Assembly: GCA_032249395.1 (NCBI GenBank) | Contig: JAVVFY010000014.1 | Location: 1 to 12,841, forward strand | Source: Candidatus Aenigmatarchaeota archaeon | Lineage (GTDB): Archaea > Aenigmatarchaeota > Aenigmatarchaeia > CG10238-14 > SpSt-28 | Direction: 5' to 3' | DNA: 12,841 bases | Part shown: one piece after another, positions 1 through 12,841 of the stretch | How positions within the stretch are numbered: position 1 is the stretch's first letter | Layout of the letters: the number at the start of each line of letters is the position of its first letter | Program-made: the position numbers and the translations under genes | Notes under the pieces: generated by a model | Databases searched by the model: none | What the model was told of the DNA's origin: nothing | What the model saw: only the letters and a program-made list of their open reading frames with translations

Positions 1-684
1 TGTTTTAAAAACCTTAATGTATTTTTGATTAAGACGACTAGCTATAACCCTTAAGTCATTTTCCAAAATTTTCAATTCTTTTTCCTTCTCTGACAACAAA
101 GTAGAGAATTTATGAAGTTCTTCTTTTTGTTTTTGTATCAAAGCAAGTTCTGTTTTGGCTTTTTCCAATTTTTTTTCAACAACTTCTTTTTCCTTTTTCA
201 AATTATAAACCTCTACTTTTAATCTGCCTAATTCGTTTTCTTCTTTTGAAATTTCTGAAATAATCCTATTCAAAACTTCCTGCTTTTCCTTTAAAATATC
301 CAACTCCTTTAAAAGTTTTTCTTTTTCCCTTTTAAAGAACTCTATCTCAGACTTTAGAAAATGAATTTCTTTTAAGGCAACTTCTTTTTCCTGTTTTAAT
401 TCTCTTAGCTCTTGATTTAGTTGAGAAAGAAGTAATGTATTACTTTGAATTTGACCCGATATTTTTTGAAGTTGGCTTTCTAATTCTCGTCTTCTTCTTT
501 CTAATGCTTCTATCACAGCCCTAAGATCTCTTGTTTTTAATTCCTTCAAATCATCAAATTCTTTCTTTTTATTCTCAATTTTTTGCTCTAAATCTCTAAG
601 TTCTTTATTTCTTTGCTCTATTTGAGAAACTATAGAAGCAAGGTCATTCTGTAAAGCAATCAAATCTTTTTTAAAGACTTCCAT
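1..684 (-). CDS. Long coiled-coil protein, 3' end outside the window (>=228 aa; MEVFKKDLIALQNDLASIVSQIEQRNKELRDLEQKIENKKKEF...)
   Basis: Not in the ORF track because it has no stop in the window. The ATG at 684 overlaps the upstream TAA (TAATG). Manual translation stays open to position 1 and is K/E/L-rich with heptad periodicity. Confidence 0.85.
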   Translation of the reverse strand, partial: MEVFKKDLIALQNDLASIVSQIEQRNKELRDLEQKIENKKKEFDDLKELKTRDLRAVIEALERRRRELESQLQKISGQIQSNTLLLSQLNQELRELKQEKEVALKEIHFLKSEIEFFKREKEKLLKELDILKEKQEVLNRIISEISKEENELGRLKVEVYNLKKEKEVVEKKLEKAKTELALIQKQKEELHKFSTLLSEKEKELKILENDLRVIASRLNQKYIKVFKT

Positions 685-935
685 TAGTAGAAAATTACAT
701 AGTCAAAGTTAACGTTAGAAAGAAGGGCAGAAGCTAAGTTAATTGTAAAAGAAGTTGCTGTTTTATTGGAAACCCAATATAAAACAGAAATAGCATTAGT
801 AGGAGTAATAAGAACAGAATAAGAAGAGATACTGGTAGGTAAATTTACAACAACAGAAGTAGAACCAGCACTAATAGTTGCTGAACCTCTTATCACATTG
901 AAACCCAACCCAGATGAGGGATTATTGTAAGCCAT
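684..935 (-). CDS. Small beta-rich virion protein resembling the H-type-lectin-like/gp53-like C-terminal module of phage fibres
   Basis: 83 aa, S/T/V-rich, pattern GSATISAGSTSVVV...YSVLITP...WVSNKTATSFTIN...VNFDYV. TAATG-coupled on both sides. Fold assignment is by pattern recognition only. Confidence 0.55.
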   Translation of the reverse strand: MAYNNPSSGLGFNVIRGSATISAGSTSVVVNLPTSISSYSVLITPTNAISVLYWVSNKTATSFTINLASALLSNVNFDYVIFY

Positions 936-1399
936 TAGTTTGTTCTAAGAGCTAAATGAAATTCGGTTATCGAACTTCCAGTATTTGTTCCGCTAACACT
1001 TGAAACTACTATTCTAATACCATCACAGGGAGGAATGGGAAACTCATATTGATATCGACCATTAGGAATATCTGTATTATTCAAAACCAAAGTCATTGGC
1101 TTTAATACCTGCTGTCCTCCTTGAAATGTTGAAGCAGTTTGTTGATAAGCCTGATTATTTCTGTAGAAACTAATTGTTAAAACTATTTGTGTTAAGGAAC
1201 CATAAGTAAGATTAAAACCCAATGTTCCCTGACTATTACTTCTTAAAGCATCAAGATAAGCCAATCTAATGTTTTCGTCAAAAGAAGGAGAAGAAGAGGA
1301 GGGAGATAAATCTAACAAAACAGCATTAGCAGTAACTGGAGATAAGTCATTCCCTTTAATAACTGTTTGTGAAGATGGATAAGTAATGGTAGTAGCCAT
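935..1399 (-). CDS. Hypothetical virion structural protein (beta-rich)
   Basis: 154 aa, S/T/N/Q-rich, downstream of the capsid gene, TAATG-coupled to both neighbours. Confidence 0.6.
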   Translation of the reverse strand: MATTITYPSSQTVIKGNDLSPVTANAVLLDLSPSSSSPSFDENIRLAYLDALRSNSQGTLGFNLTYGSLTQIVLTISFYRNNQAYQQTASTFQGGQQVLKPMTLVLNNTDIPNGRYQYEFPIPPCDGIRIVVSSVSGTNTGSSITEFHLALRTN

Positions 1400-1641
1400 T
1401 ATTCGGAAACTTCCTCAGAAACGACCTCTTGTTTTTTAGATGGTCTACCCCTTTTAGGTTTTTCTTCTGAAGAAACTTCTTCTTCTCCTTCTTCTTCCAA
1501 AACTAATTGAACTTTTCCTGGATAAGAAACTAAAACCCTTGATAATTGAGGTTCCTCTAATTCAACAACTTCACCAGGTTCCAAAACGATATTGAAATAG
1601 GGTTCAATAAGCCTTTCTCCTGAAATATTTTTAACTTTCAT
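1399..1641 (-). CDS. Small acidic protein following the major capsid gene, with a KRGRP (AT-hook-like) motif
   Basis: 80 aa. N-terminal VKN...LEPGEVVEL segment, acidic tail and KPKRGRPSKK. Small proteins of this type often follow capsid genes. Confidence 0.65.
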   Translation of the reverse strand: MKVKNISGERLIEPYFNIVLEPGEVVELEEPQLSRVLVSYPGKVQLVLEEEGEEEVSSEEKPKRGRPSKKQEVVSEEVSE

Positions 1642-1667
1642 CTTCCGTTAAAAGATAAAAACGACCC

Positions 1668-1715
1668 TAGATATCCCAGCCCCACCTCAAAAAGAGATGG
1701 GGCTGGGTACACCTA
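1668..1715 (-). terminator. Strong stem-loop after the major capsid gene (terminator, attenuator or mRNA 3' stabiliser)
   Basis: Minus strand CCCAGCCCCATCTC-TTTTT-GAGGTGGGGCTGGG (1675-1707) forms a 14-bp stem with one U-G pair that only works on the minus-strand RNA. It extends by TAGGTGT/ATATCTA. The U-rich tract is about 13 nt away rather than adjacent. Confidence 0.7.
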
Positions 1716-1719
1716 ACCA

Positions 1720-2733
1720 TTAATCTGTAATTATAGAACCATTTCCTTCAGAAACAACTACTCCTCTCCAGTTAAATGCTCCAACTTTCCATTCTCCATG
1801 AACATCAAAAACATAGGTTTTTGTTACATTATCAAACCAATCTTCTGCTGTAATATCTTTGAAAACTACGTGAACAATAGGAGAGTTATTTCCATCAACT
1901 AAGAACCATCTTGTGTTGCTACCACCCTGAAGAGCGCCAAGATATGGGCTTGTAACTACAATGTATCTTCCTTGAAAGATGTTAGCTACAAAGTTGTTGG
2001 TATATGGAGTATTGGGTGTTTCAGCAATCTCCATAGCTCTTCTAACTAATGCTGGAGGAACTACAAGATAAATTTGTCCTGACATATAGGGCATTGGTTT
2101 TCCTGTATCATCAACTGTATTTTGTGCCAAAAGAATAGCACTTTCTAAGGCACTAACTGATAAATCAGGAGAGGTAGCAAGAACGTTAGAACCAACTCCA
2201 CCACCAACTAATGGGTGTTGGGTAGAAGCAAACTTAACTCCATCTCCATAAGGAAAGAGTTGAGGAGGTAAGTCTGCAGGAGCAGTTCTAACATTGTTGA
2301 ACCAATCAAAAATATGCTTAGAAGCAGTTAAAACAGCATTTTGTCTAATTTTCTTTACTTCGTCTAAAGCTGCGGCGTATTCTGGACTTCTTCTTTCTAA
2401 GCTTTCTCTAGTTACCCTAATTGAACGAGCAAACTGATAAGGTTGAACTTCTGTAATTATTCCTTTGAGATATTCGGACATTGGAAATGGCTGACCTTCT
2501 GCTCTTGGTTCTAAGTAACCTACTAAACCTGTTGTATATGTTGTTTCAAGTTTTTGTCTTCCAGTAGCATTAATTCTTCTAACTAAGGGAGTAACATTTG
2601 TCATTGCATCAAATAAGGAAACAGCATCATAAAGCCTCAATTGCTCATCTCCTTGAGAATAAACTTCAAAGAATTTTGCTCTTACTCCCTCAAGAAAAGA
2701 ATCGATATAGGAAGTAGTTATAGGATTAGCCAT
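1720..2733 (-). CDS. Major capsid protein (HK97 fold, Mu gpT-like family)
   Basis: 337 aa with GDGVKFASTQHPL, LVVPPAL, SPYL...WFL and terminal NWRG motifs typical of gpT-like capsid proteins. Lies after portal, scaffold and decoration genes and is followed by a strong hairpin. Confidence 0.88.
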   Translation of the reverse strand: MANPITTSYIDSFLEGVRAKFFEVYSQGDEQLRLYDAVSLFDAMTNVTPLVRRINATGRQKLETTYTTGLVGYLEPRAEGQPFPMSEYLKGIITEVQPYQFARSIRVTRESLERRSPEYAAALDEVKKIRQNAVLTASKHIFDWFNNVRTAPADLPPQLFPYGDGVKFASTQHPLVGGGVGSNVLATSPDLSVSALESAILLAQNTVDDTGKPMPYMSGQIYLVVPPALVRRAMEIAETPNTPYTNNFVANIFQGRYIVVTSPYLGALQGGSNTRWFLVDGNNSPIVHVVFKDITAEDWFDNVTKTYVFDVHGEWKVGAFNWRGVVVSEGNGSIITD

Positions 2734-2769
2734 TGATTAAGAATTTCAGGTTAATTAAGACCTTAATGA

Positions 2770-3255
2770 TTAGAAAAGTCTTGAGCGAATTTTAACTTTA
2801 CCAACTGTATCAGAAACTTTTTCAATTAAAACAACTTCTTTGGGATAACCTGGGTCTCCTGGACCAACTCTTGTAGAAGCATCTACGTACAAACCACCCT
2901 CGTCTAAAGAATAAGTATCACCTAAGTTGTGAGTAGCAATTGAACCACTAAAATCTGCTACTAAAGTAACATCCTCATTTAATATTGCTACTCTGGCCCA
3001 ATAAGTTTTAGTGGTTGTATTATCCACCGGAGTTTCTATGCTATTTCCAGTTCCTTGACCTAAAACTTTTCCATCTTTACCAGTAAAGCCAACAATAATT
3101 CCCAAAATGTTTGTAGCACCACCAGGAGCAGGAACAACTACTCCACCATCACCAAAAACCACTGCTTGGTTAAGGTAATAAGTTGTTGAATTATCAAGTA
3201 AGAATTCTTTCTCCAAAATAAGAGAATATGAAGTTCTATCAATTTTTAAGGCCAT
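2770..3255 (-). CDS. Putative capsid decoration/cement protein
   Basis: 161 aa, G/V/T-rich beta-type sequence (QAVVFGDGGVVVPA...ILGIIVGF) located between scaffold and capsid genes. Confidence 0.6.
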   Translation of the reverse strand: MALKIDRTSYSLILEKEFLLDNSTTYYLNQAVVFGDGGVVVPAPGGATNILGIIVGFTGKDGKVLGQGTGNSIETPVDNTTTKTYWARVAILNEDVTLVADFSGSIATHNLGDTYSLDEGGLYVDASTRVGPGDPGYPKEVVLIEKVSDTVGKVKIRSRLF

Positions 3256-3284
3256 TTTTAGAATGTAAAGAATGGCGACCCAAA

Positions 3285-3926
3285 TTAGTATTCGAGAACG
3301 GGTTCGTTTCCTTTTAAGAGGGTAGATTTTTGTTCTCCTTTTCTCATTCTTGCTATAGTTTCAGGGCTAACACCCAATTGTGCTGCTTTTATTATGTCTT
3401 CCTGTGTAATTTCTGAAGTTTCAACCTCTTCTGTAGTTTCAGAGGAAAGATTTTGAGCTTTTTGAACAAATTCTTGTTTAGCAGTTTCAGCTGTTTTCTT
3501 TACATTCAAAAGTTCTTTTAATTCCTGTGGTTTAAGAGACATATAAGCAAGAAGTAATTGGTTTTCTAATTCTCCTTCATCTAAGGTGTCAGTAGCATAT
3601 TTTTGCTGCCAAACCTCAAGAACCTGTTTTTTAACATCTTCATTGGTTAAGGCAGTAAGGGTATTAGATAATTTAGCTATCACTTCACCAGCTTTTGCCA
3701 TTTTATAAGCCTCAAACTTACTTTGATCTTGTTCTCTAAGTTCTTTTATTTTCTCCCTTGTTTCATTAAGTTTGTATTTCAAAGCAGCAATAGCATCTTC
3801 TAACCCCTTCTTTTGTTCCTCATAATCTGAAACTTCTTTGGAAAGAGTTTGTTTTTTTGTCTCAAGTTCTTGAATTTCTGCTTCTAAGGATTTTTGTTTA
3901 TCTAAAAGCTCTTGTAATTCGTCCAT
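3285..3926 (-). CDS. Putative capsid scaffolding protein
   Basis: 213 aa, acidic, N-terminal coiled coil, C-terminal ITQEDIIKAAQLGVSPETIAR helix pair typical of scaffold tails. Located upstream of the capsid gene. Confidence 0.7.
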   Translation of the reverse strand: MDELQELLDKQKSLEAEIQELETKKQTLSKEVSDYEEQKKGLEDAIAALKYKLNETREKIKELREQDQSKFEAYKMAKAGEVIAKLSNTLTALTNEDVKKQVLEVWQQKYATDTLDEGELENQLLLAYMSLKPQELKELLNVKKTAETAKQEFVQKAQNLSSETTEEVETSEITQEDIIKAAQLGVSPETIARMRKGEQKSTLLKGNEPVLEY

Positions 3927-3946
3927 TTTTAGAAAAGCCCATTTAT

Positions 3947-3973
3947 TTTACCCCGCTGGCTTCACGGGGGAAA
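3947..3973 (-). promoter_or_regulatory. 5' leader hairpin of the scaffold-capsid transcript
   Basis: CCCCG (3951-3955) / CGGGG (3965-3969) stem with a 9-nt loop, extendable by TTT/AAA. Lies just downstream of the predicted transcription start (~3979). Confidence 0.45.
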
Positions 3974-3985
3974 TTGTTCGTAATC

Positions 3986-4014
3986 ATTATAAACGAGCTA
4001 TTTTGCTTTGTCAA
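3986..4014 (-). promoter_or_regulatory. Perfect sigma70-type promoter for scaffold-decoration-capsid genes
   Basis: Minus strand TTGACA (4014-4009), 17-nt spacer, TATAAT (3991-3986), in the intergenic gap. Confidence 0.85.
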
Positions 4015-4017
4015 GCC

Positions 4018-4260
4018 TCAAAAAGTTTTTCTCTTTTTAATTTTAATTGGCTGTGGTTGAGGAATTTTTACTTTGGGGACTTTAATTTTAGGAATTTTTA
4101 CTACCAATTTTTTTACGTGAGTAGGATAATGAGGAACCTTTAAAGAAGGCATTTTAGGAGCAGAAACCCTTGGCATTTGGGGCTTTTTATAAGTAAGTTT
4201 AACCATTTTGGGTTTTACACCTCTTAAAAATGGACCGACCTTATCGGTTGTAATAACCAT
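4018..4260 (-). CDS. Very basic Lys/Pro-rich small protein (possible DNA-condensing core protein)
   Basis: 80 aa with a single acidic residue and repeated K-(I/V/M)-P-K units. TAATG-coupled to the upstream ORF and preceded by GGTCG with a 21-nt spacer. Confidence 0.65.
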   Translation of the reverse strand: MVITTDKVGPFLRGVKPKMVKLTYKKPQMPRVSAPKMPSLKVPHYPTHVKKLVVKIPKIKVPKVKIPQPQPIKIKKRKTF

Positions 4261-4478
4261 TATTTTTTCTTTTTCTTTTTTCGACCAGCTTTACCTACGC
4301 CATATTTTCCATAAGCAATGGCGGCAGCTATTTGCTGTGCGTGTTTCAAGCTTCTTGGTTTATACTCCGCTCTACTAGTAGTCATTTTCCCTGTTTCCTT
4401 ATACTCCCTTAACAGAGTTTCAATTTCTTTACTTATTGCTTCTCTTTTTTTCTTAGAAATTTTTCTTTTTTTAGCCAT
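4260..4478 (-). CDS. Small basic protein reminiscent of DUF6496-like phage proteins
   Basis: 72 aa, poly-K termini, core ISKEIETLLREYKETGK...AQQIAAAIAY resembling the EFKxGKL...KQAIAIAL pattern. Confidence 0.65.
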   Translation of the reverse strand: MAKKRKISKKKREAISKEIETLLREYKETGKMTTSRAEYKPRSLKHAQQIAAAIAYGKYGVGKAGRKKKKKK

Positions 4479-4884
4479 TTTGCTTTTCTTGATTAAAAGC
4501 GACCATTTGTTTAAGTTCTTTTTTAATTTGCTGAATATTGGGAGCTTGGGGCTTTTCTTGAGGAAAAACTTGGCTTACTTCCTCTTTGGCTTCTATTAAT
4601 CTTTTTATAACTTCCCATTCGGTTACAATGGCACGAAGTTCTGAAGTATGCTTATCATCAAGCCAAGATTGTTTAAGCAAAAAATTCTGCCTTGAAGTTA
4701 TCCATTTTACCAAAAGTGGTTCCTTTTTCCCAATTCTTTTCCACAATTCTTCAGTTTCTTTAGCATCAAATTTCATTCCTTCATCATCAAAATAAGTAGC
4801 AATTCTTCTATCAATTAAATCTCTTTCAATTTCTTTATCCATTAACAATCTGATTAAAAATTTTTTAAATTGCTTCACCCACAT
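4471..4884 (-). CDS. Hypothetical protein downstream of portal
   Basis: 137 aa helical ORF overlapping both neighbours in operon orientation. Confidence 0.7.
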   Translation of the reverse strand: MWVKQFKKFLIRLLMDKEIERDLIDRRIATYFDDEGMKFDAKETEELWKRIGKKEPLLVKWITSRQNFLLKQSWLDDKHTSELRAIVTEWEVIKRLIEAKEEVSQVFPQEKPQAPNIQQIKKELKQMVAFNQEKQNG

Positions 4885-6880
4885 TTAATAAGTCTGTTAA
4901 ATCGGCAAATGTAGTTTTTCTTTTTCTTGAACCATAACCAGGCCTTCCTCCCTTAACTCCTTGTGCTACACTTTCTCCGCCTGCCCTCGTTAGCATCTCA
5001 ATAAATGGTTGAACTCCTTGTTCAGTTGTTGGGGATTGTGTTGGAGTTCCACCTAACAAATATTCGAAAACCCCGTCTATAAGCCAATCACCTGGACTTT
5101 CATTCCAAATCTCGAATAATCTAACAGCAGCTTTTCTTCTATCAACAATATCTGGGAACATTTGAAGTAACAATTGCGCAAATTCCATAAATAGTGCTTT
5201 TTGAACTTGAGGTGTTTGTTCCAAATCAAATCTTATAGCAATATCAAAATCAAGGTTTCTTAGCATTTCAGCAGTAACCTCTATAATTTCAATATTTTCC
5301 TTGTTACTTATTGCCCTTAAAAGCTTTTCTTGTCTTAAGGCCTCTGGAGAGGCAAGAGTTTCTTCATTATCAGTAACCCTTATTTCAAGATTAGCAACTC
5401 CAACAGGAGATGGGACTTCATTAACCCTAATAACATTTCTGAATTTTCTTTCCCCAACAACCTTTTGCATATCAACAGAAGTCATAAATTGTAAAAGGTT
5501 TTTAATTTGTAATCTTGCTTTTTGCTCTAATAAGCTTTGATAAAAGATTTTAGGAAGAGAGAATGATTGCTGAATTGCTTGTTGCCTCAATAGATTTTCT
5601 GCTGCTGATTTGGGTTGTCTTGTAGGTGTAGCAGGAGGAACCAGTGGAGTTGTAATCTTTTCTAAAACACCTTGAAGGTAAACATTCATATTCCACACGC
5701 TTGGGTCTAATGGGTTCATCTGTATTTCTCTAAAGGTATCAGCCATAGGAAAACTATAAATTTTTCCTCCTTCCAATGAGAAGTTACCCTCGGGAACTGT
5801 TGGGTCAGCAGTAACGATTGGAGGATTTATAGCCTTCCATATTCTTTCTAGGGACATTTCAATTAGGTTTTCAATGGCTTCTACAGGAGATTTTATTTGG
5901 TGAACAATAGAAGCGCCATAGAAGAAGTTGTTAGAAATTGGTTTGTAAACCGTATAGGCAAAAGGAAGTTCTTTATGGTTCCAAGGTAGGGGAGATTTAA
6001 CTAATCTTCTGCCTTCTTTAACTGGGTTTATCCAAATACCATTAGCTATCACAACAAACTCATCTTTGGCTCGGTTGTAGTATTTTAAAATCTCAACCTT
6101 ATCTTGCATAAGCATTGTTTTATCCATCAGTTGTGCTATCAAACTATCAGGAGAAAGTCTAATACCAGGATAAACATATTGGGCATTTGGATATTGCCCA
6201 AACTTTCTTTGAAATTCAGTCCATTTCATATAAACTCTCTCTATAACTTCCTCCTGTTTTTGAATATCAGTTTCGTAAATTTTAGGGAAGAAGAAATCAT
6301 CTAAATTGACAATTCTTTCTTCTTTATCGAAAATTTTATCTTCTTTTTCCTCATATTTGATTTCGTATGTTTGAGGGTCAAAATAAGTCACATCTTTGTA
6401 TTTTCTTGTTTTGTAGCGAGCATCAACATAAACAATAACAGTTCCATCGATTATTGCTTGCCAAAACTGTAAGAAATTTTGGATTTTGTCTTTAGTGGAG
6501 CGATACAAAAATTTGAAAAAACCATTTAGTAAAGAGCTTAATTGGACATCAAAGCCCTCAATTCCATAAAATTGAGGATTGAGAGAAAGATTTACTATGA
6601 AAGTTAAAACTCTTTCTACGGCAACTCTATATTCCTGAGAAAAATAAAGTTTTCTTCCCGTAAGTTCATAAGCAGTAGAAATTGGAACCTTTCCATAAAA
6701 TTTGTCTCTTGCCTCTGAAATGTATTCTTTTAGGGTTTTGCCACCAAATTCATCAAAAGTGGAATAATGTATGTTTCTCCAACGATAATACTTATCATAA
6801 ACCTCGGAAATAACTTCAATTTCATCATCCGTAAAATGTTTTATTTTTTCTAAAACAATTTTTTCGTTGTTATTGGCCAT
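4865..6880 (-). CDS. Portal protein (large, P22-like type)
   Basis: 671 aa between terminase and scaffold/capsid genes. The PWNHKELPF...FYGASIVHQIKSPVEAIENLIEMSLE segment and KSAAE motif resemble P22-like portals. Confidence 0.8.
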   Translation of the reverse strand: MANNNEKIVLEKIKHFTDDEIEVISEVYDKYYRWRNIHYSTFDEFGGKTLKEYISEARDKFYGKVPISTAYELTGRKLYFSQEYRVAVERVLTFIVNLSLNPQFYGIEGFDVQLSSLLNGFFKFLYRSTKDKIQNFLQFWQAIIDGTVIVYVDARYKTRKYKDVTYFDPQTYEIKYEEKEDKIFDKEERIVNLDDFFFPKIYETDIQKQEEVIERVYMKWTEFQRKFGQYPNAQYVYPGIRLSPDSLIAQLMDKTMLMQDKVEILKYYNRAKDEFVVIANGIWINPVKEGRRLVKSPLPWNHKELPFAYTVYKPISNNFFYGASIVHQIKSPVEAIENLIEMSLERIWKAINPPIVTADPTVPEGNFSLEGGKIYSFPMADTFREIQMNPLDPSVWNMNVYLQGVLEKITTPLVPPATPTRQPKSAAENLLRQQAIQQSFSLPKIFYQSLLEQKARLQIKNLLQFMTSVDMQKVVGERKFRNVIRVNEVPSPVGVANLEIRVTDNEETLASPEALRQEKLLRAISNKENIEIIEVTAEMLRNLDFDIAIRFDLEQTPQVQKALFMEFAQLLLQMFPDIVDRRKAAVRLFEIWNESPGDWLIDGVFEYLLGGTPTQSPTTEQGVQPFIEMLTRAGGESVAQGVKGGRPGYGSRKRKTTFADLTDLLNVGEAI

Positions 6881-7220
6881 TTATTTCAATTCCGTGTTTA
6901 AATCCTGGCTTAAACCTTGTCCTTTGCCAAGTTTTTTCCAAATGGTATGCTAATGATGGAGCTTTTATAACAACTAGCCTTCTTTTAATTTCATCAACAA
7001 TAATGGGAAGTCTTTGGAAAACATCTTCAGAACTTTCAAAGGTATATGTTCCAATTATCACATTGTTCCTATAAAAAGTCAATTGTCTATTTTCTGGATA
7101 CCAAGAAGCACCAATTTTGCCATCTAGAAGTTGAACCCTTGAAACTAAATATCTAATAGCGCTTAGCATAAGTTGAAATTTTAGGTCCACCCAATGTATT
7201 ACCCTTGAAAAATACATCAA
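6870..7220 (-). CDS. Hypothetical protein between terminase and portal (start uncertain: TTG 7220, ATG 7217 or ATG 7169)
   Basis: ORF fills the terminase-portal gap and overlaps both genes. Confidence 0.6.
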   Translation of the reverse strand: MMYFSRVIHWVDLKFQLMLSAIRYLVSRVQLLDGKIGASWYPENRQLTFYRNNVIIGTYTFESSEDVFQRLPIIVDEIKRRLVVIKAPSLAYHLEKTWQRTRFKPGFKHGIEINGQ

Positions 7221-9888
7221 AGCCCAAGCAAAACATTTCGTGTGCCGACCTCAAATCTGCTTCAGGAGAAATATGTAATGGAACTATTTTCCCTTCTGTT
7301 GTTCCCTTTAAACTTCTTTCTGAAATTTTTGCTGACTTAAGAGCATCTAAAAGTCTTAAAGAACCACTATCATTAGCATTAAACTTTGTAATCTTTAGAT
7401 ACTTTTGAACTGCTCTTTTTCTGATTTCGTGAGAAGTTCCTATGTTAACTATGAGAAAATTAATGCCATTTTTCCTCAAAATTGTTTCAAAAGAGTATCC
7501 TGCTACTTGTGAAACCTGTCTATGGGCTGGTTCTCCAAAAACAATTTTGGGCTTACCCCAGCTCCTTACTTTTTCTAAAAATTCTCTTTCGTATTCATTA
7601 TACCACATTTTGTCATAAGGAATTTCAGGGTTAAGAAATGGAAGCCACCAATCTATAAGAAGTTTATTTGGCATTAACCTTCCGTGAGCAGCAATAGCAG
7701 TTAGATTTCTAATTTCGTTTTTTAATGGGTCATATTGATACCAGCATAAGGCGGTATAATCTTGGAAACCAGCGAAGTCGGCTGAAGCAAAAAGTGGTAA
7801 TTTGGGGTCAAATTCTATGGGTTCTATCTGGCATTCGTAAGCTTCAGGGTAATACCTTAGTTTAGGGTCAACATCATAAGAAAGTTCTAATTCTGCTAAA
7901 AATGATAATGGGTCTTCTTTTCTTAGTTCAAACTCTTTTTTGTACCATTCTTCGTCTTTGAATGGATGTTGTTTCCAATGTAAAGTGAAAACCTTACCTT
8001 GTTCTCTTAAGTTATCTACAAATCTTTTTAAGAATTGATTTTCTGTTGGTGTTGAAACATAGATTTTGACCTTTGAAGTATCTTGAACACTTCTTAAGCT
8101 TTCTTCCAAATATGGCCAATAGGCTAATTCATCCATATAAACAACTGAGCAATTATGAGAAACTATAAGATTAGTTACAAAGTTATGCCCTTCAACTTCT
8201 AAATCATAAGTCTCTTCGGGAGGCAATTTTTCAATTTTTCTAACATTTCTGTAATTAAACAACGAATCATACATTTCTCGTGAAGGTTTTTTATATGATT
8301 TAAAATCTGGATTTCTAAAGCAGTCACCAATTAATTCCTTTAGCTTTTCTCCTTGTTTTCCCATAATCTCTACTCTATATATGTTCGTCCCATATCTTTT
8401 ATCATATCTTTCAGTAACTGTCGCAAAAATACCCAAAGAATACAATAGATACCTAACTCCTTCTGCCAACTTTTTAGATGAAGTATGGTAAGTATATCTC
8501 AAAATTTTATTGAAAGAACTTAAGCAAACACTACCATCTCCTATCCACAAACCCCTTAAAAATGCTGTTTTTACTCTTTGAGGAGAAATGAAAATAGGAA
8601 ATGGAACTTCTTTGTCATTGGCATAATAATAACCAACCCCGAAATTTGCTAATAGTCTCTTCACAAATGAAGAATGGATATAAACGTCATAGCAAGGCTT
8701 CTTTTTAACAATTATCCTATCTTTCCAATTATGCCCCCGAAAAATTCCCTCTTCATTTTTTCTAACCGAATATTTCAATTCACCAAAATTCTTTCGCAAT
8801 AACTCTATAAACCTTTCAATAATCTTCGTGTTTGTATTTGAAAATTGAATAGTGCTACTATTTACAATACTTCCCTTTGAAATTAAAAGTCCAATCAATT
8901 CTGCCAAATCTTCATTTAAAACAGTAGGTATTTGAGAGGGGATATTATTATCAGTCGCCTTACTTTCCAGCTTTTCAATCCTGTAATAATCAGAATTTAT
9001 CAATTGAGGGATTTTTCTTACATCAAAAATTTTTACTTTGTCTCCAACTTTCAAATCTTTTAGGGGAACCCAAATTTCTTTTTTGTTTCTTAAAACCTTT
9101 ACGGGATGGTCTTTTGTTCCCTTCAGAACAATATTACCCCCTAATCTGACTTTTATGATTTCTTCTGGGGGCAATTTAATATACCTCAAAATTTTCTTTT
9201 TCTCCCCATTTTCGTCAATAACATATGGATACATTTCATCAACAATTTTCTTAATTGGCATAAATCCCTTGTCAGTTAAGACTAAAGTATCACCAGTAAC
9301 ACATCTATGACCCCTCCCGAAGTTAGGATTAGCACTTTCTCCGTATAATACACTTCCATTTTCAGGATTGATTAACTTCATATGATTGTCGTGAAATTTC
9401 TTTTTGAAGTTTTTAGGGAAAAGCCATTTAGGTTGAGCATAAATAAGATATCTTATCTTGCCAAATATAGAACTTATGGCCTTATTATCAACTTCCACTT
9501 CTTTTCTTGAACCTATAAGAGCTGAAAATTTTTCTGTAAATAGCCAATGATAAACGAGCCAATGAACTATGGTCCAAGTAACTCCCATATCTCTTGATTT
9601 TTCTATATAAAGAACATCACCATCGTAAAATGCTTTTTCAAGTCTATAAATCAAATCTGCTTGATAGTCAAAGGGAACAAAAATAATATCTGGTTCTTGA
9701 ATGTTTCTTGGTTCATATACCCAACCACAGATTTCTATCCATTTGTAGATGTTTTTCTGAAATTCTCGGTAAAGATAAACTCTTGCTTCATAAGAAAGTT
9801 CGGCAGCTCTCAAAAGCTCAAATCTTGTATCGATATATTTCTGATATTCTTCTGATTTAAGATATTCTTGAAGTTTTTCTAGGTTCAT
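7153..9888 (-). CDS. terL: Terminase large subunit containing an intein (911-aa precursor, ~527 aa spliced)
   Basis: Adenine-binding FDYQ, Walker A EKSRDMGVTW, GRG motif then Walker B VVYMDE, coupling motif VSTP, and a C-terminal RNase H-like ASADFAG...D region. Confidence 0.93.
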   Translation of the reverse strand: MNLEKLQEYLKSEEYQKYIDTRFELLRAAELSYEARVYLYREFQKNIYKWIEICGWVYEPRNIQEPDIIFVPFDYQADLIYRLEKAFYDGDVLYIEKSRDMGVTWTIVHWLVYHWLFTEKFSALIGSRKEVEVDNKAISSIFGKIRYLIYAQPKWLFPKNFKKKFHDNHMKLINPENGSVLYGESANPNFGRGHRCVTGDTLVLTDKGFMPIKKIVDEMYPYVIDENGEKKKILRYIKLPPEEIIKVRLGGNIVLKGTKDHPVKVLRNKKEIWVPLKDLKVGDKVKIFDVRKIPQLINSDYYRIEKLESKATDNNIPSQIPTVLNEDLAELIGLLISKGSIVNSSTIQFSNTNTKIIERFIELLRKNFGELKYSVRKNEEGIFRGHNWKDRIIVKKKPCYDVYIHSSFVKRLLANFGVGYYYANDKEVPFPIFISPQRVKTAFLRGLWIGDGSVCLSSFNKILRYTYHTSSKKLAEGVRYLLYSLGIFATVTERYDKRYGTNIYRVEIMGKQGEKLKELIGDCFRNPDFKSYKKPSREMYDSLFNYRNVRKIEKLPPEETYDLEVEGHNFVTNLIVSHNCSVVYMDELAYWPYLEESLRSVQDTSKVKIYVSTPTENQFLKRFVDNLREQGKVFTLHWKQHPFKDEEWYKKEFELRKEDPLSFLAELELSYDVDPKLRYYPEAYECQIEPIEFDPKLPLFASADFAGFQDYTALCWYQYDPLKNEIRNLTAIAAHGRLMPNKLLIDWWLPFLNPEIPYDKMWYNEYEREFLEKVRSWGKPKIVFGEPAHRQVSQVAGYSFETILRKNGINFLIVNIGTSHEIRKRAVQKYLKITKFNANDSGSLRLLDALKSAKISERSLKGTTEGKIVPLHISPEADLRSAHEMFCLGFDVFFKGNTLGGPKISTYAKRY
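8152..9303 (-). mobile_element. Intein with LAGLIDADG homing-endonuclease domain (384 aa, precursor residues 196-579)
   Basis: Block A CVTGDTLVLT, block B GTKDHPV, block C LAELIGLLISKGS, block E FLRGLWIGDGS, block H LAEGVRYLLYSLGI, blocks F/G TYDLEVEGHNFVTNLIVSHN followed by +1 Cys. Confidence 0.95.
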
Positions 9889-10577
9889 TTGACATTACTT
9901 CTTCTCACATACTTTAATAAAAATTCTTTTTTCTTTTCTGGATTATTTTGGTCTTGTTCCACAATCTTCAAACTTTTTATCATTTCTTCATCGGGTTTGT
10001 AGTCAATAGAGAGAATGTGATACAAAGAAGACATCGTTTTTAGAGAGGTAAAGAATGTTGCTGGATGTTCTTTGGCAAGTTTTTTGAGATATTGCGGAGT
10101 TACTAAATCTAACATATGCGCTATTTTTTCTTCAACTCTTTTAAGCAAATCTAAGCCCTTAATGATTTCTATTGATTGCAAATCTCTTAATCTCCTTTGT
10201 GTGGGAACAATCGCTCCAGTTTTAGCGTCAATCTGATAATGTCTTACAACCCAATAAAAACTCTTTAATTCGGTAAGGGCGTTATAGATTTTAGTTGTAA
10301 TGTATTCGGGGTTTCTTTGTAAAAACTTACCAAGATTAACTGCCAACATTCTTGCAATTCCTATGCTTCTTTGAGGATTATAGCCAAAAACTTCTTGAAA
10401 TTTTTCATCAAACCATTCTGGAATAAGTTTTTTCTTGTCTTCCTTGTTTTTTTCTCTTGCTATAATTTCCTCAACTTGAAAAAATTCAATAAGTCTATCT
10501 TCGCCAATAGCTTCAATAAACTTTTCAAGCTTATAATCACTAAAAAGTTGTCTTATGTTTTGGTAAGCTTTAGCCAT
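9885..10577 (-). CDS. Hypothetical protein, candidate terminase small subunit
   Basis: 230 aa helical protein directly upstream of terL with an ATGA overlap. Assignment is positional only. Confidence 0.5.
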   Translation of the reverse strand: MAKAYQNIRQLFSDYKLEKFIEAIGEDRLIEFFQVEEIIAREKNKEDKKKLIPEWFDEKFQEVFGYNPQRSIGIARMLAVNLGKFLQRNPEYITTKIYNALTELKSFYWVVRHYQIDAKTGAIVPTQRRLRDLQSIEIIKGLDLLKRVEEKIAHMLDLVTPQYLKKLAKEHPATFFTSLKTMSSLYHILSIDYKPDEEMIKSLKIVEQDQNNPEKKKEFLLKYVRRSNVK

Positions 10578-10596
10578 TTAGCAAAAAGCCAAGAAA

Positions 10597-10854
10597 TTAA
10601 GACTTATTATCTGGTTTTAGAACCACTAGAACATTGGCATCGAACTGATATTTGCCCATAATTTTTATAATTCTTCGGAGAAGTTTCATTGTTCTTCCTT
10701 TTCTACCCAATATTTTTCCCTTGTATTCACCAGCACAATCTATCACAACTTCTAATCCTTTTAGGGTTTGTTTTGAAGTTAAGCTTACATCTACTCCAAA
10801 AACTAACTTGATTAAGTTCTTAATTGCTTGTTCTATTTGACTAACTTCTGTCAT
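10597..10854 (-). CDS. khpA: KH-domain RNA-binding protein (KhpA/UPF0109-like)
   Basis: 85-aa single domain with GKILGRKGRTMKLLRRII, matching the KhpA signature GKVIGKxGRTxxAIR (GxxG loop), and similar size and layout. Confidence 0.8.
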   Translation of the reverse strand: MTEVSQIEQAIKNLIKLVFGVDVSLTSKQTLKGLEVVIDCAGEYKGKILGRKGRTMKLLRRIIKIMGKYQFDANVLVVLKPDNKS

Positions 10855-10865
10855 CTTTCATCTAA

Positions 10866-10895
10866 ATTATAAATACACTTTTTCTTATTTGTCAA
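10866..10895 (-). promoter_or_regulatory. Consensus sigma70-type promoter for the KH-terminase-portal operon (near-leaderless)
   Basis: TTGACA (10895-10890), 18-nt spacer, TATAAT (10871-10866). The ATG is only 11 nt downstream of the -10 box. Confidence 0.75.
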
Positions 10896-10919
10896 GTTTT
10901 TTGAGTAAAATTAAATAAC

Positions 10920-11987
10920 ATGAAAGACATAGAAGAGTTCAAAAATAAAATAATATGTGGCGATAGTTTCAGTATTTTAAAAAAAATTCCAGACAATTCT
11001 ATTGATTGTATTATAACTTCTCCTCCTTACTGGTCCTGCCGTTCTTATTTGCCAGAGACTGATGAAAACAAAAAATTTGAAATAGGCCTAGAAGACCATC
11101 CACAAGAATACATTGACAAAATTGTGGAAATATCTTTGGAATGTATAAGAGTTCTTAAAAAAACTGGAGTTTTTTTTCTAAATTTAGGAGATGTTTTTTA
11201 TACTTCGTCTCATCAAGGGGGAACAGACAGATTAAATAAAGAATTCAACAAAATCTATAACCACAGAGTAAATATAAGAGGCAAATATAAAGATAATTGG
11301 CTTCAACAGAAAGGAAGATTGTTATTACCAATGAGAATAGCAATAGAACTCCAAAATAGGGGAGTAATAATCAGAGATGTTATTATTTGGGCTAAAAAGA
11401 TTACTAAATACCCCGAAAAAACATCAATAGGAACTGCAATGCCATTTCCAGTTAGAGATAGACTTTTACATGCTTTTGAATATATTTTCCAAATTGTTAA
11501 GTCTAAAAAATATTACTTTGACTTATCTCAAATTAAAACTCAAATTAAAAGAAGTTCTAGCTTAAGCCATCAAAATCCTATGGTAGAAGCTTATAAAGAG
11601 GATAATCCACATAAAAAAACTATGGCTGAAGTAGAAAAATTTAGAAAAAGATATTCTATAGCTTCTCAAGTAAAAAATTGGAATATTCAGCTTTCAAAAG
11701 AACTAAGTGGAGCAAATCCTACAAATGTTTTAATGTTTAAGGTTGAAAATCAATATTCAGTTCCCTCTGGACACTATGCTAAATTTCCTACTTCATTAGC
11801 AGAATTCTTCATCTTAGCAGGATGTCCTAAAGACGGAATTGTTTTAGACCCATTTTGTGGGAGTGGAACTACTTGTGTAGTTGCTAAAAATTTAGGAAGA
11901 AACTATATAGGAATTGACTTAAATCCTAAATATTGTGAAATTGCTGAAAAAAGATTAGAAAATACACAATCTCCGTTAGCCCCCTAA
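10920..11987 (+). CDS. Orphan beta-class amino (N4-C/N6-A) DNA methyltransferase
   Basis: N-terminal motif IV IITSPPY and C-terminal motif I VLDPFCGSGTT, plus H-x-A-x-FP and IGIDLNPKY. No restriction endonuclease is adjacent in the window. Confidence 0.93.
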   Translation: MKDIEEFKNKIICGDSFSILKKIPDNSIDCIITSPPYWSCRSYLPETDENKKFEIGLEDHPQEYIDKIVEISLECIRVLKKTGVFFLNLGDVFYTSSHQGGTDRLNKEFNKIYNHRVNIRGKYKDNWLQQKGRLLLPMRIAIELQNRGVIIRDVIIWAKKITKYPEKTSIGTAMPFPVRDRLLHAFEYIFQIVKSKKYYFDLSQIKTQIKRSSSLSHQNPMVEAYKEDNPHKKTMAEVEKFRKRYSIASQVKNWNIQLSKELSGANPTNVLMFKVENQYSVPSGHYAKFPTSLAEFFILAGCPKDGIVLDPFCGSGTTCVVAKNLGRNYIGIDLNPKYCEIAEKRLENTQSPLAP

Positions 11988-11988
11988 A

Positions 11989-12066
11989 TTTGCTCTGAGA
12001 GAAAACTTTCTAGAAGGTCAAATATAAAGATACTTGCCCGCTAAAAAAAATTTGTCTCAGAGCAAA
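11989..12066. repeat. 12-bp perfect inverted repeat with a 54-bp spacer right after the methyltransferase stop
   Basis: TTTGCTCTGAGA (11989-12000) and TCTCAGAGCAAA (12055-12066). Confidence 0.8.
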
Positions 12067-12299
12067 ATAGAGTCATCCACCCATAAAATAACCATAATTA
12101 GCATTAAAAAACCCTTTATTTTAGGCCTTTTTTAGCAAAGAGGACAGTAATTCAAAAAACCAATTTTTTCAAGAAAAATCGAACAAATCAAAAACTTAGC
12201 TCAAAAAGGGGGTATCAAGCCTCCCAAAGGGCAGGATTAAGGCTAAAAGGGGTCACATAATGAGGGGGGAATAACCCCAAAATTATAGCAAAAAGCAAA

Positions 12300-12700
12300 A
12301 CCTCGTGGCAAAAATCCCATTCCCAAGCCTAAACTCAACCATAAAAGCCTAAATTTTTCTCGTTTTTTCTTACTTTTTTAAACCCAAAAACTCAAAAATC
12401 AAGCCCCCAAAACCAAAAATTCAGCCCTAAACTAACAAAAACAAGCATACAAAAGTCCAAAATCATTTCCCTAAAACATCAAAACAAACTCCAAAAAACC
12501 AACAAAAAAGACACAAAAATTACAAAAAAACAAGCTAAAAAGAGAAAAATTGAGCTTAAAACCTGTAAAAACAAGCCAAAAAGCCTAAAAAACAAGCCAA
12601 AACTCCTTTCAAAGTTCGTAAAATAAACCTTCTGCGAACCTAAAAGATCAAAAAACAAAGCAAAAACTAGCTTTTCAGGAACCTTTCTGTCAAAAAAGCT
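12300..12700. repeat. A/C-skewed non-coding region with phased A-tracts and short repeats (AAAACAAGC x4, AAGCCTAAA x3)
   Basis: No ORF >=60 aa. A5-A7 tracts start at ~12493, 12504, 12515, 12524, 12537 and 12545. Confidence 0.65.
12613..12640. other. Putative Xer/dif-like recombination site (11-6-11)
   Basis: AGTTCGTAAAA-TAAACC-TTCTGCGAACC. The reverse-complement arm GGTTCGCAGAA matches the E. coli dif XerC arm GGTGCGCATAA at 9/11. Confidence 0.55.
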
Positions 12701-12747
12701 TGAAACTTCCCCGAAAACTTAAAGGCCTTTCAAAAAGCTGGGGATTA

Positions 12748-12841
12748 TATACTTTTCTAATCACCTTTCTCTATACTTTTCTAATCCACCTTCTCTATAC
12801 TTTACCAATGAGGTAATATATACTTTACTAATCACCCTTCT
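12748..12841. repeat. Tandem 23-24-bp direct repeats, iteron-like (consensus TATACTTTWCTAATCACCYTTCTC), running to the window edge
   Basis: Units start at 12748, 12772, 12796 (degenerate second half) and 12819. Confidence 0.85.

Follow-up and report, generated by a model that had tools for sequence, protein, structure and literature searches.

The pentamer GGTCG probably forms the conserved core of a DNA element that resembles a promoter and is confined to one family of low-GC tailed phages of ~42-48 kb. The window, meaning the whole 12,841 nt stretch analysed here, is part of a ~42-kb tailed phage with two complete relatives (G001 and G002). A bacterial RNA polymerase together with a specificity factor, either phage-encoded or a sigma domain reading the 'extended -10' region, would start transcription a few bases before each ATG. 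The resulting messages would carry A-rich leaders of roughly 1-11 nt without a Shine-Dalgarno (SD) site, and such starts would thus account for both the fixed distance of the box and the missing SD sites. We infer these transcription starts, the reader protein and the bacterial host, whereas the sequences directly show the motif with its orientation, spacing and conservation, and its register with a -10 hexamer.

The window contains eight copies of CGACC, all on the plus strand (1056, 1422, 1662, 3276, 4236, 4282, 4500 and 7246), and no plus-strand GGTCG. Dinucleotide shuffles gave an expectation of 2.42 copies, with 2 of 200 shuffles reaching eight. Five of the eight stand 20-22 nt ahead of a minus-strand ATG, with spacers of 22, 20, 20, 21 and 21 nt to the ATGs at 1399, 1641, 3255, 4260 and 4478. 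When all 1024 5-mers were ranked by their count in any 3-nt spacer window, GGTCG came first with these five copies, the runner-up being AAAAA with a count of 3 from 145 copies. Random placement of eight sites never reached five in 200,000 trials (maximum 4, reached once). The original prediction, that five of eight copies share a near-constant offset, is therefore upheld, and its coordinates and spacers were exact, including those of a GGTCT 24 nt before ATG 2733. Its suggestion that selection is overlaid on coding also stood. Frame arithmetic gave the same three codon contexts (GAG-GTC-GTT, GGT-CGA and ATG-GTC-GCT), and these use rare codons (GTC 8% of Val, CGA 6% of Arg in phage codon usage). 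A further copy that it had placed 25 nt before TTG 7220 is exactly where described, but reads GGTCA in 85%-identical relatives and looks like chance. The features of the window are as follows.

1056..1060, minus strand: GGTCG copy inside a gene; not conserved (GGTAG and GGGAG in 85%-identical relatives) and probably due to chance.
1422..1426, minus strand: GGTCG box 22 nt before ATG 1399 (154-aa gene), inside the upstream CDS (GAG-GTC-GTT).
1662..1666, minus strand: GGTCG box 20 nt before ATG 1641 (80-aa gene), intergenic, directly after the post-capsid hairpin.
1667..1716, minus strand: very stable hairpin following the capsid gene, its 3' arm ending at the GGTCG box; terminator-like or RNA-stabilising.
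2758..2762, minus strand: GGTCT variant 24 nt ahead of the capsid start (ATG 2733), with TAATTAA after it.
3276..3280, minus strand: GGTCG box 20 nt before ATG 3255 (161-aa gene), within a 29-nt intergenic gap.
3951..3969, minus strand: conserved small hairpin, with stem CCCCG/CGGGG and loop GAAGCCA, within the leader (~50 nt) ahead of the 213-aa scaffold-like gene.
3986..4014, minus strand: perfect sigma-70-type promoter TTGACA-17-TATAAT (12/12 matches) ahead of the 213-aa scaffold-like gene (ATG 3926).
3994..3998, minus strand: degenerate box GCTCG, 2 nt upstream of TATAAT; GGTCG in G1, G2 and G3.
4233..4240, minus strand: GGTCGGTCC, in which CGACC (4236-4240) overlaps a conserved GGTCS core (4233-4237).
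4282..4286, minus strand: GGTCG box 21 nt before ATG 4260 (80-aa gene), within the CDS upstream, where it reads GGT-CGA with a rare Arg codon.
4500..4504, minus strand: GGTCG box 21 nt before ATG 4478 (72-aa gene), inside the upstream CDS (ATG-GTC-GCT).
7246..7250, minus strand: GGTCG copy, not conserved (GGTCA in G2 and G3) and probably due to chance.
10600..10604, minus strand: AGTCT variant followed by TAATTT, 22 nt before ATG 10577 (230-aa gene); kept in G2.
10866..10895, minus strand: perfect sigma-70-type promoter TTGACA-18-TATAAT ahead of a KH-domain gene (ATG 10854).

Five related phage genomes were compared (G1, G2, L027, L105 and L107), with terminase large subunit (TerL) identity down to 42%. 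GGTCG or overlapping words were the top enriched 5-mers 15-30 nt upstream of starts in all five. GGTCG occupied this interval ahead of 15/50 genes in G1 (0.23 expected), 13/51 in G2, 4/14 in L027, 8/30 in L105 and 13/39 in L107; with the looser RGTCK, the counts rose to 19/50, 18/51, 5/14, 17/30 and 18/39, respectively. The original prediction had proposed a motif search in candidate host genomes too. In the archaeal bin that holds the window no positional enrichment was seen, 1 of 142 GGTCG copies lying 15-28 nt before an ORF start, and in a Patescibacteria bin GGTCG was not over-represented (31 copies versus 65 for the reversed control). Neither candidate host bin thus uses GGTCG at a set position before genes, so it is not a host-wide translation signal.

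Within the family the motif precedes orthologous structural genes whose proteins are only 25-60% identical, and boxes are found before structural genes, lysis genes and small accessory genes alike. Each orthologue of the 72-aa gene (ATG 4478), in L027, L105 and L107, is preceded by GGTCG at a distance of 20-24 nt. The box of the 154-aa gene is unchanged in G2 and G3 though its flanks differ, and reads AGTCG in L105, GGTCG in L107 and AGTCG in L027. At the capsid gene the variant is GGTCT in G2 too, with GGTCT (L107), AGTCG (L105) and GGTCG (L027) in orthologues. The GGTCS core at 4233-4237, which lies 25 nt before an in-frame internal ATG at 4206, is GGTCG in G2 and G3 and GGTCC in the window and G1. 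Altogether 89 of 92 GGTCG copies face the genes. The expectation for the gene strand was 18.8-23.3, and antisense copies are depleted, with 3 seen where 11.5-15.9 were expected.

Conservation is bipartite. Across 26 site pairs (G1 versus G2 or G3), column identity was 0.88/1.0/0.96/0.92/0.92 over GGTCG, fell to 0.62/0.65 at the next two bases and returned to 0.92/1.0/1.0 three bases further on. The two variable bases are followed by a second, A/T-rich conserved block (WAATTAA in this phage), and the layout is (A-rich)-GGTCG-NN-(A/T-rich box), pointing towards the gene. Information content outside GGTCG is at most 0.4 bit per position (60 sites). Spacers to the ATG range over 16-28 nt across the family and 19-28 nt in G1. 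Two conserved copies precede structured leaders and are 67 and about 130 nt away from the next ATG. These data support a positioned, strand-specific cis-element under selection, including where coding overlaps. Two hairpins were also examined. That at 1667..1716 folds at -38.2 kcal/mol (z -7.16), a stability that none of 200 shuffles matched, and its stem is conserved in G1-G3; that at 3951..3969 is invariant in sequence in four genomes and folds no more stably than shuffled sequence (z 0.06).

The register of the box is set by a conserved composite site, cTTGACA-N10-GGTCG-TT-TATAAT, at 3986..4014. All 12 hexamer positions are invariant in the window, G1, G2 and G3, and the remaining spacer bases vary. 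The box here lies 2 nt upstream of the -10 hexamer, at approximately -19 to -15 for a transcription start placed 7 nt past the hexamer. Perfect TTGACA-16..18-TATAAT promoters number two in the window (0.0095 expected), four in G1 and four in G2, as against one in the bin's other 740 kb. Five sigma-70-type promoters are conserved between G1 and G2, and a canonical one heads each gene block of both; the one at 10866..10895 heads a long rightward-equivalent block, with TTGACA-17-TATAAT in the same place in G2. GGTCG sites generally have no canonical -35 (TTGACA, 16-18 bp upstream of the -10 hexamer), the composite promoter alone possessing it. A -35-like match of at least 4/6 was found at 15 of 60 GGTCG sites with a downstream ATG (25%), compared with 14.8% of random positions. 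At the last -10 position of these 60 sites A was found in 57% and T in 20%, within a block that is A/T-rich and conserved.

Start contexts in the phage are of three kinds: leaderless-type starts right after sigma-70 promoters, two long-leader genes with perfect AAGGAGGTG SD sites, and internal cistrons with GGTCG about 21 nt upstream. The lack of SD sites reported in the original prediction was borne out, since 14 of 15 window starts have no 4-nt SD core within 20 nt, the other being ATG 1399 with GAGG 13 nt upstream. GGAG or GAGG ending 3-13 nt before the ATG was found for 3/50 genes in G1 and 3/51 in G2. GGTCG was rejected as an SD site itself, as it is not complementary to CCUCC and lies 16-28 nt from the start.

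The phage looks bacterial, judging by its sigma-70 promoters, a lysin with a PG_binding_1 domain and a holin (phrog_1299). It also encodes a PF25209 capsid, a TerL with an intein, a DnaG-type primase zinc finger and a DnaB-like helicase, with NinG in one relative. The capsid and TerL, the peptidoglycan-directed lysis genes and the bacterial-type promoters place it among the tailed bacteriophages (Caudoviricetes). A DNA methyltransferase gene (N6/N4) is kept in the window, G1 and L105, and the KH-domain gene adjoins the packaging genes in G1, in G2, in L027 and on the L105 contig; the L107 contig gave a weak match to it. The closest relative in the genome collection (TerL 52%) sits in a Patescibacteria bin, which makes the Patescibacteria/CPR-type host guessed at in the original prediction plausible, though the window's own bin is archaeal. 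Because the phage looks bacterial and has this relative, its contig is probably mis-binned.

Could the host nonetheless be the bin's DPANN archaeon, with GGTCG replacing or flanking the TATA box of leaderless transcripts? We consider this very unlikely. Several observations would favour an archaeal host: two more pieces of the phage (C22 and C24) share the bin, a TerL with 39% identity is labelled as from an Aenigmatarchaeota MAG, a segment of a G2 tail gene matches, at 79% DNA identity, a gene for a surface protein on C8, a contig that is truly archaeal, and there is a weak match to an Hjc-like resolvase. Moreover, the BRE/TATA-like signal of the bin's genes lies at -34 to -22 from the ATG, matching the distance of GGTCG (-27 to -21). 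However, on a BRE/TATA profile built from the bin's own genes, the phage genes scored no better than random (median -1.72, 0/50 above 3 bits), whilst held-out bin genes had a median of +1.05 with 15% above 3 bits. The GGTCG core is G/C-rich, no TATA-like block lies upstream of it and its conserved partner is downstream rather than at the TATA position. The five conserved sigma-70-type promoters fit the ATGs only in a bacterial reading, no sigma-70 was found in the archaeal bin, and the lysis and replication genes listed above also speak against an archaeal host. Finally, a capsid search of the phylum's 370 other genomes gave two weak matches (23-24% identity) and no close relative.

A signal in RNA is a more serious, if still unlikely, competitor. 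GGUCG would here act in polycistronic transcripts from few sigma-70 promoters, and could be a protein- or ribosome-binding site for SD-less internal cistrons or an endonuclease processing site giving short-leader mRNAs. Each GGTCG copy does lie downstream of a co-oriented sigma-70 promoter heading its strand block, the three start contexts assign GGTCG to internal cistrons and the spacing within one genome (G1) is fairly tight. A candidate GGUCG binder exists in the family's conserved small KH-domain protein, of an RNA/ssDNA-binding fold, whose gene is under a consensus promoter and kept beside packaging genes. It seems improbable, at the level of the archaeal alternative, that this protein, made early, binds GGUCG ~21 nt upstream of internal starts and recruits or licenses ribosomes on SD-less cistrons. 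Against any RNA-level role, the -10 register puts the copy in the composite promoter upstream of its own transcript, conserved copies occur far from any ATG, an RNA signal gives no reason to expect antisense depletion, a 13-nt spread in spacer length within the family is broad for an element that positions ribosomes, and neither candidate host bin is enriched. The ribosome-recruitment role originally proposed was not supported on these grounds; the sequence evidence points instead to the promoter or processing element that had been named as its alternative. Another role in DNA, whether as a target of the phage methyltransferase or as a signal for packaging or replication, is exceedingly improbable, and so is chance acting together with codon bias. 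GGTCG is non-palindromic, like some methylase targets, and the methyltransferase gene is retained; however, methylase or packaging sites have no reason to keep a fixed distance before starts, always on the gene strand. Chance is excluded by the placement test, family enrichment and orientation counts, and codon bias is opposed by the rarity of the codons at the three coding copies.

For the promoter reading, then, speak the family-wide positional enrichment, the gene-facing orientation, the bipartite conservation, the composite promoter, the two ATG-distant copies, the copy directly after the -38 kcal/mol hairpin, the phage's bacterial promoters and the lack of positional signal in candidate host bins. 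Against it stand the low information outside GGTCG, the usual loss of the final -10 T, and a -35 barely above background. No sigma factor, RNA polymerase or other obvious reader was found among the 50 ORFs of G1, and a promoter before a third of the genes in a 42-kb phage would be unusually dense. The sigma-70-headed blocks also mean that GGTCG copies could be transcribed in polycistronic RNA and act there.

In extended -10 or '-16 region' bacterial promoters, sigma domain 3 reads a TGn or TRTG that lies right next to the -10 hexamer on its upstream side. They resemble the GGTCG sites in that a short element directly precedes an A/T-rich -10-type hexamer and is able to replace the -35 hexamer, most GGTCG sites having no -35-like hexamer and one copy sitting in a full sigma-70 spacer. 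However, the sequence GGTCG differs from both TG and TRTG, two variable bases (T 50%, identity 0.62-0.65) set it 1-4 bp farther from the hexamer, its hexamer is AATTAA-like, usually without the final T, and it is confined to the phages; the TG that marks an extended -10 promoter at -15/-14, one base ahead of the hexamer, is not conserved here. The T4 late promoter, TATAAATA, read with gp55/gp33, exemplifies phage-specific middle/late classes. Like these, GGTCG occurs as many short, phage-only consensus copies directly before genes and without a -35, but the complete GGTCG phage genome yielded neither a sigma-like nor a gp55-like gene, and boxes before accessory, structural and lysis genes alike make the temporal class not assignable. 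With SD sites, and with upstream enhancers of translation like the 'epsilon' sequence of T7 gene 10, GGTCG shares the form of a short sense-strand element upstream of starts, in genes without SD. GGTCG differs in standing 16-28 nt away, out of reach of the anti-SD tail, in its -10 register, in its copies far from ATGs and in the avoidance of its antisense form.

Phage-specific promoter boxes are a well-known kind of element and the surprise is moderate. Nevertheless, if GGTCG is indeed a promoter core, the box would be a simple annotation key for an uncultured phage family, marking true gene starts, including those of small ORFs and the internal start at 4206, and outlining transcription units; very short leaders would explain the missing ribosome-binding sites. 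The case also matters for claims of 'archaeal viruses' derived from bins, as it shows that a DPANN archaeal bin can take in phage contigs carrying bacterial promoters and genes for peptidoglycan lysis. Were the KH-domain protein the reader, the family would possess a phage-encoded, sequence-specific translation-initiation system working in an ultra-small-cell host. To our knowledge, the transcription and translation signals of Patescibacteria are barely known, and a protein reading GGTCG on DNA would give a bacterial RNA polymerase, possibly a patescibacterial one, a new specificity determinant.

The window is the entire contig C14 of a bin of 752,806 bases in 25 contigs. That bin is archaeal, since its 16S gene, which carries insertions, scored 1004.9 bits with the archaeal model against 715.8 with the bacterial one, TBP is encoded, and a search of the bin for sigma-70 region 2 returned none. 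The window itself encodes the packaging and head module of a tailed phage, adjoined by a divergent N6/N4 DNA methyltransferase gene. G001, a complete 41,736-base viral record, is 99% identical to the window over part of its length, and 85% identity was found both for G002 (a complete 42,326-base record with terminal repeats) and for the 8.5-kb fragment G003. Bin contigs C22 and C24 are more pieces of the same phage or of a sister phage: C22 (3,768 bases) matches G001 32957-36724 at 98.5% identity, while C24 matches G001 28605-31310 at only 83.7% and is therefore assigned to a second strain. Rfam and tRNA scans of the window, G001 and G002 gave no match.

Gene content of the window and its relatives.
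Window, head and packaging genes: KH-domain protein; large terminase (TerL) with LAGLIDADG intein; portal-sized protein; HK97-type capsid
Complete phage, lysis genes: papain-like lysin with peptidoglycan-binding domain; holin
Complete phage, replication and nuclease genes: DnaG-type zinc-finger primase; DnaB-like helicase; RNase H; SbcD-like exonuclease
KH-domain gene: window 10597-10854; G002 40407-40595; 574-843 in L027, a more distant phage in a Patescibacteria bin

NinG is encoded by one relative. The window TerL gene (7153-9888; 911 aa) is interrupted by an intein bearing a LAGLIDADG homing endonuclease, and the G002 form is intein-less (527 aa). G001 has 445 extra bases (11160-11604), holding a 138-aa gene between a 230-aa gene and the terminase, that are absent from the window (~9887); at this place G002 carries a 123-aa gene with its own GGTCG box.

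CGACC occurs eight times on the plus strand of the window and GGTCG not at all; almost every gene is encoded on the minus strand. Dinucleotide shuffles give an expectation of 2.42, and 2 of 200 shuffles reached eight. The placement of these copies before minus-strand starts is as follows.

ATG 1399, minus strand: GGTCG 22 nt upstream
ATG 1641, minus strand: GGTCG 20 nt upstream
ATG 3255, minus strand: GGTCG 20 nt upstream
ATG 4260, minus strand: GGTCG 21 nt upstream
ATG 4478, minus strand: GGTCG 21 nt upstream
ATG 2733, capsid gene: GGTCT 24 nt upstream
TTG 7220: GGTCG 25 nt upstream
ATG 4206, in-frame internal: copy 4236-4240, overlapping a conserved GGTCS core that lies 25 nt upstream

The original prediction, that GGTCG is a candidate non-canonical translation signal at a fixed distance from starts without evident Shine-Dalgarno (SD) sites, was accurate in all its coordinates, spacers and three codon contexts; the scarcity of SD sites was likewise borne out, 14 of the 15 starts lacking any 4-nt SD core inside 20 nt. 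When all 1024 5-mers were ranked by their highest count in any 3-nt spacer window upstream of the 15 gene starts, first place went to GGTCG with five of its eight copies, followed by AAAAA with three (145 copies in all). Random placement of eight sites never gave five in 200,000 trials. Coding copies fall on rare codons (GTC, 8% of Val; CGA, 6% of Arg). Relatives do not keep the copies at 7246-7250 and 1056-1060, which are probably chance occurrences. The box at 1662-1666 begins exactly at the end of the post-capsid hairpin (-38.2 kcal/mol, z -7.2).

GGTCG is found 24 times in G001 and 27 times in G002, with 24 and 25 copies respectively aligned with the local gene direction, and many copies have the fuller form aaAGGTCG-NN-AATTAAAAA followed by an A-rich run and the ATG. 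A TerL search gave 959 proteins at E of 1e-10 or below, and a scan of a genome collection with a 14-sequence TerL alignment gave L027 as the closest relative there. Three more remote phages (L027, L105 and L107; TerL identity 52%, 44% and 42%) share the head-gene order, have structural proteins of 25-60% identity, and carry AAAGGTCG, AGTCG or GGTCT 16-28 nt upstream of starts, orthologues of the window genes included. In each of five phage genomes every 5-mer was counted in the stretch 15-30 nt before called genes, and the most enriched was always GGTCG or an overlapping word.

Genes bearing the motif, strict and relaxed, in five phage genomes.
G001: GGTCG 15 of 50 (0.23 expected); RGTCK 19 of 50
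G002: GGTCG 13 of 51; RGTCK 18 of 51
L027: GGTCG 4 of 14; RGTCK 5 of 14
L105: GGTCG 8 of 30; RGTCK 17 of 30
L107: GGTCG 13 of 39; RGTCK 18 of 39

On the gene strand GGTCG occurs 89 times, where 18.8 (first-order) to 23.3 (second-order) copies are expected, and its reverse complement three times, where the expectation is 11.5-15.9. A chance origin of the positioning is excluded by random placement, the five-genome enrichment and this strand bias. Two relatives that are further off and of higher GC, L108 and L035, do not have the motif; L035 has plain SD sites, and a Pfam search of five L108 ORFs gave no match. Titles and abstract openings returned by a literature search held no match on a GGTCG motif, nor on the promoters that Patescibacteria phages use.

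The original prediction placed the translation signal in a host that uses little SD pairing. The rest of the archaeal bin contains 142 copies of GGTCG with no positional preference, one of them 15-28 nt before an ORF start, and in the Patescibacteria bin of L027 AAGGTCG is not over-represented (31 occurrences against 65 of the reversed control). A host-wide translation signal is therefore rejected, and the signal belongs to the phages rather than to either candidate host. GGTCG was also rejected as an SD site. The suggested pairing with rRNA fared no better: CGACC does exist in the bin's 16S intron, but pairing was rejected, since the motif is missing from the bin's genes and the bin is unlikely to be the host. 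The insertion concerned, of ~80 nt, lies just before the 3' end of the 16S gene (contig C13; 480-560 of locus L001, minus strand) and contains CGACC by chance.

Sites in G001 were compared with their G002 and G003 counterparts in 26 pairs; a further 22 comparisons had no match spanning the motif. Per-base identity over GGTCG was 0.88, 1.0, 0.96, 0.92 and 0.92; the two bases that follow it scored 0.62 and 0.65, and identity was back at 0.92, 1.0 and 1.0 three bases further along, so the element, as judged from these alignments, is bipartite: GGTCG, two free bases and an A/T block. Upstream of the scaffold-like gene (ATG 3926) the box lies within a composite site, cTTGACA-N10-GGTCG-TT-TATAAT, in the window, G001, G002 and G003. 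All 12 sigma-70 hexamer positions are invariant in the four genomes, and variation falls in the first ten bases of the spacer; G001, G002 and G003 retain GGTCG, where the window has GCTCG. Here a perfect -10 hexamer begins 2 nt after the box, in the register that the A/T block shows at other sites. The box is 67 nt before the ATG, and between them lies a small conserved hairpin (window 3951-3969), the loop region of which, GTGAAGCC, is invariant. Before a 120-aa gene of G001 (~7985-8020, minus strand) a second hairpin, GAGCT-GTGAAGCCC-GAGCTC, repeats these loop words and runs into a T-run; the two may represent a recurrent protein-binding or terminator hairpin. The conserved box at G001 24153 has a full A/T block, and the next ATG comes only after a ~110-nt leader that folds into a long hairpin (-27.1 kcal/mol, z -4.5) from an inverted repeat; this region (G001 24153-24290; L018 4153-4290) reads as a structured leader or small RNA.

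Perfect TTGACA-16..18-TATAAT promoters number two in the window, four in G001, four in G002 and one in the remaining 740 kb of bin sequence, the expectation from Markov simulations being 0.0095 per window. With one variant base allowed per hexamer, five promoters are common to G001 and G002 and head strand blocks. In two of these the hexamer ends 4-9 nt before the first ATG, which implies leaderless-type messages. One conserved promoter ends ~35 nt before an ATG with a perfect AAGGAGGTG, which implies that the host ribosome is able to use SD sites when a leader is present. Perfect AAGGAGGTG sites are confined to two genes, those for an SbcD-like exonuclease and for a trypsin-like protease, which lie at G001 39934-41509 (L025 3934-5509, minus strand), after a sigma-70 promoter and a ~35-nt leader. 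Across the phage family a small KH-domain (KhpA-like) gene with a consensus sigma-70 promoter sits beside the packaging genes.

In our judgement the host is much more likely to be a bacterium, possibly one of the Patescibacteria, than an archaeon. Since gene content and promoters indicate such a host, the phage contigs C14, C22 and C24 are probably mis-binned in the archaeal (DPANN) bin. A search of the 370 other genomes of the archaeal phylum gave no close relative of the capsid, and BLAST of G001 and G002 against the remainder of the bin gave no match resembling a spacer, only C22, C24, a domain match in contig C8 and matches of 19-56 nt with E of at least 0.014. Against a bacterial host stand the binning of the contig with an archaeon, a TerL relative at 39% labelled Aenigmatarchaeota, a weak Hjc-like match, and 213 nt at 79% identity shared by a G002 tail gene and a C8 surface-protein gene. 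The protein of the latter matches the C-terminal part of the tail gene at 37-45% identity over ~300 aa; this similarity could be gene exchange or a common domain pool and counts against mis-binning. The C8 gene (33662-35293; L187 4662-6293, minus strand) encodes LamG and DUF2341 domains and sits beside diphthamide synthase at one end of a contig that is truly archaeal. Scored against a promoter profile trained on genes of the bin itself, the phage genes resemble random sequence; an archaeal promoter as the identity of GGTCG is improbable, and other DNA roles are more improbable still.

The main rival is a signal at the RNA level, in which GGUCG in a polycistronic RNA is a processing site or a protein- or ribosome-binding site. 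A co-oriented sigma-70 promoter lies upstream of every GGTCG copy, as this would need, and the KH-domain protein, kept by the family under its consensus promoter, is a conceivable binder; however, co-occurrence of the KH gene and the motif among relatives is not independent evidence, and we regard such a signal as rather unlikely. The best reading, which we favour with some reserve, is that GGTCG is a phage-specific promoter element. In function it would resemble extended -10 promoters, which carry TG next to the hexamer, or minimal phage-specific promoters such as those of T4 (late) and phiEco32. However, no TG adjoins the hexamer and, outside the composite site, no -35 hexamer is present, so that the box lacks tested defining features of these classes; the -10 block is A/T-rich and conserved yet atypical. 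We infer a reader protein for GGTCG; searches of G001 ORFs with Pfam, PHROGs and NCBIfam found no sigma factor or RNA polymerase, and a D.D.D metal motif occurs in no G001 ORF. A 216-aa early protein is a trypsin-like protease by Atlas look-up, and a 200-aa protein has no named match.

Under the promoter reading the A/T block would act as the -10 hexamer, transcription would begin ~7 nt after it, a step we infer from a bipartite DNA element in -10 register, and GGTCG would fall at ~-19 to -15. Leaders would then be ~1-11 nt, A-rich and SD-free. A phage-specific promoter of this kind would explain why the boxes keep a fixed distance from the ATG and why SD sites are lacking, as well as the conserved copies distant from any ATG and the avoidance of antisense copies.

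Follow-up and report, generated by a model that had tools for sequence, protein, structure and literature searches.

A tailed phage represented in the window (the whole stretch of DNA analyzed, 12,841 bases) encodes a stand-alone KH protein of 85 aa which, judged from its predicted fold, belongs to the type II KH class and has kept its nucleic-acid loop intact and which, judged from profile comparisons, is a divergent homologue of bacterial KhpA lying under the curated family thresholds. The KhpA family itself is already known; what appears to be new is a phage with its own divergent KhpA-like KH protein. According to the accessible parts of two reports, KhpA and KhpB are gaining recognition as RNA-binding proteins with a global role in bacteria devoid of Hfq or ProQ (10.64898/2026.10.12.757534; PMC13015501), and neither the abstracts consulted nor the available portion of a KH review (PMC11261784) yielded a description of a phage-encoded stand-alone KH protein. 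A KhpA-like gene in a phage would suggest that phages use or interfere with RNA-binding proteins of the KhpA/KhpB class, and such a protein, under strong selection at the head of a packaging operon, would be a natural handle on a minimal KH dimer.

A Phage Lineage with a Conserved KH Gene

The window is an entire contig (C14) of a 752,806-base, 25-contig genome bin. Two complete relatives were found in IMG/VR: G001, with 41,736 bases and 98–99% identity to the window, and G002, with 42,326 bases and 285-bp direct terminal repeats, where the start of the KH gene and the genome end are 1,710 bases apart. A word-based search with the KH protein returned 22 relatives at 51–100% identity on contigs of up to 46 kb, and those members of the clade with visible context lie, as their surrounding sequence indicates, on pieces of tailed-phage genomes of about 42 kb. 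Every relative found either has the KH gene or is a fragment, and a scan with the capsid protein recovered only G001, G002, and one fragment.

The KH gene occupies 10597–10854 on the minus strand; the longer span to 10895 assigned to it in an earlier, sequence-only reading comprises this ORF together with a promoter-like site at 10895–10866 (minus strand). Comparison of orthologs confirmed that the gene is real and under strong purifying selection (dN/dS of 0.064–0.109 in three gapless pairs). The product is basic, with a pI of 9.89 and 16 K+R residues vs. 8 D+E. Its GxxG loop reads G50-R-K-G53, and G50, G53, R54, and T55 were invariant in 21 of 21 aligned relatives.

AlphaFold2, given a 21-row alignment, modeled the protein with a mean pLDDT of 90.5 and a pTM of 0.79. 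The predicted elements (helix 3–19, strands 24–30 and 33–39, helices 42–49 and 51–71, strand 75–79) are arranged H-E-E-H-H-E, as in the type II KH topology, with the GxxG loop located between alpha2 and alpha3; the KH fold anticipated in the sequence-only reading was thus borne out by structure prediction. A Foldseek search of the PDB with this model returned type II KH domains exclusively, from uS3, KhpB/Jag, Era, and NusA, at a probability of 1.00 and TM scores of 0.57–0.71. The top three rows were archaeal uS3 (E 2.7e-4 to 9.4e-4) and the highest TM scores, 0.70–0.71 (query-normalized), belonged to the KhpB/Jag structures 3gku and 9lrg, with E-values that barely separate the KH families. 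A fold search of BFVD gave no match at E <= 0.001.

Divergence from Cellular KhpA and Rarity in Phages

The sole Pfam match of the protein was PF13083 (KH_KhpA-B, residues 7–69). In this HMM check, which had been proposed for KhpA, the E-value was 1.9e-7 and the score of 31.3 bits fell narrowly below the curated cut-off of 32.1 bits. Two relatives clear that cut-off (P0023 with 34.0 bits and P0024 with 33.2 bits). The NCBIfam KhpA equivalog PRK02821 scored 28.8 bits, below its cut-off of 106. Alignment of profiles with hhalign, in which canonical KhpA was represented by eight proteins, indicated homology over the whole domain (98.4% probability, E 6.2e-15, 74 columns, 28% identity). Together with the modeled type II fold and the GxxG conserved in all aligned relatives, this alignment upholds the earlier recognition of a stand-alone KhpA-like KH protein with an intact GxxG in a phage.

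Like KhpA (YlqC/UPF0109; PF13083), the phage protein is a lone type II KH domain of about 80 aa in which an intact GxxG is followed by R-T, and its dimer is predicted to resemble the alpha3 dimer of KhpA with free GxxG loops. It differs from KhpA in the Pfam and equivalog scores given above and in its setting. KhpA is usually chromosomal and found near rpsP-rimM; the phage gene instead sits between a DNA methylase and the packaging genes. Additionally, the phage family has private conserved motifs, namely IFG at the end of alpha1, GKYQ, and LKPD. The KH domain of KhpB/Jag/EloR gave the top TM scores, but the phage protein is without the Jag-N and R3H domains of those proteins, and the NCBIfam Jag_EloR model scored 16.4 bits vs. 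a cut-off of 145. The type II fold of the phage protein also occurs in the N-terminal KH domain of uS3 and in NusA and Era, but there the KH domain is part of a larger protein with other partners, and none of these three families was among the Pfam or NCBIfam matches of the phage protein. When PDB sequences were searched with the KH profile, the top rows belonged to a spurious repeat protein and were set aside, leaving archaeal NusA as the best meaningful match (E 0.025).

A profile search of 1.84 billion representatives resulted in 41 proteins at E <= 1e-3 and only 4 at E <= 1e-10, and a separate search of species genomes with the KH profile found no relatives. By these sequence comparisons the phage KH is a small isolated clade inside the KhpA/KhpB branch and, given the scarcity of relatives among so many representatives, not a recent capture of a cellular khpA. 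A second group of small KH proteins (P0029, P0030, P0035, P0041, P0055, and a 77-aa gene on G008:C6) aligned with the phage KH over its full length, with common IFG/IWG and RRLxRIWG-type alpha3 motifs, scores near the Pfam threshold, and 24–36% identity to the window protein or its family. The 77-aa copy adjoins tail-fiber genes on a viral-looking contig. Scans of viral contigs with two distant KH proteins produced a single spurious 20-residue match and nothing more.

Among described phages such genes are rare. PHROG contained no match for the KH protein, tblastn of the phage KH family against 50,697 phage records gave none, and canonical KhpA matched just 7 of those 50,697 records, all of them unannotated and mostly short.

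A Consensus Promoter Ahead of the Packaging Genes

Upstream of the KH gene in the window lies a sigma-70-type promoter, TTGACA-18-TATAAT (10866–10895, minus strand), that matches the consensus at 12 of 12 positions and whose −10 hexamer ends 11 nt before the KH ATG. TTGACA and TATAAT, 17–18 nt apart, recurred upstream of KH in 8 of 8 loci (the −35 being TTGACA in seven and TTGAAA in one), with TATAAT ending 5–14 nt before the ATG. Spacers and leaders differ among these loci, of which the window and L003 are identical in the promoter region, and the encoded KH proteins are 49–100% identical. This conservation of sequence supports a sigma-70-type promoter upstream of KH. Perfect consensus promoters were found four times in G001 and four times, at matching places, in G002, where shuffled sequences lead one to expect 0.12, and once in the remaining 734,589 bases of the archaeal bin. 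The four in each phage genome precede leftward early genes, the primase gene, KH, and a scaffold-capsid unit. In the window the last of these corresponds to TTGACA-17-TATAAT at 3986–4014 (minus strand), which opens the unit from a 213-aa coiled-coil protein through the capsid protein and is the next consensus promoter downstream of the KH unit. Furthermore, a near-consensus promoter, TTGCCA-18-(TG)TATAAT, at 12282–12311 (minus strand) points antisense through the methylase gene towards KH, in a stretch that is terminal repeat in G002.

Downstream of KH the genes follow one another with a 19-nt gap and otherwise with overlaps. Terminator-like sites were absent from 9500–12841, and the seven in 1–9600 are no excess over the 6.9 expected. 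Given the conserved promoter, the abutting genes, and the lack of excess terminators, KH is plausibly the first gene of a putative eight-gene unit. A gene for a 230-aa protein (9885–10577, minus strand) comes directly after KH in all KH loci long enough to show it. This protein had no match in Pfam, PHROG, NCBIfam, the phage database, or PDB sequences, and no usable match in the ESM Atlas. Its model is all-helical with a pLDDT of 71, and fold searches with this model, of which the C-terminal 100 residues are poorly modeled, gave no Foldseek match at E <= 0.001 (best E 0.42) and a best VIA match of Z 5.8. The large terminase TerL (911 aa; 7153–9888, minus strand) was identified by family matches, and its sequence contains an intein that in turn bears a LAGLIDADG homing endonuclease; in the relative L022, TerL has 527 aa and is without the intein. 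A 116-aa ORF lies between TerL and a 671-aa protein (4865–6880, minus strand) that had no family, PDB-sequence, or phage-database match. Beyond the 671-aa gene are small ORFs, the coiled-coil protein, and the capsid protein (PF25209, E 2.3e-9). On the other side of KH, an N4/N6 DNA methyltransferase gene recognized by family matches (10920–11987, plus strand) is transcribed divergently. Rfam gave no match on the window, and no tRNA was found in the window, G001, or G002.

These data bear on the earlier proposal that KH is first in a terS-terL-portal transcript. The leading position agrees with the conserved promoter and the abutting genes, and TerL was verified. The names terS and portal are positional, because the 230-aa and 671-aa proteins have no matches; the former rests on position and the latter on size and position. 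The designation of the unit as late is doubtful, since a host-type promoter of perfect consensus close to the genome end is as compatible with early expression as with late.

Predicted Self-Association Through Alpha3

Modeling of a homodimer, which had been suggested together with the gene, gave a positive result. The ipSAE was 0.49 (0.48–0.52 in three runs) vs. 0.00 for the best of three controls, the partner pLDDT was at least 86, and the runs agreed in 100% of contacts. The ipSAE mark used was reached by 20 of 30 solved homodimers and by 1 of 23 solved monomers, a calibration that is only roughly valid for the KH dimer because our own alignment was used. The modeled interface consists of alpha1 (residues 10–20) and alpha3 (residues 55–70) and leaves the GxxG loop outside; I62 and I65 are among the conserved alpha3 residues in it. 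For KhpA of S. pneumoniae, the accessible text of PMC6403258 proposes an antiparallel alpha3 dimer, with the substitution I61F abolishing self-interaction, and describes the alpha3 face as being used for both KhpA and EloR/KhpB. The phage KH is accordingly predicted by the model to self-associate in the KhpA style through alpha3; as the arrangement is that of pneumococcal KhpA, the favorable ipSAE may partly mirror likeness to known KH dimers.

GGTCG Boxes as Probable Promoter-Proximal Elements

The window contains eight copies of GGTCG, all on the coding strand, vs. 2.5 expected, and none of 200 shuffles reached eight. All 24 copies in G001 are co-directional with the local genes. Of these, 16 were located 19–28 nt ahead of the start ATG of an ORF with 40 aa or more, as were 13 of the 27 copies in G002, compared with 0–5 for 19 control permutations of the same letters. 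Boxes of this kind on the minus strand of the window lie at 7246–7250 (25–28 nt before the start of the 116-aa ORF; GGTCA in L022), 4500–4504 (21 nt before the ATG of a 72-aa gene; GGCCG in G007), 4282–4286 (21 nt, 80-aa gene), 3276–3280 (20 nt, 161-aa gene), 1662–1666 (20 nt, 80-aa gene), and 1422–1426 (22 nt, 154-aa gene). A box also precedes the two-gene unit that ends in the distant KH gene of G008:C6. The archaeal bin has 0.096 boxes per kb per strand and only 4 in 614 upstream regions, with neither enrichment nor a positional peak, so that the motif is the phage's own.

The strong copies have a long common DNA consensus, AAAAGGTCGnTAATTAAAAA. The extended box GGTCGNTAATTAAAAA matched 108 stretches of viral contigs; among the 80 matches listed, multiple copies occurred only in G001 (3), G002 (4), and one 5-kb contig (2), and single matches are at chance level given the 15 fixed bases. 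One box is situated within the spacer of a perfect −35/−10 promoter, at a distance of 2 nt from the TATAAT that follows and of 70 nt from the ATG; at this place, which in the window belongs to the promoter at 3986–4014, G001 and G002 read GGTCG and the window reads GCTCG. The leader of the KH gene itself has no box. The box inside a promoter spacer, the altered boxes in relatives, and the lack of one in the KH leader point to a DNA rather than an RNA element, and we favor the view that the GGTCG boxes constitute a DNA element of their own that is phage-specific and promoter-proximal. A −10-like hexamer directly after GGTCG was also considered and was rejected because, in DNA this rich in AT, the hexamer resembles TATAAT no more closely than background sequence does.

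Bacterial Signals in an Archaeal Bin

The bin is archaeal, as evidenced by the gene order rpoA''-L30e-NusA-S12-S7-EF2, and has a TATA-like signal 28–22 nt before its ATGs. Two further contigs of the bin, C22 and C24, are also pieces of the same phage group; C24 is a second phage strain, which suggests binning by composition. Searches with the 671-aa protein and the KH protein linked the phage group to 3 of 9 genomes of the archaeal genus (among them G007, with the 671-aa protein at 92% identity, and G008, with the 77-aa KH relative), and the same queries found nothing in 52 genomes of other genera. The C-terminal part of the 710-aa tail fiber of G002 shows 90% DNA identity over 120 nt to a gene on the archaeal contig C8. 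At the protein level it is most similar to a chromosomal Aenigmatarchaeota gene (77%), followed by CPR bacteria at 54–59%.

Several features of the phage count against an archaeal host, namely a lysin composed of PG_binding_1 and a papain-like peptidase, a DnaG-type CHC2 zinc-finger primase with a DnaB-like ATPase, and the conserved bacterial promoter geometry. Among 31 Aenigmatarchaeota-related genomes searched, none yielded PG_binding_1. We also rejected an archaeal BRE/TATA interpretation of the phage signals, as TATAAT ends 5–14 nt before the KH ATG vs. 28–22 nt for the signal of the bin. A distance of 5–14 nt is too close for archaeal initiation, and to our knowledge TTGACA has no archaeal role. 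The only CRISPR-like array in the bin (C16) had no match to G001 or G002, and none of the short DNA matches in relatives fell in a repeat array or constituted a spacer match. A search for the 671-aa protein across 401 sampled genomes from one CPR phylum gave no match. Taken together, we consider the host to be probably bacterial and an archaeal host less likely. The presence of a phage with bacterial-type signals in an archaeal (DPANN) bin matters for the reading of virus-host links from bins.

A search of the bin for KhpA found none, the only PF13083 match being NusA, and a search for Jag/EloR (KhpB) also found none, with a best match of 16.1 bits that was again NusA. These two results mean that the bin genome holds no candidate for a host KhpA or KhpB. 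In the phage itself, none of 49 proteins scanned resembled KhpB.

Possible Roles of the KH Protein

Our preferred explanation, to which we give roughly even chances, is that the KH protein is a dimeric RNA-binding accessory or chaperone of low specificity that acts on phage or host transcripts during infection. A strong host-type (sigma-70-like) promoter would drive its expression, the leader being very short and the KH gene standing at the head of a unit that includes the terminase. Being small and basic, it would form a symmetric dimer via alpha1 and alpha3, and this dimer would leave two GxxG grooves free, each able to take up a short piece of single-stranded nucleic acid, probably RNA; in this form it could serve phage or host transcripts as an accessory or chaperone. 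We infer RNA as the ligand, as we do the targets and the effect on infection. Several observations sit less easily with an RNA accessory of the KhpA kind: the KhpA thresholds are missed, a KhpB-like partner was seen neither among the 49 phage proteins nor in the bin, and KH domains of ribosomal uS3, not KhpA, rank highest in the Foldseek results.

Since KH domains can also bind ssDNA, as stated in the available portion of the review PMC11261784, and since the packaging genes are adjacent, a role in DNA packaging has to be weighed, in which the dimer, positioned at the genome end, would bind ssDNA, melted DNA, or a cofactor RNA and would contribute, together with the 230-aa protein and TerL, to recognition or to the small-terminase function. 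In every locus seen the 230-aa gene and TerL come directly after KH, the 230-aa protein is without a recognizable TerS fold and so leaves the recognition role vacant, and the KH gene of G002 is about 1.7 kb from the 285-bp terminal repeat. This adjacency is, however, confined to one conserved phage lineage and does not amount to independent evidence. We also know of no terminase system that uses a KH protein, which counts against such a role, and we regard it as unlikely. Lower still is our estimate for take-over of the host by mimicry, in which the alpha3 face would pair with host KhpB or KhpA and redirect or block the KhpA/KhpB RNA network. The homology to KhpA across the whole domain would suit such a role, as would the consensus promoter near the genome end for an early take-over gene, and the predicted self-interface coincides with the face through which KhpA, according to the accessible text of PMC6403258, contacts both KhpA and EloR/KhpB. 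In CPR bacteria, a candidate host group, KhpA-like genes were present in 3 of 4 genomes searched, as weak matches of 19–24 bits. The hijack of host KhpB envisaged in the sequence-only reading nevertheless finds no footing in the sole genome linked to the contig, which is archaeal and without KhpA or KhpB, although this genome may not be that of the host; moreover, the phage clade is far from cellular KhpA (41 of 1.84 billion representatives at E 1e-3). We therefore judge mimicry to be quite improbable.

The same reading suggested that KH may bind GGUCG in phage transcripts and that KH, boxes, and consensus promoters could form a three-part post-transcriptional control of late genes. The motif is indeed real and phage-specific, as seen in its excess in the window, in its spacing before ATGs in G001, and in the archaeal bin, where it shows no enrichment or peak; a box stands ahead of the unit with the distant KH gene on G008:C6, and boxes inside operons would occur in read-through RNA. 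However, the box that lies 2 nt before a −10 hexamer tracks the promoter and not the start codon, the strong copies share AAAAGGTCGnTAATTAAAAA as a long DNA consensus, three boxes are altered in close relatives, the KH leader is without one, and a motif of 5 nt gives no preference for KH over any other reader. The boxes thus fit a promoter element acting at the DNA level, recognition of GGUCG by KH is not favored, and the three-part system, which we consider very unlikely, is unsupported. Another explanation, and one we find still harder to credit, is a ribosome-directed factor that, in the manner of the uS3, Era, or RbfA KH domains, would dock on the small subunit and would favor the translation of phage mRNAs with very short leaders and few Shine-Dalgarno sequences. 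Most phage starts are without a Shine-Dalgarno sequence, the KH promoters end 5–14 nt before the ATG, and the three leading Foldseek rows are uS3 KH domains; against this, sequence profiles place the protein with KhpA/KhpB and not with uS3, and the Foldseek E-values differ little across KH families.

Alongside the preferred RNA accessory, a bolder variant may be put forward as a long shot: the KH dimer might read GGUCG in read-through transcripts, or the displaced strand at promoter-proximal boxes, and thereby switch on about 20 genes with short leaders and no Shine-Dalgarno sequence. If true, this would be an expression switch private to the phage lineage and without counterpart among described phage regulators.

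In the ESM Atlas, the best match of the KH protein (0.80, a Woeseibacteriota KhpA cluster) fell short of the level at which a match counts for more than a lead. So did a KhpA-like cluster of 52 members, most of them viral, at 0.76, which hints that other phages carry KhpA-like genes.

Phage Contigs in the Archaeal Bin and a Possible Shared Surface Module

Two further contigs of the Aenigmatarchaeota bin G000 that holds the window are pieces of the same phage group. Comparison with the complete relative G001 showed that C22 is 98.5% identical to positions 32957-36724 and C24 83-89% identical to positions 28626-31310; because its identity is only 83-89%, C24 was assigned to a second phage strain. 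That C22 and C24 are phage pieces as well, the latter from a second strain, points to binning by composition.

Sequence was also found in common between phage and archaeon within the 710-aa tail fibre of the complete relative G002 (L011 8260-10392, minus strand), whose C-terminal part is, over 120 nt, 90% identical in DNA to an archaeal surface-protein gene, with archaeal counterparts at G000 C8 33662-34696 and at the ends of C1 and C11. Its closest protein relatives are from Aenigmatarchaeota (77%), followed by CPR bacteria (54-59%). By eye we take this part to resemble DUF2341/LamG-type surface-protein domains, and it looks like an adhesin module common to a phage and episymbiont lineages.

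The 5-kb contig G008:C6, a fragment that was binned with a sister archaeal genome, encodes a 77-aa KH protein (105-338, minus strand) which is a member of the second divergent KH group. Its gene follows two tail-fibre-like genes of ~690 aa and a 52-aa ORF, the latter preceded by GGTCGTATTAAT.

Variation Around the Terminase Gene

In the interval between the 230-aa gene, which follows the KH gene, and TerL, G001 carries an additional 138-aa ORF (L003 10998-11414, equivalent to G001 11189-11605) that is missing from the window despite 98-99% identity, while the counterpart site in G002 holds a 123-aa ORF preceded by a GGTCG box (reverse strand near 2679). The ORF insertion between these two genes, for which no family match was found, is variable and possibly mobile. 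The large terminase of the window (7153-9888, minus strand) is split by an intein bearing a LAGLIDADG homing endonuclease, with Pfam matches to Intein_splicing, LAGLIDADG_3, and Hom_end; TerL of a more distant relative, L022, is 527 aa and intein-free.

Leader, Terminal, and Host Signals

In the window, the ~58-nt leader from the second consensus promoter to the 213-aa coiled-coil gene includes a G+C-rich hairpin, CCCCGTGAAGCCAGCGGGG (3951-3969, minus strand), which is kept in G001, G002, and the same-genus archaeal genome G007. There is no ATG within 40 nt of one strong GGTCG box (G001 24153; G002 reverse strand 14367), and the sequence 3' of this box is conserved between both phages; the box may signal either a long leader or a small RNA.

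A T/G-rich non-coding stretch of the window (11988-12841, minus strand) encloses iteron-like GGTGATTAGAAAAGTATA repeats at 12740-12841. Comparison with G002 placed the genome end and the 285-bp terminal repeat near 12270-12550, and a near-consensus promoter (12311-12282), directed antisense through the methylase gene, falls within the terminal-repeat stretch.

Across 614 upstream regions of G000 outside the window contig C14, genes are A-rich at -33 to -30, T-rich at -28 to -25, and A-rich at -24 to -22 before the ATG, which makes up a BRE/TATA signal placed at a leaderless distance. Separately, a CRISPR-like array was observed near 7229 on C16 of G000.
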